Origin: a virus
Length of the DNA stretch: 64,000 nt
Virus record (IMG/VR): IMGVR_UViG_3300032238_001058
Coordinates: 1 to 64,000 of that record
Strand: one strand, 5' to 3'
Shown here: piece after piece, positions 1 to 64,000 of the stretch
How the letters are laid out: each line of letters opens with the position of its first letter
Position numbering within the stretch: the first letter of the stretch is position 1
Position numbers and translations under genes: made by a program
The notes under the pieces: model-generated
The model's database searches: none
Told to the model about the DNA's origin: nothing
Seen by the model: the letters and a program-made list of their open reading frames with translations, nothing else

Positions 1-43
1 CCTCCAGCTCGGCGGCGATGGCGAGGAGTTCGTCGCGCACCTT
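1..43 (-). repeat. 43-bp exact copy of 1082-1124 (orphan 3' end of the ...KVRDELLAIAAELEDDND gene); may continue beyond the window edge
   Basis: cctccagctcggcggcgatggcgaggagttcgtcgcgcacctt is present at 1-43 and 1082-1124. Confidence 0.95.
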
Positions 44-47
44 ATAT

Positions 48-260
48 CTAGTCTTCATCTTCCCACAGGAACACGGCGTGGGCGTGTTCTTCGCTATCGG
101 CGAAGATCTGGCCGGTAGTACCGCACTCGGGGTCAATGCAACGCACCTTGTCACCATCGCAGGCCATGCCGTACTCGGGCTCATCACTGAACACTTGAAG
201 CGCCATTCCACACTCAGGGCATCCTTCTGGCCAGTCTTTCCAGGCGTAGTCAGCCATCAC
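48..260 (-). CDS. small Cys-rich (zinc-ribbon-like) hypothetical protein
   Basis: CPEC and CIDPEC motifs; start overlaps upstream stop. Confidence 0.7.
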   Translation of the reverse strand: MMADYAWKDWPEGCPECGMALQVFSDEPEYGMACDGDKVRCIDPECGTTGQIFADSEEHAHAVFLWEDED

Positions 261-571
261 TCAGCCCCCTGCTGCGGCACCGGCTCAATGGTGGGGCGGC
301 CCCAGCGAGTAAGTACAGCGCGAGCAAAGTCAACTATGGGAAGGTCCTCTCCATCATTGTTCGTACGCCATTCATCCTCCATCCATGTGTGCAGTTCAAT
401 GATCTCCATTACTGTCGGCCTCTGCGGCTCGGGCTGGGCCAGGGCGGCATCAGCACGACGCAGCAGAGCCTCAAGATCGTCGAAACCGTAGCCGTTGTCC
501 TCAATGTACCAGGACTGGTAGCGCTCCAAGTTGTCAAGCAGTTCAGCGCACAGTGTTCGATAGTCAGTCAT
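257..571 (-). CDS. hypothetical cyanophage early protein (MTDYRTLCAEL...AALAQPEP...FARAVLxRWG type)
   Basis: starts at an ATGACTGA linker (571); start refined from ORF track. Confidence 0.75.
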   Translation of the reverse strand: MTDYRTLCAELLDNLERYQSWYIEDNGYGFDDLEALLRRADAALAQPEPQRPTVMEIIELHTWMEDEWRTNNDGEDLPIVDFARAVLTRWGRPTIEPVPQQGAE

Positions 572-628
572 TGGTTGAATTCTCAAAGATAAAAGTAGCC
601 TGAGTGTCAGTAATCGGTGGTGGTAGGT

Positions 629-814
629 TCACTCCTCGTATTGCGGGTAGCCAAAAAGCTTTTCAATGCGTCTAACCTCAATCTCAAATTGTTCAGCCAT
701 ATCAAAAGGTTGGCAATCATGAGTTTCAGCTAGTTCGTTTAGCTGGAGACACGTTACCTCACGGAGTTTTTCAAGGAGGAAACAACGGAGGGCGCGTTTA
801 TGTTCTGGCTTCAT
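629..814 (-). CDS. hypothetical protein
   Basis: 61-aa ORF co-oriented with neighbours. Confidence 0.65.
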   Translation of the reverse strand: MKPEHKRALRCFLLEKLREVTCLQLNELAETHDCQPFDMAEQFEIEVRRIEKLFGYPQYEE

Positions 815-845
815 TCTCAGCGCATAGTGTTCGGAAATCAGTCAT
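798..845 (-). pseudogene. 15-codon 5' stub (MTDFRTLCAE...) of the 257-571 gene family
   Basis: ATGACTGATTTCCGAACACTATGCGCTGAG matches the start of the 257-571 gene, then runs into the unrelated 629-814 ORF. Confidence 0.75.
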
Positions 846-1075
846 CGCTTTAGTCTCCAGTCGCCGTTCTCGTCCTGCTCACCCCAGCGGCTGACTAGGG
901 TCAGGTTCTCAATCCTACTGGGATCCATGAAGGTTGATGGCGCATTGGGGTTGCCGTTCATGCTCCAGTAGCACTTCCAGTAGCCGGGATAAGCATCACG
1001 ATCTTCGTCGGTGACGTACAACAGGCCCATGCCTTCATGGCGCCAGATGTCGCCAGGCTGAAGGCGGTCAGTCAT
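842..1075 (-). CDS. hypothetical protein (MTDRLQPGDIWRH...)
   Basis: ORF bounded by ATGACTGA linkers at both ends. Confidence 0.7.
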   Translation of the reverse strand: MTDRLQPGDIWRHEGMGLLYVTDEDRDAYPGYWKCYWSMNGNPNAPSTFMDPSRIENLTLVSRWGEQDENGDWRLKR

Positions 1076-1319
1076 TGTCATCCTCCAGCTCGGCGGCGAT
1101 GGCGAGGAGTTCGTCGCGCACCTTGCAACGATTACGGATGGCGGCAAGCGACAGCGATTCTTTGTAAATGTCACTTGGCTCCGGCACCACCTGATCTGCA
1201 GCAGCACGCAGGGCGGCAGCAAGACGTGCATGTAACACTGGAGTGGCATTTCCGTATCCACCACCAGCTTCTACTGCTGCATTAACTATTGCTTGTGTTT
1301 GAAACGATAGTTCAGTCAT
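1068..1319 (-). CDS. hypothetical cyanophage early protein (...LAAALRAAADQVVP...LLAIAAELE)
   Basis: ORF bounded by ATGACTGA linkers. Confidence 0.75.
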   Translation of the reverse strand: MTELSFQTQAIVNAAVEAGGGYGNATPVLHARLAAALRAAADQVVPEPSDIYKESLSLAAIRNRCKVRDELLAIAAELEDDND

Positions 1320-1321
1320 TG

Positions 1322-1624
1322 TCATTCTCCAAGTAATGCACAAGTTGCATCCATCAACTTAGGAAATACCTCGACAGGACAGATACGCATCTGCGCATGT
1401 TCAGTTGGTGTCTTGAGATGATCCCATTTAATCATCAACATCTTCATGGTTCGTTTACCTTTCAGTTGTTTGGTATGCACCTCAACCACAGTGCCATACC
1501 GTTGGCTACGGTATTGAGCAATGCGTTCCTTGACTTCATTGCGGATTGCAATCAAGCCATGGGTCTTGGGTCGTTCAGCAACACGATCACCAACCTGATA
1601 AGTGAATTGAGATTTGCTTGACAT
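1322..1624 (-). CDS. hypothetical protein, possible SH3-like fold
   Basis: YQVGDRVA...YGTVVEV...IKWD pattern. Confidence 0.65.
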   Translation of the reverse strand: MSSKSQFTYQVGDRVAERPKTHGLIAIRNEVKERIAQYRSQRYGTVVEVHTKQLKGKRTMKMLMIKWDHLKTPTEHAQMRICPVEVFPKLMDATCALLGE

Positions 1625-1962
1625 TAGATGTGAGTCCAAACTTTGCGGTTAACAATACGAGAGACATGCCCTCGGTTGATTCCATAGATGATTGAGATGG
1701 CAAAATTAGTTTGGCCTTCTTGTTTCAATTGGCGAATGTCCAAGATGTTTTGTTCAGTCAACACAGAGAATCCATTCTTGGATCCTTGTGTATCAGCAAG
1801 TTTACCACCACGTTTGGGACCACGGCGGTAATGTTCATAACGCTCAATAGTACGAAACTTAAAGCCACAGTCAAGACAACGGCAGTAACGTTTGCTAAAC
1901 GTTTCGCTGTGATCAGTGCAAGTAACACGAGTGTTCTTGCTGTTACACGATTGGCATTTCAT
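1624..1962 (-). CDS. NrdR-like N-terminal zinc ribbon plus C-terminal HTH DNA-binding protein
   Basis: MKCQSC...RYCRCLDCGFKFRTIE; C-terminal LTEQNILDIR...YGINRGHVSRIVNRKVW. Confidence 0.75.
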   Translation of the reverse strand: MKCQSCNSKNTRVTCTDHSETFSKRYCRCLDCGFKFRTIERYEHYRRGPKRGGKLADTQGSKNGFSVLTEQNILDIRQLKQEGQTNFAISIIYGINRGHVSRIVNRKVWTHI

Positions 1963-2269
1963 TGGTAGGTTCTGGTTGCAATTGGTTTAGTTTAAGTGCA
2001 TCAAGAATATCCACAGTAATCTGCGGACCAATCAACTTGAATGAATCAAAAATTAAATCATGTTTGCGATATAGTGGCGTGTAATAATCAAGCAGAATTT
2101 CTTCTGCTAAATCAAAGTTGTCATAAGTTCCTGTTAGTTGTTCAAGTACAGAACCTGGCATGTCATCAACAATGGCAGGCACAAGCTTTTTGCAAACTGT
2201 ATCCCATGTTGAATCAGGTATGCACTTAACAATTTCTTTAATAAGTTCTAGATCGATGTGTTGTGTCAT
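1943..2269 (-). CDS. hypothetical protein
   Basis: ORF; start refined to MTQHID. Confidence 0.65.
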   Translation of the reverse strand: MTQHIDLELIKEIVKCIPDSTWDTVCKKLVPAIVDDMPGSVLEQLTGTYDNFDLAEEILLDYYTPLYRKHDLIFDSFKLIGPQITVDILDALKLNQLQPEPTNEMPIV

Positions 2270-2273
2270 GGAG

Positions 2274-2298
2274 AAAAACCCCCGCTTGCGCAGGGGTC
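2274..2298 (-). terminator. hairpin with GCAA loop followed by U-tract
   Basis: minus strand ACCCCTGC-GCAA-GCGGGGGT-TTTT. Confidence 0.6.
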
Positions 2299-2317
2299 TA
2301 AACATTCCTCAATTACT

Positions 2318-2680
2318 TTACGCTGCTTGTGCCTGTGTGTCTACCACCTGATCCAACATTCCGTTTTGCTTAAGACGGTCAAGCATACCGCACATGAGCG
2401 TGGCAGAAGCATGGGTCTGCTCCATAAACGCACGTGCCCGGTCAGCTGACATGGTATGCACAGCACCACAAGGGCTTACATACCGCCAGCTACCATCAGG
2501 CTGTGGATCTCCCTGGAGCGCAAGCCGCTCAGAGTTATGCACATACTTGATCTCTAAGTTGTGGTAGTCATGAAGACCATCCTGTGCAGTCCAGGTAGCA
2601 CCAATGTTGTACCGCTGGTCCTCATCCGAGTATGCATGGAACTCAGGAATGATGTGCTTGAAGCAACCAAAAATGTTCAT
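2318..2680 (-). CDS. hypothetical protein
   Basis: ORF after CA-rich leader, downstream of tRNA. Confidence 0.7.
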   Translation of the reverse strand: MNIFGCFKHIIPEFHAYSDEDQRYNIGATWTAQDGLHDYHNLEIKYVHNSERLALQGDPQPDGSWRYVSPCGAVHTMSADRARAFMEQTHASATLMCGMLDRLKQNGMLDQVVDTQAQAA

Positions 2681-2703
2681 GATGTTTGAGTTGAGTGTGT
2701 GGT

Positions 2704-2779
2704 TGGTACCCGAGGTGAGATTTGAACTCACGCTGGAGCGATTTTAAGTCGCTTGCCTCTTCCGCTGGGCTACTCGGGC
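2704..2779 (-). tRNA. trnL: tRNA-Leu(TAA), 76 nt, encoded CCA, short variable loop
   Basis: GCCCGAG-TA-GCCCAGCGGAAGAGGC-A-AGCGA-CTTAAAA-TCGCT-CCAGC-GTGAG-TTCAAAT-CTCAC-CTCGGGT-A-CCA folds as a full cloverleaf. Confidence 0.92.
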
Positions 2780-2988
2780 TGACTTGGACTTACATCAATT
2801 GATGTTGAATGCCAAGTGTGATCTCGTGGCAGTACTTCCATTCCATACTGCCAGCTATCGTAGTCATCCTCATTACGAGGATCATTAGAATCAATCAGTA
2901 CATAATCAGGTGTGCCATGAGTATGTATGTACTCACCAAGATTGGCAAGTGCTTGTGCCAGGAGTTGGTCGTCGGTGTACTCAATCAT
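2770..2988 (-). CDS. acidic hypothetical protein
   Basis: ORF; last codons overlap tRNA 5' end. Confidence 0.6.
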   Translation of the reverse strand: MIEYTDDQLLAQALANLGEYIHTHGTPDYVLIDSNDPRNEDDYDSWQYGMEVLPRDHTWHSTSIDVSPSQPE

Positions 2989-3039
2989 TGGTGAATGCCA
3001 GCCCTAGTATCGAGGCTAAGGCTGGCAAGCCTGTGCGGG

Positions 3040-4785
3040 CTACACAGATGTTAGCGCAGCATCCTGCAGTTGCAACGCCTTGCCAAAGGCTTCTGTGTAT
3101 GCATCCTTCTGCTCCTGCGTCAACCGTTGGTTGGATGTGCTAACAATCTGACTGACACTCATCATGCCCATGTCAACAGTAAGTTGAACAGTGAACTTAG
3201 GTTGACCATCAACCATACAAAGCACAATAAAATGTTTCTTCTTGCGTATGCCATCAGCATAACTACTTGCATTACCAACGCAGTTACGTACAGCCTGGCC
3301 CCATGCTGACAGTTGATGTGTGTCATGAGGCTGGAAAAATGACCAACGCTCATTGTTTACCTCAACCTTAACAGGTGATGGGAACAAATCTTGAGGCAAC
3401 TTGACATTAGCATGTTCAATCTTCCATGCTTCTGCTTGTACATGATCATGAAACTCAGTCAACCTCCAACGCCTTGGCGGATCAATAGCAATATCTTTAT
3501 CAAGTACTGAAGACAGCATGGATATTGTGTCATACCAATCGCCAAAGTAAAAAACTACAACACCAATGCACCTATCAATAGAACGATTAAGTTCACTGAT
3601 TGACATACTATCAATCTTGTCATTATAGAATTTTTTAAGGATGTTAAAGAAAGTAGCTGGTTGCATATGTTTGCACAACCACTCTTGTGTTTTTCTATCT
3701 GAGTGGCGATCAAAACGTGTGCCAAGTAATTGTTCAAGATGTGTTTGGTAAAAATCAACAGGACAATCTGGCCATATATCATTTACATACGCAATTGTGT
3801 TAACTAATGTTTCAATGCGTTGCCAAGGTTGTTTTACCTTAGCCAATAAACTATTATCTGGATCATTGAACATTGCAATAGATTCATCGCACTGTGCTTG
3901 AATCCATTTACGAAAGAATGGCTTACCAATAATATGCATAATCTTGTGAGCTATACGATAGAATTCTTCGTAGGAATAATCAATAGCATTTTTGTATATA
4001 TCAGCTAATGTATAAAACAAATCTGCTGATGGCACCATATCAATTTGAGCTTGCACAGGATCACTAAAAGTTTGCCAATATTTTTGAAGCCCACTCATCT
4101 CAAGTATCTTGGCAAAGCTTGTTAAAGTAAACCGATCAAAGAATCCATGCGAGTCTTCCCATTGAGGTATGGTATCTTTGAGTGCAGATTCAAAAGCCCT
4201 GATTGTATTCCTAATGTATTCACCCTTGTGATATTGAATATAAAAAAGATTCCACCACTTGTATGTCTTACCATTTGCAATAGCTTCTTTAGTTAAGTTC
4301 TTACGAACAACACGAAATTCGCTACGTCCATACTTAATGTATTCAATGTCTTGACTATCTGTATTCATGTGTATTGCAGTTGGAATAGATTGTTTCATTG
4401 AATCAAGATTCTTATAGGCATATGCATATCCATAAACATAATCCTTCTCTTGTCCCCTGGGTGGTAGCCATGCTGCATACCAAATCTTTTCGTAGTGATA
4501 GATAATGGCATGTGTAATAGAGCCAGCATTAGGATTAGTAGGATCTACTAACCTTTTAAACTGTGCGTGACGATGTTTTACTTCCCTGGAATTAATTTCA
4601 GTTACTACCCGTTGAAGTGTATCAGGATCAACTACATCAGCAGGAATTAAATCAAAGACTGCACCAAGTGGAAACTTAGGTTTGGCTTTGGGTTCAGTAG
4701 ATTTTTGCTCACGTTGCAAGTGCTTAAGCTTGGGATCATAAGCAAGCAGTTGCGTTTGAAGATTGGTTGGGAGACGGAATTCCAT
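3040..4785 (-). CDS. PcfJ-like domain protein
   Basis: 581 aa; C-terminal FHD...QLSAWGQAVRNCVG...Y resembles the PcfJ-like motif. Confidence 0.7.
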   Translation of the reverse strand: MEFRLPTNLQTQLLAYDPKLKHLQREQKSTEPKAKPKFPLGAVFDLIPADVVDPDTLQRVVTEINSREVKHRHAQFKRLVDPTNPNAGSITHAIIYHYEKIWYAAWLPPRGQEKDYVYGYAYAYKNLDSMKQSIPTAIHMNTDSQDIEYIKYGRSEFRVVRKNLTKEAIANGKTYKWWNLFYIQYHKGEYIRNTIRAFESALKDTIPQWEDSHGFFDRFTLTSFAKILEMSGLQKYWQTFSDPVQAQIDMVPSADLFYTLADIYKNAIDYSYEEFYRIAHKIMHIIGKPFFRKWIQAQCDESIAMFNDPDNSLLAKVKQPWQRIETLVNTIAYVNDIWPDCPVDFYQTHLEQLLGTRFDRHSDRKTQEWLCKHMQPATFFNILKKFYNDKIDSMSISELNRSIDRCIGVVVFYFGDWYDTISMLSSVLDKDIAIDPPRRWRLTEFHDHVQAEAWKIEHANVKLPQDLFPSPVKVEVNNERWSFFQPHDTHQLSAWGQAVRNCVGNASSYADGIRKKKHFIVLCMVDGQPKFTVQLTVDMGMMSVSQIVSTSNQRLTQEQKDAYTEAFGKALQLQDAALTSV

Positions 4786-4814
4786 GTTGTGTTCAGAGTA
4801 AGTTCGTAGTTTGA

Positions 4815-4843
4815 TGGACAGTTTAACGTCATGTCCAGGACGT
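4815..4843 (-). ncRNA. putative H-type pseudoknot (copy 1; others at 10098-10124 and 13475-13499)
   Basis: ACGTC/GACGT stem 1, TGGACA/TGTCCA stem 2, TAAAC linker; stem 2 covaries among copies. Confidence 0.7.
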
Positions 4844-4849
4844 ATAGTG

Positions 4850-5098
4850 TCAGTCGTTATCTATTGGGAGTAGTTCCCAGTCAGGGTTGAGATCAGTAAG
4901 GTAGCTACAGAAGCCATCTTCGTCAAGAGGGATTTGTTCTCCCTCATCCATCTCAAAGCTAGCTCTGCATAATGCAGGAGCATACTCGGCAGGGTCAAGG
5001 TAAGTTGACTGATGGATGAGACGCATGTCATCAACCACTGCTGTAACTGTGACATCGTTACCATCAATGACTGTGTGTTCAATCGCTAACACGTTCAT
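4850..5098 (-). CDS. acidic hypothetical protein
   Basis: ORF. Confidence 0.7.
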   Translation of the reverse strand: MNVLAIEHTVIDGNDVTVTAVVDDMRLIHQSTYLDPAEYAPALCRASFEMDEGEQIPLDEDGFCSYLTDLNPDWELLPIDND

Positions 5099-5101
5099 GA
5101 G

Positions 5102-5299
5102 TTACACCTGTGTGAGTTGTTTGGCTTTAGCAAACTGACCTTCAGGTCCATACTTCTGGACAAGATCAGGGAATGCATCAAGCAAACGCTGCCGATTCTT
5201 TGGATCAGCAAAGCGTAGTGCCTGTGCAATTGAGGATACAAATGATCCACCATAACTGTCCATGCGGGCAATCATGGCGTGAAGTTCAGTCGGGTTCAT
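5102..5299 (-). CDS. conserved phage hypothetical protein
   Basis: M..YGGSFV..IA.A...AD..N..RL..AFPD common phage small-protein motif. Confidence 0.75.
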   Translation of the reverse strand: MNPTELHAMIARMDSYGGSFVSSIAQALRFADPKNRQRLLDAFPDLVQKYGPEGQFAKAKQLTQV

Positions 5300-5329
5300 G
5301 CTGTGAAGTTGAGTTGGATTTGATCAAAG

Positions 5330-5386
5330 CTGGGACTTACACTGCGTCTTTCTAAGCTCCAAGGCTTAACGACTACAGATGCCCAG
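5330..5386 (-). ncRNA. bulged-hairpin motif GG-CAK-[stem]-TGTAAG-W-CC (others at 13416-13449 minus and 34997-35023 plus)
   Basis: CTGGG-CAT-CTG...CAG-TGTAAG-T-CCCAG; fixed internal loop with variable stems. Confidence 0.6.
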
Positions 5387-5390
5387 TTTT

Positions 5391-5588
5391 TTAAAACAAC
5401 TTGATGTTACGTTTGCTTAAACCTGTACCAGGTAATGAGATAGATCCACGTACACCAGATTCTCTGGCGTTAAGTGTTACCTGGAATGGACCAAGTTTAA
5501 TTGACTTGGTAAATGATTTGATACCACGCTCGGTTATGTTAAACCCAGCGATGGTTCGATCAAAGTTGATAGGTGATCTGTCAGTCAT
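5391..5588 (-). CDS. DUF4236-like small basic protein
   Basis: KSIKLGPF.VTLN....GVRGSISLPGTGLS; starts at MTD linker. Confidence 0.6.
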   Translation of the reverse strand: MTDRSPINFDRTIAGFNITERGIKSFTKSIKLGPFQVTLNARESGVRGSISLPGTGLSKRNIKLF

Positions 5589-5916
5589 TAAGTTGCTCCA
5601 GTGCTTGGCGGATGGTGTCATAAGCATGGCCGTCAATCTTCTCATCGTCATTAATATTGCTAAGTTCACGCAACGCTTGCTGCTTCAAGCTTGGTTGTTT
5701 GGGGCGTCGAGCAACTCGCAGTAATCGAGCGGTATCATAATCAATGTTTGATCCTCCATTAAGCCAAACACAACAAGCCTCTAGCTCTTGGTCAGCACCC
5801 CATTTAGCAGCCTCCAAAGCAATCCACTGATCACGAAACCAACCTGAAGCTGGAGCTTTACTGCGAAACTGTTGCAATACTTCTGGCATTAAAACAATCG
5901 GATGGTGGTCAGTCAT
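5581..5916 (-). CDS. tandem-array paralog F
   Basis: AAKWGADQELEACC...RRPKQPSLKQQAL...IRQALEQLND. Confidence 0.8.
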   Translation of the reverse strand: MTDHHPIVLMPEVLQQFRSKAPASGWFRDQWIALEAAKWGADQELEACCVWLNGGSNIDYDTARLLRVARRPKQPSLKQQALRELSNINDDEKIDGHAYDTIRQALEQLND

Positions 5917-6374
5917 TCGGGCAGGGCCTCCAGTGCGCGGCGGATGATGTCGGCTTGGGTGGCAAAAAACGTCACGTAGTCAGTGCTCAGAGGTCTGCTA
6001 ACTCCTTGTTCAATCCACTGCTGCACCAGCTCCGGCGGTGGGGTGATTGGATGTTGGTCAGTCATTAAGTTGCTCCAGTGCTTGTCGGATGGTGATGAAG
6101 TCTTGATGCGGTCTAGTGCTTCCAACGCCTGTTCCCTCAAACTCGGTGGCTTGGGACGGCGTGCGGAGCGCAGATAAGAACTATCAAAGTGTAAACATGC
6201 ATCGTCCAGCCACTCACAGCAAGCATCCAGCTCGCAATCGGCACCCCATTGGGCGGCTCGGGTGGCGATATGTTCGTCGCTCAATCCAACTCGAACTGGT
6301 GTTCCTTCATGCCAGATTTCGGCCACCCACTGCTGCACCAGCTCCGGCGGTGGGGTAAGTTTGGGGTCAGTCAT
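5913..6374 (-). CDS. tandem-array paralogs D+E, fused by a frameshifting deletion; E internally deleted
   Basis: D reads through the 6058 junction in the alternative frame (SDKHWSNL-MTD); E lacks the AAQWGADQ to PSLKEQAL blocks. Confidence 0.7.
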   Translation of the reverse strand: MTDPKLTPPPELVQQWVAEIWHEGTPVRVGLSDEHIATRAAQWGADCELDACCEWLDDACLHFDSSYLRSARRPKPPSLREQALEALDRIKTSSPSDKHWSNLMTDQHPITPPPELVQQWIEQGVSRPLSTDYVTFFATQADIIRRALEALPE

Positions 6375-6711
6375 TAAGTTGCTCCAGTGCTTGGCGGATG
6401 ATGTGTTTGTCATCTGCAGTAGGAAACTGATCCATACGGTCTAGTGCCTCAAACGCCTGCTCCTTCAAGCTTGGCGACTTGGGGCGGCGGGCATTGCGAA
6501 TATTAACAATAACCTCACCAGACCCTATCCCATACCAATCGTCAATCCACTCACAACACGCCTCCAACTCCTGGTCCGACCCCCATTGTGCCGCATAGTT
6601 AGCCAACCGCAGTGTCCAACTTTTTTCGCTGGATTTGTTTTCATTTGCAACTGCCGTATCAAACCATTGCTGCACCAGTTCCACTGGTGGAGTGAATTTA
6701 GGGTCAGTCAT
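6367..6711 (-). CDS. tandem-array paralog C
   Basis: MTDPKFTPPVELVQQW...AAQWGSDQELEACCEW...IIRQALEQLND. Confidence 0.8.
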   Translation of the reverse strand: MTDPKFTPPVELVQQWFDTAVANENKSSEKSWTLRLANYAAQWGSDQELEACCEWIDDWYGIGSGEVIVNIRNARRPKSPSLKEQAFEALDRMDQFPTADDKHIIRQALEQLND

Positions 6712-7048
6712 TAAGTTGCTCCAGTGCTTGTCGGATGATGTCAGTGATCTCAGGGATGTAGTGGCCGTCGCGCGCAATCGTCCCCAGCATCTGCAGCGCA
6801 ATACTGTTCAGCGTTTGAGGTTTGGGGCGGCGTGCGGCGCGGAGTGCCGGAATGGCTTTGCCGTCATCGCCCCAGTAGTCCATGCGCTTCATCCAGTCGA
6901 TGCACGCCTCCAGCTCCTGGTCGGCGCCCCATTGGGCGGCTTGAGTGGCGAGGTTCCTCCAGAACTGATCGTAAGTTTCGTGCTTGTTGCTACGAACACA
7001 CCACTCACGCACCAGTTCCACTGGTGGAGTGAGTTTAGGGTCAGTCAT
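6704..7048 (-). CDS. tandem-array paralog B
   Basis: MTDPKLTPPVELVREW...AAQWGADQELEAC...IIRQALEQLND. Confidence 0.8.
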   Translation of the reverse strand: MTDPKLTPPVELVREWCVRSNKHETYDQFWRNLATQAAQWGADQELEACIDWMKRMDYWGDDGKAIPALRAARRPKPQTLNSIALQMLGTIARDGHYIPEITDIIRQALEQLND

Positions 7049-7400
7049 TAAGTTGCTCCAGTGCTTGTCGGATAATACGTTGGTCATCGGCGGTAGGAAA
7101 CTGATCCATGCGGTTTAGTGCTTCCAGCGCCTGCTCCTTCAAGCTCGGCGGCTTGGGGCGGCGGACGGCGCGGAGTGACTCGCTGTAAGACCAATGCTCA
7201 GTGTCATAGCCTTTAGCCCACTCAAGACACGCCTCCAGCTCCTGCTCGGCGCCCCATTGGGCGGCCTCAATTAATCTTTGTGCATAGGCTTCATCTGGCA
7301 CGGATCGTGCTGCGTGACAGCCAAGACCGAGCCCATGTGGCGCATCTATCCACTGCTTTACCAGCTCAGGCGGCGGTGTGATGGGATGTTGGTCAGTCAT
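7041..7400 (-). CDS. tandem-array paralog A
   Basis: MTDQHPITPPPELVKQW...AAQWGAEQELEAC...IIRQALEQLND. Confidence 0.8.
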   Translation of the reverse strand: MTDQHPITPPPELVKQWIDAPHGLGLGCHAARSVPDEAYAQRLIEAAQWGAEQELEACLEWAKGYDTEHWSYSESLRAVRRPKPPSLKEQALEALNRMDQFPTADDQRIIRQALEQLND

Positions 7401-7719
7401 CGTTCAAATCTACAGGGCGATAGGGGGGCATCAACTGTCCATTGGCATCAATAAAACCAAATTCCTGCAGGAACTGCCGGGCAGCAGCACAGTCACCATC
7501 TAAAGCACGTTGCAACAATGTTGGAGCAGCAAGTTCATCGGCTAAACTTTCAAGTGTTGCTACTGGAACGCCAACTAAACTTGCGTCATCGCAATCGCAG
7601 TACTCATCAAAGACACAAGCAAGATGCCTAAGCACATTGGCAATGCCTTCTCGAATACTTTCGCCTTCTTTAAACTCATCAATCAAACGCTGAGAACGGG
7701 ATGTGAGATGGTCAGTCAT
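7393..7719 (-). CDS. hypothetical protein
   Basis: bounded by ATGACTGA linkers. Confidence 0.7.
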   Translation of the reverse strand: MTDHLTSRSQRLIDEFKEGESIREGIANVLRHLACVFDEYCDCDDASLVGVPVATLESLADELAAPTLLQRALDGDCAAARQFLQEFGFIDANGQLMPPYRPVDLNDD

Positions 7720-7942
7720 TGTCTTCCTCCATTTCTTGAGTAATCTTTGAGTGCCAGTACTGCCAACGTACAAGCGCTGGCACAGAAGATGGTTGAATGC
7801 CCATGTTTTCTAAAAGCAATTCAAACCATTGGGCCATTGCTTCAATTGTGGCATCAACTTTTGGATGACCCGGTGGATAATCCAAAGTTTCTCCAAGCAT
7901 GCATTGGAGCTTTGTGTAATTATTTTCATCATTAGTCATCAT
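7712..7942 (-). CDS. hypothetical protein
   Basis: ends ...EEDND* at a linker. Confidence 0.65.
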   Translation of the reverse strand: MMTNDENNYTKLQCMLGETLDYPPGHPKVDATIEAMAQWFELLLENMGIQPSSVPALVRWQYWHSKITQEMEEDND

Positions 7943-8234
7943 AGGAATCTGCATGGTGAAGTACAAACTTCAAATCAAAATACTCAGGATCATCTTTGTC
8001 TTTAGGATGGTATGTAGCTACAAATCCACCACTACTAACTTCCTTCTCAGCAATGCAGTCACGCAGTAAGTTACGTGCCATTGCTTTAAGTCTGGGCAGT
8101 GTTGGAACTGAACGTCCAATACTATCTGTTGTTGCCCATTGCCAGTCAAGTGCTGACATAGCAATGTGTACTTTTTCAAAATTGAATTTATCAATGACTT
8201 CATTAATCATTGATTCATGTACTTTATTAATCAT
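7932..8234 (-). CDS. conserved phage hypothetical protein
   Basis: FNFEKVH..M..LDW.W...VPT...LK..AR.LL motif. Confidence 0.75.
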   Translation of the reverse strand: MINKVHESMINEVIDKFNFEKVHIAMSALDWQWATTDSIGRSVPTLPRLKAMARNLLRDCIAEKEVSSGGFVATYHPKDKDDPEYFDLKFVLHHADSYDD

Positions 8235-8434
8235 TTGAGGTTGTCAGGCAGGAGTGCTTGGGCATCATCATCATCCATGTTGGTCATAATAAATTTCTGT
8301 CCATCGGGGGAGATAAATCCCCCGATGAAACCAACACCATGTTTGTCAGCTGATTCTTTCATCTTGGCTACAAGTTGCATAGCTTCAAGACGACGAGCGT
8401 CAATTGAATCTGGGATGCGTAGGTCGTCAGACAT
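8231..8434 (-). CDS. hypothetical protein
   Basis: ORF after CA-rich leader. Confidence 0.7.
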   Translation of the reverse strand: MSDDLRIPDSIDARRLEAMQLVAKMKESADKHGVGFIGGFISPDGQKFIMTNMDDDDAQALLPDNLK

Positions 8435-8540
8435 TTGATGTGTGAGTGATGTGAGTTGAATGTGGTCACGGCAAGTCTACCAGATGGCAGCAAGCCATGA
8501 CCACTGGTCTTAATGTTTCCTTAATGTTGCGGTAGGGCTG

Positions 8541-8828
8541 TTACCGATGCATCTCCTGGTGCTGGTGCCATGCAGCAGTATGCATTTCATCAGCAGTCAT
8601 TGGTGGTTCACCGTCATTGCCAAGGTCTGCATCTGATGGTTCCCATTCCAATTCATTCTTAAGCAAAGGAATAATCTCATCTTCTAACAGGGATAGCATA
8701 GACATGTTGAGGTGCATGTCCATAAGATGACGTTTGTTCTCACGTTGAACAATAGCTTGTAGTTCTTCAAGGATGTCTGTGAGTTTGTGGTACTCATTAA
8801 GGTTGGGTTGACGGTAGGTAGGTGTCAT
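8541..8828 (-). CDS. hypothetical protein
   Basis: ORF ending GEPPMTADEMHTAAW..H. Confidence 0.7.
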   Translation of the reverse strand: MTPTYRQPNLNEYHKLTDILEELQAIVQRENKRHLMDMHLNMSMLSLLEDEIIPLLKNELEWEPSDADLGNDGEPPMTADEMHTAAWHQHQEMHR

Positions 8829-9018
8829 GACTTGGGTTGGTAAGTGAATGAATGGTGTGTAGTACAGAGGTATCTCTTATAGATTAAGGTGCACCTCTGG
8901 TACTTTCTGCGGGGGGTTTGGGGGGTAGGCCAGTAGTTATCCGGCAATACCTTGGTACTACCATCCGCTATTCGCAAATAGCGAATGTCATCATAACGCT
9001 AATGTTATGTGATGTAGG

Positions 9019-9378
9019 TTAGATCAAGCCGAGAACCCTAAGCCAGCTGTCGGGATGATCGGGTTCGACTTCATCTCCTGCTGGGGTAGGGCAGCAGCTG
9101 TCGAACGTCCACTCCTCGATGTCTTCGTTGTTTGGGATGTCGTACCAACCTTCGAGGTCTTCCTGCTCCTGCGCTGAGTAGTTACCACCGACTGGGATCC
9201 AGTAGCACCTGAGGACTCCACGCTTGTTTCGGTAGACGTTACCAGTGCAAGCGATGGCTCCTTTGGGTGCGTCTTGGAAGTCGCACTCCGCTTCGTACTG
9301 CTGCTCCCCTTCTTCTGAATCGAAGGGTTCGTAACCGAAGGCTGCAGCGATGAGTTGTTGTTCAGGTTGAAGAGACAT
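9019..9378 (-). CDS. acidic hypothetical protein
   Basis: C-terminal DSCCPTPAGDEVEPDHPDSWL..LGLI. Confidence 0.75.
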   Translation of the reverse strand: MSLQPEQQLIAAAFGYEPFDSEEGEQQYEAECDFQDAPKGAIACTGNVYRNKRGVLRCYWIPVGGNYSAQEQEDLEGWYDIPNNEDIEEWTFDSCCPTPAGDEVEPDHPDSWLRVLGLI

Positions 9379-9482
9379 GAGATGAGATCTCCAATGAGTG
9401 TGATTGTGATTGAGATAAGGACCAGTGCAAGAATCACTGGATCCTCATCCCATACTTGAGTCTGTTGTGTTGCTTTAGACAT
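9024..9482 (-). CDS. putative membrane protein overlapping 9019-9378 in another frame
   Basis: ATG 2 nt after upstream stop; TM segment VILALVLISITITLIGDLI; S/T-rich tail in the overlap. Confidence 0.45.
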   Translation of the reverse strand: MSKATQQTQVWDEDPVILALVLISITITLIGDLISCLFNLNNNSSLQPSVTNPSIQKKGSSSTKRSATSKTHPKEPSLALVTSTETSVESSGATGSQSVVTTQRRSRKTSKVGTTSQTTKTSRSGRSTAAALPQQEMKSNPIIPTAGLGFSA

Positions 9483-9484
9483 GG

Positions 9485-9691
9485 TCAGTCTCCGTTGTGA
9501 GTGAATGGATAAACGTAACGCTCATTGTAATGATCACAAGCATTACGTTCTTCATTTGAGATGTCAGGGATACCATCCCAACCATCCCAATCTTCTTGAT
9601 TAGATTCACGCATTGCTTGCTCTTGTTCATAGACAAGGTCTGCCATTGCATCAAGCAAGTCAGCACTGCGTTGCTCGTCAATGAAGTCCAT
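9485..9691 (-). CDS. acidic hypothetical protein
   Basis: ORF after repeated leader. Confidence 0.7.
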   Translation of the reverse strand: MDFIDEQRSADLLDAMADLVYEQEQAMRESNQEDWDGWDGIPDISNEERNACDHYNERYVYPFTHNGD

Positions 9692-9693
9692 GG

Positions 9694-10059
9694 TTGAATT
9701 GAGGTTGAGCTGTGGTTACTTGCGTTTATAGGATGCGCAACCCCCTGGTAATTAGCTAAGCAATTTATTCATTACTTTCTGCGTGATTAGATTCTTCTTC
9801 TAATGATTCTTCCATTACATCAAGCATTGTTTCTATCCATATTAATATTTCGCTAGAAAGTTGAATAGGTGTGAAAGCGTGAATGATTACATCGGTTAAA
9901 CCATAAGGATTATAACCTTGATGTTTACCATCTTGCTTTAACTGTTGCATCTTTACAAGACAGCGAAATGTGTCAATTAAATTACAGTGAATAGCTTCGA
10001 CATCTTTGTCAGTCAGAGATTGATACATGTTTGAATTGAGGTTGAGCTGTGGTTACTTG
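9694..10059 (-). repeat. 29-bp duplicated 5' leader (9694-9722 and 10031-10059)
   Basis: ttgaattgaggttgagctgtggttacttg precedes two consecutive genes. Confidence 0.9.
9765..10028 (-). CDS. hypothetical protein
   Basis: ORF after repeated leader. Confidence 0.65.
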   Translation of the reverse strand: MYQSLTDKDVEAIHCNLIDTFRCLVKMQQLKQDGKHQGYNPYGLTDVIIHAFTPIQLSSEILIWIETMLDVMEESLEEESNHAESNE

Positions 10060-10163
10060 TATTCCCAATAAACGAAACTTATTAGGAATACAAGTAGAGC
10101 AGTTTAACGTCATGCTTAGGACGTGTACCTATCTTATTGAGAATTAATCTCAATTGAATAGAG

Positions 10164-10610
10164 TTAGATCTTCACATGTTTCCAGGCAATGCCACGTGCA
10201 ATGTTGCCAATGGCACAGCCTGTCACATCGTATGCCTTACCGATTTCCCGGTAAGCTTGTGTTACTCCCTCAAACTTATTCATGATGTCTTTATCGGACA
10301 ACATAAGTTTGATTTCACGGACCTGATCATAGGTCAGCTTAGGTGTGGTACCACCGTACCTATAGTGTGTAGTACCAATACCACCAGGAGGTTTGATCCT
10401 CTCCCCTTCCTTCTTAACAGCCATCATCTGTGGTGCTGGCTGTTGAAGTGGGGGTCGGGGGGTAGTATTGAATACTCGTTCAGTACCAATAGGTAAGCCA
10501 ATGGTTACATCCGTATCATCCTTACGGATGGAGATGGTAACCCTGCCATTCCTTGTGATCACTGAAACGTGATCAGGGTTCTGAACGTCAAGCTGGTTGA
10601 TGAGTTCCAT
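10164..10610 (-). CDS. C-terminal HTH DNA-binding protein
   Basis: KLTYDQVREIK...IGKAYDVT..AIGNIARGIAWKHV. Confidence 0.7.
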   Translation of the reverse strand: MELINQLDVQNPDHVSVITRNGRVTISIRKDDTDVTIGLPIGTERVFNTTPRPPLQQPAPQMMAVKKEGERIKPPGGIGTTHYRYGGTTPKLTYDQVREIKLMLSDKDIMNKFEGVTQAYREIGKAYDVTGCAIGNIARGIAWKHVKI

Positions 10611-10704
10611 GGAGTTGGTTGGAGCATGTCTAGGTTAGCTGCGGGTTGCTAGCTATGCAACAACGCATGTGGTGTGGCGTCAGGTCAGGACACTACCTGT
10701 GGTG

Positions 10705-11046
10705 TTACTTCATGTAGAGGTACGCTCCTGCATAGTCACAATTGTGTAAGCAGGTTTCAAATGATTGATCATCTAGTAGCTGGTATCTGGCATGTGCCGC
10801 TGGTGCTTTCCATGATGCAGGCTTGTAGACAGTCCCTGTTTGCCTTGCGACAAATGCATGGACTGACCTTCCTTCATATCTAGTACCAGGACTACAAACA
10901 TGGATAATCTTGTAGTATTTAACGCCCCGTTTAATTTCGTAAGCTACGGAACTGTTGTACTGTTTGTAAAACTTCTCCTGAAGCGTATCGCAAAGTTGTT
11001 GGATGCGCTCTTCAATGAGCTTGGTGCTAGCGCTGAGTGTTGTCAT
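10705..11046 (-). CDS. conserved cyanophage early protein
   Basis: KYYKII...SVHAFV...TGTVYKPASWKAPA..ARY motif. Confidence 0.75.
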   Translation of the reverse strand: MTTLSASTKLIEERIQQLCDTLQEKFYKQYNSSVAYEIKRGVKYYKIIHVCSPGTRYEGRSVHAFVARQTGTVYKPASWKAPAAHARYQLLDDQSFETCLHNCDYAGAYLYMK

Positions 11047-11224
11047 GTTGTTGTGTTGGAGTTGGATTAGTAATGTCAATGCCAACCACTGCAGTTGCAG
11101 TGATGCTGGCAATTACCAGTGTGATGGCTGCCATACAGATCTTACTAAGGCGAGTCTCATGAGACGCATAGTAAGAATCGAGGCAGATAAATCGCCCTGG
11201 TGATAGACGTACTGTGTGTTTCAT
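11027..11224 (-). CDS. small membrane protein
   Basis: single hydrophobic segment. Confidence 0.6.
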   Translation of the reverse strand: MKHTVRLSPGRFICLDSYYASHETRLSKICMAAITLVIASITATAVVGIDITNPTPTQQHDNTQR

Positions 11225-11484
11225 TAGTTGGTTGCAAGGATGTACTTAACGCATGCGTAAGTTGGTGCTACATAATCTGTAGGAATTTCGTGGTAATAAT
11301 ACCATTCACCTTTGCAGTCAATTGATATGCAAGAGTTTTCAGTTGCAAGTTGTAGTGCTTTGTCACCTGTGGTGCACCAAATCATGTAAACATTCTGATC
11401 AAACAACAGATAGTAATCATCCGGTTTGATGTCAAACTGTTTGAGTGCAGCTTGAATTTGACCGTGGTCAAGTGTGATTGGCAT
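11224..11484 (-). CDS. hypothetical protein
   Basis: ORF; start refined to MPITLD. Confidence 0.65.
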   Translation of the reverse strand: MPITLDHGQIQAALKQFDIKPDDYYLLFDQNVYMIWCTTGDKALQLATENSCISIDCKGEWYYYHEIPTDYVAPTYACVKYILATN

Positions 11485-11506
11485 AGGTGTGCAATTGGTT
11501 TGTGTG

Positions 11507-11559
11507 TGCAGACGGTGAGGTCTGCATAGAAGGGAGTATACCTCCCCTCCAGGCAAACG
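11507..11559 (-). ncRNA. putative two-state RNA switch, copy 1
   Basis: after TGA: GTTTGC-[GC hairpin]-GCAGAC-loop-GTCTGC; middle strand pairs with either flank. Confidence 0.7.
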
Positions 11560-11817
11560 TCAGTCTTCGATGCCGTACTCCTGTTCCCACTTCAGTAACG
11601 CACGGTTGAGATCAACCTTCGTCTTAAGGAAGATGCAAACAGGGATCAGGTCCTCGAACTTTGCCATGCCATCTTGCCAGGCAAAGAAAAGCTCAAGTGC
11701 TTTCTGCCTGCGGTCTTCAATAGACCAGTCAATGCATGGTAGCTCAGCAGTGGAATCCCTCCTGGCAAGCAGGCGAGATTCTTGCGTGAGCAGATATTCA
11801 ACGTATGAAGGAGTCAT
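11560..11817 (-). CDS. hypothetical protein
   Basis: ORF. Confidence 0.7.
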   Translation of the reverse strand: MTPSYVEYLLTQESRLLARRDSTAELPCIDWSIEDRRQKALELFFAWQDGMAKFEDLIPVCIFLKTKVDLNRALLKWEQEYGIED

Positions 11818-11842
11818 GAATTGAGTCCTAGGTGAGTTGAGT

Positions 11843-11892
11843 TACAGACCATGAGGTCTGCAGAGAGGGCCCAAAGACCCTCAGTGCAAACG
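11843..11892 (-). ncRNA. putative two-state RNA switch, copy 2
   Basis: after TGA: GTTTGCA-CT-GAGGGTC-TTTG-GGCCCTC-TC-TGCAGAC-CTCATG-GTCTGTA. Confidence 0.7.
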
Positions 11893-12093
11893 TCAGAGTG
11901 TACGTTTATCCAAGCAATAGTACTTATCTCCTAGCAAGTCATGCATGAAGATAAGTTGATGCCCTGGTTTTGCAGGACAATGCTTAAGATAATACTTGTT
12001 AAGTAACTGCTGTGCTCCAATAGATAGGAGCATGCCTGTTGCCGTGCCAATGGTAATGGCCAGAACAGAGTTTGCAAATGTGTTGTCGTTCAT
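11893..12093 (-). CDS. small membrane-anchored protein
   Basis: N-terminal hydrophobic helix plus a Cys pair. Confidence 0.65.
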   Translation of the reverse strand: MNDNTFANSVLAITIGTATGMLLSIGAQQLLNKYYLKHCPAKPGHQLIFMHDLLGDKYYCLDKRTL

Positions 12094-12338
12094 CAGATGG
12101 TGTCTGCGAGTGTGTCAAGATGCAGTTGAGTAATGTGCTGATAGTAATCAGACATTGCAGTTAGTAATTCCTTGGTGCCACAAGGTATACCTCCCATCAA
12201 AGTCTGGGAGTAACGTTCAATCCAGTCGGGATTGCCCGCCCAATCATCTACTTGCACCTGGTAGTGAAGCATGGTTGATTCTCCACCATGCCAAGTGATG
12301 CGTTGAGTGGCACCTTCGTAAGGGTAATAACAGAGCAT
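12093..12338 (-). CDS. hypothetical protein
   Basis: ORF. Confidence 0.65.
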   Translation of the reverse strand: MLCYYPYEGATQRITWHGGESTMLHYQVQVDDWAGNPDWIERYSQTLMGGIPCGTKELLTAMSDYYQHITQLHLDTLADTI

Positions 12339-12361
12339 TGAGTTGAACTCAATAGATTTGA

Positions 12362-12412
12362 TACAGGATGTTGAGTCCTGCAGAGAAGGCCCGTAGGCCC
12401 TCAGTGCAGGAG
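12362..12412 (-). ncRNA. putative two-state RNA switch, copy 3
   Basis: after TGA: TCCTGCA-CT-GAGGGCC-TACG-GGCCTTC-TC-TGCAGGA-CTCAACA-TCCTGTA (compensatory changes vs copies 1-2). Confidence 0.7.
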
Positions 12413-12601
12413 TCAGACTTCAGTCTTAGGAGTAATAACGAATGCCATATCTTTCGGCATAATGAGTGCCGCTGCCCGAGTTCTGTACTCGTTCAGCTTT
12501 ACATCAATAGCCCCCTTGGCAGGTATCTTGGCATTCTCTACGAATGTTGCTGCACCCTGGAGGAATGCAGCAGTGTTCTTACGCAGGTTAAGTGCAGTCA
12601 T
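12413..12601 (-). CDS. hypothetical protein
   Basis: ORF; start after CA-rich leader. Confidence 0.65.
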   Translation of the reverse strand: MTALNLRKNTAAFLQGAATFVENAKIPAKGAIDVKLNEYRTRAAALIMPKDMAFVITPKTEV

Positions 12602-12680
12602 GTTGAGTTGGTGTTGTGTAGGTGCCACAGAATTGTGGCAATAGTTGTGTGGGGCATACGATGCCCCGGCTCACACCTGG

Positions 12681-12881
12681 TCAGCTGACCATCACAACGT
12701 CGTCTGCTTCCATCATCTCCTGAAAAGACATGATCCGTACGTCATGCTTACCTTGGATACCATCGTTCAACTCTGGCGAGTTAAGCATGTGATCTAGTTG
12801 TGCAGCCTCGATTAGTGCTTCTTCCCATTGAAGGGAAGAACCATGTTGTACGTCGTCAATAACAATGTAGTACATTTGCAT
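12681..12881 (-). CDS. hypothetical protein
   Basis: ORF; start refined. Confidence 0.6.
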   Translation of the reverse strand: MQMYYIVIDDVQHGSSLQWEEALIEAAQLDHMLNSPELNDGIQGKHDVRIMSFQEMMEADDVVMVS

Positions 12882-12910
12882 TGAGTGGATGCCACGGGAT
12901 TGTGGCAATA

Positions 12911-12956
12911 CTGAAGGCAGGGATTGCACCTGCCAATGCCGCTTATACGGACTCAG
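12911..12956 (-). ncRNA. tRNA-like three-way junction with T-loop-like hairpin, copy 1
   Basis: CTGA-GT-CCG-TATAAG-CGG-CATT-GGCAGG-TGCAATC-CCTGCC-T-TCAG. Confidence 0.6.
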
Positions 12957-13144
12957 TTGGTTGCGTAACCGTTAGAACGGCACCAATCCATGTGGATTCG
13001 GTGTGCTTCTACCGGCCAATCATGAGTACGGCATTGCTTAGCTGTTGCATCAACCAAGCGGTTAATGGTTAGCTGGCTGCCTACTGCCATGATGATGCCC
13101 ATCACAACAACCACTGGTGCAAATGTTGCAAATGAAGTTTTCAT
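12953..13144 (-). CDS. small membrane-anchored protein
   Basis: hydrophobic N-terminus; QC..HDWP...H..HMDWC..NGY. Confidence 0.7.
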   Translation of the reverse strand: MKTSFATFAPVVVVMGIIMAVGSQLTINRLVDATAKQCRTHDWPVEAHRIHMDWCRSNGYATN

Positions 13145-13191
13145 GGTACTGAACTGAAGTTTGTGCGGTGCCTATCTCCGCTGAAGGCAAT

Positions 13192-13238
13192 AACTGTGGG
13201 AGGGTTTGCACCTCCCAACCCGCTTTAACGGATCAGTT
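13192..13238 (-). ncRNA. tRNA-like three-way junction with T-loop-like hairpin, copy 2
   Basis: AACTG-AT-CCG-TTAAAG-CGG-GT-TGGGAGG-TGCAAAC-CCTCCCA-CAGTT. Confidence 0.6.
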
Positions 13239-13394
13239 GTTCTCCAGCATCTCATCCACGTAGGACTTGATGACTCGGAGATGCTGCTCACCAAGAGTTT
13301 GGCTATGACCATGCTCAAGGAGATCAAGGATCTCAAGCATGATCTTGTCGCCAACCTCTTCGCGAGAGAGCAGCTTGGTGGGGTTGATGGTCAC
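13233..13394 (-). CDS. hypothetical protein
   Basis: GTG start with upstream GGAG. Confidence 0.55.
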   Translation of the reverse strand: MTINPTKLLSREEVGDKIMLEILDLLEHGHSQTLGEQHLRVIKSYVDEMLENN

Positions 13395-13678
13395 GGTGTT
13401 ACTCCGTAGGGTGAGCTTGGTCTTACACTGCTGGAGTGCAGCTGCCAAGGTCGTGACCAACCGCCGAGTTGTCTGCTGCGTTTAACGTCCAGCTTGACGA
13501 GTTAATCCCGACCTTTCACATCGGGATTTAGATCACTATTCTTGGTGACCAACCCAGCGCGTCGTGGCCAGCACTTCCTGTGTGCGATACGAATTCGTAT
13601 CAATAGGCATAAATACCTAGTGGAAAACGGTAGTGAGGGCTACATAAACCCCTGGTTGCCCAGGGGAAGAGGTAACCG

Positions 13679-13972
13679 TCAACCAATGCAGGTTGCTTGT
13701 ATCACAAAGGTATGATCAGGCTTACGTGTGATCATTACTCGCCACTCTCGTGGCTTAATGTAATCACACTTGACGCCATACTCAGACTGGATCATCTCCA
13801 GCTCATGGCAACGTAGATGGTTAAGAAGAGTTTGCATCAAGTGCTTCGGTGTTGTACCGCTGGCGCGAAACACTCCAGCTTTCATGTTTACCTTCTTACC
13901 CGCAAATAACGCGTAGCTTGCTTCCTCAATACGGTAATCAAGCTCACGCTCGCTGATTGTTGTTGTTGTCAT
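13679..13972 (-). CDS. hypothetical protein (first gene of the early operon)
   Basis: ORF after CA-rich leader. Confidence 0.7.
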   Translation of the reverse strand: MTTTTISERELDYRIEEASYALFAGKKVNMKAGVFRASGTTPKHLMQTLLNHLRCHELEMIQSEYGVKCDYIKPREWRVMITRKPDHTFVIQATCIG

Positions 13973-14206
13973 TGAATTGAATGCGATGGTAACCTGCGTT
14001 CTACGGATGCGCAGCCCCCGATACTCTTATATACCCATCACGCATTCTTTTTTTCTATACGTATCTCGTTACGCACGGGTTGCTGGAGAAGCGTCAGTAA
14101 ATTTTTTCTCCTTTTTTGGTCCATATAGGGCCGACCTTTTGGTATAACAGTGTACTTAACACAAATTAGTGTGGTCTAATCAGTGTTCTTGCCCAAAAAA
14201 ACAGAC

Positions 14207-14234
14207 AAAAATGCCGGGGTTTGCGGCCCCGGCT
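14207..14234 (-). terminator. intrinsic terminator downstream of 14265-14468
   Basis: GCCGGGGC-CGCAA-ACCCCGGC-ATTTTT on minus strand. Confidence 0.6.
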
Positions 14235-14264
14235 GTGTATTAAACTAAACTTCTGTTTTTCTTC

Positions 14265-14468
14265 TTAACTGTTCCTAACTTTTTTGGCGGCTTTAGCTGC
14301 TTTGCGGTAGGTTCCAGTATCTGGACTTTGTCTTACAAGTTCTTTTCGTGCTCCAGAGACAAATGCATGTACATCCAAAGAGTCTGCACCACTGGCAGCC
14401 AGGTTATTTGCTTCTTTTTGAATTGTATCTAACGCAACAATGCGCTCGGCTTTGTTCTCGGGGTTCAT
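14265..14468 (-). CDS. hypothetical protein
   Basis: 67-aa ORF. Confidence 0.65.
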   Translation of the reverse strand: MNPENKAERIVALDTIQKEANNLAASGADSLDVHAFVSGARKELVRQSPDTGTYRKAAKAAKKVRNS

Positions 14469-14581
14469 CTTGGTACTTACAACCCTTGTTCCGTTGTATT
14501 AATCTTAGTTTACCTTATCTTTTCATGTTTTTATGACGTAAAATACCAATATCAGGTAAACGATAGACGGTAGTTAAACCC

Positions 14582-17575
14582 ATGGCGCTGGCACCTGCAG
14601 ATTTTGCCGCATACAGTCGGGCTACTGGCGCCCCATACCCCGAAGATTCCGAAGAAATGGCGCAAATGGCTCCTGCTGTAGCCGAATTTCGCCGTAATCA
14701 ACTCAAAGCTCCACGTCAGGAGTCAAATCCCCTTGCTGCCCTTGGTGCTGCTGCCCTTGGTGCTGGTGCATTAGCTGGTGCGTTCTTTGGTGCTCGTCAT
14801 TTACTCAAGGCTCCACAAGAAGTTAGGCAGGCGGGCCGTAAATTAACTGATTTACCCAGTGCTGAAGCAGCTCTTAACACTGCTGCACGCTACAAACCAG
14901 CAGATGCCACGCCACCCCCCTCAAAACCTGCAATTCCCCAGGCAACGGTTGATCTTGCAGAATTACAAAAACCTAAAGAACCAGCAACTTTATTAGGATT
15001 TTTGCAAGATGTGCAAGAGCAAGAAAATTTCCGTGGTATTCCACGTCCTGCAACTCAGTATCGCCCTGGTAGTATTGCAGACCGTGTTACAAAAGAGCAA
15101 CAACAACGTGTTCAATCTGAAGTAGATGGTAATAATCCTGAAACTCAAACATACGTTTCAAAACTCAATGAACGTCGTCAAGTACGTGCAGCTCAAGCAC
15201 AAGAACTTGCGGATAAAGTTAAAAATGCTTTAATTTCTGGCGGCGAACAACAAGCATATGATTTATCAACTCCACAAATAGATGCAGTGGGTTCAACTGC
15301 AGCTTCTGCTTTTGCCGAGGCTAAAGAACGTGAGCAGCAACGTAAACCAGCACCAGTCACTAAAAGCTGGCAAGACAAATTATTTGATGAACGAGGCATG
15401 CTTCGTTCAGATGTAATTGCAATGCACCTTGGAGATGAAAATGTAATTCCCAAAAACATTGCTGAAGAATTAATTGCCAGCGCTGAGGTTGACCGCCGTG
15501 GAAACATATTAGGTTTTACTAACTCTCCTGCAATTTTCCAAGCAACTAAACATGTTCGCGAAAATCTGCTTGCCCATGATTATCAAAACTCTATTAAAAA
15601 CTATCTAGCAGGTGAAGAACCTGGAGACCTGCAAGCTGCACAGAGTCGTGGGTACGGTTGGTCTGCAAAAAGCACAGCTCCCACTGATGTAATTACAGTT
15701 CAAACAAATGAAGGGGAAACTCCAAAAATTTCAGTAGCACGTCGTTCTTCTGCTAAATATGATATCAGTGATTTAGAGCCTTTATTTTTAGATCCAGAAA
15801 CAAAAACTTTAGTACGTAAAGCTGACATTGGTTCAAGTGGAACACCAGATGCTGAATCTGGTACTGGTATTGGAGAAGAAATTGGACAAGCTGTTGCTTT
15901 TGTTCCAAGGGAAGAATTAAGTTCTTTTGTATCTACACCTGGTGTTTCTGGTTCTGGCACTGAGCAGTATAAAAATCAAGGCGCAGGATATGCCATTGGG
16001 GGTGTAAAAGAATTTGGTGGTTCTAGTGGCGCTGGCTACAAAGCACAAGATCCTTCGCTTCCCGTACTTTCTGTAGATGAACATATTTCCAATAAAAATA
16101 TTGGAGTAAGTTCTAATGGAAACTTATACGCAAAAGTAAAACCTATTGCATTAACTGGTGATCCGCGTTTATCCAAACGTCTTAATCAAGATTACGGAAA
16201 TACTTTCTATCGGCACCCAGTTACCAATAAACCCTGGAACTCAGCAGAAGAAGCTGCTGCATTTATTAACCAAGTTCACGAGCAATTCAATGAAAATCAA
16301 CTGGCTAAAATTCAATCTCAAATGGAAACCAAAGAGCTATACCGTGGTCCCATGGAAGCCGCATTAGTCGGCCGTGATCCTGAAGGCAGGCAAAGGAAAA
16401 CCTGGTTAGATCCATATCAAAAACTTTCAGATATTGGGGAAGCAACTTTGTCTTCACAAATTCAAAGTATGTTGCTGCAAAAAGGTGTTATACAAGAAGC
16501 ACAAACAGAAGAAGGTGGTAAATACTTAAGGCAAACCCGTTATTCAGTGCCGGATGTTATTGATGGGAACGAGACCAAAGCCTGGGTACTTGGCCCTGAA
16601 CACAGTGGTGTTTTTCCTACAACAACAGATCAAGGAAAACGGAATCACTATGAATATTTACAAGCAGTTCAGAAGGCATACCAAGAAATCACAGGTAATG
16701 CATTGGCTGATATTGACGTTGCATTGACGCTTCGCCAACAAAAAGTAGGCCCATACCTTGGCGGTCCCAATAGCAATCCTTACCTAAACAAAGCTTTAAC
16801 TGTTGCCAACACTTTGACTCAAGTTGCTGAACCAACTAGACAACGCGCCCTGGAGCCAGGCTCTAACGAAGGTTTAGGCGAGCGATATGGTTTAGGTGCA
16901 ACTGTTTCCGCACGTCCGTCACGTACAATCCCCAGCAGGCAAAAAACTGTTCCGTTAGTTTCTGCGTCTTTTGAACCTGTTTATGAGTGGAATGAAGAAA
17001 AAGGAATGATGGAGTACCTTGGTGAGCAAGCCAAATACTCAACAACAACAAAAGAACTTCACCCCAGTGAGATCGGTGGTAAACGCCTTGCCGCTGCCCT
17101 TGTTGATTACCGTGAACGCTCTGGTCGTCCAATGCGCCGTACTGATTTCCTTCAGTTTGCATCATCTATTGCACAACAGGAAGGAGCGGATATTAATGAT
17201 GTAATTAAACAAGCATCTGCTTTCTCCCGTGGAGCAGGACAACAAGCTGTTATTGGTAGGACAATGCAACAAGGTAGGCGCGGATTGTCTGCCATGGATC
17301 GCCTGTCTCCTGCAGAAGAAGTTGCACAAACAGTAGCCGAATATGATTTTGGTGAAACCATTGGATCTGATATTGAGGAATTAACACAAAGGTCTCAGAT
17401 GCCTCGCCCCTTTGATAAAGAATTAGCAGCACGCCAAAGCCAACGTGCTAAAGTAGAGCCAATGGGATCAACGGAAACGTTTGGAGTTAATGAACAGATG
17501 CTTTCTGGCTTGATGGGTAAATTAAGAGCGCAAGCTGATCGCCGTGCAGGCAAACATCGCAATCGTTACTCATGA
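14582..17575 (+). CDS. large hypothetical protein, probably virion/ejected protein
   Basis: 997 aa; N-terminal Gly/Ala hydrophobic helix; first gene of late module. Confidence 0.75.
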   Translation: MALAPADFAAYSRATGAPYPEDSEEMAQMAPAVAEFRRNQLKAPRQESNPLAALGAAALGAGALAGAFFGARHLLKAPQEVRQAGRKLTDLPSAEAALNTAARYKPADATPPPSKPAIPQATVDLAELQKPKEPATLLGFLQDVQEQENFRGIPRPATQYRPGSIADRVTKEQQQRVQSEVDGNNPETQTYVSKLNERRQVRAAQAQELADKVKNALISGGEQQAYDLSTPQIDAVGSTAASAFAEAKEREQQRKPAPVTKSWQDKLFDERGMLRSDVIAMHLGDENVIPKNIAEELIASAEVDRRGNILGFTNSPAIFQATKHVRENLLAHDYQNSIKNYLAGEEPGDLQAAQSRGYGWSAKSTAPTDVITVQTNEGETPKISVARRSSAKYDISDLEPLFLDPETKTLVRKADIGSSGTPDAESGTGIGEEIGQAVAFVPREELSSFVSTPGVSGSGTEQYKNQGAGYAIGGVKEFGGSSGAGYKAQDPSLPVLSVDEHISNKNIGVSSNGNLYAKVKPIALTGDPRLSKRLNQDYGNTFYRHPVTNKPWNSAEEAAAFINQVHEQFNENQLAKIQSQMETKELYRGPMEAALVGRDPEGRQRKTWLDPYQKLSDIGEATLSSQIQSMLLQKGVIQEAQTEEGGKYLRQTRYSVPDVIDGNETKAWVLGPEHSGVFPTTTDQGKRNHYEYLQAVQKAYQEITGNALADIDVALTLRQQKVGPYLGGPNSNPYLNKALTVANTLTQVAEPTRQRALEPGSNEGLGERYGLGATVSARPSRTIPSRQKTVPLVSASFEPVYEWNEEKGMMEYLGEQAKYSTTTKELHPSEIGGKRLAAALVDYRERSGRPMRRTDFLQFASSIAQQEGADINDVIKQASAFSRGAGQQAVIGRTMQQGRRGLSAMDRLSPAEEVAQTVAEYDFGETIGSDIEELTQRSQMPRPFDKELAARQSQRAKVEPMGSTETFGVNEQMLSGLMGKLRAQADRRAGKHRNRYS

Positions 17576-17787
17576 CTAAAGAAAAAAAGAAAGACAAAGA
17601 ATGGATTCAAGGTGCCGACATCAAAGAAGGTGCCTTTACTGCCAAAGCCAAACGCAAAGGTATTACCTCTGCTCAGCTTCAAGAAAACGTACTGTCTGAC
17701 CCAGATAAGTACGATGAAAAAACAGTTAAGCAGGCAAGGCTTCGCCAAACCTTGGTAGGATTAAAACAAAAGAAGAATAAAAAGTAA
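17572..17787 (+). CDS. small basic phage protein
   Basis: WIQ....K.GAFT.KAK...KQARL..TL motif. Confidence 0.75.
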   Translation: MTKEKKKDKEWIQGADIKEGAFTAKAKRKGITSAQLQENVLSDPDKYDEKTVKQARLRQTLVGLKQKKNKK

Positions 17788-18383
17788 TGGCTAAAGATCA
17801 TCGGCTGGCGTTAGACCGTTACATTAATTACGCTCAAGATCCGTTTATTAAACAACGTAAGCTTAATTTTGACGATTCATTTCTATCTAAAGCGTCCAGC
17901 GGAACAGCTCCCTGGACCCCCAGTAGATTTGATGAGTCTGATTTGTTGCGGCGTATTCAAACACGTAAGTTACAACTCAACCCAACGCTTAACTTTGTTG
18001 GAGACACACCTGAAGAATATGAGGTGTTTGCCCATATTGGTAGGTTTACCCGCAAAGAAGGATATGATTTTTCAGAGGGCCGTGCTAAAACTGCTTTGCG
18101 TCCCGAAGACCAACCTGGATTCTCTCCTATATGGGTAGAAGCTTACCGCATTAGTCCTACCGTTAAACCGGAAAAACGTGCGTCTAACCCAATGCCTCGC
18201 ATGAGCAACCCTGATCCCAAGGGTTACATGATGGCAGCAGCAGAAAAACGTGCAGAGAACGAAGTGAAAGGTAGCAAGTCGGTTGCACAGCTCTTGAGTT
18301 CTTCTAAAGAACCACCTAAAGAATTGACCAAAAAATCTACTGATAAAAAAGGAGAAGTTATTGAAGATCCAGAAATCGCCTAG
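17787..18383 (+). CDS. hypothetical protein
   Basis: ORF coupled by TAATG. Confidence 0.75.
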   Translation: MAKDHRLALDRYINYAQDPFIKQRKLNFDDSFLSKASSGTAPWTPSRFDESDLLRRIQTRKLQLNPTLNFVGDTPEEYEVFAHIGRFTRKEGYDFSEGRAKTALRPEDQPGFSPIWVEAYRISPTVKPEKRASNPMPRMSNPDPKGYMMAAAEKRAENEVKGSKSVAQLLSSSKEPPKELTKKSTDKKGEVIEDPEIA

Positions 18384-18412
18384 GTTTATAATGAAAACAA
18401 AAGGATAGATAA

Positions 18413-18952
18413 GTGTCATTCCAGCGGCTGTTAAATTTTGTTGGACGTAACGCAAAAGATGTCGTTAAGTCTGTGCTACCTGGTGCCACTCTTTCTGCTG
18501 GTTTTGGTTTGCTTGAAAGCCCACAGGCTGCAGCAGCGTACGGACTTAGTGATATTGCGTTATCTGTACCAACCACGCTTGCCGCACGTGGCCTTGGCTC
18601 CAGGATCACTAAACCAGTTCTTGGTGTCAAACCAGAACATCTTAGAACTGGCATAGAACATGCTGCAAATATTGGATCCCAACTTGGATCCACCATGGTA
18701 GCAGGTAATTTACTTTATGGTGGACAACAAGCAACATCTCCAATGATGTTACAAGAGCAGCAAACAATGCAACGAGCTGCTATTAATAATCTTCAAGAAC
18801 AACTGGTTTCCCCTGGTACTCAATTTCAAATGACAGGGTTGCCTTCACCAGAGCATTTTCAACAGTTGCTTAATCAAAAAAATAATTGGGCCCAGGATTT
18901 ACCAATTGAGGACCAACTATTACTTCAACAGGTACAGAGGCCAATCGGATGA
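18413..18952 (+). CDS. hypothetical virion protein
   Basis: GTG start downstream of TATAAT. Confidence 0.7.
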   Translation: MSFQRLLNFVGRNAKDVVKSVLPGATLSAGFGLLESPQAAAAYGLSDIALSVPTTLAARGLGSRITKPVLGVKPEHLRTGIEHAANIGSQLGSTMVAGNLLYGGQQATSPMMLQEQQTMQRAAINNLQEQLVSPGTQFQMTGLPSPEHFQQLLNQKNNWAQDLPIEDQLLLQQVQRPIG

Positions 18953-19830
18953 ATAAACTACAGCAAGGTTATCAAACAGCCGAAAGGCTGATGAAAGAAC
19001 CAGACAGTTACAACCTGTCTATTGGCTCACCAACTTTTAAAAAACGTTTAGCTTTAGAAAAAATTACATTTAGACAAGCACCTCAAGAATTTATTGGTGC
19101 TTATACAGCGCGTCTACTTGCTGATGTAACGAATGACGGTACTAGAACGCTTTGGTGGCGTTACAATCATCCTGAAGCAATTAAACAACAAACAGCACTA
19201 ACGGCCCTTGGAACAGAAGTCGCAAAAGAATTTGGCCCCATTAAAACAGGCCTTGCTCTTGCGGCAGCACTTGCGCCTTCTGCTGCGTTAACTGGTGCTT
19301 ATGACATCACAAATATCGGGCAACAGTTTAGGCCTGAGGGTTTTGCTCAAAGGTACGCAGAAGAAGGTTCAGAAGACCGTAGAGAATCTACTCAACCAGG
19401 GCTTGAATTATTTGAGCGCATGTTCTTGGGACGTTCTGGTGGCCCATTAAAATACGCAACTGCCAAAGCAGAAATTCCTAGCCTGACTCCAGAGCGTTAT
19501 GGTAACTACATGAGAACGTATTACCAAGACCCTGGTTTACTTGGTGTACTTAAAGCCACACCCGAGAATTTGCAAGGTTACCCAGAAGCACGTCTGCTTG
19601 GCTTCCCAATTACTATCCCGTCAACTACTGCAGCATTAGGTGGTATTGCAGGCATGGCAGCTGGCGCTCGCATTGGTGGGCCTAAGGGTCGCGCAAGGAG
19701 AACGGTAGCTACTGCACTTGCAGGATCTCTCAGTGGGGCATTGACCGGAAATGTTATTAACGAAGTAATTGCTACTGCTAATCGTCCAAAATTACCGACG
19801 ATCGGAGAATACACGCAAGACATGCAATGA
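18949..19830 (+). CDS. hypothetical virion/membrane protein
   Basis: Gly/Ala hydrophobic helices. Confidence 0.75.
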   Translation: MNKLQQGYQTAERLMKEPDSYNLSIGSPTFKKRLALEKITFRQAPQEFIGAYTARLLADVTNDGTRTLWWRYNHPEAIKQQTALTALGTEVAKEFGPIKTGLALAAALAPSAALTGAYDITNIGQQFRPEGFAQRYAEEGSEDRRESTQPGLELFERMFLGRSGGPLKYATAKAEIPSLTPERYGNYMRTYYQDPGLLGVLKATPENLQGYPEARLLGFPITIPSTTAALGGIAGMAAGARIGGPKGRARRTVATALAGSLSGALTGNVINEVIATANRPKLPTIGEYTQDMQ

Positions 19831-19860
19831 TAGAATTTATAAAAAGGCAACGTTAGTGAA

Positions 19861-20802
19861 GTGAATTATTATTCTGGTTACGGAGTTACTCCAGGAAATG
19901 TTCAGCTCGGTGTTCAAGCCCCCGCAAGCCAATTAACGCCAGAGCAAATAGCTGAAATCAATCGAATTAGAGGCCTTGGTGGCCAACAAAATTTTACTAG
20001 CAACCTGAATATTGGCGGGCCAACAGCTCCTGCGGCGCCAACTTTAGGACAACAAGCTAGTGAAACCTGGGAAAAAGCTAAACAAGGAACAAAAGATGTT
20101 TACCAAAAAAGTAAGCAAGGCGCAAAAAATTTCTTAGCTAATTATCCGCAAGCAGCGGGATATGGCCGTGCAGGCCTTGCTATTGCCGGGGCCCTTCCAG
20201 CAGCTGCTACTGCATTCTCAGAGATTGAAGCTGGCCGTCCTGTAGGAGCACTTGGTGCTCTTGCTCCAGCTGGTTTATCTGCTGCGGGTGCTGCATTACT
20301 TGGCAAAGGTCCCATTGGCACTGCAGTCGGTGTCGGCCTCATGGGACTTGGCGCAATTCTCCCTGGCGCTGCTGCGTCAGGTGCTGAGTCTGTTCGTCAA
20401 AAAGTAACAGGCGATCCCACTAAAGGTAAAGAGGGTGAGTTCAGCACCCAAATGGCAATCAATAAGCAGCTTGCTGAACTTGGTGCAACGCAATACCGCA
20501 ATAACATGGGTGTTTACACCAGTGCAATGCGTGACCTGAGTCGTGATGCTTCCAATCAAGCATATCTTGATTTACAACGGAATCTCCCATTACTCAACCA
20601 GGCAAAAAATGCCGACCTAACCCGTCAGCAAGCATTGCTTAACACTCAAAGCCAGGCTTACATGCAGCAAGGTGTTGTTGCAACTGCTGGTGCCCTGGCA
20701 CAAGGTCAACAAGCTGGTAGTTTTAACCTGGCACAGAGTTATTTGCAGAACAATCCATATGCCAACTCTGTGATGCAGGCTCCTCAAATTCGTTTTGGTT
20801 GA
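19861..20802 (+). CDS. putative internal virion/ejection protein
   Basis: glycine-zipper-like stretch plus Q/A-rich helical region. Confidence 0.7.
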   Translation: MNYYSGYGVTPGNVQLGVQAPASQLTPEQIAEINRIRGLGGQQNFTSNLNIGGPTAPAAPTLGQQASETWEKAKQGTKDVYQKSKQGAKNFLANYPQAAGYGRAGLAIAGALPAAATAFSEIEAGRPVGALGALAPAGLSAAGAALLGKGPIGTAVGVGLMGLGAILPGAAASGAESVRQKVTGDPTKGKEGEFSTQMAINKQLAELGATQYRNNMGVYTSAMRDLSRDASNQAYLDLQRNLPLLNQAKNADLTRQQALLNTQSQAYMQQGVVATAGALAQGQQAGSFNLAQSYLQNNPYANSVMQAPQIRFG

Positions 20803-20808
20803 TAGATT

Positions 20809-21243
20809 ATGGCATACACTTGGGGTGACACAAGCCAGCTGGGTGCAATTCAAGGGACTCAAACCATGCCAATTGCTGGTGGATTCATGGATCAATTAGG
20901 TTCTGTATTTAATAGCATCCCTTCCAATTTGCCGGAAGACTACAAAGGTTTAGCGGCATTTGGCGGCATGCAAAATCTTTTTGCACAGCAGAATAATGAG
21001 AGCAATCGTCAATTCATTCGTGAAATGTTTGCTGCTCAAAAAGAAGCTGCAAAAGAAGCAAATGAAATGGGTATTCGCAACCAAGTGATTGGTTCATTCC
21101 TTAAAGATGTACCTGCAGCACTTGGTCGTGCAGCTGGCGCACGCAACGATTATTTACCACAACAAGTTGAAATTGCAGGCCGTTCCATGCAAATGGGGGG
21201 CCCTGGATTTACTCCCAGAAACTACTATGGTTTTGTCGGGTAA
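20809..21243 (+). CDS. hypothetical virion protein
   Basis: ORF in operon. Confidence 0.7.
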   Translation: MAYTWGDTSQLGAIQGTQTMPIAGGFMDQLGSVFNSIPSNLPEDYKGLAAFGGMQNLFAQQNNESNRQFIREMFAAQKEAAKEANEMGIRNQVIGSFLKDVPAALGRAAGARNDYLPQQVEIAGRSMQMGGPGFTPRNYYGFVG

Positions 21244-21268
21244 AATAAAAGAAATATAGGTAATAAAT

Positions 21269-21664
21269 ATGATTCCTTTCTCATCAGCAATGTCGATGCC
21301 TCTACTTGCTGGAGGAGGAGGTGGAGCAGCAGGTGGAATGGCAGCCTTTGGTCCCTTAGGATTGGCTGCTGCTGGCCTTCAAGCAGGTGCATCAGTCTTT
21401 GGTGCCACACAAGCCAGAGCGGGTGCTCAAGACGCCATCAGAGCAGCAGAAGAAGGTAAAGCTCGTGATTGGGGCATGAATATGTTCATGCTAGATCGTG
21501 ATAAAGCAAAACAAATGGAAGCCCTTCGTGAAGGGTTGGGTGTTATGCAAAGTCCTTTATTCCAACAGAATAAAGCTCAAGAATATGGAAGAGCTTTTAG
21601 TATGGCCGGTAAATACTTTAATCCATATACTGCGGGCACTGCAATCAGGATGTTTGGCAGTTGA
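21269..21664 (+). CDS. putative internal virion protein
   Basis: GPLGLAAAGLQAGASVFGA.QA resembles ejection-protein N-termini. Confidence 0.65.
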   Translation: MIPFSSAMSMPLLAGGGGGAAGGMAAFGPLGLAAAGLQAGASVFGATQARAGAQDAIRAAEEGKARDWGMNMFMLDRDKAKQMEALREGLGVMQSPLFQQNKAQEYGRAFSMAGKYFNPYTAGTAIRMFGS

Positions 21665-21698
21665 TGCTTCTGTTGTAAAATTGATATAACGCAAGGTT

Positions 21699-22274
21699 TT
21701 GAGTATGGGTATTTCATTAGCGGGGGTAGCGCCAAGTCAAGGTGTTGATACTGGTTTAAGTATCTTTGAACAATATCCTGCTGCCTCATCTAGGTTAAAA
21801 AAAGGTGAGATCAAGAGTATTAAAAGGTATGCTCGTACCCTTAGTGAAACCAGCCCCAGTGATGCAGCTTCTTATTTAGCTCAAACTAGAGGTTATACCA
21901 ACTGGCGTCCAGAATCGTTTATTGCTAAACTCGGCTCTCAACCTGTTGATTACAATAAATACAGGGACCTTGGCGCGTCAGCTTTCCAAGATTTCTTGGG
22001 ACGCCAAATGTCTGATGCGGAGTGGAATCAAACTTCTAGCCTGGCAAAAACAAAAGGCATCAAAGATCCTGCTGCATTTGATGCCTTTTTAAGTCAACGA
22101 ATTGCATCGACTCCAGAAGGTCAAGCCAAGATGAAAACAGAAGCTGATATTGCGTGGGAATCACAGTATGGCACCATGCCACGTGATGCGCAGGGTAACT
22201 TGATTCGTGGTCAAGTACATTTTAATCCTGCTGCTGTTCGTAGCATGGCCAACACCATGCTTGGCATAGCTTAA
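21699..22274 (+). CDS. hypothetical protein
   Basis: ORF. Confidence 0.7.
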   Translation: MSMGISLAGVAPSQGVDTGLSIFEQYPAASSRLKKGEIKSIKRYARTLSETSPSDAASYLAQTRGYTNWRPESFIAKLGSQPVDYNKYRDLGASAFQDFLGRQMSDAEWNQTSSLAKTKGIKDPAAFDAFLSQRIASTPEGQAKMKTEADIAWESQYGTMPRDAQGNLIRGQVHFNPAAVRSMANTMLGIA

Positions 22275-22298
22275 AATAAAACAAAGTAGATAAATAAA

Positions 22299-22922
22299 AT
22301 GGCAACTGCAAAGCAGCTAATTCAAAACGCAGGCAAGAATCTTAGCGCAAGCGAAGTAAAAAGTATTGCTGAAAAAACAGGCCTTACGCCTGCAAGTATT
22401 GTTGCAAGGGCGGAACAGGCTAATGTAAATGTTCGGCCATCTGCCCAAACTTTTGTACAACAAGCTGTTCAAGCGCAGACTGCTGCAGCAGAAACAAGAG
22501 CTACAGCCGCAGCTAATCCTGGTACAACACCAACATTTAGTTACAGCCCGCAGGGCAATATTGCTTCTGTAACTTACACTCCTATTACACCTCCTAGCGG
22601 AGGTGGTGGAGGCGGCGGAGGCGGAGGTGGTGGGGGTACTTCCGATGCTCCAGCAACGCCTGTTACACCAACAACCCCTGCTGCTCCAGCTGCTTCTACA
22701 TCAAGCCTTACTGACGTTAATTCAGCAAATGAACTAACTCGCAGTTTAATTGAAGAGCGAATTAAAAGATTTGAAATAGAAAACAAAATTCCTCAGATTC
22801 AAGCAGAGTCTCAAGGTAAAATTGACCTACAAAAAATCATTAATTCCGGATATAAGCAGATTTCTCAAATTGAACGTGTGCCTAAGATGATGTCCAATAT
22901 TACTACTATGTTTAATTTTTAA
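22299..22922 (+). CDS. hypothetical protein with poly-Gly/Pro-Thr linker
   Basis: ORF. Confidence 0.7.
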   Translation: MATAKQLIQNAGKNLSASEVKSIAEKTGLTPASIVARAEQANVNVRPSAQTFVQQAVQAQTAAAETRATAAANPGTTPTFSYSPQGNIASVTYTPITPPSGGGGGGGGGGGGGTSDAPATPVTPTTPAAPAASTSSLTDVNSANELTRSLIEERIKRFEIENKIPQIQAESQGKIDLQKIINSGYKQISQIERVPKMMSNITTMFNF

Positions 22923-22963
22923 GCTGAACGTACTAAAATTAAGCAGTAGAGTTTTATTAACAA

Positions 22964-23242
22964 ATGTCTTACAGTATTCCGGGTTCTGCCTACAACCGTT
23001 CTGGTGCAACCAAGGCACAGCTTGTGGCTGCTGGCATGAGCGAAACTGAAGCCCAGCAACTGTTGGATCAGCAGCAGGAACGTGAGTATGGCGGTGGCAT
23101 GTCCAAGGCTGAACTTCAAGATTTTGATACCCTGATCAATCGTCTTGAAGGTTCTAAAATGCGTCAGGCTGCACAAACCAACCGTGCACGTCAACGTGAT
23201 ACCATGGCTGCAGGTCTCGCTGGTATGATGGGTAACTTCTGA
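22964..23242 (+). CDS. hypothetical protein
   Basis: ORF. Confidence 0.7.
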   Translation: MSYSIPGSAYNRSGATKAQLVAAGMSETEAQQLLDQQQEREYGGGMSKAELQDFDTLINRLEGSKMRQAAQTNRARQRDTMAAGLAGMMGNF

Positions 23243-23263
23243 TCTGCTTAATGTTTCCCGGTA

Positions 23264-23437
23264 ATGTCTGAAACAGATTCCGACACTAACGAAAGTTTTG
23301 ATCTTGCACGTTACCGGCAAGCTGCTGATGTAGCATATCGCTATGCAAAAGATAAAGTAGAAAAAGAAGACTCACCTGCCGCATCAAAAAAAGAAGATGC
23401 CTTTGGTAAAGAAGGCAAACAAGGTATGACATCATGA
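23264..23437 (+). CDS. 57-aa hypothetical protein (below ORF-track cutoff)
   Basis: MSETDSDTNESFDLARYRQAADVAYRYAK...; ATGA coupling to next gene. Confidence 0.6.
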   Translation: MSETDSDTNESFDLARYRQAADVAYRYAKDKVEKEDSPAASKKEDAFGKEGKQGMTS

Positions 23438-23724
23438 CCGACTCCGCCTCCGCATTTGATTGGGAGAATCCAAAGAACCCAGATCCGTATGATTTGTTGT
23501 TTGACGAGGACCAGGCCCGTAAAGCCGCGTCTGCAGTCAAGATCTTTCAGGATGTTTCCGTTGGATCTTCTAAAGAAAAAATGAAAGAGGCAGGTGAGCA
23601 AGAACGTGCATCCATCGGAAAAACAAGTGAAGAGCAAAGAACTTCTGCAGAGCAAGCCCAGCGTTTCGCTCAAAGCGACGAAGACCGAGATTACGCCCAA
23701 GCCCAAAGAGCATATCGATATTGA
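23434..23724 (+). CDS. hypothetical protein
   Basis: ORF. Confidence 0.7.
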   Translation: MTDSASAFDWENPKNPDPYDLLFDEDQARKAASAVKIFQDVSVGSSKEKMKEAGEQERASIGKTSEEQRTSAEQAQRFAQSDEDRDYAQAQRAYRY

Positions 23725-24211
23725 TATCTTTGAGCAATGGGTTGATAATTTAGATTCACCAACTGAACAAGCTTTCAGAGCGTTCTGTGCAGAAAACTAC
23801 TCCGTTGTTGAGTGTTATTTATATGCACGATTTTTACGGTATAACGGCACCATAATTGGCTGTGACCTTTGGGTCCAACAGAACTATCCTAAGCCTGATC
23901 ACAGGAAAGTTCTGTTGCGTGAAATTGATGAGATGCAAGAAGATATTAGAAAACTACGGAATGATATTGATGACGGCATTGTTAAACGTGATGCTGGTGT
24001 CGCAAGGATTGCAGGAATGCAAAAAGAACTACGTGGCACCATTGTACAAATGAGTCTGTTTACTGCCAACAGGGACCGTAAGGGTTTGTTGATGGCAGGT
24101 GCAGATCGTGCCATACGTGAACTGCTTACTATTTTTAAAGATGATCCCATTGAGATTCCTCTTGAAGAAGCTTCAATGAGTGTGTGGTCCCATATGCAGA
24201 TGGAAGAGTAA
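23594..24211 (+). CDS. hypothetical protein, candidate terminase small subunit (start uncertain)
   Basis: helical/coiled-coil protein shortly upstream of TerL. Confidence 0.55.
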   Translation: MSKNVHPSEKQVKSKELLQSKPSVSLKATKTEITPKPKEHIDIDIFEQWVDNLDSPTEQAFRAFCAENYSVVECYLYARFLRYNGTIIGCDLWVQQNYPKPDHRKVLLREIDEMQEDIRKLRNDIDDGIVKRDAGVARIAGMQKELRGTIVQMSLFTANRDRKGLLMAGADRAIRELLTIFKDDPIEIPLEEASMSVWSHMQMEE

Positions 24212-24229
24212 CCATCTTAGAATAACGCA

Positions 24230-24502
24230 ATGCAGAAACCACCACCGCAACCACCGCAATACGGTGAAAATATAGCTGGTCGATTATTTGATGTTGCTCG
24301 TCAACTTCAAAAAAATCGCGAATCTTATGCTGGTGTACGGCGACCAACACCCCTGGCACAAAAAGTTTCTCAAGGCCAAGAGGTGATGAATGCATTAACC
24401 GAAAAAAAACAAAATGAACAAAGAAAAGGGACCGCTCCAGCTCTTGGGGCACCTGAAGAAAAAGGAAGCGAAGAACAAAGACGGGACCGAAATGTCCGAT
24501 AA
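24230..24502 (+). CDS. hypothetical protein
   Basis: ORF downstream of TAGAAT. Confidence 0.6.
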   Translation: MQKPPPQPPQYGENIAGRLFDVARQLQKNRESYAGVRRPTPLAQKVSQGQEVMNALTEKKQNEQRKGTAPALGAPEEKGSEEQRRDRNVR

Positions 24503-24578
24503 GGAAAAACGAAAAGCAGCCTTAGATAAATCTCGTAAATACAAAGCACAGAATAAAAACAACAACGTTAAAGAATGA
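24414..24578 (+). CDS. 54-aa Lys-rich protein overlapping previous ORF
   Basis: MNKEKGPLQLLGHLKKKEAKNKDGTEMSDKEKRKAALDK... Confidence 0.5.
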   Translation: MNKEKGPLQLLGHLKKKEAKNKDGTEMSDKEKRKAALDKSRKYKAQNKNNNVKE

Positions 24579-24613
24579 AGTAGTATTCAGTAATACACTG
24601 AGTAATACTGATC

Positions 24614-26140
24614 GTGCCTGCATACCAGCATCTTGCATATCGACGTAACGCACAAGCTGCTGCCCGCAAGCAACAAATTCGTGTCCCACGGAATCTTGAA
24701 ACTCTTCAGAGAGCAAGGGATGATTTTGGTTTTTTCTGTGATTACGTAGCTGATAAACCACCGGCAGAACATCACAAAGAATGGCATCGTCACTTTGTTA
24801 CCAACGAAGACAGTAGCTGCCTTCTTAAGATTGCTGGTCCCAACGTAGATCTACTTGCCCCCCGTGGCTCGGCTAAATCCACAGTATTGGGTTTGTTTAC
24901 TGCATGGGCAATTGGTGTGCATACCATGGCCAAGATGCCACTACAGATTCTTTACTTGTCATACACGGTTGACATTGCGCGTTCAAAATCTGCAACCATT
25001 AAACGCATCATTGAAAGCAAGCGATACCAAGAAGTTTTTCCAAAAGTCCGTCTTCTTAAGAACGTAACCAGTAACGAGTATTGGTCAATCGATCACAAGT
25101 TTGCTTCTATTGACACTACAGGTGAAGAACAATTTACGCTTTGTGCCGCAGGCCTTAAAGGTTCAGTTACCTCCAAGCGTTCACACCTTGTAATCATCGA
25201 TGACGCTATCAAGTCTGCTGCTGACATTTCAAACCCTGACATCCGTAAACAGATGCAGGACAACTGGAATGCTGTGATTGCACCAACCATGTTTGAAGGT
25301 GCACGCGCCATCTGCCTTGGTACCCGCTTCAGACATGATGACATTCATTCCACTACATTTAATCCACAAAACAATTGGATGCAGATTGTGTTGTCGGCAA
25401 TTTTAACTGATCCAAAAACAGGGGATGAACTGTCGTATTGGCCTGATATGTGGTCATTGGACTACCTAAAAGAAAAGAAACGACAAGCACCAATTGCTTT
25501 TTCTTTCCAATACATGAACCAGGTAGTTCGACAAAACGAACTTTCCTTGGCACCAGAACTGATTGTTAAAGCGGAGATTGCAACGGAGTTTGATTGTCTT
25601 GCTGTAGGGGTTGATCTATCTGCTGGCACCAAAGAGAAAAATGATTACACAGTGATGGTATTGGGTGGACGGATTGGCGATTGTATTCACATCATTGATT
25701 ACAGGCGCATCCGCGTGATGGGTAACCTAGAAAAACTAGATGCACTTAAAGAACTTCTTAGTGATTGGTCAGTTCTTGGCTGCGACCAAAACGGTGTTTA
25801 TTTCCCTACTTATTCAACATGTGATATTTACTCAGAAGCTGTGCAGTACCAAGCATCACTGGAGGCCGATTTTAAACGGGTCTGTTTGAATGGTGAAAAT
25901 CTTTACAACCTTAATTGGCATGCCGTTAAAGGTTTCCGTGCAGATAAATTGGCGCGTTTTCGTGGTTGCATGGGTTTATTTGAAGACCGCAAAATTATCT
26001 TTAATCGATTCAGAAACTTCACTGCAATGTTTGAAGAGATGACTAACTTTGGTGTTAGTAGTCACGACGACTGTGTGGATGCATTGGTCTGGTTGATTAA
26101 CGGTTTAATGCGCAAAGGCAAACTTCAACTCGATTACTGA
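24614..26140 (+). CDS. terL: terminase large subunit
   Basis: Walker A APRGSAKS, Walker B LVIIDD, GTR coupling motif, nuclease GVDL...HDDCVDA. Confidence 0.93.
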   Translation: MPAYQHLAYRRNAQAAARKQQIRVPRNLETLQRARDDFGFFCDYVADKPPAEHHKEWHRHFVTNEDSSCLLKIAGPNVDLLAPRGSAKSTVLGLFTAWAIGVHTMAKMPLQILYLSYTVDIARSKSATIKRIIESKRYQEVFPKVRLLKNVTSNEYWSIDHKFASIDTTGEEQFTLCAAGLKGSVTSKRSHLVIIDDAIKSAADISNPDIRKQMQDNWNAVIAPTMFEGARAICLGTRFRHDDIHSTTFNPQNNWMQIVLSAILTDPKTGDELSYWPDMWSLDYLKEKKRQAPIAFSFQYMNQVVRQNELSLAPELIVKAEIATEFDCLAVGVDLSAGTKEKNDYTVMVLGGRIGDCIHIIDYRRIRVMGNLEKLDALKELLSDWSVLGCDQNGVYFPTYSTCDIYSEAVQYQASLEADFKRVCLNGENLYNLNWHAVKGFRADKLARFRGCMGLFEDRKIIFNRFRNFTAMFEEMTNFGVSSHDDCVDALVWLINGLMRKGKLQLDY

Positions 26141-26177
26141 TCTTAAAATAAATAAAGAAAAATCAAGCTTTATACCA

Positions 26178-26471
26178 GTGGGTCCAGAATATTTAGCCCT
26201 CGGCTTAACAGCTATTGTTTCCGCGTTGACCGGGGGCGGCTGGGCGGCCAATCGAATACTAGACCGACAACATGAGCGTTTAAAAAACGCTCAAGAATAT
26301 ATCAGCTCACAAAAAAGAAGGATTGACCTCCTGGAAGATCAGATCAATCGCATGCCTTTGGAGTATGTGTTGAAGGTGGACTTCTTAAGAGAAATTAAAG
26401 AAATGCATGATAATTTTAAGCAGATCAACGACAAGCTTGATAAGCTGGTGGAAAAGCTTTTGTCAAAATGA
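26178..26471 (+). CDS. TM plus coiled-coil protein
   Basis: N-terminal hydrophobic helix, heptad C-terminus. Confidence 0.7.
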   Translation: MGPEYLALGLTAIVSALTGGGWAANRILDRQHERLKNAQEYISSQKRRIDLLEDQINRMPLEYVLKVDFLREIKEMHDNFKQINDKLDKLVEKLLSK

Positions 26472-26650
26472 GTTACATTCTTGAAGTTCAGGAAGACGAA
26501 AATGGTGATCCATACATTGTGCTCCCTGACGAAATAATTGAAGAGCTAGGCTGGCAGGATGGCGATGTTCTTAACTGGGATGTACGTGGCACTGGTATTT
26601 GCTTGACTAAAGTTAATGACTCTGCTGGCTACGAAGTAATAGAAGAGTAA
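26468..26650 (+). CDS. AbrB/MazE-like DNA-binding protein
   Basis: IVLPDEIIEELGWQDGDVLNW. Confidence 0.75.
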   Translation: MSYILEVQEDENGDPYIVLPDEIIEELGWQDGDVLNWDVRGTGICLTKVNDSAGYEVIEE

Positions 26651-26674
26651 AATAGAAACAACAGCGAAAGGCAA

Positions 26675-27055
26675 ATGCGATTTTACGGTGGTGGTCCAGT
26701 AGGCGTGGGAAACGCAGGTGTTTTTAACAATGCAACAATGGCAGGTAATCCCTTTGGGGAACAATTTGTAATTCCTAATAAACGTCCTGTGGGTCAACCC
26801 ATTCTTCCGGGAGAACAACGTGAGGCTGTAGAAGGAGTTTATGGTACACCCGGACCAAAACCCATGCAAGGTACACCTCCCTTGGGACTACCAATGGCAT
26901 CTATTGGAAACATGGGCGGAATGATTGCGCAAGCTCAACCTCCTGCTCAAGAAGATCTAAGTAAGTTTCAACAGTTATTAGATCAAATGACTGAAACAAC
27001 AGGAACTCAGATGAGAGGCCAACAGATGTGGCCGTATCCCCCCAGTTCTTACTAA
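26675..27055 (+). CDS. hypothetical protein
   Basis: ORF. Confidence 0.65.
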   Translation: MRFYGGGPVGVGNAGVFNNATMAGNPFGEQFVIPNKRPVGQPILPGEQREAVEGVYGTPGPKPMQGTPPLGLPMASIGNMGGMIAQAQPPAQEDLSKFQQLLDQMTETTGTQMRGQQMWPYPPSSY

Positions 27056-27086
27056 GCTGTTACTATTAAAAGGAAAGGCATAGTTA

Positions 27087-29372
27087 ATGGCTGACGCTAA
27101 AGCACGACTTCAAGAAATTATCGATGCCTATCTCAATAAAGATAGTAGCGTTGTAGTTGATACAAGTATCGTTGCAGCCCACGTTGCTCAGATGAAGCTT
27201 TTTGGCATCCGCCAAGGAGTTGAATTTTTTCCAACACAAGATAACTTTGGAGCACAACGCAAAGATTTTCTCGACCGTGTGCTTAAATACAATAAATTAG
27301 ATACGCGCCTTGATTCGATCTGGGAGTATTTCCTGTGTGATGGCAAAGGCCTTTTTTACATTCGACCCACTAAACAAAACTATCGGCTTTATTATTTTCG
27401 TGAACATGAATACCGTGCTTATTACAATGTTGATGGCGAGCTGGACGAAGTTGTAATTATCTACAGCTACAAGGTTCGCAAAGGAAATGGATTTGGGGAT
27501 CAACTGAATACAACAAATCTTACAGGAACGCAAAGTACTTATAACCCTGGGGCTAAGCGTTATATCCGTTTATCTATTAAAGCTAAACAGATTGAAGAAA
27601 CTCACTCCGATTCGGAGATGACTTTCGACATGCCCACCTACGCTTTAACTGGGAGCACCAAACAGCTTAAGAACAGTCTTGGTTTTATTCCTTGCGTAGA
27701 GATTATCAATAATACTCAAGGATTCTCTAACGAAGGTTCAGGAGAATTCGACTCAGTAGCAAATCATATTTGTACACATGATGAATTGATGCGCACTATG
27801 CGCAAAAATATTACGTTCTTTGGTAACCCAACACTTCTTTCTTCTCGTCCCAAGACGGACTTGATGGAAGCAGGTGGGGATTCTGTAGTTCAGCGCCCGT
27901 CTATTGCCGCTAATTCGGGCTTCACAAGTCCTGCTGCATTAAGTCGATCTACTTTTAAAGCTGATCCGGTTAGCCGTGGTGTAGATGGACAGATCCGAGT
28001 TCCACGCGTAATTGCAAACCTAGAGCCCAACGACCGAGTTGGATACATTGTTCCAGATGCCATCACTGGTGACCAAAACTCATTTGCTCGTCAATATCGT
28101 GAAGAGATCCGCACTGCTTTGGGTGGTGTCGATGAACTGTCCATTTCCGCAGGCGTTACCGCAACAGAATACAAATCATTATTTGGTCGTGTTGCAGCGA
28201 CATCTAAGAAAAAAGCAAATGCTATTTATACTCATGGCATCTCTCGTTGTCTTGAGTTAATTATTTACCAAGAAGAACAATTGTTCAAGACAACTCTTGG
28301 TATCGCAGCAGGCCTTGAGAAACCCGTGGATCTGGCAGATGGAGCAACTCCGGAAGAAGAATCTGCTTATCAAGAAGCGATGAAAAAATACAACGAGATG
28401 TTGAAAAAACTTATGATGGCTTGTGTGGAAACACAACAGATCCCACCCAAAGTTATTGGTCTTATTCCTGACGGTGATGTAACAGTGTTATGGCGCTGGT
28501 TGGGTCCTGTTTATGAAGACTCTACGCAGGACATCCTTAACAACTCCATCGTGGTACGCAACCTACAAGAATTAGGTGTTGATAGCATTGAAGCACTGAA
28601 ATACCTCTTCCCGTCTAAGACGGATGAGGAAAGGGCCGAGATGTTATCTGGGTTCCCTTTCAGGATGGTGAACGAATTGCAGGGTGCTTATTCTCAATTC
28701 GCTCGCTTAGTGGGGGGCATGATGCAGACCCCTCACCCACAGGCGCCGGATTTACCGATGGCTGCGGATCCAAGATTGGATTTAACTCCGTATCTGTATC
28801 GAACTTTAGAAGCTTTACAAAAGGAGATGAGTTATGCAGGACGCTACCGTCCAATCGATCCCACAGACGAGCCAATCACCAGTGGCGGTGGCTCCGAGCA
28901 GCTACGTGGTTCCGGCCCAAGCTCCGGCACCTCAAGCTCCGGTGGGGATGCCGGTTCAGTATCAGGTGGGTACCAGCTACCCCCAAGCAGTACCACAGGC
29001 GGCCCCCAATTACCAATCAGCCCCTACGCAGTACGCCCCCCAATCCCAACCGGCAGCTCCGACCAACCCCTGGGAGTCGGCGTTCAACAAAGTAGTGGGA
29101 CTGTTGAGCAGTCCAGTTCAATCCCCGTTCCAGGGTCAGTCATCTCCGACGACGCAATACGCCCCGGCGAATTACGGTCAGCAGTACAGCAACCCAGCTA
29201 CGCAACAATCGGCTCCGCAGACCTGGTCACCCAACCAGGACTACTCGCCCAGCTCTTCCCAAACCTCCTCGGGTCCGTCCTTGGCGGAAGTAGCGGATTA
29301 CCTGGGGTGGAGCAACGAAACGCGCCAAGTAATCGACGCGTACGGTCTAGAAGCACCCGCAATCCTAAATAA
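27087..29372 (+). CDS. portal protein (with low-complexity C-terminal extension)
   Basis: position between TerL and scaffold/MCP; N.LGFIP.VE..N...G.GEF portal-like motif. Confidence 0.75.
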   Translation: MADAKARLQEIIDAYLNKDSSVVVDTSIVAAHVAQMKLFGIRQGVEFFPTQDNFGAQRKDFLDRVLKYNKLDTRLDSIWEYFLCDGKGLFYIRPTKQNYRLYYFREHEYRAYYNVDGELDEVVIIYSYKVRKGNGFGDQLNTTNLTGTQSTYNPGAKRYIRLSIKAKQIEETHSDSEMTFDMPTYALTGSTKQLKNSLGFIPCVEIINNTQGFSNEGSGEFDSVANHICTHDELMRTMRKNITFFGNPTLLSSRPKTDLMEAGGDSVVQRPSIAANSGFTSPAALSRSTFKADPVSRGVDGQIRVPRVIANLEPNDRVGYIVPDAITGDQNSFARQYREEIRTALGGVDELSISAGVTATEYKSLFGRVAATSKKKANAIYTHGISRCLELIIYQEEQLFKTTLGIAAGLEKPVDLADGATPEEESAYQEAMKKYNEMLKKLMMACVETQQIPPKVIGLIPDGDVTVLWRWLGPVYEDSTQDILNNSIVVRNLQELGVDSIEALKYLFPSKTDEERAEMLSGFPFRMVNELQGAYSQFARLVGGMMQTPHPQAPDLPMAADPRLDLTPYLYRTLEALQKEMSYAGRYRPIDPTDEPITSGGGSEQLRGSGPSSGTSSSGGDAGSVSGGYQLPPSSTTGGPQLPISPYAVRPPIPTGSSDQPLGVGVQQSSGTVEQSSSIPVPGSVISDDAIRPGELRSAVQQPSYATIGSADLVTQPGLLAQLFPNLLGSVLGGSSGLPGVEQRNAPSNRRVRSRSTRNPK

Positions 29373-29796
29373 TTATGGTCTTCAGCTTGAAGCCATGCTG
29401 GACAGTGCTGTTGCCTGGGGCGGCAAAGCAACTGAAACTCTGAACCGTTATGCCAACTTCTCTGTTGCTGAGCATCAAGAGAATCTGGCTTACAACGAAA
29501 TCCTGACAAATCCCGACGTACTTAGCGATTACACGCTGAAGTTCTTTGGTCCTGAAGGTCCGTACCCTGTGTACGAAGATGAGTCCCAGCTTGAAACCCG
29601 TGGTTATCCGACTGCTGCTGTTCAAGATTACATGAGCAACTTCCCCGCACCTCCTGCTGCTTCTGCTCCCCAACAGCCTGAAAACTTCTGGGGCAGTTTC
29701 AAGCAACAAATGGATGTAAACCCTGAGAATGCTTGGCGTCTTCTGAACCAAGCCCAACCTCAAGTCGTTGCCAACAAACTGTTTGTAATGGAGTAG
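28834..29796 (+). CDS. putative capsid scaffolding protein
   Basis: AAGGAG RBS at 28821; P/Q/A-rich N-terminus; upstream of MCP. Confidence 0.7.
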   Translation: MQDATVQSIPQTSQSPVAVAPSSYVVPAQAPAPQAPVGMPVQYQVGTSYPQAVPQAAPNYQSAPTQYAPQSQPAAPTNPWESAFNKVVGLLSSPVQSPFQGQSSPTTQYAPANYGQQYSNPATQQSAPQTWSPNQDYSPSSSQTSSGPSLAEVADYLGWSNETRQVIDAYGLEAPAILNNYGLQLEAMLDSAVAWGGKATETLNRYANFSVAEHQENLAYNEILTNPDVLSDYTLKFFGPEGPYPVYEDESQLETRGYPTAAVQDYMSNFPAPPAASAPQQPENFWGSFKQQMDVNPENAWRLLNQAQPQVVANKLFVME

Positions 29797-29800
29797 GCAA

Positions 29801-30412
29801 ATGCAAGCACTAGGGAAAAAACACCCTTTACTTGCATATGGAGTTCCCGCCGGTATTGGCATTGCCGCCGGCGGCCTTCTTGCTGGGCAAGGTGAAGATC
29901 CAGGAAGTATTGCTTTAGGTGGCGCCGCTGCTGCTTTAGGCGCTCGTGGTGCTTTGGGGACAGGACGCGTACTTGCTGGTAAATACAATCCAGAATTAAT
30001 TGCCGCTGCACAAAAACAAGTAACAGGTCTTGGTAATCGTCTTAGCGATGCCATGAGAAACTTGCCTGAAACCAGTAATGTAAGGCGGGCTGTTGGTAAT
30101 GTTGCTGCCGACGTTGTTGCCGGAGCAGATGCGCGTTTGTTTGGTAACCCAAATTCTGGCCGCAACGCTTTAATTCCTTTTCCCACAAAAAATGTGCAAG
30201 GAAATATTGCTAAAGGGCTTACTGCTTTAGCGGTGCCTACATCCGCACTTGCTGCTGGTTTAGGTGGTGTCGCACTCGGTGCCGTACCTGGTGCCATGGG
30301 AATTCCTGGTTTCCAAGAAAAATACATAGATCCCGAGCAATACGGCTCGAGTAATACAAGGGGTGCACTTGCAACCACTAATGGATCTATGACAACTGCG
30401 CAGTATATGTAA
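29801..30412 (+). CDS. Gly/Ala-rich membrane-like protein
   Basis: several glycine-zipper-like helices. Confidence 0.7.
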   Translation: MQALGKKHPLLAYGVPAGIGIAAGGLLAGQGEDPGSIALGGAAAALGARGALGTGRVLAGKYNPELIAAAQKQVTGLGNRLSDAMRNLPETSNVRRAVGNVAADVVAGADARLFGNPNSGRNALIPFPTKNVQGNIAKGLTALAVPTSALAAGLGGVALGAVPGAMGIPGFQEKYIDPEQYGSSNTRGALATTNGSMTTAQYM

Positions 30413-30510
30413 TTGAATAAATTACAGCCTGCTAAAATTTGTGTTAGATAAGACATATGTGTCTTTATCTTTCACCCGATAAAAACACTGACACTGGAGG
30501 ATAAACCAAG

Positions 30511-31674
30511 GTGTTTATTGACAACGACTTTCCAAAGATTCTAGGGGCTGAGCTGTATCGTCCTCACCCTGCGTACATTACCGAAATGGCAGTAGAGCCT
30601 GTGGTTGTCCACGACTTTACTCGTCAACCCGGCCAAACTGTTCAGTTAGACCGCTATAAGTTCTGGGGTACCCCTGGCACTAAGGACAGCCGTGAGCGTA
30701 TTGCCGACCAAACTATCGGTACCGCTAACAGCCGTAACATCACCAAGGAAAAGGTGTTGGTTGTGTTGAAAGAGTACACCGGCCCTGCAGACCCCGGCGA
30801 TCCCACCCAGCCTAGCACTTTCAAGATTGCGCGTGAGACCTTGATCACCGCTCAGCGACTGCTTTTGGACAGCGGGAACCTTAATATGTTCCACCAGTCC
30901 ATCGGTAGCCTGACGCTGCTTGATGACTACCGTCGTTGGCGCGACCGCGTCTTCATTGACGAACTTGCTAAAGCTGAAGCTAACGGTCAGGCTAGCACAA
31001 GCCAGGGTGGTTACTACTTCCCCGGCGGTAAAGCAAAGGATAGCTCTGGCCGCATCTCGTACACTTCCACTGAGTACACCGCTGATGTTCAGCAGTTCTC
31101 GGTGCGTACCGACCTGTTGAACATTGTTAAGGACCTGCGCAAGCGTAACGTCCCCACCTTTGCTGATGGTCTGTATCGCTGCATTTGCGATCCCACTTTC
31201 ATGATGCACCTGCGTCGTGACCCTGACTTCCGCGAAATTGCTCGTTACGCTGGTAATCCTGGCCAAGGTATGTACATGGGTAACCCCATGCTGCCTAACA
31301 ACGCTAGTTTCTACCAAGGTCCCCAAGCTGGTCAAGGTTACTTCCTGGCTGGCGAACCTGTCATGCCTACTGGCGTGCAGTTTGAAGGTGTCAAGTTCTT
31401 CGAGTCGACTAACTTCCCGACCAAGAACATCAACACTTCTTTCAATGGTGGTTCCACCTATGCTTCCCAAGAAGTTGCCCAAGGTTACTTCTTTGGTCCT
31501 CAATCGATCGGCGTGGGTATTGGCGGTCCCAATGCTCAAGTGCTGATCAACAACAACGACGATTTCAGCCGCTTTATCATATTAATTTGGCAACTTTACG
31601 CCGGTTTTGAAATTCTGAATAAGGATTTTGTTACGACCGCGTTTAGCTTTGTGTCCGATGATGGTGGCGTCTGA
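30511..31674 (+). CDS. major capsid protein
   Basis: 387 aa, GGAGG RBS plus GTG start, strongly biased codons, PGQTVQL and G..FEGVKFFES HK97-like motifs. Confidence 0.85.
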   Translation: MFIDNDFPKILGAELYRPHPAYITEMAVEPVVVHDFTRQPGQTVQLDRYKFWGTPGTKDSRERIADQTIGTANSRNITKEKVLVVLKEYTGPADPGDPTQPSTFKIARETLITAQRLLLDSGNLNMFHQSIGSLTLLDDYRRWRDRVFIDELAKAEANGQASTSQGGYYFPGGKAKDSSGRISYTSTEYTADVQQFSVRTDLLNIVKDLRKRNVPTFADGLYRCICDPTFMMHLRRDPDFREIARYAGNPGQGMYMGNPMLPNNASFYQGPQAGQGYFLAGEPVMPTGVQFEGVKFFESTNFPTKNINTSFNGGSTYASQEVAQGYFFGPQSIGVGIGGPNAQVLINNNDDFSRFIILIWQLYAGFEILNKDFVTTAFSFVSDDGGV

Positions 31675-31706
31675 TAGTTAACCATACACTTACATAGGAA
31701 AAATAA

Positions 31707-32510
31707 ATGACCTATTTGTCTGCCAAGAAAATCTATCCCGGCAACTGGGCTGAACCCCTGAACGGCTGGTATAAGAATATCGACAATAGCCAAGACGGTA
31801 CCAATGATGGTTCCAAAGGCGGCCCCACTTCTGTGCTGGCTACCCCTGGCTATCGTTATTTCCAACAGCGTGGTTACGTGGCAATTACTGCTACCTCTGG
31901 CACTGGCGCTGTTGCCTCTGCTGATGTGATCGTTCCCTCGCCTTACCGCCAGGACGACACCCGTACCGACATCACCGGCATGGTGATCTCTGGTACCAGC
32001 ACCCTCCCTGCTTACGTGTACCGCACCGCAATCTCCGTGGCTTCTGGCTGGGGTGATAACCGCGTGGCCTCTGGTGTGTATGCAGCTACTGGTAACGTCA
32101 TCTCCTTCGGTCGTAACAACAGTGGCAGCCCCACCGCTGCTTCCGGTGTTGGCGAAGGTGTGATTCAGGCTAACCTCACCTCCACCGTGTCTGGTACCCA
32201 AGCTGGCGAAATCTACTTCGCTGGTGGCACCGCTGGTTACGGCTCTGCTCCGTTCTTAATCGCCAGTGGTGCTGCTGGTGTTACTGCTGGTAACGTCAAC
32301 TACGCTGCTACCGCTGCTACCACCCTGAAGGTATTCGCCAAAGAAACTGTTAACAGTACTTCTACTTCCGGTGGTTTCTATATCTCCAGTGGTGATTCCG
32401 CTGCTGGCCTTACTGGGTACCTGGTGGTTGAAGTGTGCTACATTCAACCTGATGTGGCCCCTGGTTACGAAGATATTGATGGTTACCTGACGGGTCGCAC
32501 CGTTAGTTGA
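31707..32510 (+). CDS. highly expressed structural protein (capsid decoration or tail tube)
   Basis: follows MCP; biased codons; G/S/T/A-rich. Confidence 0.7.
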   Translation: MTYLSAKKIYPGNWAEPLNGWYKNIDNSQDGTNDGSKGGPTSVLATPGYRYFQQRGYVAITATSGTGAVASADVIVPSPYRQDDTRTDITGMVISGTSTLPAYVYRTAISVASGWGDNRVASGVYAATGNVISFGRNNSGSPTAASGVGEGVIQANLTSTVSGTQAGEIYFAGGTAGYGSAPFLIASGAAGVTAGNVNYAATAATTLKVFAKETVNSTSTSGGFYISSGDSAAGLTGYLVVEVCYIQPDVAPGYEDIDGYLTGRTVS

Positions 32511-32545
32511 TTAGGTTAAACTAGGACCAGGTAAATACTGGTCCT

Positions 32546-32974
32546 ATGACAACCCTTCCGTCAATGCTTTATCAGCACAAAAAAACCGGCGCACGCGTCA
32601 AGGTTGTAAGTGAATGGGATAACGGTGACTGGTTCATGGTCGAAGATCAGGACGGTCGTCTTTTCACCGCATACAAAACTGAGCTTGTGCCTGATGAAGA
32701 AGCCACGAAAAAAGTAAAAACTCTTCAGGTAAAAGATAAAGCTGCACAAGAAGAACCACGTACCTTTCCACCGGACGTGCGTTTAAACATTAATTCAGCT
32801 ACCGCACAAATGATCGCTGATCATATCAAAGGAGTTGGATTAAAAACAGCAAGAGAAATTAAAGACCTTCAAATGTCCTTATCGGGTGAAAGGTTCAACA
32901 CTCTCGAACAACTACGACAGGTTGGACGCATTGATTGGGACGCAGTGTTTGCTGCTGATTTAATAAGGGTTTAG
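32546..32974 (+). CDS. helix-hairpin-helix (ComEA/PsbU-like) domain protein
   Basis: LNINSATAQMIADHIKGVGLKTAREI...F..LEQL. Confidence 0.8.
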   Translation: MTTLPSMLYQHKKTGARVKVVSEWDNGDWFMVEDQDGRLFTAYKTELVPDEEATKKVKTLQVKDKAAQEEPRTFPPDVRLNINSATAQMIADHIKGVGLKTAREIKDLQMSLSGERFNTLEQLRQVGRIDWDAVFAADLIRV

Positions 32975-32989
32975 TTCTCATCTTCAAGT

Positions 32990-33014
32990 GCCCCTGGGAA
33001 ACCGGGGGTTTTTT
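32990..33014 (+). terminator. intrinsic terminator
   Basis: CCCTGG-GAAA-CCGGGG-GTTTTTT. Confidence 0.75.
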
Positions 33015-33043
33015 AATCTTAAAATAGAGAATAAAACTAGATA

Positions 33044-33679
33044 ATGGCTAATCGCTCTATTGTTGATGTTGGCAAGTACCTCCAAAGATTTGGGTTAAAT
33101 GTTGGTGAAAACCCAGCGTTTGGCGGTGTTAGTAGTGGGCATTCTTTAACGGGATACCATCCTTCTGGTGAAGCAATTGATATACGTGATTGGCGTCCAG
33201 ATGTGGCACCTGCTTATGAAGGAGGTAAGCCAATTCCCTGGAAACAACGCACAGGTGAACTGTCATGGCGTGCAAAACAACTTAACAAATTAGGAATCTT
33301 TAACGAAGTTTTAGGCCCTGGTGACCAAGGTCATGACACTCATGTTCACTTAGCATTACAAGGTCAACAGGCAATTACTGATCCACAACTTGAATGGCTT
33401 GCTACCGGTCGCTATAAAACACCAGAAGGCAAACTGACGGATGTAATGCCAGGTGCTACACAAACTGGTTTTGGATCAACGGCATCTACAAGTACAGGCA
33501 CGGATCCAAAAGAATTTTTAGTTGGTTATTTACTTGGTACTGGATTAAGTGGTAATCCAAAAGAAAGTCCACAAACAACAATGAAACGTCAATTTGTACA
33601 GCAACTATTGCAGCCGCCTGATTCATCTGATATGATGATGCAATTTCTTTCAACTATGCCAAATCCGTACGCTGTTTAA
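33044..33679 (+). CDS. M15/Hedgehog-DD-peptidase-like Zn peptidase (virion-associated)
   Basis: H..G.AIDI and HDTHVH zinc motifs. Confidence 0.7.
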   Translation: MANRSIVDVGKYLQRFGLNVGENPAFGGVSSGHSLTGYHPSGEAIDIRDWRPDVAPAYEGGKPIPWKQRTGELSWRAKQLNKLGIFNEVLGPGDQGHDTHVHLALQGQQAITDPQLEWLATGRYKTPEGKLTDVMPGATQTGFGSTASTSTGTDPKEFLVGYLLGTGLSGNPKESPQTTMKRQFVQQLLQPPDSSDMMMQFLSTMPNPYAV

Positions 33680-33718
33680 TTCACTACATCTATAATTAAA
33701 AACATACGGAAGTAAGCT

Positions 33719-34180
33719 GTGCAGCTCAGCGATTTTGACAAAAGTAGAGTCCGGTACCACCTGGGCTACTTCACGGTTTCCGTGCCGGCGGGTGACTATG
33801 CTCGTTTAGAAGAAGCTCTTAACACGGTACCTGATTCTTATTTTTACGACAAAATTGCAATTCAAATTGGCCGTTGCGATACAGCTGAAAAGAAAACTGA
33901 AGTTGCCACTTCACCTTCTACTCGCCTTGAAAGCATTGCTGGTGACGTTGACCGTACTATTCGGTCAAGTAATGCCAAAGAAGCATTAAAAGTTTGGGAT
34001 GAAATCTACCTTTACGAAACAAATCGTTTAGCTGGTATTCTTTACGTTCCCAACTACAAAGATCCGTTCCAGGCTCGTTACCGTTACGAACGCTCTGGTG
34101 CAGAATTTATCCAGGCATTACCTGGACCAGCTGATGTTTCCGTTGGCACCCGCATCTATTTACATGAGGTTTGGAGGTAA
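33719..34180 (+). CDS. putative head-tail adaptor
   Basis: DKSRVRYHLGY N-terminus; position after capsid genes. Confidence 0.6.
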   Translation: MQLSDFDKSRVRYHLGYFTVSVPAGDYARLEEALNTVPDSYFYDKIAIQIGRCDTAEKKTEVATSPSTRLESIAGDVDRTIRSSNAKEALKVWDEIYLYETNRLAGILYVPNYKDPFQARYRYERSGAEFIQALPGPADVSVGTRIYLHEVWR

Positions 34181-34182
34181 TT

Positions 34183-34992
34183 ATGGCAGGATTTAATCCT
34201 TCTTTTCGCCCAGGTAGTCAAGGCAACTTAGGCACTTCTCTCAATCAACTGGGAAGTAATTTAATGGGACTTGTGCGCCCGTTTCTACAACCAACTCCGT
34301 ATGGCACAAATCCCTGGGCGTCATCCGGAGCGCAGGGTGGCCATGTAAATGTTAAATCAGGCGGCCTTAGGAACTATGGTGCCAACTATAAACAGTCTGA
34401 ACAGGCCGCTGGTGCAGCCGCTGAACGTTTCCGTCCAGGTGCCGGGTTCCCTGGTCAACAAGGAAGTTCTTCTCTTGCCGCTGAACGTGCATATCAACAA
34501 GAAGCATCTCGCGTTGCACAGCTCACTGCACAAGACCCCGAGCTTAAGCGTTACGAATTAGCTCGTCAGAAAGCAGTTGCTGCAGGTCCTGGTTCTGCAG
34601 CCGAACAATCTGCAGAAGACCTCGGTATGCAGATGTGGGCAAAAGCAAACCCCACTCTTGCCGCAAATGTAAAACCTGGTCAAGCAGGATACGATGCAAT
34701 TCAAGGAACTTTAGCCGGCAATGCTGCGCGTGCAGGGCAAGGTTTTAAAATGCAGGAACAATTAGTCCCTACCCCCCAGGGATTTCCTACTAATGTGCCG
34801 GCCATGCCACAAGGATCAGGCTATGCCACAGGGTACAATATTACACAGCCCCTGGCGCAAACACCTGCCATTTCTTTTGGTGGTCAACAGCAGGCACCGG
34901 CTTCTACTCCTGCCACCGAAAGTATTTTTGGCCAGCCTTCGGTTATGGATGAAAAAATGTTTGAGCAATTCCTTAAACAAATTAAAAAATAA
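34183..34992 (+). CDS. hypothetical virion protein
   Basis: GGAGG RBS; G/Q/A/P-rich. Confidence 0.7.
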   Translation: MAGFNPSFRPGSQGNLGTSLNQLGSNLMGLVRPFLQPTPYGTNPWASSGAQGGHVNVKSGGLRNYGANYKQSEQAAGAAAERFRPGAGFPGQQGSSSLAAERAYQQEASRVAQLTAQDPELKRYELARQKAVAAGPGSAAEQSAEDLGMQMWAKANPTLAANVKPGQAGYDAIQGTLAGNAARAGQGFKMQEQLVPTPQGFPTNVPAMPQGSGYATGYNITQPLAQTPAISFGGQQQAPASTPATESIFGQPSVMDEKMFEQFLKQIKK

Positions 34993-34996
34993 ACAT

Positions 34997-35059
34997 CTGG
35001 CATTGCAACGCATGTAAGACCAGCCAACTGGACGCAGATCTATGATCTATGGGTGCCAG
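34997..35059 (+). ncRNA. two-hairpin structured leader upstream of a small peptide ORF
   Basis: CTGG-CAT-TGC-AAC-GCA-TGTAAG-A-CCAG then CTGG-ACG-CAGATC-TAT-GATCTA-TGGGTG-CCAG. Confidence 0.55.
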
Positions 35060-35077
35060 TGTTGTCGCTTTAAACCA

Positions 35078-35194
35078 ATGATTCTCTGCCCTAAGTTTGT
35101 TAAACGTACTTTGACTTATCTAGCTACGGCCCTTGCGCTGCAAACCGTATTTATCCCTGGTCTCAAAGCAAGTTCAAATTGGGTAGGAGAATAA
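35078..35194 (+). CDS. 38-aa signal-peptide-like ORF
   Basis: MILCPKFVKRTLTYLATALALQTVFIPGLKASSNWVGE*; fills the intergenic gap. Confidence 0.6.
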   Translation: MILCPKFVKRTLTYLATALALQTVFIPGLKASSNWVGE

Positions 35195-35204
35195 GGCAAT
35201 CAAG

Positions 35205-35906
35205 ATGACTGAACGCGAACTATTACAAAGTTACGTATCAAAACCAGCCACTCAAAATGCATTGCGTGTTATTCGCTTTGCAGAAGGTACTGAACGTGGC
35301 GGGCCTGATTCTTATCGCGTTATGCTTGGCGGCGGTCTCGCTCCAGATTTAAAACAACATCCGGGCAAAGTTATCAAAAGCGGTCGTTACGCAAGTGACG
35401 CTGCAGGTGCTTATCAGTTTTTATCAACAACTTGGGACGCACAAGCAAAAGCTTTGGGGCTATCTGATTTCAGTGCTCCGAATCAAGATCTTGCCGCAAC
35501 TCGACTTCTACGAAATCGGTTAATGCCGATTGGGGGGTTATCCACTTTAGAAAAAGAAGGATTCAGTCCTCGCGTATCTGCAGCATTGGCACCTGAGTGG
35601 GCATCTTTACCTACTGAAAGCGGCAAAAGCTATTACGGACAACCTGTCAAAAATCTTTCTGAATTACAGAAAGTTTATGGGCAAGTTGCCACACCTTCTT
35701 CCACTGCGCAACAACAATCTGGTAGTGGGCAGGACACATCTTCTGGTAGTTTTCTTCAAGGGTTTTTGTCGGCAATGACTGATAATCAACCTAAGGAACT
35801 TTCTGTTACAGATTTGGTAAAGCAAGAACTAATGGCAAAACTTCTGTCGCCTCCTTCAGAAATGAACCCACTTGATTTTTTAGCTAATATGAGACCTTAT
35901 GGTTAA
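35205..35906 (+). CDS. lambda-R-like (GH104) muramidase/lytic transglycosylase
   Basis: IRFAEGT, SDAAGAYQFLSTTW, QD, LAPEWASLP. Confidence 0.85.
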   Translation: MTERELLQSYVSKPATQNALRVIRFAEGTERGGPDSYRVMLGGGLAPDLKQHPGKVIKSGRYASDAAGAYQFLSTTWDAQAKALGLSDFSAPNQDLAATRLLRNRLMPIGGLSTLEKEGFSPRVSAALAPEWASLPTESGKSYYGQPVKNLSELQKVYGQVATPSSTAQQQSGSGQDTSSGSFLQGFLSAMTDNQPKELSVTDLVKQELMAKLLSPPSEMNPLDFLANMRPYG

Positions 35907-35948
35907 ATCACGTTAGAATTGGAAAATCAGTAAAAGCGCAGTAGAACA

Positions 35949-36728
35949 TTGAGTTCGACATCGACAAACAAACAACCTCTGTTGGTTGATCGCCCACTGT
36001 TTGATTCAGTGCGTGTAACTACTCAAACCGTAGGTAGTGCATCTTCTAATACGTTGTTTGTCCAGGGGGGCCAAGCACCTTCCATCTTGGTGGACATGGA
36101 TGCTTCCTTGAGTGAAGATAATAACAGTGGTGGTGTGGTTGATTCCATCAGTATTGTCCGCAATGATTACTACCGTGATCCGGACTATACGGTAGCCACC
36201 ACAACTTCTGGCACGCCCATTTCGTTGACCAGTGGTCAAATTGTTTTTATTTCTCAAACTGGCGTTCTTGCTACTCCTGCGCAAAGCGGGTATGGTTATT
36301 ACACTTACACAGGGGCAACCACTTTAACGGGCATCAACACCAGCTTGATTTATTCAGGCGGTATTGCCAGTGGATTTAGTTACAACGGAATTAAATACGG
36401 ATACCAGCCTGAAGTTACCTTTGTGGTTTATCAAACCCGTGGTACAACTACGCCAATCCCTGCTTCTGGCGACTACAAAATTGTGTTTGCCAAACGACTG
36501 CCGGCCGATGCTCAAGAGGTTGATTGCTCTGACGTAATGCCTCAATTGGCTACACCTGTTGTTTCCGCAGGTAATACAAATGGACTTGGTCAAACTGCGC
36601 CTTTACGCAATAAAGGAATCTATCTAGAACGTGGCGATCGTCTTTATGTAGGTGTATTCCCTGATGGTCCCAATATTTCTGGATATACCCCTGGTGCGCA
36701 CGTTTATGCGCAAGGCGGATTTTTCTAA
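35949..36728 (+). CDS. tail structural protein
   Basis: beta-rich S/T/G composition; late module. Confidence 0.65.
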   Translation: MSSTSTNKQPLLVDRPLFDSVRVTTQTVGSASSNTLFVQGGQAPSILVDMDASLSEDNNSGGVVDSISIVRNDYYRDPDYTVATTTSGTPISLTSGQIVFISQTGVLATPAQSGYGYYTYTGATTLTGINTSLIYSGGIASGFSYNGIKYGYQPEVTFVVYQTRGTTTPIPASGDYKIVFAKRLPADAQEVDCSDVMPQLATPVVSAGNTNGLGQTAPLRNKGIYLERGDRLYVGVFPDGPNISGYTPGAHVYAQGGFF

Positions 36729-36731
36729 ACT

Positions 36732-38192
36732 ATGTCGCCCAAGAAAGGTGATCTTTTTGGTAACTTCAACCAAAAAATCGAATTTCAACCAGCGTCTATC
36801 AAACCAATAACTACCGAGTTTTCTCGTGGTGCCGTACCTGACTCCATTGTTGCAATGGATAGGGAATCATCTTGGGCACGGTGGCGTCGTGGATATGAAC
36901 TGTCTGTAACGGTAGGAATTCAACGGGGATTAACATTCCCCTTCCGTTACACAATGCCAACACCACCAGGAACTACGGTACCCCCTGGCAACCAACCGTT
37001 AATTGTTGGTGTTGTACAAGGATTTCCAACTTCAAACAGAGAGTTTGCAATTCATTGGACCGGCTGTCGTGTTGGTGCTTTACTCCGTTTTGATAATGTT
37101 TTTGATTCCACTGGTACTAGGGCAAGCGTTGCTTCCATAACTGAAGACGCAGATAACTGGTATGTACAACTGGCTGGCACCTGGAGCAGCAGCAACCCGC
37201 TCCCAGCCCCTCTCTACGTGCCCCCAGTGGGCGGCAATGCGGCACTTAAACCACTGAACGGCGAGATCGTTGAGGACCGCCTCCTGGAGCCTGGTGGGAC
37301 TCCTCTGACAAGTGATACGTTAAACGCCGCCACCAACAAAAAATATGGGTATGTACAGGCTTTACTTCTGGATGTAAATGGAACATCTGGTGTTCTTACA
37401 TTAAAGAAAGCAGGATCTTTTGAATCAACGCCAGACGGTGTTTTTATTACACCAGCAAGCCGCCCTCCGGCCATCAATAGATTCTTGACACTTGGTACAA
37501 GGTACGCATGTACTTGCCAAGATTTTAGTCGTCGTAGCTATGCGTATTTCCGTGACATGTTAGGGAGTTCTACCAAGAGATTTCCTTATACAAAACCTTC
37601 ATCTTTAAAGTACGGCCGGCACGAGTTAATTACAAACTCTGATGGCAGCATCAATAACAATGCTGTCACTAATGAAGACGTAAATAGAAAACTTACTCTT
37701 ACTTTTGAATCTCTTGATAACCCTGGTTTGTTTAGGGATTTTGGTGGACGATATCTTCGTAATGTTCCAAGTGCAGGAGCAGCAGAAGGCCCTGGTACTT
37801 TTGTTGACTACAAGGCAGTTAACAATCAGATTGTTAGTTTTGATGATTACTGGACGCCGTTGTTAGATGAGATGCGTTACTGCAAACACATCTACGCATT
37901 ACGTTTCCAAGAAGGTATCATCCTTCCAGAACCGTCTGACGTACCTATTGACATGGAGGAGGGAATGGTGCGATGGGAGCAAAAGCTAGTTAATGAATCA
38001 AGTGTTATGAAAAAACATGCTGAATATGTTGATTCTGTTAATGGCCTTAAGTACATGGATTTGCCTCCAAGTAATTTCCAATCTCCACAAGTACTTCCAA
38101 TGATGCAAAAACTTTTAAACGTTCCGACTAGTTTTATTAAACGTGCTAACTTTGAAATACAACGAAAAGACGGAGCGTTCACCAGTGGCTGA
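36732..38192 (+). CDS. hypothetical protein with split SWIM-like zinc finger
   Basis: YACTCQDF ... YCKHIYAL. Confidence 0.65.
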   Translation: MSPKKGDLFGNFNQKIEFQPASIKPITTEFSRGAVPDSIVAMDRESSWARWRRGYELSVTVGIQRGLTFPFRYTMPTPPGTTVPPGNQPLIVGVVQGFPTSNREFAIHWTGCRVGALLRFDNVFDSTGTRASVASITEDADNWYVQLAGTWSSSNPLPAPLYVPPVGGNAALKPLNGEIVEDRLLEPGGTPLTSDTLNAATNKKYGYVQALLLDVNGTSGVLTLKKAGSFESTPDGVFITPASRPPAINRFLTLGTRYACTCQDFSRRSYAYFRDMLGSSTKRFPYTKPSSLKYGRHELITNSDGSINNNAVTNEDVNRKLTLTFESLDNPGLFRDFGGRYLRNVPSAGAAEGPGTFVDYKAVNNQIVSFDDYWTPLLDEMRYCKHIYALRFQEGIILPEPSDVPIDMEEGMVRWEQKLVNESSVMKKHAEYVDSVNGLKYMDLPPSNFQSPQVLPMMQKLLNVPTSFIKRANFEIQRKDGAFTSG

Positions 38193-38406
38193 ATTTGGAG
38201 ATGTAGTAGAAACTAAATACGTTTTATCCCCTGAACAATTAGGTACTAGTGCCTTTGGTAACAGCACGGTTTACTACAGTGGCAGTCCAATTGTCTATTC
38301 TCCTGGAGATGTGGTTAATTTTCCCTATACCAGTGGAGAACTTTCTACAATGGAAGCAGTTGGTTTAGCCTGGAGCGCATATGCAAGCGGCATTGAACCA
38401 GCATAA
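38175..38406 (+). CDS. hypothetical protein (start approximate)
   Basis: ORF overlapping the end of the previous gene. Confidence 0.55.
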
Positions 38407-38437
38407 AAAAACAGCCCCGAATTAACGGAGCTGTTGT
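38405..38437. terminator. bidirectional terminator between convergent genes
   Basis: AAAAAA-ACAGCCCCG-AATTAA-CGGAGCTGT-TGTT. Confidence 0.6.
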
Positions 38438-38454
38438 TCCCCTCTTTTTAGGAC

Positions 38455-38688
38455 TTACGCAACGGCGGTAAGCTCTTTTTGTTTAGCAAGGTGTTTACGT
38501 ACTGCATTTACATTCCACAGATAGCTATCCCTGGAGCGAGTAGAAGGAAATGCTGCAAAATGCGGGCCAAGCTTTAAGGTGCCGTCATCGCGGTATTTAA
38601 AAAGCGTCTTGCGGTCAATGCCAAGAAGCTCCTCTGCTTGCTGAACAGAGACCCAGCCCGGATGCTTAGCCATAAAGGTGGCAGTCAT
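38455..38688 (-). CDS. MerR/excisionase-like HTH protein
   Basis: WVSVQQAEELLGIDRKTLFKYR..G.LK.G.HF. Confidence 0.75.
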   Translation of the reverse strand: MTATFMAKHPGWVSVQQAEELLGIDRKTLFKYRDDGTLKLGPHFAAFPSTRSRDSYLWNVNAVRKHLAKQKELTAVA

Positions 38689-38800
38689 TACCTCTGTACC
38701 TTACACGACAAGACTGATCCGTCAACCGTCTTAAACAAATTTTTATCTTTTGTCTTTTGAAGGAAAAACGCATAGGGAAATTAGAATCAATTAACGGCAA

Positions 38801-39166
38801 TTGAAGAGCATGTTTTGCAGCCAGCACGAGCCCCTTGCCCTGCTAGTTGAATTAACCCCAAAACTTGCCAAGAAACGATTTAGAGAAAGTATATATCAAG
38901 CTTGGGATTGTAAATGTGTTTATTGCGAAGAACAGGCCACAAGCCTGGATCATGTTGTACCACGATTTAAATCTGGCTGCTCTAATAGGAATAACCTGGT
39001 GCCTGCATGTACTAAATGCAATGCAAATAAAGCATCATCTGAAATGGAACTATGGTACCGTCAACAGTCTTTTTTTACGGAAGAAAAGCTAAGTAGAATA
39101 AAAGCTTGGATGAAGCCCGAAGGTTTCACTTTGATTGATTTACAGCTACATAAAGAAGCATCATGA
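38801..39166 (+). CDS. HNH endonuclease (McrA-like)
   Basis: CVYC...SLDHVVPR..G...NNLVPACTKCNANK. Confidence 0.88.
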   Translation: MKSMFCSQHEPLALLVELTPKLAKKRFRESIYQAWDCKCVYCEEQATSLDHVVPRFKSGCSNRNNLVPACTKCNANKASSEMELWYRQQSFFTEEKLSRIKAWMKPEGFTLIDLQLHKEAS

Positions 39167-41376
39167 TTCGTTTTGAAAACGTAGGCGGTTTATTAAAACC
39201 TGTTCTGCCTAATGACGCAACAAACGATGAAGTTACGGTTGCGGAAACGATTGCACAACGCTTTAACGGCATTCAAGGCCCTGGCGAAAACTATAAAACA
39301 TTAATGGAGTCTCTTGATCAGACTCTTCAAAAAAACAACAGCAATGCCAAAAACTATATTGATGATGAAACAATTGCAACGGTTGAGAATTTTTACCAAA
39401 AAGCAACTGGTATACAGCCATGGGATTCTTCTAAACAAGGAGTTTCACTTGACAAATTTGATCCAAAGTTCTATGCAAAGCAAGTTCCAAAAGAAGTTCA
39501 GAGCTGGAATAATGCATCTACCTCTGTTTCATTTGCTGGCAAAAAAATTCCAGACATTGACATTACAAAAAAGTATCCGGATTTAGATTCATTTTTGCAC
39601 GCAGACTATACATTTGTTGGCGCTCCTGCTGGGCGTTTAGGTAAACCTAAACCCCTGGAAACTTACACAGAAACTTTACGGCCTCCTACTGATGCCGAGC
39701 GACAAATACTACGTGAAATATTGTTGAGCAAAACAACTGAAAGACCTACTTCTATTGCTGAGTTAGCCACGCAAAAGTACGTTGATACACAAGGAGAAAA
39801 AACATTTGGCGCTTTGTCAGCTGATGTTTTAAAACAAACTCTTGATGAATACGGTAAAGCTCTTAAAGAACAAGGCATGGTTGACATGCTTCAAGGCATG
39901 GGCATGCCCAATGTCAACAACTTTAAGCAAGACATTAAGAACTCAATTCTTGGGGATGTGGGCGCTGGTGGGTACATGGGCTTTGGAAGTGATTCCAAAT
40001 CAGGTAAAAAATTATCAGACAGTTTGGACCGCAGTCTTGGCATAGGTTCATCCGTCCAATACAACTGGCAGAAATGGTTTGACGAAACCTTGACAAAACG
40101 ATATCAAACAATTTCTGAAGTCAGGGACCCAGTGGATGCATCTAAGGTTTACAAGATTGAAAAAGAATTTGCTAACTCTTTTGTTCAAAATTACTTGAAG
40201 CCTAGATTTGATACGTCAAAATCCATAGCTGAGTTTGTTAGTTACATGGACGTTAAAAATAACGAGCAAAATGTTTTGCAAACACAACTTGCCTCAAGTG
40301 CTTTAAAAGATTTTGCCAATAACCAAGCGCAAGCATATATTAATCAACTTGGTTCCAAAGCAACACAAAAAGAATTTGACCCTAGTTTCTACTGGAATCC
40401 CGAACTGCTTTCAGGAACTGATCAAACAGGTAAAAGTAATTTATATACACAGCAAAAACAAGAAGTTCAAAGTTCCTGGGACGCACGCAACAGTGATCAA
40501 GTTATAAAAGACGGAAAAACCTGGGGTCAACTTGCTTATGAATATGGAATTAATCTAGAAGATAAAAATGATTTTGCCCGTCTACATTATGTTGTACTTG
40601 GTAAAGATAAAAACTATGACCCAGTTGCTGACTCATATTCCACAAAAGATTTAGCTGCATTTATTCAGGGTCCTCTTGCAGATGCTTTACAGAGTCAAAA
40701 AACTTCTTTTGGTAATCCTGTATTTCTTGGTTTTGTTTCAGCAGAACAAAAAGCTAAGGAATTTGTAGACAAGTTAAATGTTTCAAGCTTGCCAGCAGAT
40801 CTTCAAACAAAATTAACAGATCTTGGCTACAACACAAAAACAGATTCTACTGATGAAATTAAAAGCGCTTTGGTGAATATTTTAAGTACTGATCCAGCGA
40901 TTGATATCCGTGCACGCATTAAAGAGTTAAACGAACAAAAGATTAAACCAACGCAAGAACAACTTGGGGCAGGATATATTCAACGTGATACCGATCAAAA
41001 AGTTGAAGCGCCTGCAGGGGGTAGCGCACTGTTTAAGATCTTTCAAAAAGCAGGGTATGGTGGAAATGAATCGGAGTTTTATACTGAGTTTTTTCCCGAC
41101 GCCACTGAAGAGGATAAGAGTTTGAATATTTTGAGTTCAGGACAAAAAAGCTCGTCTAAAGATTTGCAAAACTTGATGGGATTTAATTTACCTGACCTTT
41201 CAGATCCGTTTGTTGCAATGACTTCAATTGATAACATGCTTTCTGATGATACTATAAAAAAGAAAGAAACGTATAAACCGACTCGCTCTAGTTACTTTGA
41301 TTACTTTACAGACGAAAAAGATGAAGGTGCTCCTTCTCTCTTTGGTGGAACTGGCCTTGGTTCATTCTTTGGTTAA
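39163..41376 (+). CDS. large hypothetical (virion) protein
   Basis: 737-aa ORF. Confidence 0.75.
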   Translation: MIRFENVGGLLKPVLPNDATNDEVTVAETIAQRFNGIQGPGENYKTLMESLDQTLQKNNSNAKNYIDDETIATVENFYQKATGIQPWDSSKQGVSLDKFDPKFYAKQVPKEVQSWNNASTSVSFAGKKIPDIDITKKYPDLDSFLHADYTFVGAPAGRLGKPKPLETYTETLRPPTDAERQILREILLSKTTERPTSIAELATQKYVDTQGEKTFGALSADVLKQTLDEYGKALKEQGMVDMLQGMGMPNVNNFKQDIKNSILGDVGAGGYMGFGSDSKSGKKLSDSLDRSLGIGSSVQYNWQKWFDETLTKRYQTISEVRDPVDASKVYKIEKEFANSFVQNYLKPRFDTSKSIAEFVSYMDVKNNEQNVLQTQLASSALKDFANNQAQAYINQLGSKATQKEFDPSFYWNPELLSGTDQTGKSNLYTQQKQEVQSSWDARNSDQVIKDGKTWGQLAYEYGINLEDKNDFARLHYVVLGKDKNYDPVADSYSTKDLAAFIQGPLADALQSQKTSFGNPVFLGFVSAEQKAKEFVDKLNVSSLPADLQTKLTDLGYNTKTDSTDEIKSALVNILSTDPAIDIRARIKELNEQKIKPTQEQLGAGYIQRDTDQKVEAPAGGSALFKIFQKAGYGGNESEFYTEFFPDATEEDKSLNILSSGQKSSSKDLQNLMGFNLPDLSDPFVAMTSIDNMLSDDTIKKKETYKPTRSSYFDYFTDEKDEGAPSLFGGTGLGSFFG

Positions 41377-41381
41377 CAACT

Positions 41382-41753
41382 ATGTCAGATAAATCACGTA
41401 AAGCAGCCAGTGCCGCCAAGCTCCACAAAGACTCTATGGAGTGCAACAAACCAAGGAAAACTCCAAGTCATCCAACTAAAAGCCATGTTGTAAAAGCATG
41501 TAAAGACGGCAAAGAAAAAATTATTCACTTTGGTCAACAAGGTGTAGTGGGCGCTGGTAAACATCCAAAAACAGAAAAGGACAAGGCACGCAAAAGATCT
41601 TATTACGCCAGGCATAACGCACAAGATGCAAACCCGGATATCATGTCAGCTCGGTACTGGAGCAATAAAGTAAAGTGGATGATCCTAGGTGGTATACTAG
41701 GGGCTGATGCAATTACCCAATGTCTTCACAGCATTGGAACTATGTTGACGTAA
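41382..41753 (+). CDS. conserved basic phage protein
   Basis: KSHVVKA...EKIIHFGQQG...RKRSYYARH...SARYWS.KVKW. Confidence 0.75.
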   Translation: MSDKSRKAASAAKLHKDSMECNKPRKTPSHPTKSHVVKACKDGKEKIIHFGQQGVVGAGKHPKTEKDKARKRSYYARHNAQDANPDIMSARYWSNKVKWMILGGILGADAITQCLHSIGTMLT

Positions 41754-42145
41754 GGTGTTTTACCTGTGCTAAAGAAGCAAAAATAAGAATAGATCAATTT
41801 AATCGTCGAGGAAAAACCTGGGAATGCAGATCTTGCGCTTACAAAGGAAAAAAACTTAGCGTGCAAAATCCTTCCGCTCGCCATGATTCAATTAAAAAAG
41901 GAGCCTGGAGCAGTTATTACAAAGCAAAAAGGAGGTGCACTTCGGGTCATTATGGTTATTACACAAACATCGAGTTCAGATTTGATTCTTTTGACGAGTT
42001 TTATGCAGAATTGGGGCCAAGAACAGAGGGGATGAGCCTAGATCGTATCGATAACTTTGGGCATTACGAACCAGGTAACGTTAGATGGGCCACTCATCAA
42101 GAGCAGTGTAACAACCGGCGTGCTCGCGGCTCTGTTTCCAGGTAA
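41720..42145 (+). CDS. free-standing HNH homing endonuclease
   Basis: MSLDRIDNFGHYEPGNVRWAT..EQ.NN. Confidence 0.85.
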   Translation: MSSQHWNYVDVRCFTCAKEAKIRIDQFNRRGKTWECRSCAYKGKKLSVQNPSARHDSIKKGAWSSYYKAKRRCTSGHYGYYTNIEFRFDSFDEFYAELGPRTEGMSLDRIDNFGHYEPGNVRWATHQEQCNNRRARGSVSR

Positions 42146-42171
42146 AGTAGTGACGCCAACTCCTTTCCGTC

Positions 42172-42294
42172 ATGGCAAAACCCAAATCAGTCACAGTCCG
42201 TCTTGAGTCCAAACCGAAGCGCACCAGACAAGGTCAGGGCAGGCACTCCTTGCCTAGCCACGGACGTAAACTGTCTCGCGGTCAAGGCAGGTAA
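42172..42294 (+). CDS. 40-aa basic cyanophage peptide
   Basis: MAKPKSVTVRLESKPKRTRQGQGRHSLPSHGRKLSRGQGR*. Confidence 0.65.
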   Translation: MAKPKSVTVRLESKPKRTRQGQGRHSLPSHGRKLSRGQGR

Positions 42295-42305
42295 ATTGTG
42301 TATGA

Positions 42306-42989
42306 TTGGAAGTAATAGTAGTTACTTCCATGACGGATTTTTCGCATGCCGTTAACCTAATTCGTAAATACGAAGGGTTTAACGAAAAAGCGTACTCTAA
42401 TCTGTCGTCAGGTGGCGAACCATATACCATCGGGTTTGGAACTCAGTTCTATCCCGATGGTTCTCCTGTTAAACGCGGCCAATGCTGTAGCCAAGAGAAA
42501 GCTTTAGAGTATCTTTACCATGAGCTTTCTGTCATTGATACACAGCTTTCTAAATTAAACCTTGGCTTGGACAGCAGTATGCGGCAAGCGCTTCTTTCGT
42601 TTGTGCATTCAGTTGGCTGGGAAGCATTTTTGTATGGGCGGATAATTGATTGTATTGAGCATGAAAATTTTTATGCTGCTACAGAAGAGATGGGCCGTTG
42701 GGTTTTTGATGAGGACCATCAAGTAATCGGAGGTTTACTTCACAGGCGTCGTGAAGAGGTCCAGCTTTTTCTTAAAGAGATTGACGTAAACCCTTGGTCT
42801 TCCACAGACGTACTGCTTGCGGCATTCCGAAACTACACTGCTGCCCCGCACCAAGTAAAAGCCATTCGCTCCCTGGAGCAAAACCTTAGTCCTTACGTCA
42901 TAGCACAGTTTGCTAACGAGTTTCAAATAGATGATGACCCCTGGGACGACTACACCAACGATGACGTTCCTTTAGAATTCAGTAGCTAG
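42306..42989 (+). CDS. GH24 (T4/P21-type) lysozyme with C-terminal accessory domain
   Basis: LIRKYEG...AY...TIGFGT...ALLSF...GL..RR.EE. Confidence 0.85.
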   Translation: MEVIVVTSMTDFSHAVNLIRKYEGFNEKAYSNLSSGGEPYTIGFGTQFYPDGSPVKRGQCCSQEKALEYLYHELSVIDTQLSKLNLGLDSSMRQALLSFVHSVGWEAFLYGRIIDCIEHENFYAATEEMGRWVFDEDHQVIGGLLHRRREEVQLFLKEIDVNPWSSTDVLLAAFRNYTAAPHQVKAIRSLEQNLSPYVIAQFANEFQIDDDPWDDYTNDDVPLEFSS

Positions 42990-43013
42990 GTTTAGAATAC
43001 TTGCAGTAAAAAG

Positions 43014-43316
43014 ATGCAGAGCGGAATGGAGCGGTCAGTTGAGCCCAGGGAATTTGAACTTCCTTTGGAACTCCAGTTTGCAATGCGTAAAGCAGAACTT
43101 CAGGCTCAAGAGATGACCTGGGACGAGCTTCACGCCGCTTTGTTAAATCTGTACCACCAACGTTTGATGGAATGGTACGCCATTCGAGACATCATGGCGT
43201 CTGAAAACATTGAAATCGATTGGGATCACCCAACTGATATTGAGTTAGCTGAACTCGCCGCCACATGTTTTTACGACGACGAGGATGATGATGAGGAAAA
43301 GTTACAGCCGTTTTGA
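43014..43316 (+). CDS. nblA: NblA-like phycobilisome degradation protein
   Basis: LPLELQFAMRKAELQAQEMTWDEL..ALLNLYHQRL matches NblA LxLEQxF...V..MS.EQ...L..LY.Q pattern. Confidence 0.65.
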   Translation: MQSGMERSVEPREFELPLELQFAMRKAELQAQEMTWDELHAALLNLYHQRLMEWYAIRDIMASENIEIDWDHPTDIELAELAATCFYDDEDDDEEKLQPF

Positions 43317-43317
43317 A

Positions 43318-43794
43318 CTACTCTAGTTCAATTAGACGTGTTAGGTACCACTGCGCTTTCTTCAGTGATTCTGTCCCGCCTTTATATTTCTCACGCCAAA
43401 CATACTTGGCAATATTACCCTTTAGGTATCCGCGATATTCTTCGGCGGTTAGCTGTGCCTCGATTGCTTCGATGCATTCAATCTCTCCGTCAGTGTAATG
43501 TGAAGGGTGATTAACTACATCTTTTTGGATGGAAGGGGTTGAACTTGTTGTTATTGCCCAGGGGACTGGGCAGACTCCATCTTTGCATTCATCACTTTCT
43601 ATCGGAGCAAACCACGCCGTTTCGCCGAAAACAGCTGTTCCTTTTCGTCCGGTGCTCCCAAATCCAGCACTAACGTCTTGGGTTTTGGTGACGCTCCCAT
43701 CGCCATCCCCTGCTCCATCGAAGGGATGTAACCCGTCGTTCCGAGCCGTGCTCCCTCTAGATTCAGTGGATTCCTTTCCAGACCTTGCTCGCAT
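43318..43794 (-). CDS. DUF3310 domain protein (start uncertain)
   Basis: DVVNHPSHYT.G.IECIEAI...GYLKGNIAKYVWR...KGG.ESLKKAQWYL. Confidence 0.85.
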   Translation of the reverse strand: MRARSGKESTESRGSTARNDGLHPFDGAGDGDGSVTKTQDVSAGFGSTGRKGTAVFGETAWFAPIESDECKDGVCPVPWAITTSSTPSIQKDVVNHPSHYTDGEIECIEAIEAQLTAEEYRGYLKGNIAKYVWREKYKGGTESLKKAQWYLTRLIELE

Positions 43795-43943
43795 AACGCC
43801 AGACCCCTGTTGTACATGTCATACAATGGTACATCATTTTCTTCGTTGGCGAGAGGAGCTTCAAAATCTTCCTCATTAAGACAACGGCAATCCAATTCAT
43901 CTTGTACAAAACTATCTAAAAACCCTGCGGCAGAATGCATCAT
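43599..43943 (-). CDS. acidic hypothetical protein overlapping the DUF3310 ORF
   Basis: ORF. Confidence 0.6.
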   Translation of the reverse strand: MMHSAAGFLDSFVQDELDCRCLNEEDFEAPLANEENDVPLYDMYNRGLALCEQGLERNPLNLEGARLGTTGYIPSMEQGMAMGASPKPKTLVLDLGAPDEKEQLFSAKRRGLLR

Positions 43944-43979
43944 GGTGTTTAAGCGATTTACGTCTCTTACAATGATAAG

Positions 43980-44456
43980 ATGGCAAACACTCCTCCACCT
44001 AATTCCGTAAAAAATCTAGGTACCTCTGGAAACGAGGACTCAGATTTAACGCCCGCATCTGGTTACAACGTAGACCTTAGATACGGAAACGCAAAAGAAG
44101 AGGAATATAAAAAAAGGGCGGATGTTCCAACAGTAACCCCTGGTTCTTGGCCCGAAAGACCGTCCTACACAAAAGAAGGAGATGTTATTAACCAGCAGAA
44201 AGCAGAAAAATTTATTAAATCAGCTAAAGCTGCTGGTCGTTTTCAAGTTGCAAGGGATTTAAACGAGTATACGCTCAAAGGCAAGACACCAAGAAATGCA
44301 ACATACACGAATGTTTCTTCTTTTGGCCAGCCTTTTGGAGGATTACAAACGCCCTCGATGGGAGAATCTGGTGGCAAAGGCGGGTACGTTGGATATGCCG
44401 ACAAACCAACGTCATCTGCCGGCAAACCATTCTCTTGGTTAGATAGGTTTGGTTGA
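43980..44456 (+). CDS. hypothetical protein
   Basis: ORF downstream of TACAAT. Confidence 0.65.
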   Translation: MANTPPPNSVKNLGTSGNEDSDLTPASGYNVDLRYGNAKEEEYKKRADVPTVTPGSWPERPSYTKEGDVINQQKAEKFIKSAKAAGRFQVARDLNEYTLKGKTPRNATYTNVSSFGQPFGGLQTPSMGESGGKGGYVGYADKPTSSAGKPFSWLDRFG

Positions 44457-45044
44457 TTAAACCTGAGAGAATACTACGTTATTTGGTTGATCTTGATACT
44501 TGCCCTTTCGGTCCTGGTAACTAACCTCACAAGGGTTACCACGATAGAAAAGTAATTGAGTGATCCCTTCGTTTGCGTATATACGATTAAAAAGTCCAGT
44601 GCAGTTACTTATTTCCAATGTCAAGTAACCTTCCCAACCGCTTTCGGCTGGCGTAATGTTTACAAGGATTCCTGAACGAGCGTACGTAGACTTACCAACT
44701 GCAACTACGGTCACATCTCGTGGTAATTGCAACCGTTCTTGCGCAACGCCAAGGCAATAACCGTATGGAGGAAGTAAAAAATATTGACCGCGTTCGTCTT
44801 CTAAAAGATCCGCAGGTTTCAAAATGGTTGGATCAAAGTTCTTTGGATCACAATCACCACCTTGGATCTTACCAAAAATTAAACACTGACTAGGTGAGAG
44901 CCGGATATCGTAACCGTATGAACTCAGTCCGTAACTAAGGAGCTTGCGTCCGTTTTCTTTGTTGACAAGGTGATCAACAAAGGGTTCGATCATTCCTTTT
45001 TTTTCGGCAAGTTGCTTGATCTCCCAGTCGGCCAGTACGCTCAT
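44457..45044 (-). CDS. dcd: dCTP deaminase
   Basis: SYGLSSYGYDIRL, GKSTYARSG, EGYLTLEISN, YANEGI.Q, SY.DRKGKYQ.Q. Confidence 0.95.
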   Translation of the reverse strand: MSVLADWEIKQLAEKKGMIEPFVDHLVNKENGRKLLSYGLSSYGYDIRLSPSQCLIFGKIQGGDCDPKNFDPTILKPADLLEDERGQYFLLPPYGYCLGVAQERLQLPRDVTVVAVGKSTYARSGILVNITPAESGWEGYLTLEISNCTGLFNRIYANEGITQLLFYRGNPCEVSYQDRKGKYQDQPNNVVFSQV

Positions 45045-45077
45045 GATTTTTTGTAATCGTATTTCAGTATACTCGGC

Positions 45078-45671
45078 TCAAGAAAGGATGTGCCCACGTT
45101 CCGAGTAGATGTCTATGAATCGTTCCGTTGCCTCGCTTGCACAATCCATGGGAGGAAGGTACACAAGGAAAGAAGTACACGTAGTTGCAACTTCAACTTT
45201 TCCTTGGCGATGACGATTGAGCTTTGGCACCGTCCTTAAAATACACATTGGAAATTCAAAAATTTTAGGTTCGTAACGAATCATGTCAGGACAATTACTA
45301 AAATAAAGACCTTGCTTTACTTGACCTGACAACCATTCATGGTACAAACGCCGAAACCATACGGCATGAGAAGAGGTCAATGATAAAGCAGAGGCTCGTG
45401 TCATTTTCCATCGTTCATGTTTCTTATCCCAAAAATATGCTCCAGCGGGGGGAAACAAATATACATTTCCATACCAAAGTTGCGTATTTAATGCATCATC
45501 TGATGGTGTGTAAAACTGTTTAGCTTGTACATATTCGTTGGCAATTTTGGAACTTGCTACATCTAGATCAATTCCACTCATCAATTCGTTAGCAGCACAT
45601 ACAAGATCCGAGCTAGTGATCCACTCAATTTCTTCGGACTTGGATTTAATCTTGCGAGCGCCTCCGGTCAT
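45078..45671 (-). CDS. phage Dam-like N6-adenine methyltransferase homolog with degenerate catalytic motif
   Basis: EW.T, IDLDVASS, DDAL...WYGNVYLFPPAG (NPPY position). Confidence 0.7.
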   Translation of the reverse strand: MTGGARKIKSKSEEIEWITSSDLVCAANELMSGIDLDVASSKIANEYVQAKQFYTPSDDALNTQLWYGNVYLFPPAGAYFWDKKHERWKMTRASALSLTSSHAVWFRRLYHEWLSGQVKQGLYFSNCPDMIRYEPKIFEFPMCILRTVPKLNRHRQGKVEVATTCTSFLVYLPPMDCASEATERFIDIYSERGHILS

Positions 45672-46060
45672 TTTTTTTCATCCACTTTGTTGTAATCAAT
45701 TTCTAAATAACGCATGCCGTCACGATCGTTAATCAAGTATCCTGCTTTTTCCAGGGGATTAATCTTTTGTGCGGCTTCAAGAATACGTCTAAATGTTTCA
45801 GCTAGATCTCCATTATTTTCATGTTCACACTCCTCTTGTGCTGAGTGCAACTCTTTGAGTGTCATGAAAAACATTGAACGTTCTTTGTTTTTAGGTTGAA
45901 AGACCATGATACCTGGCCCCTCAACTTCCCACATTTTGCAGTAATGCTGCCCCATGTCACTCAGAATTAATTTCAAAGTGCCGTCAAGGATCTTGGCTTT
46001 TGTTTCATCCATCTCTGGACCAATAACAGAAGCAATTAACTTTTCACGTCGGTTTGACAT
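45668..46060 (-). CDS. hypothetical protein
   Basis: ORF. Confidence 0.7.
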   Translation of the reverse strand: MSNRREKLIASVIGPEMDETKAKILDGTLKLILSDMGQHYCKMWEVEGPGIMVFQPKNKERSMFFMTLKELHSAQEECEHENNGDLAETFRRILEAAQKINPLEKAGYLINDRDGMRYLEIDYNKVDEKK

Positions 46061-46515
46061 TTTTCTATTAACCCTTGGCGTTGTAATGATTCTAGAAGTT
46101 TTTCGGTAGGTTGGTACAAGACAACTAACTTGCCAAGGATGCCACGTTTTTTGACAAGTTTCCCCGCTTGGTCTCGTACCTTGTTAAATTCACCAGATCG
46201 AATCAAGTATTCCGCAACGCATCGAAGCCTTCTTTTCAATGGTAATTCGGCTTGCGGAAATTTACCACAGATTGTGTCTGCTTGTAAATCTTGGAATACA
46301 AGACGTAAACGATTGGCTAAAGTCATGCCAGAATTAATGTCTTCTTCTTCATACTTTTTTAAGTTTTCCAGGTAACGGCGCAGACACCCGTCATCAAATG
46401 ATCCACTGGGAGGGAGAAACATCTCCACTTGATTTGCCAAAGATTCCGGTAGTGTTTCCTGGTAATTCTTAATGGCAACCTTGTTGATATTTACGGTTTG
46501 AAATCGATGTGCCAT
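46036..46515 (-). CDS. hypothetical protein
   Basis: ORF. Confidence 0.7.
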   Translation of the reverse strand: MAHRFQTVNINKVAIKNYQETLPESLANQVEMFLPPSGSFDDGCLRRYLENLKKYEEEDINSGMTLANRLRLVFQDLQADTICGKFPQAELPLKRRLRCVAEYLIRSGEFNKVRDQAGKLVKKRGILGKLVVLYQPTEKLLESLQRQGLIEKCQTDVKS

Positions 46516-46925
46516 TATTTAAGGAACGCGTTGGTTGACTGATACATATCTGCGCGGCCTCGTAAATCCACCGAAGTTAACTCACGGTTTTTGGCAAAAG
46601 ATTGAATAAGTTGATTCCAAGGGATACGAAGGACTGCTTTACGGTTTGTTCCGGGGGATATGTTGACGTAATGAATGCCCTCGACCCAGCCTTTTGCCGG
46701 TTCTTTTCTTCCAATTGCAATCCAATTTCTAATGGTTTGATCGGATACTCCAAGACGTCGTCCACATTCTTCGGTTGAAACATATTCATCAGCATAAGCA
46801 TCTGGACATAAAGCGTCTGTTTCTTCGTTTGAATATCGGCTGTGCCACATAGAAGCAAGGATATTTCGTATCCCTTTTAGTTCTTGTGCAATGTCCTCAA
46901 GGCCCTTTCTGATTCCGTAACTCAT
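46515..46925 (-). CDS. excisionase/MerR-like HTH protein
   Basis: YVSTEECGRRLGVSDQTIRNWI...W.EGIHY. Confidence 0.75.
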   Translation of the reverse strand: MSYGIRKGLEDIAQELKGIRNILASMWHSRYSNEETDALCPDAYADEYVSTEECGRRLGVSDQTIRNWIAIGRKEPAKGWVEGIHYVNISPGTNRKAVLRIPWNQLIQSFAKNRELTSVDLRGRADMYQSTNAFLK

Positions 46926-46972
46926 AACTACAGGCGTTCTGTTTATATGTTAGTCTGTCAACAAAACCATTT

Positions 46973-47275
46973 GTGACGATGGAAGAGCAAGTTTTACCTA
47001 GCCAAGTACCAGTGCAACCTCCCCTGGAGCCACAGATCACACCTGAGCAGTTGGCTGAAATGAAAGCAATGGCGCGAGAACGTGCCATCCAGCAAACCAT
47101 TGCTCAACGTGCAGTTTTACCGCAACAACCGCAGGTGGTTTATGTGCGCCGCAACCTTACGGTTGCAGAATTACTGCTTGTGATCTTGCTTTCTTGTGGA
47201 ATTGTAACAGGACTTCAAGTATCGTGGAACTTTATTTCTAACTTGTTGCCACGAATCGAGGTTAAGATGCGCTAA
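46973..47275 (+). CDS. membrane protein
   Basis: C-terminal TM helix. Confidence 0.65.
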   Translation: MTMEEQVLPSQVPVQPPLEPQITPEQLAEMKAMARERAIQQTIAQRAVLPQQPQVVYVRRNLTVAELLLVILLSCGIVTGLQVSWNFISNLLPRIEVKMR

Positions 47276-47322
47276 GTAAAACGCTTTATAATTAAAGCAT
47301 AGGTATTCTGTACGAATAGCAG

Positions 47323-48942
47323 GTGGCAAATAGAAGGATTTCCGAATTTCCGTCAATTAACGGCACTGCTATTGATGAGCAGGACTTGCTAACGCTTGTC
47401 CATGTATTTGAGGTAGACCCTACTCTGCGTAATAAAAAGATTACCTTTACGCAGTTCAAAGAATACCTCAATTTGTACTATGCTCCAGCAAGCGGTGCAA
47501 CCTTTAGTGGCAACGTAACTATTGCTGGAAATCTTACCGTAACTGGTACGAGTACTTTTGCAGCACTCAACAGTTCAAGCCTTGGAACTTTTAGTGGAAT
47601 CCTTGTACAAAATAATGCAACTGTAAGTGGAACTGTAAGCGGCACAACAATCACTGGTACCAATCTTCAAGGTACCAATGTCAACGCTATTACTGTCACA
47701 ACAACAACTGCGACCGGAACTACGGCCAACTTTACGAGTGGGCGTTTTCAATCTTTATCAGGCGCAACAATCACAGGTGGACAAGTCACTGCTACCTCTG
47801 GTACCTACACCACATTAAGTGGAACAACAATTACAGGCACCACTGTTGCGGCAACTACAGGTACATTCCAAACTCTTTCGACTCCCATTCTCACCGTTAG
47901 CGGCAACTTGTCCGTTGCAAGTGGACTAACAGTAACTGGTCTTGCTCAATTTGCATCTGGTGTACAAGTAACTGGTACGTTATCTGGTACTACCGTTACT
48001 GGGACAACTGCAAGTTTTAGCACTGTAAGTGGTGTATCTGGGATATTCACTACCCAAGTTTCAGGTGCAACCATAACCGGAAACAATGTACTTGCATCTA
48101 ATGTCACGGGAGTTTCTGGCGTATTTACTACAAGGGTTTCAGGTGCCACCGTAACTGGCAACACAGGATCCTTTGGTAACGTAAACGGAATCTCTGGCGT
48201 CTTTACCCAGTCTCTGTCTGGGGCCATGATCACAGGTGACGCTGGTCGTTTTTCTGTAATCACTGGTGTATCCGGTGTTTATACAAACATATCCGGTACC
48301 ACAATCACTGGAGATACCGCTCTAGTTACAAATATCACTGGTGTATCCGGTGTGTTCACCAGCCGTGTGTCTGGTACCACCGTTACAGGTACTACGGCTG
48401 CATTTACAAACATTACTGGTGTATCTGGCGTTTTTACCACCAGTGTTTCAGGTGCAACCGTAACTGGTATAAGCGGGCAATTTGTCAACGTTACAGCAGG
48501 CACTGGAATATTTACACTTGTTTCCGGTACCACTGTTACAGGTGACACAGGTTCTTTTACTAACCTCACTGGTATTGTTGGTATTTTTACCACGAGTGTC
48601 TCAGGTGTAACCGTAGCAGGCACGACAGTTACTGGTGCAACAGGCATCTTTACTTACGTGACCGGCACCACAATTACCGGCGTAACTATAAATGCTGCAA
48701 CAGGTGTATTTACTACGCTTCAAGCAACCAACCTTAGTTTTACCAACACAACAGTCTCTGGTAACTTAACAGTTGTTGGATCTGGTTTTTTTGGTTCTGG
48801 TGTTTCTATTACAGGTGCCGTTACTGGCGTAAGCGGTGTATTTACCGCTCCTTCTGGCGCCACACCTACTTTGATTTCCTCTGGTGTAATTTCAGGGGAT
48901 GCAGGTTTAATTATTCGTGGAACCATCACGGTTCTTCCGTAA
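47323..48942 (+). CDS. tail fibre / beta-solenoid repeat structural protein
   Basis: many ~30-aa TG(V/I)SG(V/I)FT..VSG.T(V/I)TG repeats. Confidence 0.75.
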   Translation: MANRRISEFPSINGTAIDEQDLLTLVHVFEVDPTLRNKKITFTQFKEYLNLYYAPASGATFSGNVTIAGNLTVTGTSTFAALNSSSLGTFSGILVQNNATVSGTVSGTTITGTNLQGTNVNAITVTTTTATGTTANFTSGRFQSLSGATITGGQVTATSGTYTTLSGTTITGTTVAATTGTFQTLSTPILTVSGNLSVASGLTVTGLAQFASGVQVTGTLSGTTVTGTTASFSTVSGVSGIFTTQVSGATITGNNVLASNVTGVSGVFTTRVSGATVTGNTGSFGNVNGISGVFTQSLSGAMITGDAGRFSVITGVSGVYTNISGTTITGDTALVTNITGVSGVFTSRVSGTTVTGTTAAFTNITGVSGVFTTSVSGATVTGISGQFVNVTAGTGIFTLVSGTTVTGDTGSFTNLTGIVGIFTTSVSGVTVAGTTVTGATGIFTYVTGTTITGVTINAATGVFTTLQATNLSFTNTTVSGNLTVVGSGFFGSGVSITGAVTGVSGVFTAPSGATPTLISSGVISGDAGLIIRGTITVLP

Positions 48943-48987
48943 ACCTATCTATTTATTTGTACAGTAAAATAAAGAAAAAAGATTATC

Positions 48988-50910
48988 ATGGCGTACGGCA
49001 CCATCAAGGTAGATAACATTACTTTCACCAATGCTGGAAGTGATCAAACTATTACGGTCTCTGGTTTATTTGCATCTACTTCTGGAAACCTGACAGTCAC
49101 TGGTACTGTATCTGGTAATACAATTAAAGGTCAAACAATTTCAGGTGTTACGGTCACTGGCACGACTGCAAACTTTACCAGTGGCAACTTTACCAATATC
49201 AGTGGTGGCACCTATACAATTACTTCGGGTGTGTTTGCTGCAGGTAGTGCAGCAGCTCCATCAATTAGTTTTGCGTCTTATCCTAATACGGGGTTGTATC
49301 GCCCTGGTGCAGATCAAATCGCCATTGCAACTAGTGGCACTGGGCGTTTATTTGTTGATGCAAATGGAAACATTGCGATAGGCACTTCTGCCACATCTAA
49401 TTTTGGTTCAACGGCTAGAAGTTTTGATATTAACTCAGCCGGCGGTGTAGCCAATTTATATGTAAAAACAGGCACGGTTGGTGGCGGCCTAATGGCTGAT
49501 GCCGGCAACGGTTACATACAAGTTTGGACAGCAACAAGTCATCCAATTGCATTTAACATTGCTTTTTCGGAAAAGATGAGGCTTGATACCTCAGGCCGCC
49601 TAGGTCTGGGGGCTACTACAGCTCCAGGAAGTATTGATGCCAAAATGTGGATTGATCAATCTTCGACCAGTGATTACGGTTTAGAGATTAACTCAAGTGG
49701 TGGCGTAAAAAGACCGGGTCTTTGGTTCAGAGATGCCTCAGGTGCGCTTGCAGGCCGAATTGTCGGACAAGCGGGTCTAGAACTTGCAACCACTGCCAGC
49801 GCCACTCCTGCAGTAACTATTGACGCATCACAGCGAGTAGGGATTGGGACCAGTAGTCCTGGCAAAACACTTGATGTAAGTGGCGATGCGCGTTTTTATA
49901 GTGATTCAAGTAACGTAGACGTTTCAATTAATCGCCAAGGTAATGGTATATATAATCCAGCTCTGACAATATGGTCTGCATATAGTTTAACCGTTCCTAG
50001 CTTTAGGTTTACTATAGACACCAACGGCACTGCCATTCAGTATCTCAATAAACTGCGGTTTATGGATACTTATGCCAGTAACACAGAACGCGCCCGCATC
50101 GACGGCTCCGGCAGGTTGTTGGTGGGGACTTCTACCAGCCGTAATGCTCGAATTGCCTATGGACCTAGCGGTGGATCACTATCTAGCGACCCTTTCCCCA
50201 TTCAAAATGAATCAGGCAGTGTTGCTGGAGCCTCGTTTATTACTAATCGCAACGCCGATCCAAGTGGTTCTTATGTGGTGCTTGGGAGGTCCAGGGGGCC
50301 AAGTCCAGGTGGTACAGACATTGTCAACGCTGGCGATAACTTGGGTTCTATTTCATTTAACGGTGCTGATGGTACTAATTTAGAAATCGCCGCTACTATT
50401 CGATGCGATGTAGATGGTACCCCTGGCACTGGGGATATGCCGGGCCGCCTCGTTTTTTCCACAACGAGCGATGGTGCGAGCAGCCCAACGGAACGGATGA
50501 GGATCGACAGCTCAGGCAAGTTGTTGGTTGGTACTTCTACAAGCACTATGTCAGGTGCTACTGTTCAGCAAAATGGACTTCATGGTGTTGTTACCAATAC
50601 AGCACTCCTTGCATTGAATGGTACTTTAGATATTACTATTGCTAGTGGTGGCGTCTCTTTTACAGGATTTTTAATTGTTGAAAACACCTATGCACCCTCT
50701 GCAAGTACAAGAACACAAACCTTGTATGCAGTTATGGGCAGGGGAACTACTGCAACATTCACTTCTTTAGCAACTACCAATGGAAGCGTTTCTGCCGCTC
50801 CGTTTACTTTGACTGTTCCTAGTGCTGGCGTAATTCGTTTTACAAACACTACAACAGGAGGAGGTAGTTCTAATTGTAATTTAGTTTGGATGGGTCCTGC
50901 GGGCTACTAA
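48988..50910 (+). CDS. tail fibre protein
   Basis: GSAAAPSISF...TGLY, repeated ER(M/A)RID.SG.LLVGTS modules. Confidence 0.85.
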   Translation: MAYGTIKVDNITFTNAGSDQTITVSGLFASTSGNLTVTGTVSGNTIKGQTISGVTVTGTTANFTSGNFTNISGGTYTITSGVFAAGSAAAPSISFASYPNTGLYRPGADQIAIATSGTGRLFVDANGNIAIGTSATSNFGSTARSFDINSAGGVANLYVKTGTVGGGLMADAGNGYIQVWTATSHPIAFNIAFSEKMRLDTSGRLGLGATTAPGSIDAKMWIDQSSTSDYGLEINSSGGVKRPGLWFRDASGALAGRIVGQAGLELATTASATPAVTIDASQRVGIGTSSPGKTLDVSGDARFYSDSSNVDVSINRQGNGIYNPALTIWSAYSLTVPSFRFTIDTNGTAIQYLNKLRFMDTYASNTERARIDGSGRLLVGTSTSRNARIAYGPSGGSLSSDPFPIQNESGSVAGASFITNRNADPSGSYVVLGRSRGPSPGGTDIVNAGDNLGSISFNGADGTNLEIAATIRCDVDGTPGTGDMPGRLVFSTTSDGASSPTERMRIDSSGKLLVGTSTSTMSGATVQQNGLHGVVTNTALLALNGTLDITIASGGVSFTGFLIVENTYAPSASTRTQTLYAVMGRGTTATFTSLATTNGSVSAAPFTLTVPSAGVIRFTNTTTGGGSSNCNLVWMGPAGY

Positions 50911-51011
50911 TTCTACTGATACCAGGGGGCAACCGGCCTACTCAACAGGTTGCACTCGGTTTATTAGCACAACATATGTTTCCCTGGTAAAATAAAAGAA
51001 AACAATGCGTT

Positions 51012-51335
51012 ATGGCTAACACTGTTTGGGATATTTCCAACATGGAGCGTCATCTTCCTGATGGCGAAACTTGTCCTGATGGCGCTGTCTACACTGTGCA
51101 CTGGACTGCTTCCCTGGAAGAAGACGGTGAAACTGTAGGTGCATATGGTAGCGTCGGTCTTGGTGCTCCTGACCCCACTTCCTTTGTTCCTTTCGATCAA
51201 CTGACCAAAGAAGAAGTTATTGGTTGGGTACTCTCCACCCTTGGCGTGGATCAAGTTGTTTCCATTGAGGAATCACTGTATAACCAAATCCAGCAGAAAG
51301 CTAACCCCACTTCGGCTGCTGGTGTTCCTTGGTGA
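51012..51335 (+). CDS. tail-fibre-associated protein
   Basis: W.I..MER...DGAVYTVHW...FVPFDQLT.E.V.GWV...GVPW. Confidence 0.75.
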   Translation: MANTVWDISNMERHLPDGETCPDGAVYTVHWTASLEEDGETVGAYGSVGLGAPDPTSFVPFDQLTKEEVIGWVLSTLGVDQVVSIEESLYNQIQQKANPTSAAGVPW

Positions 51336-51370
51336 TTAGTTGCTATACTTTTTAAAGTCACTTGTTTAAC

Positions 51371-51547
51371 ATGACCTGCAAGAAGTCTGAACTTGTCTCG
51401 GCAATTAATTCCTTTGGTTCTGCCCGTGCTACCGGCGACGGTAACCTTATTGCTTTTGCTGGTAACCTCATTGGTCAACTCCTGGAAACCATTGAGTTTG
51501 CACCGGAAGAACCGACTGAAACTACCGAGACTGAAGTCGTTGAGTGA
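51371..51547 (+). CDS. hypothetical protein
   Basis: MTCKKSEL... Confidence 0.65.
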   Translation: MTCKKSELVSAINSFGSARATGDGNLIAFAGNLIGQLLETIEFAPEEPTETTETEVVE

Positions 51548-51588
51548 TTTGGTACACTTGACTTAGAGTTAAGAAAACCTCTAGGTCG

Positions 51589-52701
51589 ATGTCCATAAAA
51601 CTTGTTGACGCAGCGCGGTACTTCAAAGAAGAACCACATCAAATTGAAGCGTGGGAATGGCTCCAGACTCAGGTTCCTCCTGAGACTCTGGAGTCTTTTG
51701 CTGTCAAGTATCGCACAACATCAAAACAAGAAAGCCTCTACACAAATACTTGGGATGGTGTAGTAGCAATAGCCAAGAATGCGGGTGCAAAATATCCAGA
51801 GTGTGTTGCTGCTCAATGGGCACTTGAATCAAATTGGGGGAAAGACACTTCAGGAACTCATAACTATTACGGCCTCAAAGGAGCAGGTTCTGCGGTTGAT
51901 ACCAAGGAGTTTGTCAATGGTCAATGGGTAACAATTAAAGCAGGTTTTATTGATTTTCCAGATCTTGGCACTTGTACTTACTACCTTGTTAATCGTTGGT
52001 ACAAGGACTTTGGTGGATATAAGGGTGTGAACAGGGCAACGAGTAGGAATGAATGCGCAAAACTATTGGTTGATGAAGGGTACGCAACTGACCCAAGCTA
52101 TAGTACCAAGTTAATTCAAATCATGGATAAACAACTTGGTACTCCAGGCATCAATGTCAAGGATGCAACCACAACCAAAATTTTGTCCGTTCCATACTTC
52201 TATCAACTTGATAACGTCTCTGGTAAAGGATATCGCGAATGTTTTTCGTCGTCTTGTGCCATGCTTGCTGCTTATTATGGCAAGGTCAAGACTGATGATG
52301 AGTATTGTAAAATCCGTGCTAAATACGGAGATACAACTGATAAAGATGCACAGCTCGCTGCTCTACGCTCCCTGGGACTAGAGCCAACATTCATTACCAA
52401 CTGCAATGCAGCTAGGTTGGAAAATGAGTTACGCAATGACCGACCGGCAGCCGTTGGTTGGTTACATAAAGGCGGTGTCACTGTTCCTACAGGTGGTGGC
52501 CACTGGACTTGTTGCATTGGTTTTACGCCAACTGCATTTGTTCACAACGATCCGAATGGAGAAGCAGACATGTTGTATGGCGGATACACCAGCAATTCTG
52601 CCGCGAGTGGTAAAGGTGTTAAGTACAGTAGGAAAAATTGGTTACGTCGTTGGGAATGCGACGGTCCTAATTCAGGTTGGGCAATCTTTATCTCAAAGTG
52701 A
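51589..52701 (+). CDS. endolysin: GH73 glucosaminidase plus C39-like peptidase
   Basis: AQWALESNWG, NYYGLKG, GYATDPSY; VPYFYQLD..RECFSSSCAM...GHW...NDP. Confidence 0.88.
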   Translation: MSIKLVDAARYFKEEPHQIEAWEWLQTQVPPETLESFAVKYRTTSKQESLYTNTWDGVVAIAKNAGAKYPECVAAQWALESNWGKDTSGTHNYYGLKGAGSAVDTKEFVNGQWVTIKAGFIDFPDLGTCTYYLVNRWYKDFGGYKGVNRATSRNECAKLLVDEGYATDPSYSTKLIQIMDKQLGTPGINVKDATTTKILSVPYFYQLDNVSGKGYRECFSSSCAMLAAYYGKVKTDDEYCKIRAKYGDTTDKDAQLAALRSLGLEPTFITNCNAARLENELRNDRPAAVGWLHKGGVTVPTGGGHWTCCIGFTPTAFVHNDPNGEADMLYGGYTSNSAASGKGVKYSRKNWLRRWECDGPNSGWAIFISK

Positions 52702-52859
52702 AACGTAACAAAGATTTAAAGCTTCGCATCAATATGTGCTGGGAAGTTGGCGACGAAAAAAAATGCGCAACCCTCAGTAAAGAAGAGGCTTACGCAACAA
52801 GGAAATGGGTTGAAGATAATGATGGCGTTATATTTTGGACTCAGGTATTACCTGATTGA
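52698..52859 (+). CDS. hypothetical protein (start approximate)
   Basis: short ORF coupled by GTGA. Confidence 0.55.
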   Translation: MKRNKDLKLRINMCWEVGDEKKCATLSKEEAYATRKWVEDNDGVIFWTQVLPD

Positions 52860-53024
52860 TCAGCGTTGTTTAGCGCGACCAATCACAAGACCGCCAATCT
52901 CAATTAATTTGTACAGCTTGCGCAAGAACTGGTCATCACGCGGGTTGGGAGTCAAAGCGCAAATTGCAGAACATGCTGCGTGAATGGCAAGAGCCACTTC
53001 AAAGTACTGGTTAATGTGGGCCAT
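52860..53024 (-). CDS. 54-aa holin-like membrane protein
   Basis: MAHINQYFEVALAIHAACSAICALTPNPRDDQFLRKLYKLIEIGGLVIGRAKQR*; A.AI.ALTP.P.DD motif. Confidence 0.6.
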   Translation of the reverse strand: MAHINQYFEVALAIHAACSAICALTPNPRDDQFLRKLYKLIEIGGLVIGRAKQR

Positions 53025-53184
53025 GGGTGTGTACCGTTTCTTTTATTGTAGGGTCATACTTCATACATGCGACACTCCAAAGCTCCTGGATTTTCGTCGC
53101 AGTATTTTTGCCAGGCCAATGTTGGTGAGTGTTTTGTTTTTGGGCTTGGTTTTGATTTTTTTAACAGCCTAAGAAGTTGTTTGA

Positions 53185-54102
53185 TCATTGTCTGTTGGTT
53201 AAAGGTACAAAAATTTCAGGGAAACGATTGGTGTCTTGATGCTCATTCTGCCATGCAATTTTCCATTCGGATAGCGAGTGATCGTGTACGGTGTTGAAAT
53301 ACGCATCATCGCCGACTTCTACAGTGATTCCATACTGTCCATACGTAGATGGAGGAATAGTACCCCCAACATCCATTACTGATGTAGCAGATATTTCAAC
53401 ACTGCCTGTGTTTTGAATGATAAAAGGAGTTTCAGTAACAATGTATAGATCTGATGGGATAACAACTGTTGTCAATACAGGACTTACAACAGCTTGTGAC
53501 TGTTGTGCACTTTCTTGAATAAAAATACTTCCATCTAAATCTTCCAGTTCAAACAACATTTCTGCATCTGGAAACTCAATAACAACTCCTAGTTCATAGG
53601 CAAGAGGTTCATTGCGTGTGGTAGAAACACAAATTAAATAGCTTCCTGCTTCCAATGGGTAGTACCGTTCGTCCCCACGGTCAAGACGCAAACGATCAAA
53701 AGTATTGTACAAATCAGACTGCGCACTCATCACCGTATTTAAATACGGAATATATAGTTGTCCATCAGCATACGTAGTGATAGAGTCAGCACCAAAAATT
53801 TCTTGACCTTGGATTGGATTTTTGTTTAAGTCATAGGCAGAAATCTGAATGTAATTAGGACGCGGCGGCCCCTTGGCAAGAATCAACCATGCAGGAGACG
53901 CAATGTTTATCTGAAACCAATGATTGTACGTGCCACCACCAAAACCGCCATTTGAATTTTGGTTTGTATCCGCACGCCCAACAACTTTATTTTGCGGTCC
54001 CAGGGTTCCTTTTAAGTATCGAAGTGATGTGGAACTAAACGTACCAAGTACTAAAGGGTTATTAAAAGTTCTTTGTGCTTGCGTAGCTGTACTGCGAGAC
54101 AT
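53185..54102 (-). CDS. hypothetical protein
   Basis: 305-aa ORF. Confidence 0.7.
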   Translation of the reverse strand: MSRSTATQAQRTFNNPLVLGTFSSTSLRYLKGTLGPQNKVVGRADTNQNSNGGFGGGTYNHWFQINIASPAWLILAKGPPRPNYIQISAYDLNKNPIQGQEIFGADSITTYADGQLYIPYLNTVMSAQSDLYNTFDRLRLDRGDERYYPLEAGSYLICVSTTRNEPLAYELGVVIEFPDAEMLFELEDLDGSIFIQESAQQSQAVVSPVLTTVVIPSDLYIVTETPFIIQNTGSVEISATSVMDVGGTIPPSTYGQYGITVEVGDDAYFNTVHDHSLSEWKIAWQNEHQDTNRFPEIFVPLTNRQ

Positions 54103-54126
54103 TATTGGATTTGTATTTATTGTATT

Positions 54127-54804
54127 TCAATCATAATCGGGGGTGTTTTTATGAGCCAATGGATGTTGAATAGTCTGTTTGTATTCACGTTTTGTCAGTA
54201 TTTCTGGCACACCACGACGACATGCTTCGCTATAAAGCATTAGTTTTTCATACTCAAACTCAGGGAAGAACGGATGAATATTAGCTGGTGGAAAAATTCT
54301 GTTCCAACTTGTAATCAAATGTAAAGGATTAAGGCAGTTTTTGTTATTGCAAGTGCGTGTCACTCGCATAGAACCAACGTCACCCCATGCACATTGATAG
54401 ATTAATTTATGGGCTGTTTGATTGTTGTTTGTTTTGTTGTTCGCCAGGTTTCTATAGGAAGGTAATCCGTAACGAGAACGCGCAACTCCTGGTGCCTCCC
54501 AACAATCTTCCGCATGTCCTACTGGGATCTGCTTCCAAATTCGGGCATATTGGTGTTTGCAATCGTTACTTAAATAATTAACGTCAAATCCACAGATATT
54601 GCTACGGATTTTTTGTGCACAGTGATAGCACCAATGCTTAGTTTTTTCTCTGATGGAATGATTGTGAAGACATGGATACCCTTTGTAGTAACCGTGGGAA
54701 TCAAGTTCTTCTTTTGACAACTTATCAATCTCAGGAATTGGTGGGTAATCAGAAGGCGCTAAGACTGCTTGTCGTAGTGGACGGTTGTCTAGTGTGTTTG
54801 CCAT
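54127..54804 (-). CDS. HNH/zinc-binding-loop endonuclease-like protein (degenerate active site)
   Basis: CWE...TAHKLIY...RVTRTCNNKNCLNPLHL; N-terminal C..H...C..C. Confidence 0.7.
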   Translation of the reverse strand: MANTLDNRPLRQAVLAPSDYPPIPEIDKLSKEELDSHGYYKGYPCLHNHSIREKTKHWCYHCAQKIRSNICGFDVNYLSNDCKHQYARIWKQIPVGHAEDCWEAPGVARSRYGLPSYRNLANNKTNNNQTAHKLIYQCAWGDVGSMRVTRTCNNKNCLNPLHLITSWNRIFPPANIHPFFPEFEYEKLMLYSEACRRGVPEILTKREYKQTIQHPLAHKNTPDYD

Positions 54805-54807
54805 GAT

Positions 54808-55215
54808 TCACACCTCCTGCAATTTATTGTTCATTGCAATGACCTCTGCATCGGTCAAACCGACTTTGATTGCAGCTCGACAGTAAGAACGTTTGACGGA
54901 ATTACGTGCCTTTCTCTGGCGCAATACCAACTCTTTTCTGTTGTCTTTCTCCAAGTTGTCTTCACCATGTACTACGTCTGCTGCCCCAGGGTCCTCGCCA
55001 GTGCGTAGGTAGTACACGATTCGGTGTGCCACGTAAGGAGTGCCGCAGAGCCAAACCTTGTACACCCCATGGACTCGGTCCAACCTGCCAGCCATCTCTC
55101 CTGCCTTGTGGCGTTGAAAAGACATCGTCCATACCAGGGCACTGGGGAACTCATCCGAAAGTGCCAAGCGTTCTTGGATGTACCAGAGGGGCATCTGGTC
55201 GGTGTAGGTGCGCAT
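54808..55215 (-). CDS. HNH_3-like endonuclease homolog (degenerate)
   Basis: AG..AG....G.Y.V.L.G..Y.AHRIVY.L.TG.DP...V.H...DNR. Confidence 0.7.
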   Translation of the reverse strand: MRTYTDQMPLWYIQERLALSDEFPSALVWTMSFQRHKAGEMAGRLDRVHGVYKVWLCGTPYVAHRIVYYLRTGEDPGAADVVHGEDNLEKDNRKELVLRQRKARNSVKRSYCRAAIKVGLTDAEVIAMNNKLQEV

Positions 55216-55247
55216 TGAAGTGAGCTGAGCGGCTTACGACATACCAA

Positions 55248-55611
55248 GTATAGCGGCAAACGTCAGTGAAAGTACGGTATAGCGGGTAAATTCTCGATTT
55301 ATTTCCCGCTATACGCTTAATTGAACTTATCCTAGAGAAAAACGAACTTATGGAAAAGTTAGGTTTTCTGGAAAAGTTATGTATGTATAGCGGGAAAGTT
55401 CTGACTTTTACTTGTAGTACATTTGTTTCCCCCGGACCCCCGGTGTTCTCACCACCGTCTCATCTTAAGACTGAAACCCCCAGAACTTTCCACCTATACA
55501 TGGCCAACCTGGTGACCAAACCTAACTTTTCCATAAGTTCGTTTTTCCTAATAACAAGATGAATTAAGCGTATAGCAGGAAATAACAGGGGGTGTTTTCC
55601 AGCTATACCGT
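55248..55611. repeat. long imperfect inverted repeat with iteron-like GTATAG.NGG.AAA boxes; candidate replication origin
   Basis: arms 55274-55403 and 55481-55611; perfect 30-bp core 55337-55366/55518-55547; seven boxes. Confidence 0.85.
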
Positions 55612-55623
55612 GTTTTTGCCCAC

Positions 55624-55650
55624 AAAAAAGCCCCCACTTACTGTGGAGGC
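55624..55650 (-). terminator. intrinsic terminator after glycosyltransferase
   Basis: GCCTCCAC-AGTAA-GTGGGGGC-TTTTTT on minus strand. Confidence 0.7.
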
Positions 55651-55672
55651 CCTGGCACCAGTACCTCTGTAC

Positions 55673-56944
55673 TTACGCAGCACTTCCCCCAACGATGCGT
55701 TTGTTTTGTTTATTGCGTGCCTTCTTTGGTTTTGGTGTCTCAACCGAGACTGCCTTATTCCCTTGGCTCAGCACGTCCTCAAAGATGCCGCCAAACTGAG
55801 ACGCAACTGTGTCCCATGAGAACTGTGGGTCTGTAGCACGTTCTTTACATTTGCTGCCAACATGGTTGTGATAGACCTTGTCTTCGTACAGCTCATTCAA
55901 CAGTTCAGTAAGGTGCTCTGAGGATGGGCATGGCATTTCCCTTCCGTAGTTGGTATCCACATCAACGTGGTCACAACGAATCAACGATCCATACCCTTCA
56001 AAAATCTCTTTACACGACGTATGGTCTGGCACCACTTGTGGCACACCACATGCAGCGTGTTCAAAGTTGACTAGACCCCAGCCCTCACCTTTACAGGTAT
56101 TGACGCCAACGTCAACAGCGTTGTAGATCGTATTGAGCATCTCAACTGAGACGTTTGGAGGTCCTTCCGTTTGCGTGGTCATGATGATGCGGTTGTTAGG
56201 GTTGAGGCCAACACGTTGCATCTCACGTCCAAAGATCTGCATTACTTCCCAACCCTGGTCTTTGAGGCCCATGTGCAGGTACAGTTTTGCTTCTGGTTTA
56301 TCTATGGCAAACTTTGCAAATCCCTGGATAGTAATGTCAATTCGTTTACGGAATTGATTCCTATTTCCGTTAAACACAATAAAATCATCAGGCGACAGCC
56401 CAAGAGCTTTACGACACTCAACTTTGTCTTTGGGATAGAACTGCCCTGGTGTTACACCATGAGGAATTACAGTAATTGGCTTAGTAATACCTCCTTTAAT
56501 AAATTCGTATGCGCCAAATTCTGTGTAAGAAATTACAGCATCCCAATCATTAGCTGTATCTGCTAAACACCCTGTCCAACCATACGAATCCATTGGCGCA
56601 TATCCAACAAATTTAAAGCTGCCAGCCTGATGCAGATCTTTAATTTGGCTGTACTGCTCATTAATGATCCACATATCGTTAATTGTGAATACAATGTCAG
56701 GCCGTTCACGCTCAACAATTTCACGAATCCGTTGCTCACCAAACGGCGCAGTTTGAAAACGATTCGACGAAGGATACATTTTGTATTCCTTTTGTTGCTC
56801 ACAGGGATCTCCCCACCAGTTGTGACCTAACACAACAATGTCAAAGGTATCTTTTAAATGTTTCAACACGTTTTCCGTGACACGCGCAAAACCTGTCATG
56901 GCAACAATGTCACCACACCACAGTAATTTAGGTTTGTTTTCCAA
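55673..56944 (-). CDS. GT4-family glycosyltransferase
   Basis: TGFARV, VIPHGV, NRNQ.RKRID, GEGWGL..FEHAACG.PQV. Confidence 0.9.
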   Translation of the reverse strand: MENKPKLLWCGDIVAMTGFARVTENVLKHLKDTFDIVVLGHNWWGDPCEQQKEYKMYPSSNRFQTAPFGEQRIREIVERERPDIVFTINDMWIINEQYSQIKDLHQAGSFKFVGYAPMDSYGWTGCLADTANDWDAVISYTEFGAYEFIKGGITKPITVIPHGVTPGQFYPKDKVECRKALGLSPDDFIVFNGNRNQFRKRIDITIQGFAKFAIDKPEAKLYLHMGLKDQGWEVMQIFGREMQRVGLNPNNRIIMTTQTEGPPNVSVEMLNTIYNAVDVGVNTCKGEGWGLVNFEHAACGVPQVVPDHTSCKEIFEGYGSLIRCDHVDVDTNYGREMPCPSSEHLTELLNELYEDKVYHNHVGSKCKERATDPQFSWDTVASQFGGIFEDVLSQGNKAVSVETPKPKKARNKQNKRIVGGSAA

Positions 56945-57015
56945 GGTAGTTAGTAATGCCTTGGCTCACTATACCAAAAAATTAAAGGAACGTAGACTAG
57001 AAAAAAAGATTGATC

Positions 57016-57909
57016 ATGAACGGGCAAGCGCTTGCTGGTAAGTTTATGCAGCTTCAACAAAATGAATTGTTTAACGAATTTCAGGAAGGCCTGATGACGG
57101 GTGTCCCGGCAGGCTTGAGTCTTCTTGGTACAGATAATAGTTTGCCTCAGGTTGCTCTTCAGACTGTTGGTGCTGTTGCCGGCGGCTTTGGCATTGGCAT
57201 GTTAGGTAAATCTATCGGAGCAGCAATTGGAAAACGTCTTCATCCACAAGCTTTAAAAAACCAACAAGGACTTGGCGCAAGTTTTGGTAGGGTTGCCGGC
57301 CAACAAACACTTGCTCAAGGCGGTGCAGAAACATTGCGTTTTGCAAAAGGTCAAATCAAACAAGAGCTAAAACAACAAACTTCTTCTCAACTTCTCAATG
57401 AAGCATTGCAAAACCCACAGGCATTTGCAACTAAATATGGAGTTGACCCAGAAACATTTAAAAAATACCATACAGTTGTTGGTGCAACGGGACAAGCACG
57501 TGCTGGCCTAGAGACGCTTGAAAACATGTCGCCTGAACAACGCAAGCAAATGGGTGCTGCAGCACAAAAGTTAATGGATCAAGGCTTTAATCAAGTTGAA
57601 AATTTAATTAACGTACAAGCTGCTGCTTCCATGGACAATAACATTGCAAAAATGGCAATGCTTCAAAAAGGAACAGTAGTACCGGGCACTGACTTAGACC
57701 TTGGCCAAGCATTTGAATCATTGCTTAAAGAACCCAAAGCCATTACTGGAGAGCACGTTGGCCGTGCAGTAGGACGTTTTATTGGTGATGAAGTTGGGGT
57801 TGTAACAGGTATTGGGCTTACGGGTGCGTTAGCTGGAGCCCTTGGAATGAAGACAGAAAAAGACAAAAAGATTGAAGAGTTACAACAACAAGTTGGGCGG
57901 CGTTACTGA
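57016..57909 (+). CDS. Gly-zipper-containing hypothetical protein
   Basis: ORF with GAVAGGFGIG and GIGLTGALAGALG helices. Confidence 0.7.
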   Translation: MNGQALAGKFMQLQQNELFNEFQEGLMTGVPAGLSLLGTDNSLPQVALQTVGAVAGGFGIGMLGKSIGAAIGKRLHPQALKNQQGLGASFGRVAGQQTLAQGGAETLRFAKGQIKQELKQQTSSQLLNEALQNPQAFATKYGVDPETFKKYHTVVGATGQARAGLETLENMSPEQRKQMGAAAQKLMDQGFNQVENLINVQAAASMDNNIAKMAMLQKGTVVPGTDLDLGQAFESLLKEPKAITGEHVGRAVGRFIGDEVGVVTGIGLTGALAGALGMKTEKDKKIEELQQQVGRRY

Positions 57910-58242
57910 TCGAGTTAACTCTTTTTCTTCCGCAGTTTTTGCTTTGAGTTTTGTTTTTAAAAACTCAGCTGCTCGATGTGTTTGTGTTGTATCGCCACAC
58001 GTATACAAGTCGATTGCTGCATACCCAATCTCTGGCCAGGTATGGATTGATGCATGGGACTCAGCCAATAAAGCAAGTAGTGTCACACCTTGTGGTTTAA
58101 ACTTCTCACCAATGATGCGAAGAATATTTGCCTTTGCCATAACAAGAGAAGCCTCAAGCAAACGTTGAAGCTCCTCATAGTCATTCAAGACCTTTGGATC
58201 ACAGTCATATAGATCCAGGATTAAATGGCGTCCGTTACTCAC
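57880..58242 (-). CDS. speD: S-adenosylmethionine decarboxylase proenzyme
   Basis: GRHLILDLYDC, F.PQGVT...LLAESHASIHTWPE.GYAAIDLYTCG. Confidence 0.93.
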   Translation of the reverse strand: MSNGRHLILDLYDCDPKVLNDYEELQRLLEASLVMAKANILRIIGEKFKPQGVTLLALLAESHASIHTWPEIGYAAIDLYTCGDTTQTHRAAEFLKTKLKAKTAEEKELTRSVTPPNLLL

Positions 58243-60878
58243 ATCTCGGCAGGCATATCCTCTATCTTCGCATCATTAGCTTTGATTTTTACTGCACCAT
58301 AGAAAGCTCGGTACTCATCTGGGTTTGCAGCCAACTCAACAATCGAAGGATAATCTTCATATTTGCCGTTGCTGTCCCTAATTCCTATGTTATTGACACG
58401 AAGACCTGCCGTATTCTTCATGGTGTAGGCATTTAGTTTTAACTGGTGTTGAATGATGTCCATCAACAGCACTTCAAAACGAGCACGTGAAATAATACCT
58501 ACATTACAGCTACGACAGAACTCTGCATAACTTGGATACAACCATGTCCCCCAATTGATATAAACACCGGACCCACCACCTGCTGCAACCTTACAGTATC
58601 CAACAGGAGTTGAAGCATTTGGCTCAAACACAATCTTGTTATCAAGCCAATCAAGCATGGGGTTAGAACGTAGAGACTGTGCTTTCTCATACTTTTGAAA
58701 GAACGGTACATGTGTACTGGTTTCCATCAGAAGGGAACGCATGTCATCTTCACTCATATCCAGGACCCAATTAACAAGCCCTGGTAGCAATGGCGCAAAC
58801 ACACCCTGCGGATTCCCCTTGGCATCAAATTTAATTAGTTCTTTTTGCTCTGCTTGTCCACCTTCAAATGGACGATCGAACGGAATGGTGAGACGGCGAC
58901 GAGCAAGGCCAGAAGTATAGTCAGTTGATTGGATGGCTTCATTGGCAGTAATAATGACAACACCGTGGTACTGGAAGGGATCCATTGCATCTCCCTGATA
59001 TTTGCGCTCGGCACGAATCCAGTCACATCCTGTGATTGCTTTTAGTTTTGATACAGAGCCACCCCAACGGTCTGCATCCTGGAACAGCAACAGCTTTTTA
59101 TTAAAACAGTACGCAGCTTCAAACCTATTTTTTTCTAGGTTCTCCATATCAGTGGAGTAGCAATTTGCTTTACCAACCAATGCAACAGCAAGGTTTGCAT
59201 ACGTGGACTTACCTGATTTTCCTGGGCCTACAATCTCAAGAAACTTTTGGATTTCATAACGACCCAAGAGTGTTGCCCTTAGCCATGCCCGCAGCACTTG
59301 CGTACGATTCCAACTGTCATGTTGGGTATGCTTCAGCCATTGGACAATGGCTTCACAAGTAGCAGACGGATCATACTCATATGGCATTTGCTGAGTCATG
59401 TACATATTCCGTTTAAACGGAAGTAGTTCACGCGTTTCAACATTTAAAATGCCATTTGTAAATAACAAGTAGTCAGTGCCGTCATACCATTCACTAAATG
59501 CCAAGGCCGCTTGAAGTTGAATAAAAACGTCATTCATCATGTTTGACGTAAAACCCTTTGGAAGAAACTTGCCAAGCATTGTGAGGTCTTGACGAATCTT
59601 ACCCAGTGCTTCGATTTTTGTTAGGGGCGTCCAGACATGACAACGTGTGTCATAAATAAAGAATTGATTATGCGGCAAGCTGTACAACACGCCACCTTTG
59701 TATTTACCTAGAAGTACATCAACAATTTCAGAAGTAGACGGATTCCTTTTCCCATCTTTATCAGTGTTAACATCCTCACCCATGGCAATAGCATCTTCGA
59801 GTGAGTTTGCAATATGCCCAATGGTGGACATAGCTTGTTCTTCTTTTTCTTTTGGAATTGTTACAACCATCCCATCAGCGTCTTCAATGGCCTTCAGTGC
59901 TGCAGCCGCAGCCTCAAGCGTCTCATCATCTACACTCTCTGCCCGGTAGTCCTGGGGCACCACAAAGCCGTGCTCCTGGGCAGTCTGGATGAGCGTACCA
60001 ATACCACGACCACCGCCCTTGCTAAAGGAAAGCCACCGTTTGTGGCATTCACCTTCCCGATACTTATTCGACTGTTGTGACCAGTTATCCCAGTCATCTA
60101 GCAGGGATTCGTCTAAACTGTGGAGTGACTGACCGATCATGATCCAGATGTCATAATCGTCTGCAGCTTCCGAAGGCAAAGCCCACATTGCCTTGACGGC
60201 TAGCTTCATGTCACGGTCAACAGTGATCACACTGTGAACAACGCTGCTTGGCATTACGACACGACTGATCTCAGTCGAGGGGATTCCCTGCTTGACATTC
60301 TTGTTAATGATGGCTGTCAACAACCATTCCGGAAATTCAGGCAATTGCTGGGACCACTCAAACCCACAGTTTTCACCGGTAAAATACCCATCAGTTTCAG
60401 GGTGCAAACCCATTAACACACCTTGGTGTTTTTTCCACAGGATTTCAAGTTTTTCTTTGTCTTCTTCTGCATGCCACGTATATTTGTTACGCGCAAAATG
60501 CTTGTGTTTTTCTCGGTCTAACCGATATAGTTTCCGTTCACGTCCAATTTTGCCACTAAAAATTGTTAAGGTTGGTGGCAGTGCGTCTTGTAAGGGTAAT
60601 CCGGAGATGTCTTCGAGTAACTTGTAGACACTCGGGCCATCAACATCCACCCACACCAAACCATAAGGATGGTTGTAAACAGGCCCACCCAGTAGCCCGA
60701 TGGCTTTACAGTTTCCTGTAATGATTTCTTCTTCAATTTCTCGTACACTAAAAGGTTTGTTTTGCCAACCCGCAACATAAGGATCTTTGTTCCCACCTAA
60801 TGGGGTTAAGGGCCAATCAATGGGGATGTAGTCAAGACGAATTTCACCGGGCTTGAGGAGTTGTTGGTTTGCGTTCAT
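58239..60878 (-). CDS. Prim-Pol/PriCT-2/D5-type SF3 primase-helicase
   Basis: K.P...GWQ, VDVDG, DDYD.W..IG.SL.....W..WS..S.KY, F.NG, Walker A GPGKSGKST. Confidence 0.9.
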   Translation of the reverse strand: MNANQQLLKPGEIRLDYIPIDWPLTPLGGNKDPYVAGWQNKPFSVREIEEEIITGNCKAIGLLGGPVYNHPYGLVWVDVDGPSVYKLLEDISGLPLQDALPPTLTIFSGKIGRERKLYRLDREKHKHFARNKYTWHAEEDKEKLEILWKKHQGVLMGLHPETDGYFTGENCGFEWSQQLPEFPEWLLTAIINKNVKQGIPSTEISRVVMPSSVVHSVITVDRDMKLAVKAMWALPSEAADDYDIWIMIGQSLHSLDESLLDDWDNWSQQSNKYREGECHKRWLSFSKGGGRGIGTLIQTAQEHGFVVPQDYRAESVDDETLEAAAAALKAIEDADGMVVTIPKEKEEQAMSTIGHIANSLEDAIAMGEDVNTDKDGKRNPSTSEIVDVLLGKYKGGVLYSLPHNQFFIYDTRCHVWTPLTKIEALGKIRQDLTMLGKFLPKGFTSNMMNDVFIQLQAALAFSEWYDGTDYLLFTNGILNVETRELLPFKRNMYMTQQMPYEYDPSATCEAIVQWLKHTQHDSWNRTQVLRAWLRATLLGRYEIQKFLEIVGPGKSGKSTYANLAVALVGKANCYSTDMENLEKNRFEAAYCFNKKLLLFQDADRWGGSVSKLKAITGCDWIRAERKYQGDAMDPFQYHGVVIITANEAIQSTDYTSGLARRRLTIPFDRPFEGGQAEQKELIKFDAKGNPQGVFAPLLPGLVNWVLDMSEDDMRSLLMETSTHVPFFQKYEKAQSLRSNPMLDWLDNKIVFEPNASTPVGYCKVAAGGGSGVYINWGTWLYPSYAEFCRSCNVGIISRARFEVLLMDIIQHQLKLNAYTMKNTAGLRVNNIGIRDSNGKYEDYPSIVELAANPDEYRAFYGAVKIKANDAKIEDMPAEM

Positions 60879-61063
60879 TGTGCTTCCTTGTTGTTTTGTA
60901 GTTCTACTTTAAAGTCTCGCTCGGCAAACATCCCTTCTTTCAAAATGGTAAATGCATGGAGGTGCATGTATGTAGGCAAGAGAAAACAATCTCCATCCAT
61001 CGCAGTTGTCATGCGATTTTGGAGCGTGCTCATCCACTCGCCTACGGAAACCGGGATTTCCAT
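60875..61063 (-). CDS. hypothetical protein
   Basis: ATGA-coupled to primase. Confidence 0.6.
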   Translation of the reverse strand: MEIPVSVGEWMSTLQNRMTTAMDGDCFLLPTYMHLHAFTILKEGMFAERDFKVELQNNKEAQ

Positions 61064-61137
61064 AGGAGGCTTGACTTGTGTGTCTTCTTATCCTACGGCT
61101 GGCAATCCAGCCTCACCTTCAAATCGACATAAAATTA

Positions 61138-61317
61138 CTAAGTCTTATGGGACTCATCCAAAGTAGTAGGTTTGTTCTTATCTTCTTCATCCCATTCCTG
61201 CATTATTTGATTGTAGACATCTACAGGATCTCTTCTGCTTTCAATGCAAGATGAAGTTGCGACAGACCAAGCAATGCGCTTGCGTCGTTCCATTGGGTCA
61301 TCGATATTCCAGGGCAT
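61138..61317 (-). CDS. 59-aa hypothetical protein
   Basis: MPWNIDDPMERRKRIAWSVATSSCIE... Confidence 0.55.
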   Translation of the reverse strand: MPWNIDDPMERRKRIAWSVATSSCIESRRDPVDVYNQIMQEWDEEDKNKPTTLDESHKT

Positions 61318-61320
61318 AAT

Positions 61321-62175
61321 TCAAATCAAATCAGGATCATACACATTGCAGCGTTCAATCTGACTGTAGTATTCTTCTACTACTTTCAACCAGTCACCCC
61401 TCAAAGAATCTAAAAACTTCCTGGAAATCTTAAAAACTTGAGTGCGAACAGGCGTTGACACCAGAATGGCTGCCTGCTGGACCCGCATACCAAGAGTCTG
61501 TTCAATCCCAAGGTCGTATGCAGCTAGTTGTTTGCAGGTTTTTTTAAATTTCATGTGCCCACCAAGGAGATCTCTCCATTCAGGCGATCCCTTCTCCAAG
61601 TCCTTGGGCCATTTCCTGCTATAAGGTTTGACACTGGTCTTTAAATCAGCCAGTGTCAGCTTGTTATTCACCACACCAATGATGTCAGGTGAGCCAACCC
61701 AAGCCCTGCCTTCCTCATCATGGGCCCACACCCTACCAATTCCATCATCTGATAAAGTGAATTGATGTTTGTCCAGTAGAGGAGTTTCTGCCCACAACAC
61801 CTCGTCAAACTGATCAAGAATCCCTGGCATACCAGCCCAAAAGTCCTGGTACTCTTCAGCAATCTCAGGGTTTTTATCCCCTTTTAGGTAACACTCCATG
61901 CCATAGTGGATAGCTGTACCACGTTCAGCAGCAGCTTCTTTAACACCTGGATTGTTTTTACTCCACATCTCCAGCTTCCGTTTGTTTGCTTCGGAGGCTG
62001 TTTCTGAAATTATGGTTGTGACCGATGGCGCCGGCCCAGTTACAAACGGGGTATGGTAATGTCGCTTTCCGTTAATTGTAATACGGGCGGGGCGGCTGTT
62101 CAGCTCCCGCATCAACTCTGGTTGCTCTTGATATTTCAGCGACCATGGATCGCCTGCTTCAATTTTAGCAACCAT
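61321..62175 (-). CDS. PD-(D/E)xK exonuclease
   Basis: PSVTTII, ERGTAIH, GSPD, ADLKTS, QLAAY. Confidence 0.88.
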   Translation of the reverse strand: MVAKIEAGDPWSLKYQEQPELMRELNSRPARITINGKRHYHTPFVTGPAPSVTTIISETASEANKRKLEMWSKNNPGVKEAAAERGTAIHYGMECYLKGDKNPEIAEEYQDFWAGMPGILDQFDEVLWAETPLLDKHQFTLSDDGIGRVWAHDEEGRAWVGSPDIIGVVNNKLTLADLKTSVKPYSRKWPKDLEKGSPEWRDLLGGHMKFKKTCKQLAAYDLGIEQTLGMRVQQAAILVSTPVRTQVFKISRKFLDSLRGDWLKVVEEYYSQIERCNVYDPDLI

Positions 62176-62226
62176 TGACGGTTTTGTATATTACGATTAT
62201 CTTAACGCATGTGTCAACAAGCTTGT

Positions 62227-62331
62227 ATGGACGGTTTCAATTACGCCATTGCTTCCATCCTTGGGGCAATGCTAGTGGTCGTTAGCATGGATGCCTACTT
62301 GTTTTTCATGGAAGTTTTGTCGCGCAAGTGA
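62227..62331 (+). CDS. 34-aa hydrophobic peptide
   Basis: MDGFNYAIASILGAMLVVVSMDAYLFFMEVLSRK*. Confidence 0.45.
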   Translation: MDGFNYAIASILGAMLVVVSMDAYLFFMEVLSRK

Positions 62332-62543
62332 ACAACTTTCTTATCAAGGCCCACGGTTTGGTTGAGTGCATGACTACAATGCTGCCTGAATTAAAAAGTT
62401 GGGAACGCCACAAAAATCTGGATGATCACCTCTGGTATGCCGAACGCGTAAACGGACGCATTGCCATGCTTACCCTCACTACCCTTTTAATCTTGGAAGC
62501 TATCACCCATCAAAACGTTTGGGAGTTAATCCATGTCTTCTAA
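62328..62543 (+). CDS. hli: high-light-inducible protein (Hli/Scp)
   Basis: AERVNGRIAML chlorophyll-binding motif. Confidence 0.8.
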   Translation: MNNFLIKAHGLVECMTTMLPELKSWERHKNLDDHLWYAERVNGRIAMLTLTTLLILEAITHQNVWELIHVF

Positions 62544-62694
62544 CTTGACACGTTTTTATTACGATGTAGATGAAGACTTACGCACTGGTTGTTTTCAAGG
62601 AAAAATATTTGAAGATGTTGAAACAATTGAAGCAGATGCGTTTGAGCAACAGCTAGTATCTAAAGATATTCCCTACACCAGAGTAGATATTTAA
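62533..62694 (+). CDS. 53-aa hypothetical protein
   Basis: MSSNLTRFYYDVD... Confidence 0.55.
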   Translation: MSSNLTRFYYDVDEDLRTGCFQGKIFEDVETIEADAFEQQLVSKDIPYTRVDI

Positions 62695-62696
62695 CC

Positions 62697-63272
62697 ATGG
62701 CCGACTGGAAAAAATATTTTGACCCAATCAAGGTTCGTCTTGGAGCAAGGCAAACAGGTTTTGAAACAATCTTTAACTACCTTGATGACTTCAAAAATCC
62801 TGTAATTATTGAAACTGGTACGTACCGAGAGGAAAACAATTACACGGGTGATGGTTGCTCCACTTTACTTTTTGACAACTATGTTGATACTCATGGAGGC
62901 CAGTTGATCTCTATTGATATTGACCCCAATGCTTGTAGCCTGGCAAAGGACAGCACTAAACATGCCGAAGTAATTGAATGCGATTCGGTTGAGTATCTGA
63001 GCACACTCACTGGTTACTGCAACTTATTGTACTTAGATTCTTACAACATTACAGATTGGAATAATGATTGGGCTCCTGCCGCCCACCACTTAAAAGAATT
63101 GTTTGCAGCCAAAGATATTATTGGTCCCAATACTTTGATTGTTATTGATGACAACATTAAGACGCCAGATGGTCGCCGCCTTGGCAAAGGACGGTTAGTA
63201 TATGAACTAATGGAATCACTTGGCATTGAACCCTGGTTTGATTATTATCAGATTGGTTGGGTTTGGTGTTAG
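62697..63272 (+). CDS. class I SAM-dependent methyltransferase
   Basis: IIETGT, SIDID, DS, LLYLDS, IVIDD. Confidence 0.8.
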   Translation: MADWKKYFDPIKVRLGARQTGFETIFNYLDDFKNPVIIETGTYREENNYTGDGCSTLLFDNYVDTHGGQLISIDIDPNACSLAKDSTKHAEVIECDSVEYLSTLTGYCNLLYLDSYNITDWNNDWAPAAHHLKELFAAKDIIGPNTLIVIDDNIKTPDGRRLGKGRLVYELMESLGIEPWFDYYQIGWVWC

Positions 63273-63368
63273 TATCCACACTTTCTTTGTAGCTTTAGTT
63301 GCTACATAATTAGTACATGCCCGGTTGTCAGCCATGTACATTGCACTAAGAACACCAAAGGAATCTGA

Positions 63369-63576
63369 AATGGCTATTTCTAACCAAGTCAAAGAATCTA
63401 TTGAGCAAGCTGCCAGTCATTTGAGGGAAGCCTTGGCATTTGCATCCCGCACTGAGCATCCAATTACAATCAATACACTATCTGATTTGTTAATCCGTTT
63501 AGATTCAATTGAGCAGATGGATCAGATCATGCAAAAAATGGGGAACAAAAGTGAAAACTTACCGCACACCTTCTGA
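63369..63576 (+). CDS. hypothetical protein (start approximate)
   Basis: MAISNQVKESIEQA..HLREALAFASR. Confidence 0.65.
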
Positions 63577-63703
63577 GGCTGAACGCCTTGAAAAATACTT
63601 TGTTGATCTTGAGGGGAAGATTCCACTTCCCCCTAAGGATTGGGCGCGATCTTGCAAAGAATGTAGGTGGCTTAAACTGTTAACAGAAAAGAATAACAGT
63701 TGA

Positions 63704-63991
63704 GTGGCTCAAGACGATAGTAAATACTCAAAACCCGAATTGCGTGAACGTATTAAAGATCGCGTAATGGATGGTTCTAAGGGTGGGAAGCCTGGGCAGT
63801 GGTCAGCCCGTAAGGCTCAGATTGTTGCGCAGGAATACAAAGAAGCAGGCGGTGGATACAAAGGAGGTAAAGGTGAAAACCAAAAGTCACTAGAGAAGTG
63901 GGGTGAGGAAAAGTGGCAAACCAAAGACGAATACGAAAAACGTTCTAAGGCTAAAACTGCGGCCAAGAGGCATAAAGATGGCAGCCGATAA
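63704..63991 (+). CDS. conserved basic phage protein (DUF5872-like)
   Basis: KPELRERIK...GGKPGQWSARKAQ...YK..GGGYK. Confidence 0.8.
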   Translation: MAQDDSKYSKPELRERIKDRVMDGSKGGKPGQWSARKAQIVAQEYKEAGGGYKGGKGENQKSLEKWGEEKWQTKDEYEKRSKAKTAAKRHKDGSR

Positions 63992-64000
63992 AGCAATCCA

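Follow-up and report, generated by a model that had tools for sequence, protein, structure and literature searches.

The window, that is, the whole stretch of 64,000 nucleotides that was analysed, belongs to an 82.6-kb virus genome (IMG/VR record IMGVR_UViG_3300032238_001058) and holds a region of small genes on its minus strand that are repeatedly joined through the same 8-mer, ATGACTGA. This linker occurs on that strand at 564, 838, 1068, 1312, 5581, 5909, 6058, 6367, 6704, 7041, 7393 and 7712, accompanied by a ATGACTAA variant at 7932-7939. Both strands of the 64-kb window together hold 16 copies against 2.2 expected, a number that 0 of 100 shuffles got to. The remaining ~75 kb of the genome add only four copies to those in 564-7719, and just one of these lies at a gene start (35205), the linker being otherwise almost confined to this one region.

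Read along the minus strand, the region opens with a conserved backbone gene of 67 aa (gene X, 8231..8434, ending PDNLK), which aligns to L066:44-201, L054 and L020 among the related loci and forms the left anchor of an insertion of ~2.65 kb specific to this genome; in L066 and L020 it abuts the DUF4236 gene directly via ATGA/GTGA. The first gene of the inserted block (100 aa, 7932..8234) meets gene X in an ATGA overlap, and its end, SYDD, overlaps ATGACTAA by 8 nt. A 75-aa gene (7712..7939, MTNDENNY to EMEEDND) starts at this variant, stops at the second TGA of the linker at 7712-7719 and has a C-terminus homologous to L082:~10546. The 108-aa gene that follows (7393..7719, MTDHLTSRSQRLIDEF to VDLNDD) carries linkers at both ends (7712-7719 and 7393-7400), and its homologue at L048:9138-9464 has the same neighbours.

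The rest of the insertion is a tandem array of six copies of one family, phrog_32006, here called family B. Paralogue 1 (119 aa, 7041..7400; E 7e-25), paralogue 3 (114 aa, 6367..6711; E 4e-23) and paralogue 6, the most divergent copy (111 aa, 5581..5916; E 1e-21), match the PHROGs profile over its full length (E 1e-21 to 7e-25, ~114 of 116 profile positions), and paralogue 2 (114 aa, 6704..7048) belongs to the same family. The degenerate copies 4 and 5 share a single ORF of 153 aa (5913..6374): copy 4 changes frame before its C-terminal block and therefore stays open and in frame across the linker at 6058-6065, continuing as copy 5, a 50-aa version with an internal deletion. The ORF ends ALEALPE, its stop being supplied by the first TGA of the 5909 linker. 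Paralogue 6 ends ALEQLND at the linker at 5581-5588, where a DUF4236-like backbone gene (65 aa, 5391..5588) anchors the insertion on the right; the start of this gene reads ATGACTGAC (MTDRSPINFDRT) in the present genome and ATGACCAAG or GTGACTAAG (MTKKS.ISFDRT) in relatives without the insertion. Family B has homologues in the Synechococcus phages S-CBS2, S-H1 and S-RIP1, starting with ATGACTGA in the isolates S-H1 and S-RIP1 and with ATGACACA in S-CBS2 gp065; gp065-gp068 of S-CBS2 are joined through 8-nt overlaps, two of them being ATGACTGA. Pfam, PHROGs and PDB profile searches returned no function for family B and the other small genes, save a weak DUF4236 match, and megablast of the region against isolated phages gave no match.

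A second group of linkers lies closer to the start of the record. There, a backbone gene of 105 aa (1322..1639; of the family IGDRVAERPK, ending PGE) stops 2 nt ahead of the linker at 1312-1319, so that neither TGA of this copy is used. The next gene (83 aa, 1068..1319, MTELS to LAIAAELEDDND) is a homologue of S-CBS2 gp066 and is flanked by direct repeats of ~22 nt that take in both linkers (20/22 identical). The resemblance between the 13-nt stretches that precede these two linkers (1312 and 1068) was considered as a relic of a shared NDND end, an idea that we rejected, since at 1312 the letters in question are the natural PGE end of the conserved backbone gene. A 77-aa gene (842..1075, MTDRLQPGD to WRLKR) then runs from the linker at 1068 to that at 838, whose first TGA ends it. 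The copy at 838 in turn begins a 15-codon remnant (MTDFRTLCAENEART, 798..845), in which the opening ~29 nt of the last gene are duplicated in truncated form. This last gene (104 aa, 257..571, starting MTDYRTLCAELLDNLE) begins at the linker at 564-571, has no credible overlapping upstream gene and has homologues at L048:10326 and L048:10889.

The twelve copies and the variant lie exactly where the preliminary description of this sequence had placed them. At ten of the twelve, clear ORFs of 65-153 codons begin; the copy at 838 begins only the remnant, and that at 6058 lies in frame within the fused, degenerate family B paralogue with 125 open codons upstream. The second TGA of the 8-mer is the stop of the upstream gene, in an 8-nt overlap with an upstream end in ND or DD, at seven sites (7712, 7393, 7041, 6704, 6367, 5581 and 1068), or eight with the ATGACTAA variant at 7932; the first TGA is the stop, in a 4-nt ATGA overlap, at two (5909 and 838); at one the upstream stop lies 2 nt ahead of the ATG (1312); and at 564 neither TGA is credibly used in this way. 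These copies are not independent: six (7393, 7041, 6704, 6367, 6058 and 5909) begin the tandem family B paralogues and two (564 and 838) a second paralogue pair, and since 8 of 12 therefore belong to two paralogue groups, about six independent junction lineages are left, still far above the ~0.1 expected.

For comparison we used 80 related IMG/VR loci, each chosen for holding a family B gene, which makes the sample one gene-sharing phage network and not phages at large; genes were called by crude ORF rules and not by a trained gene finder. In these loci, the gene strand carries 231 copies of ATGACTGA and the opposite strand 15, where ~18 per strand would be expected. Among 244 copies in relatives, 235 begin an ORF of at least 35 codons, and the upstream stop is the second TGA in ~155 and the first in ~45, so that the earlier observation that the linker usually supplies the upstream stop extends beyond the window. 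Overlap lengths peak at 4 nt (629), 8 nt (274) and 1 nt (270), against 25-62 at adjacent lengths. Of 48 possible 8-mers, ATGACTGA alone makes up about half of the 8-nt overlaps, and the runner-up word, ATGAGTGA, likewise holds both TGAs. Linker copies begin 66 protein clusters (44 singletons), in keeping with the earlier claim that paralogues and unrelated genes alike are joined by it.

Away from family B and the variable array, the linker makes up 6-8% of strictly defined overlapping junctions for genes of any size, a roughly equal frequency that comes close to what the preliminary description itself had named as refuting its reading. Homologues of linker-start genes bear the linker in 40% of cases, 63% where they lie behind family B and 35% otherwise, and Shine-Dalgarno (SD)-like motifs precede linkers in 31-41%. 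When flanks not belonging to family B were compared, no conservation was seen outside the 8-9 nt of the linker itself, and a longer conserved boundary sequence, for which we found no case outside family B, was rejected.

Codon choice separates the word from the peptide that it encodes. Among M-T-(D/E) starts, threonine is written ACT 167 times and with another codon 29 times (85%, where 34% would be expected), whereas a threonine at codon 2 without a following GA shows no such preference (ACT 28%). The preference for ACT persists per cluster when family B is left aside. It also appears in 10 of 12 clusters, small numbers as these are, in which the +2 frame is closed and the second TGA therefore cannot act as a stop. 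Overall, the off-frame stop is kept beyond synonymous expectation where it does not serve as the functional stop, with an ACT share of 68-100% against 34%, the strict classes being small (those 10 of 12 clusters). The linker is therefore selected at the nucleotide level, beyond M-T-D/E coding, although the T at position 6, where it is unused, may date from former 8-nt junctions rather than reflect selection acting now.

On this evidence, ATGACTGA is probably the favoured overlapping stop/start junction of small early genes in a large cyanophage group, one that provides frame-robust coupling and has been multiplied locally by duplication. So understood, the linker refines the ordinary ATGA overlap and is no recombination site of an integron-like kind. 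The 8-mer has an ATG in frame 0 and stops in both other frames: a TGA in frame +1, which gives the classic ATGA overlap, and another in frame +2, which gives the 8-nt overlap with an upstream end in (N/D)D. An upstream gene that arrives in either non-zero frame thus ends no more than 8 nt from the start codon that follows. The terminating ribosome could then re-initiate at the linker, coupling the two genes by termination-reinitiation. Kept as nucleotides, the junction would be a property of the gene pair and not of one protein family. That the window holds as many as 12 copies is mainly due to phrog_32006, which begins and ends with the junction, having been tandemly duplicated six times, and also to neighbours that come from a pool of small families sharing the junction in other cyanophages. 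The near-confinement of the linker to one region of its own genome is not what a pure habit of translation would predict.

Much of this is familiar from ordinary gene overlaps. Lengths of 4 nt and 1 nt dominate prokaryotic overlaps (PMC3887535), and overlapping pairs are translationally coupled, with SD motifs in cyanobacteria rare in de novo initiation and present in ~40% of overlapping pairs (Huber et al. 2019, PMC6728339), a share similar to the 31-41% seen before linkers here. As in ATGA/TGATG pairs, co-directional genes share the letters of stop and start, and the 8-mer contains ATGA; the difference is that a single 8-mer holds stops in both alternative frames and keeps them even with the second stop unused. 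Published surveys, in which 4-nt and 1-nt overlaps dominate, do not single out this word; here the 8-nt peak equals the 1-nt peak in height. Searching the literature for the 8-mer turned up primers only and no paper describing it. The retention of a stop in an unused frame above codon-usage expectation recalls the disputed ambush hypothesis of off-frame stops (PMC3700767, PMC5909447), although the stops here coincide with the start codon and act on the gene before it, not on ribosomes that have slipped frame within a gene.

A possible, if unlikely, extension is that ATGACTGA is a selected 'docking' start that makes accessory mini-genes portable within a shared cyanophage pool, ATGAC microhomology being the usual joint. 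A linker-bearing gene would then survive insertion behind almost any neighbour, because the linker would end an upstream gene in either other frame and keep the coupling. Two insertion joints were seen, that of the present insertion (8234/5588, compared with L066 and L020) and that of a family B insertion in L020 compared with L053; at both, the resident downstream gene took over ATGACTGA, and both fit microhomology (ATGAC) joints at gene starts. They preserve a weaker form of the plug-in idea in the preliminary description, without its cassette recombination system. If docking is what the word is for, the junction would be selected for the mobility that it lends to genes as well as for expression.

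The same joints, at gene starts and with the resident gene adopting the 8-mer, would be expected if the 8-mer, or the end of family B together with it, were a preferred stretch of homology or microhomology for exchange, duplication and insertion, with the array as the product, a recombination linker that we regard as doubtful. Dependence of the 8-mer on the upstream neighbour (63% against 35%) and the retained but unused T agree with such a role, as do the direct repeats around the gene at 1319-1068 and the chimaeras and remnants (L048:10889, the 845-798 remnant, the deleted and fused family B copies). Among the window's paralogues, furthermore, the 28-39 nt round the linker are 95-100% identical against 68-77% elsewhere, and within the family B array they could support unequal crossing-over. 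Across phages, however, synonymous sites at the 3' end of family B are no better conserved than those of its internal motifs, flanks outside family B are unconserved, 8 nt alone would be too short for homologous recombination, and nearly equal microhomology exists at any ATGA junction.

Breakpoints also speak against a recombination linker. The preliminary description proposed to see whether they map to the linker in related genomes, and an early comparison gave 86% against 44% (57% against 30% with family B masked), an excess that stayed positive after controls for gene size and neighbourhood. It vanished under equal strict junction definitions, with homology breakpoints at 11 of 22 linkers (50%), 51% of other 4-nt overlaps and 46% of 1-nt overlaps, a comparison of low power; the early excess arose because the loci were selected by family B and because the control classes contained false junctions inside genes. 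Under the preferred reading of a coupling junction, shuffling would take place at gene junctions generally, not specifically at ATGACTGA, and a resident downstream gene could adopt the 8-mer whenever an insertion falls at its start. Short conserved boundary sequences have been proposed for lambdoid phage mosaicism (cited in PMC3029335, refs 21, 22) and, as far as they are described there, resemble the linker as a short word recurring at gene borders of a mosaic, fast-changing region; the linker differs from them in being only 8-9 nt long, lying within the coding sequence of both genes and showing no enrichment of breakpoints.

Plain descent, in which the 8-mer is the inherited MTD/MTE N-terminus of a few duplicated families under no nucleotide selection, is improbable. 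It would account for the two paralogue groups behind 8 of the 12 window copies, for family B supplying about half of the copies counted across the 80 loci, and for neighbouring families that recur with the same starts in other phages. It is already largely refuted by the ACT bias, far in excess of the synonymous share, and by homologues of the same gene that have or lack the 8-mer according to their upstream neighbour; 65 further protein clusters begin with the linker, which also forms about half of all 8-nt overlaps.

Integron cassettes (attC plus IntI) and the PeSL cassettes of T4-type phages consist of small accessory genes without promoters, all pointing the same way, and the small accessory genes here are arrayed likewise. 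The integron-like plug-in array of the preliminary description, in which a dedicated recombinase would use the 8-mer as its core site, is nevertheless highly improbable. All that speaks for it is that a fixed short word is regularly spaced along the gene borders, which on its own is no evidence of a cassette recombination system. Against it, the motif lies inside two coding frames, its flanks are unconserved, the junctions have no attC-like inverted repeat, promoter or stem-loop, genes overlapping by 4-8 nt leave no intergenic space for an attC-type site, and Pfam and PHROGs scans of the region's genes and most ORFs of at least ~130 aa in the replication and early blocks revealed neither an integrase nor a site-specific recombinase of another kind; what they did return was exonuclease, endonuclease, SSB, Sipho_Gp157, PolA and primase. 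Nor did the assembled contigs, the form in which the sequence data were examined, show circular or excised forms.

If ATGACTGA is a coupling junction, downstream expression should not be equal among ATGACTGA, ATGACCGA and a non-overlapping joint regardless of the upstream frame. The word gives a concrete, testable rule for how packed phage mini-genes stay terminated and co-translated while their order changes, and roughly half of an unusual peak of 8-nt overlaps, seen in many cyanophage contigs, can be put down to these 8 letters. For annotation, it offers confident starts of tiny ORFs and a means of recognising fused or decayed copies; for design, a ready-made, frame-independent joint for cyanobacterial polycistronic constructs.

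The phage is present in one run only, as assembled contigs, and short-sided 'joints' in these contigs were rejected as variants, being repeats or other organisms. At the end of the record, bases 1-43 duplicate 1082-1124 exactly and run on into base 44. We rejected them as an excised or duplicated cassette; they are probably an assembly-graph artefact at a repeat, because one Logan contig covers exactly 44-1124 and so corresponds to a graph node bounded by repeats. Another Logan contig ties base 284 back to 44 via the right end of the record, and the sequence at 44-84 recurs as the final 41 bases, a circular or permuted overlap.

The linker, ATGACTGA, is a minus-strand gene start that carries TGA in both other frames. 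Its 12 minus-strand copies between 564 and 7719 all lie exactly where the preliminary description had placed them, and the variant at 7932 is present as ATGACTAA. On both strands together, the window holds 16 copies against 2.2 expected, a number reached in none of 100 shuffles, and the record's other 18.6 kb contributes none; one of the four copies outside 564-7719 is a gene start (35205), the rest being internal or antisense. At 7712, 7393, 7041, 6704, 6367, 5581 and 1068 on the minus strand, and at the 7932 variant, the second TGA is the upstream stop, in an 8-nt overlap in which the upstream gene ends in ND* or DD*; at 5909 and 838, also on the minus strand, the first TGA serves, in an ATGA overlap. 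At the remaining minus-strand sites the upstream gene stops 2 nt before the linker (1312), no credible upstream gene ends at it (564), or the linker is an in-frame part of a fused ORF (6058). The proposal that the linker usually supplies the upstream stop was borne out at 9 of the 12 sites and at the variant, and not at 1312, 564 and 6058. That every copy sits at a gene start was true of most sites, the exceptions being 6058 and 838, where it starts only a 15-codon remnant, a duplicate of gene 571-257 over its first 29 nt. A doubled start, ATGACAATGACTGA (MTMT..), is seen at 1062-1075 and 1306-1319, its upstream ATGAC sharing the frame of the linker ATG. At the site matching 1312 in relatives, this upstream ATGAC serves the resident gene as its overlapping start, and the doubled start looks like a scar left where two ATGAC starts were joined.

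Not all copies are independent. The segment 5581-7400 consists of six tandem copies of family B, a small-gene family that matches phrog_32006 (function unassigned) with E down to 7e-25 in a profile search, and a typical copy reads MTD(P/Q/H)..PP.ELV.QW ... AAQWGADQELEAC ... RRPKPPSLK ... IIRQALEQLND*. Six linkers start these paralogs, the one at 5581 closes the last of them, and another paralog pair accounts for those at 564 and 838; repeats of 30-160 nt enclose the ATGACTGA copies. The 12 copies represent about six independent junction lineages, far above the 0.1 expected by chance. Copy 4 goes out of frame ahead of its C-terminal block and continues into copy 5, an internally deleted 50-aa version without the central conserved motifs, and these decayed copies read as one 153-aa ORF (5913-6374) through the in-frame linker at 6058. 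In family B across related loci (L012-L091), the choice among synonymous codons hardly varies within the invariant internal motifs ELEAC, RRPK and SLK: Ala, for instance, is GCG in 34/36 and Leu is TTG in 37/41. This nucleotide conservation exceeds what constraint on the protein would produce by itself.

The linker junction is a general pattern that extends beyond this window. In 80 IMG/VR loci, drawn from at least 543 confirmed stretches, selected via the family B gene that each carries and with genes called by simple ORF rules, ATGACTGA occurs 231 times on the gene strand and 15 times on the opposite strand, against an expectation of about 18 for each. At 235 of 244 copies an ORF of 35 codons or more begins, and the upstream stop is the second TGA in about 155 and the first in about 45. 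Overlap lengths peak at 4 nt (629), 8 nt (274) and 1 nt (270), with 25-62 at neighbouring lengths; about half of the 8-nt overlaps are exactly ATGACTGA, out of 48 possible 8-mers, and the second commonest word, ATGAGTGA, likewise has TGA in both frames. The proteins downstream fall into 66 clusters, of which family B has 116 members and 44 are singletons. GenBank annotation of isolates agrees: gp065-gp068 of S-CBS2 are joined by 8-nt overlaps, two being ATGACTGA, and the family B genes of S-H1 and S-RIP1 begin with it. Four loci (L040, L016, L048 and L013) hold dense arrays from the same small-family pool as the window in different gene orders, and L048:10889-11260 is a chimera of the N terminus of the MTDFR.LCAEL family (window gene 571-257) and the family B C-terminal block (..IRRALEQLND).

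Comparison with six syntenic loci of about 70-80% nucleotide identity (L053, L066, L054, L020, L060 and L035) places the word at two points of insertion. The family B array is absent from the window's place in all six. In L066 and L020, gene X (..PDQLK*; 8231..8434 in the window) directly abuts the DUF4236-like gene (MTKKS.ISFDRT; 5391..5588 in the window) via ATGA or GTGA; in the window, 2.65 kb comprising three small genes and the array lie between them (8234 down to 5589), and the DUF4236-like gene starts with ATGACTGAC (MTDRSPINFDRT). L053 and L020 differ by the insertion of a family B gene, which separates a conserved gene ending in ..PGE* from a small membrane-protein gene; the start of the latter goes from ATGACGCCA to ATGACTGAA. 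Homologues of linker-start genes have the linker in 40% of their other occurrences, a share that is 63% behind a family B gene and 35% in the remaining cases (OR 3.1, p 0.01). Because its presence depends on the upstream neighbour, the 8-mer is a property of the junction; it may arrive with the upstream gene, which fits joints formed at ATGA(C) microhomology.

The word is also kept as nucleotides, and as a unit, since an excess of ACT persists in codon-aware tests. Counting against a codon-aware null, as the preliminary description had suggested, gives ACT as the Thr codon of M-T-(D/E) starts 167 times against 29 for ACC, ACG and ACA together, compared with a baseline of 34% for internal Thr codons before GA and just 28% for codon-2 Thr without a following GA. 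The T is favoured even where only the first TGA serves as stop (48/59) and where no long ORF overlaps (36/60); counted once per protein cluster without family B, ACT amounts to 68% (p 5e-4) and 55% (p 0.012), respectively. Where the +2 frame is closed within 12 codons, a criterion that excludes any small gene ending at the second TGA, ACT is found in 10/12 clusters, the strict classes being small.

The reading of the linker as the boundary of an integron-like cassette system fared poorly. Flanks of non-B linkers hold almost no information, save a weak preference at -1 and +9, and the recombinase search yielded no integrase or other site-specific recombinase among the proteins scanned, which gave general functions only (exonuclease, endonuclease, SSB and Sipho_Gp157). 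A crude comparison of breakpoints between loci did favour the linker (86% vs 44%), as did one with family B masked (57% vs 30%, OR 3.0), and the excess was still positive after controls for gene size and neighbourhood. It vanished once the same strict definition was applied to every junction class (the downstream frame had to be closed shortly before the site, with a genuine ORF upstream and the third frame not open across it): breakpoints fell at 11/22 linkers, 51% of other 4-nt overlaps and 46% of 1-nt overlaps. As the linker rate is close to that of other overlaps under this rule, homology breakpoints map to gene junctions generally, with low power for the linker class (n=22). Away from family B, 6-8% of strict overlapping junctions are linkers, whatever the gene size, and the share reaches only 13% where family B genes lie within 1 kb.

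The linker is instead a new form of stop/start overlap, a specific 8-nt form of a known kind, rather than a new mobile-element system. Published surveys describe overlaps dominated by 4 nt (~45%) and 1 nt (~15%), without singling out an 8-nt word (PMC3887535), and our literature search found no paper on ATGACTGA. Explaining phage mosaicism by short boundary sequences is an idea of long standing that can rarely be verified (PMC3029335). The word gives a start and a stop in each other frame, and both stops are used; frame 0 yields fusion, as at 6058. A ribosome ending at the linker stop would re-initiate at its ATG, translational coupling being known for overlapping gene pairs (PMC6728339). In cyanobacteria, SD sequences are rare in de novo initiation but present in about 40% of overlapping pairs (PMC6728339); of the non-B linkers, 31-41% have an SD-like motif upstream. 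Robustness to frame change and neighbour replacement could explain why the unused T is kept and why a rapidly changing gene pool is rich in the word.

The record, of which the window is bases 1-64000, is 82,624 nt long and encodes a large terminase, virion structural protein, tail fibre, primase, family A DNA polymerase, SSB and ThyX; the label cyanophage is reasonable because, among isolates, family B homologues are confined to Synechococcus phages. The minus-strand block extends downwards from about 14.5 kb to base 44 and carries on into replication genes at the record's right end. The last 41 bases of the record (L092:18584-18624) are identical to bases 44-84, so that the two ends of the genome join up. 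Bases 1-43 repeat 1082-1124 exactly and run in frame into a gene start (MKTRY|KVRDELLAIAAELE); since one Logan contig covers exactly 44-1124, this is probably an assembly-graph artefact, a tandem-duplication variant being a conceivable alternative source. The linker-rich small-gene segments at 1-2000 and 6001-8000 have a G+C of 50-52%, compared with about 43-45% over most of the genome, which is consistent with small genes from a different pool. The early block also holds a minus-strand tRNA-Leu(TAA) between small ORFs (2704-2779) and a 581-aa protein (3040-4785) with a C-terminal PcfJ-like domain (Pfam E 3e-07), the remainder of which is without assignment.

Follow-up and report, generated by a model that had tools for sequence, protein, structure and literature searches.

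Organization of the array

An uncultured Synechococcus-type phage (genome of 82.6 kb) carries on its minus strand a tandem array of PHROG 32006 genes, and the question raised by this locus is how adjacent copies of one gene can be nearly identical in some stretches and unrelated in others. The sequence-only reading of the window (the whole stretch of 64,000 nucleotides that was analyzed) had described six tandem paralogs. The array is real, but only four of its six units (A, B, C and F) are intact, D being frameshifted and E a remnant. The proposed layout of fixed blocks alternating with three variable segments was confirmed, giving the gene plan N-V1-K1-V2-K2-V3-C with four conserved blocks (N, K1, K2 and C) and three cassette positions. 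The array and its boundaries are as follows (the parts of unit A are given on the plus-strand scale).

7393-7773, minus strand, unrelated upstream gene, 126 aa
7393-7400, minus strand, upstream array boundary, where ATGACTGA ends the unrelated gene (...LNDD, stop) and starts unit A
7041-7400, minus strand, unit A, intact ORF, 119 aa, PHROG 32006 (E 6.8e-25)
7350-7400, unit A, N block
7266-7349, unit A, V1
7215-7265, unit A, K1 block
7176-7214, unit A, V2
7116-7175, unit A, K2 block
7077-7115, unit A, V3
7044-7076, unit A, C block
7041-7043, unit A, stop codon
6704-7048, minus strand, unit B, intact ORF, 114 aa, PHROG 32006 (E 9.4e-18)
6367-6711, minus strand, unit C, intact ORF, 114 aa, PHROG 32006 (E 3.9e-23)
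5913-6374, minus strand, D-E fusion ORF, 153 aa, PHROG 32006 (E 1.6e-33)
6066-6374, minus strand, unit D, V3 shortened and frameshifted
5913-6065, minus strand, unit E, 50-aa remnant, N block and V1 joined directly to the C block
5581-5916, minus strand, unit F, intact ORF, 111 aa, PHROG 32006 (E 1.1e-21)
5391-5588, minus strand, downstream boundary gene, 65 aa, starting at the ATGACTGA that ends unit F

The profile matches of A, B, C, D-E and F span positions 2-114 of the 116 positions of the PHROG 32006 profile. Beyond the window, the genome has a seventh copy at about 73.65-73.97 kb. The array is surrounded by a minus-strand block of small genes, and the gene immediately downstream shows a weak DUF4236 match (PF14020, E 3.3e-5, under the curated cut-off).

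Units resemble each other in different combinations, as had been noticed earlier. Two N-terminus types are present, QHPIT in A and E and PKLT/PKFT in B, C and D. Unit C has the V3 allele RMDQFPTADD in common with A (82% nucleotide identity) and the N block in common with B (90%), and in unit B a variant K2 (RRPKPQTLNSIALQML) is linked to the V3 GTIARDGHYIPEITD. The claim that V1 and V2 have no similarity between units also holds, their nucleotide identity of 38-58% being at the level of unrelated sequence. In unit E, K1, V2, K2 and V3 have been deleted and the C block is of a second family type (RRALEALPE). Due to the frameshift in the V3 of D, translation crosses the junction in frame 0, in frame with the start codon of E. 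Unit F differs most from the others, is the richest in AT (GC 46%, GC3 37.5%) and has probably resided longest in the array.

Reassortment of cassettes between phages

For each V segment of a unit, a counterpart of 76-100% identity exists in other phages, beside unrelated segments. V1 of unit A was 82% identical to that of genes P0003/4/5/7, V2 77% to P0091 and V3 100% to L010, and each of these genes carried unrelated sequence at the other positions; at the nucleotide level, A and L010 were 97% identical in V3 and 31% in V1. Unit F showed the same pattern (V1 78% identical to L129/L130 and V2 85% to L079 in amino acids; other segments unrelated). Unit B matched L103 in K1 (94% of nucleotides) and V2 (91%), with K2 at 65%, and matched L089 in K2 (87%) and V3 (93%), the remaining segments of B being 50-67% identical to these two genes. 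D and L103 agreed in V1 (94%, compared with 38% in V2), the V1 of D was also 87% identical to that of L108, and L103 combines the V1 of D with the V2 of B. In such comparisons the conserved blocks mark sharp steps in nucleotide identity, with values of about 50% giving way to 91-97%.

We further analyzed 385 family domains. Mean pairwise identity was 0.67-0.76 in the blocks versus 0.17-0.21 in the V segments, and the sequences fell into approximately 160-200 discrete, mutually unalignable allele classes per V position. Among the 556 pairs sharing V1, only 4.5% also shared V2 and 6.7% V3, and the V positions show little departure from linkage equilibrium, it being noted that the sample was partly picked by similarity or thinned at 50% identity, which lowers apparent linkage. 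The check for per-segment incongruence on collected homologs, which the sequence-only reading had called for, showed that nearest neighbors differ segment by segment. Together with the near equilibrium, the breakpoints at blocks and the mosaic in isolates described below, this bears out its suggestion that recombination at the blocks reassorts the segments. On the other hand, its view of the segments as hypervariable and under diversifying selection had to be abandoned. Within a shared V allele, dN/dS was 0.10-0.14 at a dS of 0.56-0.96, indicating purifying selection, in a comparison conditioned on at least 60% amino acid identity, which biases dN downwards. Thus, the segments are discrete conserved alleles and not fast-mutating stretches.

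Could the array have grown simply by duplication of units in tandem, with three loops then diverging through rapid drift by point mutation or through positive selection, and with no exchange of segments? The copies are indeed in tandem, and a 164-nt match at 85% identity between units two apart (6327-6490 vs 7001-7164) fits duplication or gene conversion. So does the near-identity of neighboring junctions, where the reported 64-nt match between 6673-6736 and 7010-7073 was found to have exactly one mismatch and would suit local duplication or gene conversion. However, the units are nearer to genes of other phages than to each other (A shares 65% identity with P0002 and 45-57% with B, C and F), the nearest unit switches from segment to segment, and V alleles have matches of 76-100% identity in foreign genes that are unrelated in their other segments. 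The 12-point spread in GC between units and the dN/dS within alleles, well below 1, also argue against it. We regard duplication and drift as largely refuted and, as an explanation of the whole array, very improbable.

Another explanation is that the mosaic was created by short-read assemblers, which might have joined paralogs or strains across shared blocks of 30-60 nt, both here and in the contigs used for comparison. The window is itself a metagenome assembly, each conserved block coincides with a break in the Logan unitigs of the source run, and in sister samples hundreds of other contigs share the blocks. However, the cultured, clonally sequenced phages S-H1, S-CBS2 and S-RIP1 carry the same mosaic with the same one-segment-only matches; the mosaic is therefore not an assembly artefact. 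Moreover, of 135 distinct genes, 26 turned up in identical form in 2-6 loci from independent samples, the unitig depth of all units in the source run (7-11x) equals that of the flanks (9.1-9.6x), and ordinary reads are longer than the exact repeats (28-64 nt). An assembly origin hardly deserves credence on this evidence. Separately, it was observed that the joints in contigs of the examined runs came from other family genes.

The regular block/cassette layout and the exact junction repeat might also point to a dedicated diversity generator, such as a diversity-generating retroelement, a site-specific shufflon or a block-recognizing recombinase. Against this, neither a reverse transcriptase (RVT_1) match nor a recognizable recombinase was found in the 82.6-kb genome, the family spans unrelated phage types, and the variable segments are of unequal length and 24-58% identical in nucleotides, which does not resemble point-mutated copies of a template. 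In addition, the conserved blocks vary at synonymous sites between phages (dS 0.6-0.86; dN/dS 0.18-0.28), which indicates that they are conserved as protein and not as fixed DNA sites. A dedicated generator therefore appears very improbable.

We consider it highly probable that the locus is a translationally coupled PHROG 32006 array whose conserved alleles are reassorted almost freely between phages at the conserved blocks. Exchange takes place mainly between phages in the population and not only within the array, and within this particular array we infer recombination from static sequence. Reassortment might proceed by ordinary homologous recombination across blocks of 40-60 nt, during co-infection and between tandem copies, and no dedicated generator would be involved; homologs of RecT, ERF, Rad52, RecA and YqaJ were not found in this genome. 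Recombination would then yield, as by-products, chimeric units, changes in copy number, incomplete units (E is an example) and in-frame fusions (D-E). Units A, B, D and E have a GC content of 56-58%, compared with 46% for F, 45% for the seventh copy, 44.9% for the genome and a family mean of 58% elsewhere; the GC-rich units look recently imported, and F and the distant copy seem to have ameliorated towards the composition of the genome. As a natural example of cassettes being reassorted within a gene, and a non-structural one, the family is unusually clean. Cassette organization of this kind has been described mainly for receptor-binding proteins.

Junction repeat and translational coupling

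A junction repeat of 33 bp had been reported to occur five times. The five copies are present, but the exact repeat is 28 nt long, or about 35 nt if one variable base is allowed.

7040-7067, minus strand, exact 28-nt junction repeat, CAAGCACTGGAGCAACTTAATGACTGAC
6703-6730, exact 28-nt junction repeat
6366-6393, exact 28-nt junction repeat
6057-6084, exact 28-nt junction repeat
5580-5607, exact 28-nt junction repeat
5909-5916, minus strand, E/F junction, ATGACTGA in the other register

Each 28-nt repeat encodes the end of the C block (QALEQLND, stop), a GGAG Shine-Dalgarno sequence that precedes the following ATG by 7 nt, and the overlap of stop and start in ATGACTGA. At the E/F junction, E stops at the first TGA (...LPE, stop), giving a 4-nt overlap, and both registers of ATGACTGA are present across the family. 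The motif was observed 16 times in the window versus 2.2 times expected. Among family 3' ends in other phages, 78 of 147 end in ATGACTGA, and the Shine-Dalgarno core lies inside the C block in 102 of the 114 family 3' ends that have an overlapping ATG. A scan for promoters and terminators identified none inside the array, promoter-like sites being no more frequent than expected from shuffled sequence.

The C block is 91-97% identical in nucleotides in every unit pair, compared with 53-90% for the other conserved blocks, and it carries here a rare RQ codon pair that is found in only about 3 of some 70 junctions printed from other phages. Judged from these sequences, the C block and the junction appear to have been homogenized across five units in this genome. 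The C block is subject to three constraints at once, namely the C-terminal helix of the protein, the GGAG ribosome-binding site and ATGACTGA. The last contains a start codon in one reading frame and has a TGA in both remaining frames, so that a cassette arriving in either of these two frames would terminate and hand the ribosome on; a gene arriving in frame 0 would instead be fused to the next gene. The junction illustrates a way in which phages can make small genes exchangeable with translational coupling kept.

Distribution and genomic context of the family

PHROG 32006 has no function annotation, and each gene encodes an all-alpha protein of about 115 aa. More than 7,900 proteins match the family at E<=1e-3, at least 2,610 clusters at 50% identity match it as well, and it was found in 503 stretches of IMG/VR. 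A tblastn search of deposited phages (n=50,697) detected it only in three Synechococcus phages, S-CBS2 (gp065, ADF42421.1), S-H1 (AZB50523.1) and S-RIP1 (AGG91281.1), in each as one copy annotated as hypothetical protein, in contrast with the six-unit array and one distant copy of the present genome. A scan of bacterial genomes revealed no host homolog; its hits were confined to 12 MAG contigs whose taxonomic labels were mixed and which most likely represent phage DNA caught up in binning. The proteins are specific to phages of picocyanobacteria, in which they are present in unrelated phage types. The family is among the more abundant uncharacterized small-protein families of freshwater and coastal cyanophages and has no Pfam entry; a literature search with its motifs and PHROG identifier found no paper describing the family or its mosaic structure.

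The sequence-only reading had taken an early-region position as a hint of putative anti-defense or host-takeover proteins. Elsewhere, the genes are found in the company of genes for replication and nucleotide metabolism (SSB, ThyX, primase/helicase, sigma factor and DNA polymerase). No conserved neighbor gene was found by ORF clustering, in which the family merged with its neighbors via read-through frames and copy counts were not used. Partial units also occur in other phages (25 N-only and 16 C-only), and fused two- and three-domain forms recur. A search for informative domain fusions recovered 21 longer family proteins, mostly tandem self-fusions; none of them was informative, with one weak partial match in a WDGH-domain protein. 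The units had no significant match in Pfam, NCBIfam or PADLOC (units A, B, C and F in the case of PADLOC).

Comparison with known systems

In the gp38 tail-fibre adhesins of T2/T6-type phages, glycine-rich motifs separate four hypervariable segments (Trojet et al. 2011, PMC3157838; Tetart et al. 1996, 1998, as cited there). The conserved motifs form the structural core, and exchanges within or near them give rise to chimeric proteins with new combinations (PMC3157838). The array family likewise reassorts variable segments by recombination within conserved motifs, a likeness of mechanism and not of membership. The two are unrelated in sequence and fold, since the array protein is all-alpha and lacks glycine-rich motifs; the array lies in a replication/small-gene module instead of the distal tail-fibre locus; and the family is usually multi-copy and translationally coupled, with far more alleles per position than described for gp38. 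A gp38-type identity was rejected, as there was no Pfam match at the curated cut-off and none of the weak matches was adhesin-related.

In type I restriction, the target-recognition domains of HsdS are shuffled by recombination at conserved regions, which creates new specificities. By analogy, the array shows variable modules set apart by conserved regions, but its modules are 5-10 times shorter and number three rather than two. Identity with HsdS was discarded (no Methylase_S match at E<=1 in Pfam or NCBIfam). The array was also rejected as the target of a diversity-generating retroelement, the genome having no RVT_1 match and the variable segments not forming a template/variable repeat pair that differs mainly at adenines.

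Mobile regulatory cassettes (PeSLs), which Arbiol and colleagues (cited in PMC3157838) reportedly described in 2010, are said to mediate modular gene shuffling in T4-type phages and to be intergenic promoter/stem-loop elements. In both cases, short conserved boundary sequences with expression signals would serve as homology for swapping small genes, early ones in the T4-type phages, and the counterpart here is the C block with the ATGACTGA junction carrying Shine-Dalgarno sequence, stop and start. Unlike the PeSLs, the boundary element here is coding and acts by translational coupling, and shuffling also occurs inside the gene. Finally, the tandem multigene families of poxviruses and the MGF of ASFV ("genomic accordions") diversify mainly by duplication and point change under selection. 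They share with the array the gain and loss of copies, fusions and remnants of viral tandem paralogs, whereas the diversity of the array comes from reassorting pre-existing cassettes across the phage metapopulation.

Predicted structure and possible function

AlphaFold predicts one and the same set of five helices for units A and B, and the V segments fall at helix ends and in loops. The model of B has a pLDDT of 83.4, and part of V1 in the model of A is at low confidence. The conserved blocks are PPPELVxQW, AAQWGADQELEAC, RRPKPPSLKEQAL and IRRALEQL. A profile search of PDB sequences returned only CecR (E 0.21), Foldseek against the PDB gave best E values of 4-5.5 for both models, and BFVD and ESM Atlas contained only uncharacterized viral relatives. 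Wide comparison with VIA-align reached a best Z of 4.5 for model A and 5.7 for model B (CsoR and NINJ2), but these hits tied with unrelated helical proteins and were treated as noise. A specific check for a CsoR/FrmR-like fold gave values under the stated helical noise level for B (4adz_A, Z 5.7, rmsd 6.2, 78 residues aligned; 5lbm_A, Z 5.3), and Z 3.9 for A (4m1p_A).

If the models are taken as a guide, the conserved helices and the invariant RRPKPPSLK loop might dock a constant partner or form a scaffold, and the cassettes might recognize or evade polymorphic targets of the host or of rival phages; we offer this as a possibility somewhat short of an even chance. In that case, a multi-copy array would supply a repertoire. 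Alternatively, the cassettes could be tolerated spacers or escape epitopes, with the whole function carried by the blocks and a host sensor driving negative frequency-dependent escape. It is true that the most conserved features are short motifs (AAQWGADQELEAC and RRPKPPSLKEQAL) that could act alone, and the low confidence in part of the V1 of unit A would agree with a spacer. However, purifying selection on the alleles is comparable to that on the blocks, indicating that the cassettes are not free spacers, and a sensor would be offered more targets, and not fewer, by the 5-7 different copies carried in a genome. Taken as a whole, this alternative seems unlikely to us; its escape version could still apply to single-copy phages.

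More far-reaching than a recognition role as such is the idea of a population-wide combinatorial recognition system of picocyanophages, in which a constant helical scaffold would sit on a conserved machine of the host or phage and three independently swappable cassettes would set specificity for polymorphic targets; we put it forward tentatively. If it were true, each cassette position would have hundreds of alleles, with targets such as host defense or rival-phage proteins, and the frame-tolerant arrays linked by ATGACTGA would work as a plug-in rack in which new specificities are obtained via short-patch recombination. The family would then be a non-structural, intracellular counterpart of adhesin shuffling. 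If the cassettes do set specificity, it could also be used as a marker of the arms race inside picocyanobacterial cells and as a ready-made scaffold for finding host targets. Since S-CBS2, S-H1 and S-RIP1 carry single copies and are available as cultured phage-host pairs, the function of the family is directly testable.

Organization of the tandem array

Six tandem copies of one small-protein gene (units A to F) were identified on the minus strand from the ORF list and by direct reading.

Units of the array (source of each: ORF list and direct reading)
7041-7400, minus: unit A, 119 aa, intact
6704-7048, minus: unit B, 114 aa, intact
6367-6711, minus: unit C, 114 aa, intact
6066-6374, minus: unit D, V3 short and out of frame
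5913-6065, minus: unit E, 50-aa remnant
5581-5916, minus: unit F, 111 aa, intact

The array described in the sequence-only reading was confirmed overall by ORFs, direct reading and repeat comparison, although only four of its six units are intact, D being frameshifted and E a remnant. The near-identity of 6673-6736 and 7010-7073 (64 nt, one mismatch), the V3 common to units A and C and the assignment of N-terminus types also held, and the junction repeat does occur five times, but its exact length is 28 nt (about 35 nt with one variable base) rather than 33. The intact units (A, B, C and F) consist of conserved blocks (N, K1, K2 and C) and variable segments in the order N block, V1, K1, V2, K2, V3, C block, with the patterns AAQWGADQELEAC..W for K1, LRxxRRPKxPSLKEQAL for K2 and IIRQALEQLND for the C block. 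Since V3 of unit D is short and out of frame, the D reading frame crosses the junction in the frame of the E start codon, and D and E form a single 153-aa protein (5913-6374). Unit E itself has its N block and V1 fused straight onto a second-type C block, RRALEALPE. Fused two- and three-domain family proteins are also present elsewhere, E-like remnants are common (25 N-only and 16 C-only partial units in loci of other phages), and about 44% of the first 80 loci have at least two family copies. The 82.6-kb genome, rated 100% complete by IMG/VR, has a solitary seventh copy outside the window (about 73.65-73.97 kb, minus strand, locus L006), in which the K2 and V3 allele of unit B (RRPKSQTLNSVALQMLKTIERDGHYIPEIT) is joined to V1 and V2 segments unlike those of B.

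Source phage and distribution of the family

The window belongs to an uncultured phage related to Synechococcus phage S-EIVl (about 79% nucleotide identity over the terminase region). Every unit matched PHROG 32006, a function-unannotated family (E 1e-18 to 1e-33), and no significant match was found in Pfam, NCBIfam, PADLOC or PDB sequences. The family is very large yet narrow in range. At E<=1e-3, the matches listed already exceeded 7,900 proteins. Of clusters built at 50% identity, 2,610 matched the family, 1,762 with E<=1e-10, and 503 IMG/VR stretches contained it. Among 50,697 records of deposited phages it occurred only in S-H1, S-CBS2 and S-RIP1, which differ in phage type and all have Synechococcus hosts. 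Twelve MAG contigs with the family, from 185,579 species genomes searched, look like binned phage DNA. Our literature search found no paper mentioning the family motifs or PHROG 32006.

Reassortment of variable segments

We split 385 distinct family domains into seven segments by profile alignment. The four blocks averaged 0.67-0.76 in pairwise identity, and V1-V3 averaged 0.17-0.21. Variants of the V segments fell into discrete classes with no continuum (V1 195, V2 200, V3 158); RMDQFPTADD, found in units A and C, was the most frequent V3 class, with 70 domains. Each variable segment of the window units had close matches in other phages, where they adjoined unrelated other segments, and one locus (L103) joins a D-type V1 and a B-type V2 in one gene.

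Matches of variable segments in other phages (P, family proteins; L, family loci)
Unit A V1: 82% identical to P0003/4/5/7
Unit A V2: 77% identical to P0091
Unit A V3: 100% identical to L010
Unit B V2: 93% identical to L103/105/109
Unit B V3: 93% identical to L088/089/097
Unit D V1: 96% identical to L052/L108
Unit F V1: 78% identical to L129/130
Unit F V2: 85% identical to L079

Nucleotide identity changes in sharp steps at the conserved blocks.

Nucleotide identity by segment
D and L103: V1 94%, V2 38%
B and L103: K1 94%, V2 91%, K2 65%
A and L010: V3 97%, V1 31%
B and L089: K2 87%, V3 93%, V2 53%

Within the array, too, the closest unit shifts by segment (B-C for the N block, A-B for K1, A-C or A-D for K2 and V3). 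Of 556 pairs sharing V1, V2 was also shared in 4.5% and V3 in 6.7%, against an expectation near 100% under clonal descent; these figures are lower bounds on linkage because sampling relied in part on similarity or on thinning at 50% identity, and the qualitative result of low linkage does not depend on this selection. Segment-wise neighbours, low linkage and nucleotide steps thus support the earlier proposal that recombination at the blocks reassorts the variable segments.

Our main worry was that the mosaic might consist of assembly chimeras, since the Logan unitigs of the source run are interrupted at each block and, in sister samples, the blocks recur in hundreds of further contigs. Three results argue against such an artefact. 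First, matches confined to one segment are also seen in the three isolates, which were sequenced clonally: V1 and V2 of S-H1 are 76% and 93% identical to P0193 and P0267, respectively, V2 of S-CBS2 is 100% identical to P0167, and V3 of S-RIP1 is 92% identical to P0156 and L117. Second, of the 135 distinct genes, 26 turned up with the same sequence in 2-6 independent loci. Third, all unit unitigs had a depth of 7-11x, similar to that of the flanks (9.1-9.6x).

Selection and possible generators

The diversifying selection and hypervariability proposed earlier had to be corrected to conserved alleles. Within shared alleles dN/dS was 0.10-0.14 (V1 0.14, V2 0.13, V3 0.10) at dS 0.56-0.96, for pairs of at least 60% identity, a threshold that biases dN downwards; the conserved blocks gave 0.18-0.28. 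Even with this bias, the V alleles, whose protein is kept despite large synonymous change, are constrained modules. The blocks differ at synonymous sites from phage to phage, and are thus conserved as protein, not as fixed recombinase sites. A diversity-generating retroelement was excluded because no reverse transcriptase was found in the 82.6-kb genome and the V segments differ in length. A search of the genome for RecT, ERF, Rad52, RecA and YqaJ homologues found none.

Junctions and composition

The C block ends in ...GCA CTG GAG CAA CTT AAT GAC TGA, its GGAG lying 7 nt upstream of the ATG of the next gene, which is within AATGACTGA. Of the three frames of the motif ATGACTGA, one offers a start codon and the other two offer TGA. 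Both registers are used in the array, with an 8-nt overlap for the LND* type and a 4-nt overlap for the LPE* type (unit E), and arrival in the third frame leads to read-through, as in D-E. For other phages, 147 distinct 3' ends of family genes were compared: ATGACTGA was terminal in 78 and an overlapping ATG was present in 114, with the Shine-Dalgarno core inside the C block in 102 of the latter. In S-CBS2 (GU936714, L152), the coupling geometry is that of the array: an 8-nt overlap with the following gene is found for gp065 and for each of the three small genes after it (3299-3978). The window contains 16 copies of ATGACTGA (2.2 expected), 12 of them on the minus strand at 564-7719, and some end unrelated small genes, for example:

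7393-7773, minus: unrelated small gene ending in ATGACTGA, C-terminus LNDD*
7712-7966, minus: unrelated small gene ending in ATGACTGA, C-terminus EDND*

The C block is 91-97% identical in nucleotides across all unit pairs (other blocks 53-90%), and its RQ codon pair was seen in only about 3 of the ~70 foreign junctions listed. This pattern indicates that the junction was homogenised locally, or that resident junctions stayed in place as gene interiors were replaced.

GC content was 56-58% in units A, B, D and E, near the family mean in other phages (58%), 50% in unit C, 46% in unit F (GC3 37.5%), 45% in the seventh copy and 44.9% in the whole genome. The GC-rich units, which account for a local peak of 52% at 6001-8000 (43-45% on either side), look recently imported, and unit F and the seventh copy look like older residents.

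Predicted structure and function

AlphaFold models of units A (pLDDT 76.6, pTM 0.49) and B (pLDDT 83.4, pTM 0.57) both have five helices: one in the N block, a long one across the V1 end, K1 and the V2 start, a short one entering K2, one formed by SLKEQAL and one in the C block. The invariant RRPKPP stretch is modelled as a loop, and V segments lie at helix ends and connecting loops. Comparison with solved folds gave nothing above noise (best Z 5.7, CsoR-like and unrelated helical proteins). The family may tentatively be viewed as a putative constant scaffold or docking motif carrying swappable recognition modules against polymorphic host or rival-phage targets, which we regard as possible rather than probable; the main alternative to such recognition is that V variation reflects escape from a host sensor. 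Among known systems, the gp38 adhesin of T2/T6-type phages follows the most similar logic: its hypervariable segments are separated by conserved glycine-rich motifs, in or near which exchanges happen (PMC3157838). Membership of the gp38 group was rejected, since PHROG 32006 proteins, unlike gp38, lack glycine motifs, are predicted to be all-alpha and are not encoded at a tail-fibre locus.

Neighbouring features

In isolates and metagenomic loci, family genes neighbour small genes and genes for SSB, ThyX, primase/helicase, sigma factor, DNA polymerase and a PcfJ-like protein. The following features were observed in the window.

3040-4785, minus: 581-aa protein with a PcfJ-like C-terminal domain (PF14284, E 3e-7; PHROG 16315), its family also near PHROG 32006 genes in 17 other phage loci
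4850-5098, minus: acidic 82-aa protein without a family match, with relatives (ORF cluster 13, 19 loci) accompanying the array family in other phages
5391-5588, minus: 65-aa gene coupled directly to unit F, with a DUF4236 match below threshold (24.7 bits, cut-off 27)
14213-14233: GC-rich hairpin GCCGGGG...CCCCGGC with a terminator score on both strands, at the point where the block of small minus-strand genes gives way to large plus-strand genes, which start at 14582

Follow-up and report, generated by a model that had tools for sequence, protein, structure and literature searches.

What is the role of a short hairpin-forming element that occurs three times between small genes of a virus, each time beginning at the stop codon of one gene and ending shortly before the start codon of the next? 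The element lies in a stretch of 64,000 nucleotides (hereafter the window), i.e. the first 64 kb of a single-contig IMG/VR virus record of 82,624 bp (82.6 kb) that is rated complete by CheckV. An earlier reading, made from the letters of the window (the sequence-only reading), had described each copy as three strands, X, Y and Z, of which Y could pair with either X or Z, and had proposed that a ribosome terminating at the stop codon flips the RNA from the first pairing to the second, thereby coupling upstream translation to downstream initiation, RNase cleavage or termination. Our results are best explained if these elements form a family of bistable RNA modules at the junctions between cistrons, carried in the early operons of S-EIV1-like phages and of further aquatic phages.

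The phage and its block of small genes

The large terminase of the virus is 81% identical to its counterpart in the Synechococcus phage S-EIV1 (KJ410740), and the primase 56%. This kinship is visible at the protein level only, as a blastn search of the element region against 50,697 phage records returned no DNA match. The copies sit in a minus-strand block of small genes, which looks like an early operon because it runs leftward from a divergent region near 14.5 kb. Scans of the small proteins flanking the copies against PHROGs and Pfam yielded nothing informative. The sole tRNA of the phage is Leu-UAA. A search for an RNase III gene in the phage found none; Synechococcus encodes such an enzyme (PMC5829567).

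Anatomy of the element

The three copies are located on the minus strand, exactly where the sequence-only reading had placed them, and share the same order from 5' to 3': the UGA of an upstream ORF, one C, strand X, a pyrimidine internal loop (1x1 or 2x2), a GC-rich apical hairpin, strand Y, a C followed by UCA, a linker of 2-3 nt and strand Z, after which a G-poor, CA-rich leader of 22-25 nt leads to the AUG of the next ORF. In each copy the UGA closes an upstream ORF and X begins 1 nt behind it, and the CA-rich leader and the next start codon follow Z as had been described.

Copy 1 (11507..11562, strands GTTTGC/GCAGAC/GTCTGC for X, Y and Z) consists of UGA at 11562-11560, C at 11559, X at 11558-11553, an apical hairpin of 10 bp with a 5-nt loop at 11551-11527, Y at 11526-11520, UCA at 11518-11516 and Z at 11513-11507; the downstream part (11482..11506) comprises a CA-rich leader of 22 nt (11506-11485) and the AUG (11484-11482) of ORF 11224-11484. 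Copy 2 (11843..11895, GTTTGCA/TGCAGAC/GTCTGTA) has its UGA at 11895-11893, X at 11891-11885, an apical hairpin of 7 bp with a UUUG loop at 11882-11865 above a CU/UC internal loop, Y at 11862-11856, UCA at 11854-11852 and Z at 11849-11843, followed (11815..11842) by a 25-nt leader and the AUG (11817-11815) of ORF 11560-11817. In copy 3 (12362..12415, TCCTGCA/TGCAGGA/TCCTGTA) the UGA lies at 12415-12413, X at 12411-12405, the apical hairpin, likewise of 7 bp but with a UACG loop and again with a CU/UC internal loop below, at 12402-12385, Y at 12382-12376, UCA at 12374-12372 and Z at 12368-12362; here (12336..12361) the leader measures 23 nt and the AUG (12338-12336) belongs to ORF 12093-12338. 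All of these strands were found as claimed. In addition, the RNAfold structures revealed that the stop codon itself base-pairs with the UCA downstream of Y, across a C.C mismatch.

R1, a covariance model of the long X:Y fold, scores the three copies at 36.1 bits (E 1e-6), 71.8 bits and 82.2 bits, respectively. A fourth copy on the minus strand (13618..13684) is devoid of strand Z. Its UGA (13681-13679) is the stop of ORF 13679-13972, and it possesses X (GGUUAC, 13677-13672), an apical hairpin capped by GCAA, Y (GUAGCC, 13643-13638) and UCA (13636-13634), while Z and a nearby start codon are absent and a short U run follows. Its score with R1 is weak (18.6 bits, E ~0.05); its predicted folding energy is -29.0 kcal/mol.

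Distribution of the family

An exact-pattern scan of IMG/VR gave 29 loci, 26 of which hold real copies, and a covariance-model search, which had been recommended along with the first reading, was run with R1 on the flanks of these loci and yielded many more divergent copies. Together with the pattern scans this brought the number of distinct copies in S-EIV1 and IMG/VR contigs to 46, after removal of opposite-strand shadows and duplicates, and the family thus extends well beyond the three copies of the window. One of the 46 belongs to the cultured phage S-EIV1 (KJ410740, locus L001, 42652-42720). A pattern scan of metagenome contigs, in which Y5-7, CUCA and Z were left free, added 44 further distinct instances, part of which may repeat IMG/VR copies. 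All of the ~90 distinct copies are found on the coding strand, and among them there are neither antisense copies nor copies in which X matches Z but not Y.

Early operons hold 3-5 copies each, and the same element joins different gene pairs in related phages. The lower architecture is constant across the family while the apical hairpin varies, being free in sequence, 6 to ~20 bp long and mostly capped by UNCG or GNRA tetraloops. Some copies reside on GC-rich contigs with a T7-type terminase, where the element precedes an ArdC-like anti-restriction gene. This means that the family is not limited to S-EIV1-like phages; at least two phage lineages, which differ in terminase type, carry it. In 185,579 species-representative prokaryote genomes the canonical pattern was encountered only on two contigs of metagenome-assembled genomes, which resemble mis-binned phage DNA; for this reason an origin from host genomes was dismissed and the element is regarded as phage-borne.

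Covariation of both helices

In the R1 alignment the long fold with X:Y is 98.8% paired over 41-45 distinct copies, and two-sided changes occur at 9 of its 17 pairs. Most of the covariation signal of X:Y comes from its two outer pairs, X1:Y7 (GC 20, UA 19, CG 2) and X2:Y6 (UG 13, CG 12, GC 12, UA 3). Sliding the 3' partners by 1-3 columns lowered pairing to 34-50%. The competing helix Y:Z is 91.9% paired over the same range of copies, against 46-55% in slid controls, with two-sided changes at 4 of 7 pairs, among them Y7:Z1 (AU 22, CG 15, GC 2) and Y6:Z2 (GC 28, CG 14, AU 3). The terminal pair Y1:Z7 is frequently open, so that the working Y:Z helix has 6 bp. None of 500 shuffles reached the observed covariation score, either for X:Y or for Y:Z.

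As the linker length varies and MAFFT does not align Z, the Y:Z alignment required a second covariance model, that of the two-hairpin structure, which was built from the copies with a 7-nt loop only and to which all copies were then realigned. A check independent of this model gave a corresponding result: a complement of 6 or 7 consecutive pairs is present 3-8 nt past Y in 40 of the 46 copies, compared with 1.65% for shuffled downstream sequence and 24% for downstream sequence taken from copies of other classes. These classes are defined by the outer triplet of Y, for which six variants exist (GGA, GCC, GGC, GAC, GGG and GAG), and X and Z match Y in every one of them. For example, the orthologous junction of gene families 4 and 0 has the triplet GAC in the window, but GGA in L013 and GGG in L004, and X and Z match it in all three.

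The concerted change of all three strands, which had first been seen in copy 3, is thus not a chance feature of that copy: the same positions of Y covary with both partners, and the homologs support two helices, where support for a single one would have spoken against the first reading. These comparisons support selection on both mutually exclusive helices. The UGCAG in Y, the CUCA and the C.C mismatch are invariant although pairing would permit change. A triple helix of X, Y and Z was dismissed by inspection, a parallel Hoogsteen register of X on Y being impossible.

Two competing folds

The copies can adopt two mutually exclusive structures. The first (L fold) is a long irregular hairpin, composed of UGA:UCA (3 bp), a C.C or U.C mismatch, X:Y (6-7 bp), the pyrimidine internal loop and the apical hairpin; the second (S fold) combines the apical hairpin with a Y:Z hairpin. 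The apical hairpin, which is very stable, is common to both. RNAfold predicts one long hairpin for each of copies 1-3, with energies of -28.5 to -30.9 kcal/mol (z -4.6 to -5.6; copy 1: -30.9 kcal/mol, z -4.81), and 0 of 200 shuffles folded as well as the native sequences. When each fold was forced in turn, the long and the two-hairpin structures reached -27.8 and -26.5 kcal/mol in copy 1 (a gap of 1.3), -25.5 and -25.2 kcal/mol in copy 2 (0.3), and -29.6 and -21.3 kcal/mol in copy 3. The mean gap over copies is 4.4 kcal/mol in favour of L (sd 3.4); the minimum-energy structure of the S-EIV1 copy is the S fold.

The two partners of Y differ in the kind of pairs they offer. The G residues of Y tend to meet U in X (G.U) and C in Z (G-C); in the GGA class of the metagenome set, for instance, 35 of 37 copies have UCU or UUC as the triplet in X, and likewise 35 of 37 have UCC in Z. 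This systematic asymmetry suggests that the balance of the folds is tuned. Pairing of X with the invariant UGCA, which forms the 5' end of Y, is complete, whereas the far end of Z is often G.U-paired or open. Owing to these G.U and open positions, X grips the 5' half of Y better and Z the 3' half, which is the pattern one expects of a low-barrier strand exchange. On the opposite strand the G.U pairs would become A.C mismatches, and the element therefore acts as sense-strand RNA.

The embedded stop codon

Of the 46 copies, 45 have UGA as their stop triplet, which stands constantly 1 nt before X; by a crude genome-wide estimate, UGA accounts for ~46% of all stops. The upstream ORF truly ends at the UGA of the element in 41 of the 45 copies that could be assessed and in 51 of the 59 metagenome copies (~88%). 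In the remaining ~12%, the real stop (UAA, UAG or UGA) is situated 2-13 nt upstream in another frame, and the UGA of the element is still kept. Since the triplet is conserved even where it is unused as a stop, part of its conservation is structural and reflects its pairing with UCA. The context is usually a weak UGA-C, and the codon preceding the stop is not conserved. The proposed anchoring to a stop codon thus holds with regard to the fixed spacing and, in most copies, to the true stop, but it is not obligatory.

The junction downstream of the element

Between the end of Z and the start codon there are 16-37 nt (mode 22), and the leader (36% A, 41% C, 17% T and 5.7% G) does not contain a Shine-Dalgarno sequence. 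Z is absent in three copies only, all of which follow gene family 9, lack a nearby start codon and, as the only copies to do so, carry a U run a few nt beyond the stem. In the window, the block of small genes starts with gene family 9, and orthologous Z-less copies follow this family in L013 and L007. The presence of Z goes with the presence of a downstream gene.

Two of the outputs that the sequence-only reading had considered are not borne out. Blocking the stop, the following base and X, as a mimic of a ribosome at the stop codon, left the predicted unpaired probability of the start window (-18..+5) at 0.65, compared with 0.63 without constraint (41 copies), and no fourth strand complementary to Z was found downstream or near the start codon. 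As start accessibility is the same in both states and Z is without a downstream complement, translational coupling of the classical kind, by RNA unfolding (reviewed in PMC12548453), and with it control of downstream initiation by unmasking of the start, is unsupported. Control of termination is unlikely, as a U-tract follows neither helix: the GC-rich hairpin of an intrinsic (Rho-independent) terminator is present, but CUCA, Z and the CA-rich leader (17% T) take the place of the U-tract, and a terminator scan flagged none of the three window copies. A promoter reading was likewise rejected, with 2 promoter-like sites in the region compared to 6.2 expected by chance; the match within copy 1 relies on the apical loop peculiar to it.

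A possible translation-sensitive toggle

The model that we tentatively favour, and regard as quite possible if short of probable, is that the element acts as a translation-sensitive toggle controlling RNA processing or stability at the junction. Unwinding of mRNA by the ribosomal helicase begins at about +11 relative to the P-site codon, and with UGA in the A site it would reach UGA:UCA, the mismatch base that follows the stop, and X1-X3. To terminate at the embedded UGA, a ribosome would have to unpair UGA:UCA and at least the outer X triplet. It is this triplet that covaries, and G.U pairs weaken it; Z would take the same Y triplet by Watson-Crick pairs, thereby capturing Y. Because the two folds are nearly isoenergetic, Z should capture Y once the ribosome strips X. 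The flip from X:Y to Y:Z that had been proposed at the outset is thus physically plausible, also in view of the UGA positioned 1 nt before X, and on these mechanistic grounds a terminating ribosome likely flips L to S in most copies. The proposal fares less well where the stop is located 2-13 nt upstream (~12%): there a terminating ribosome would barely reach X, yet the element is intact.

In terms of output, the L fold would mark an untranslated junction, and the S fold a junction in use. As the start region is unaffected by the flip, we place the output at the fate of the mRNA at the junction and not at an unmasking of the next start. The L fold would offer its long duplex to a dsRNA-specific nuclease, whereas the S fold would offer none; any cut 5' of Y would leave the downstream mRNA with the Y:Z hairpin as a cap, placed at a constant distance from its start, and the ~22 nt of unstructured, CA-rich leader without Shine-Dalgarno sequence would let the next gene initiate on its own. 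Three further points speak against the toggle. X should re-invade fast after the ribosome departs, which would make the S fold short-lived; canonical copies, with 17 bp and two internal loops, are short for a substrate of bacterial RNase III; and with equal start accessibility in both states the sequence by itself yields no output. A broader claim, namely that these elements constitute a new class of cis-acting RNAs sensing translation, in which termination at a helix-embedded stop would flip a three-strand toggle and report translation of the upstream cistron to the processing or decay machinery, as a portable junction part of early operons, is conceivable but rather unlikely.

Alternative explanations

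The element might instead be a processing site that does not sense ribosomes, an explanation which we regard as the chief rival of the toggle and nevertheless hold to be unlikely. Host RNase III, or a different structure-specific nuclease, would make a single cut in the L fold, located on the 3' side of its internal loop, as happens at T7 R1.1. Z would then displace X from Y, releasing the downstream RNA; the Y:Z hairpin at its 5' terminus would block the entry of RNase E or RNase J, the apical hairpin would protect the upstream 3' end, and the overlap with the stop codon would be compaction only. The setting indeed recalls the T7 early operon, with several related irregular internal-loop hairpins between small early genes, and Y begins right after the internal loop, so that Y:Z would be nearly flush with the new 5' end. 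Processing explains the tight spacing of ~22 nt between Z and the AUG, as well as the tolerance of copies with a stop upstream, better than the toggle does. It also agrees with the restriction of Z-less copies to places where no gene follows and with the UNCG and GNRA apical tetraloops, which are typical of exonuclease barriers, and the release of the product would be eased by the G.U pairs in X. The phage has no RNase III gene of its own, but Synechococcus does (PMC5829567). By contrast, processing leaves unexplained why UGA is the true stop at 1-nt spacing in most copies, an anchoring that the toggle explains better. It further needs a single cut, whereas double cuts by RNase III are the norm in E. 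coli and would, within the stem, truncate Y (PMC6212723), and the canonical helix is short (3+7+7 bp with 1x1 and 2x2 loops), reaching up to ~30 bp in other copies.

An improbable alternative is that of a static insulator or stabiliser, in which the long hairpin would block 3' exonucleases and post-termination scanning into the next gene, while Z would merely cut the ribosome's cost of opening the lower stem. The stability of the apical hairpin in both folds fits this explanation, as do the observation that Y:Z largely repays that cost and the report that structure right after a stop codon reduces translational coupling (review PMC12548453). However, the Z-less copies keep the embedded stop and the lower stem, so termination needs no Z, and the fixed distance between Z and the AUG finds no explanation.

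The invariance of UGCAG in Y, CUCA and the C.C mismatch beyond the needs of pairing could point to an RNA-binding protein of phage or host origin, such as an antiterminator or translational regulator, which in one of the folds would read the CUCA loop, the pyrimidine internal loop or the UGCA core. Yet no candidate protein was found, the element spans at least two phage lineages with different terminase types, and 3-5 copies per operon exceed the number for sites of the nut or put type; we therefore consider a protein site to be quite improbable. Even less can be said for a module at the level of DNA, be it a recombination junction of early cassettes or a small mobile element flanked by X and Z as its direct repeats, which would have no RNA function. 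Such a module, very improbable in our view, would account for the different gene pairs joined by the element in related phages, but not for the covariation of Y with both X and Z, nor for the fact that differences between X and Z are transitions mostly keeping G.U pairing, on the sense strand only, nor for the occurrence of all copies on the coding strand. Finally, a recoding signal (selenocysteine insertion element, stop-codon readthrough or ribosomal bypass), for which a UGA in a usually weak UGA-C context followed by a stable hairpin might be taken, is so improbable that it was rejected, since a second in-frame UGA 12 nt downstream closes the frame in canonical copies, the next gene has its own AUG, the Rfam SECIS models found no match, the phage has no tRNA other than Leu-UAA and the codon ahead of the stop shows no conservation.

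Relation to known RNA elements

The element does not correspond to a named family in Rfam 15, as the sequence-only reading had presumed: a scan at gathering thresholds found no family at the copies, the only match in the window being a tRNA, and an E-value scan of 11300-12800 returned only a chance match (E 4.6) on the opposite strand. The early-region RNase III signals of phage T7 (R0.3, R0.5, R1.1 and R1.3) are similar in being related irregular internal-loop hairpins of 50-60 nt between early cistrons, and the apical hairpin would, as there, remain on the upstream product. Their sequences are dissimilar, however, they possess neither a third strand nor an embedded stop, and the host in the present case is a cyanobacterium. 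Ribosome-mediated attenuators (the ermC and cat leaders, the trp attenuator) likewise have mutually exclusive helices that share a strand, and in both cases a ribosome on the first strand would decide between them. But attenuators sense a ribosome stalled in a leader peptide, whereas the sensor here would be the normal termination of a real gene, and their output strand carries a Shine-Dalgarno sequence, start codon or terminator, whereas Z carries no start signal or terminator. The element accordingly shares with attenuators the helices with a common strand and a stop position that would bring a ribosome over X, but not the control of a start site or terminator.

The promoter-early stem-loop (PeSL) cassettes of T4-type phages are also repeated intergenic modules, flanking small early genes of differing order; unlike our element, which has no conserved promoter, they carry an early promoter, and alternative pairing has not been reported for them. 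REP elements and chloroplast intercistronic expression elements resemble it as stable intercistronic hairpins that could define and protect processed RNA ends, but they are not anchored to a stop codon and have no covarying competitor strand. Phage hairpins between cistrons, mutually exclusive helices and actuation by a ribosome footprint are each known. To our knowledge, there is no named counterpart to their combination, with a stop in the base of the helix, a covarying competitor strand and portability between unrelated genes, and clear covariation for two helices that exclude each other and share one strand is rare in natural RNAs outside riboswitches and attenuators.

Among the papers searched, no description of the element was found. 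A catalogue of ~8,500 candidate structured RNAs derived from clustered intergenic regions of IMG/VR, the same data source, describes no motif of this kind in its main text (PMC10690425), and the element may stand there unnamed as a DNAVirus_X entry. If termination drives the flip, it would constitute a simple, ligand-free way of reading translation status into mRNA fate, and would explain how a row of small early genes can be expressed by cyanophages in the absence of Shine-Dalgarno sequences. As a compact module of stop codon, hairpin, competitor strand and ~22-nt leader that is portable between unrelated genes, the element is a candidate part for the engineering of cyanobacterial operons. 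The copy in the cultured phage S-EIV1 means that an experimental system exists. S-EIV1 itself stems from an arctic lake.

Post-stop structures of the early operon

The X/Y/Z element is not the only repeat that follows stop codons in the apparent early operon, the minus-strand block of small genes running leftward from near 14.5 kb. A second repeated element, distinct from it, is found on the minus strand of the window at 13232-13175 and 12952-12900, in each case immediately 3' of a UGA stop (13235-13233 and 12955-12953, respectively). Common to both copies are a UCCGU-UAAGCGG stretch, a hairpin whose loop reads UGCAA(A/U) and, at the end, an AUUGCC motif. Since a different repeat thus occupies two other UGA stops, more than one family of post-stop-codon structures is employed by the early operon.

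A further junction, located 5' of copy 3 (window 12680-12629, minus strand), consists of UGA, GUGUG, a hairpin (GGGGCAU/AUGCCCC), CACAC, a second hairpin (UGCCACA/UGUGGCA) and a CA-rich leader. This junction is matched by neither of the two covariance models of the element, and its fold z-score is only -1.2; it may represent a degenerate relative. Downstream of the copy that lacks strand Z (13618-13684), the 16-bp palindrome GATACGAATTCGTATC stands alone at window 13601-13586, and a near-identical form of it constitutes the tip of the apical hairpin in full copies on two related contigs (L018 2229-2316 and L020 11-99).

Transcription signals

Just upstream of the element-bearing block, a strong canonical intrinsic terminator (window 14233-14213, minus strand; seven GC pairs, then a long run of U) is located 3' of a 67-aa ORF (14265-14468), which points to a separate short transcription unit. 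Within copy 1, a promoter-like match (window 11563-11535, minus strand; CTGACG, 17 nt, TATACT; 9 of 12 positions) has the stop-codon region as its -35 box and the apical loop of the copy itself as its -10 box; it is not present in the other copies.

Element copies on related contigs

GC-rich contigs that carry a T7-type terminase have the element immediately 5' of a gene of ~325 aa, and some of these contigs have it 3' of that gene as well. This gene (L005 2431-3399, with orthologues in L012, L014, L015, L016 and L024) opens with a run of threonine codons, and its product combines an ArdC N-terminal domain with a zincin peptidase domain. Canonical copies also occur on CAZJIF010000004.1 (L033; two copies) and RFQY01000156.1 (L034), which were assigned to genome bins named 'uncultured Klebsiella sp.' and 'Rhodobacteraceae bacterium', respectively, and look like mis-binned phage contigs.
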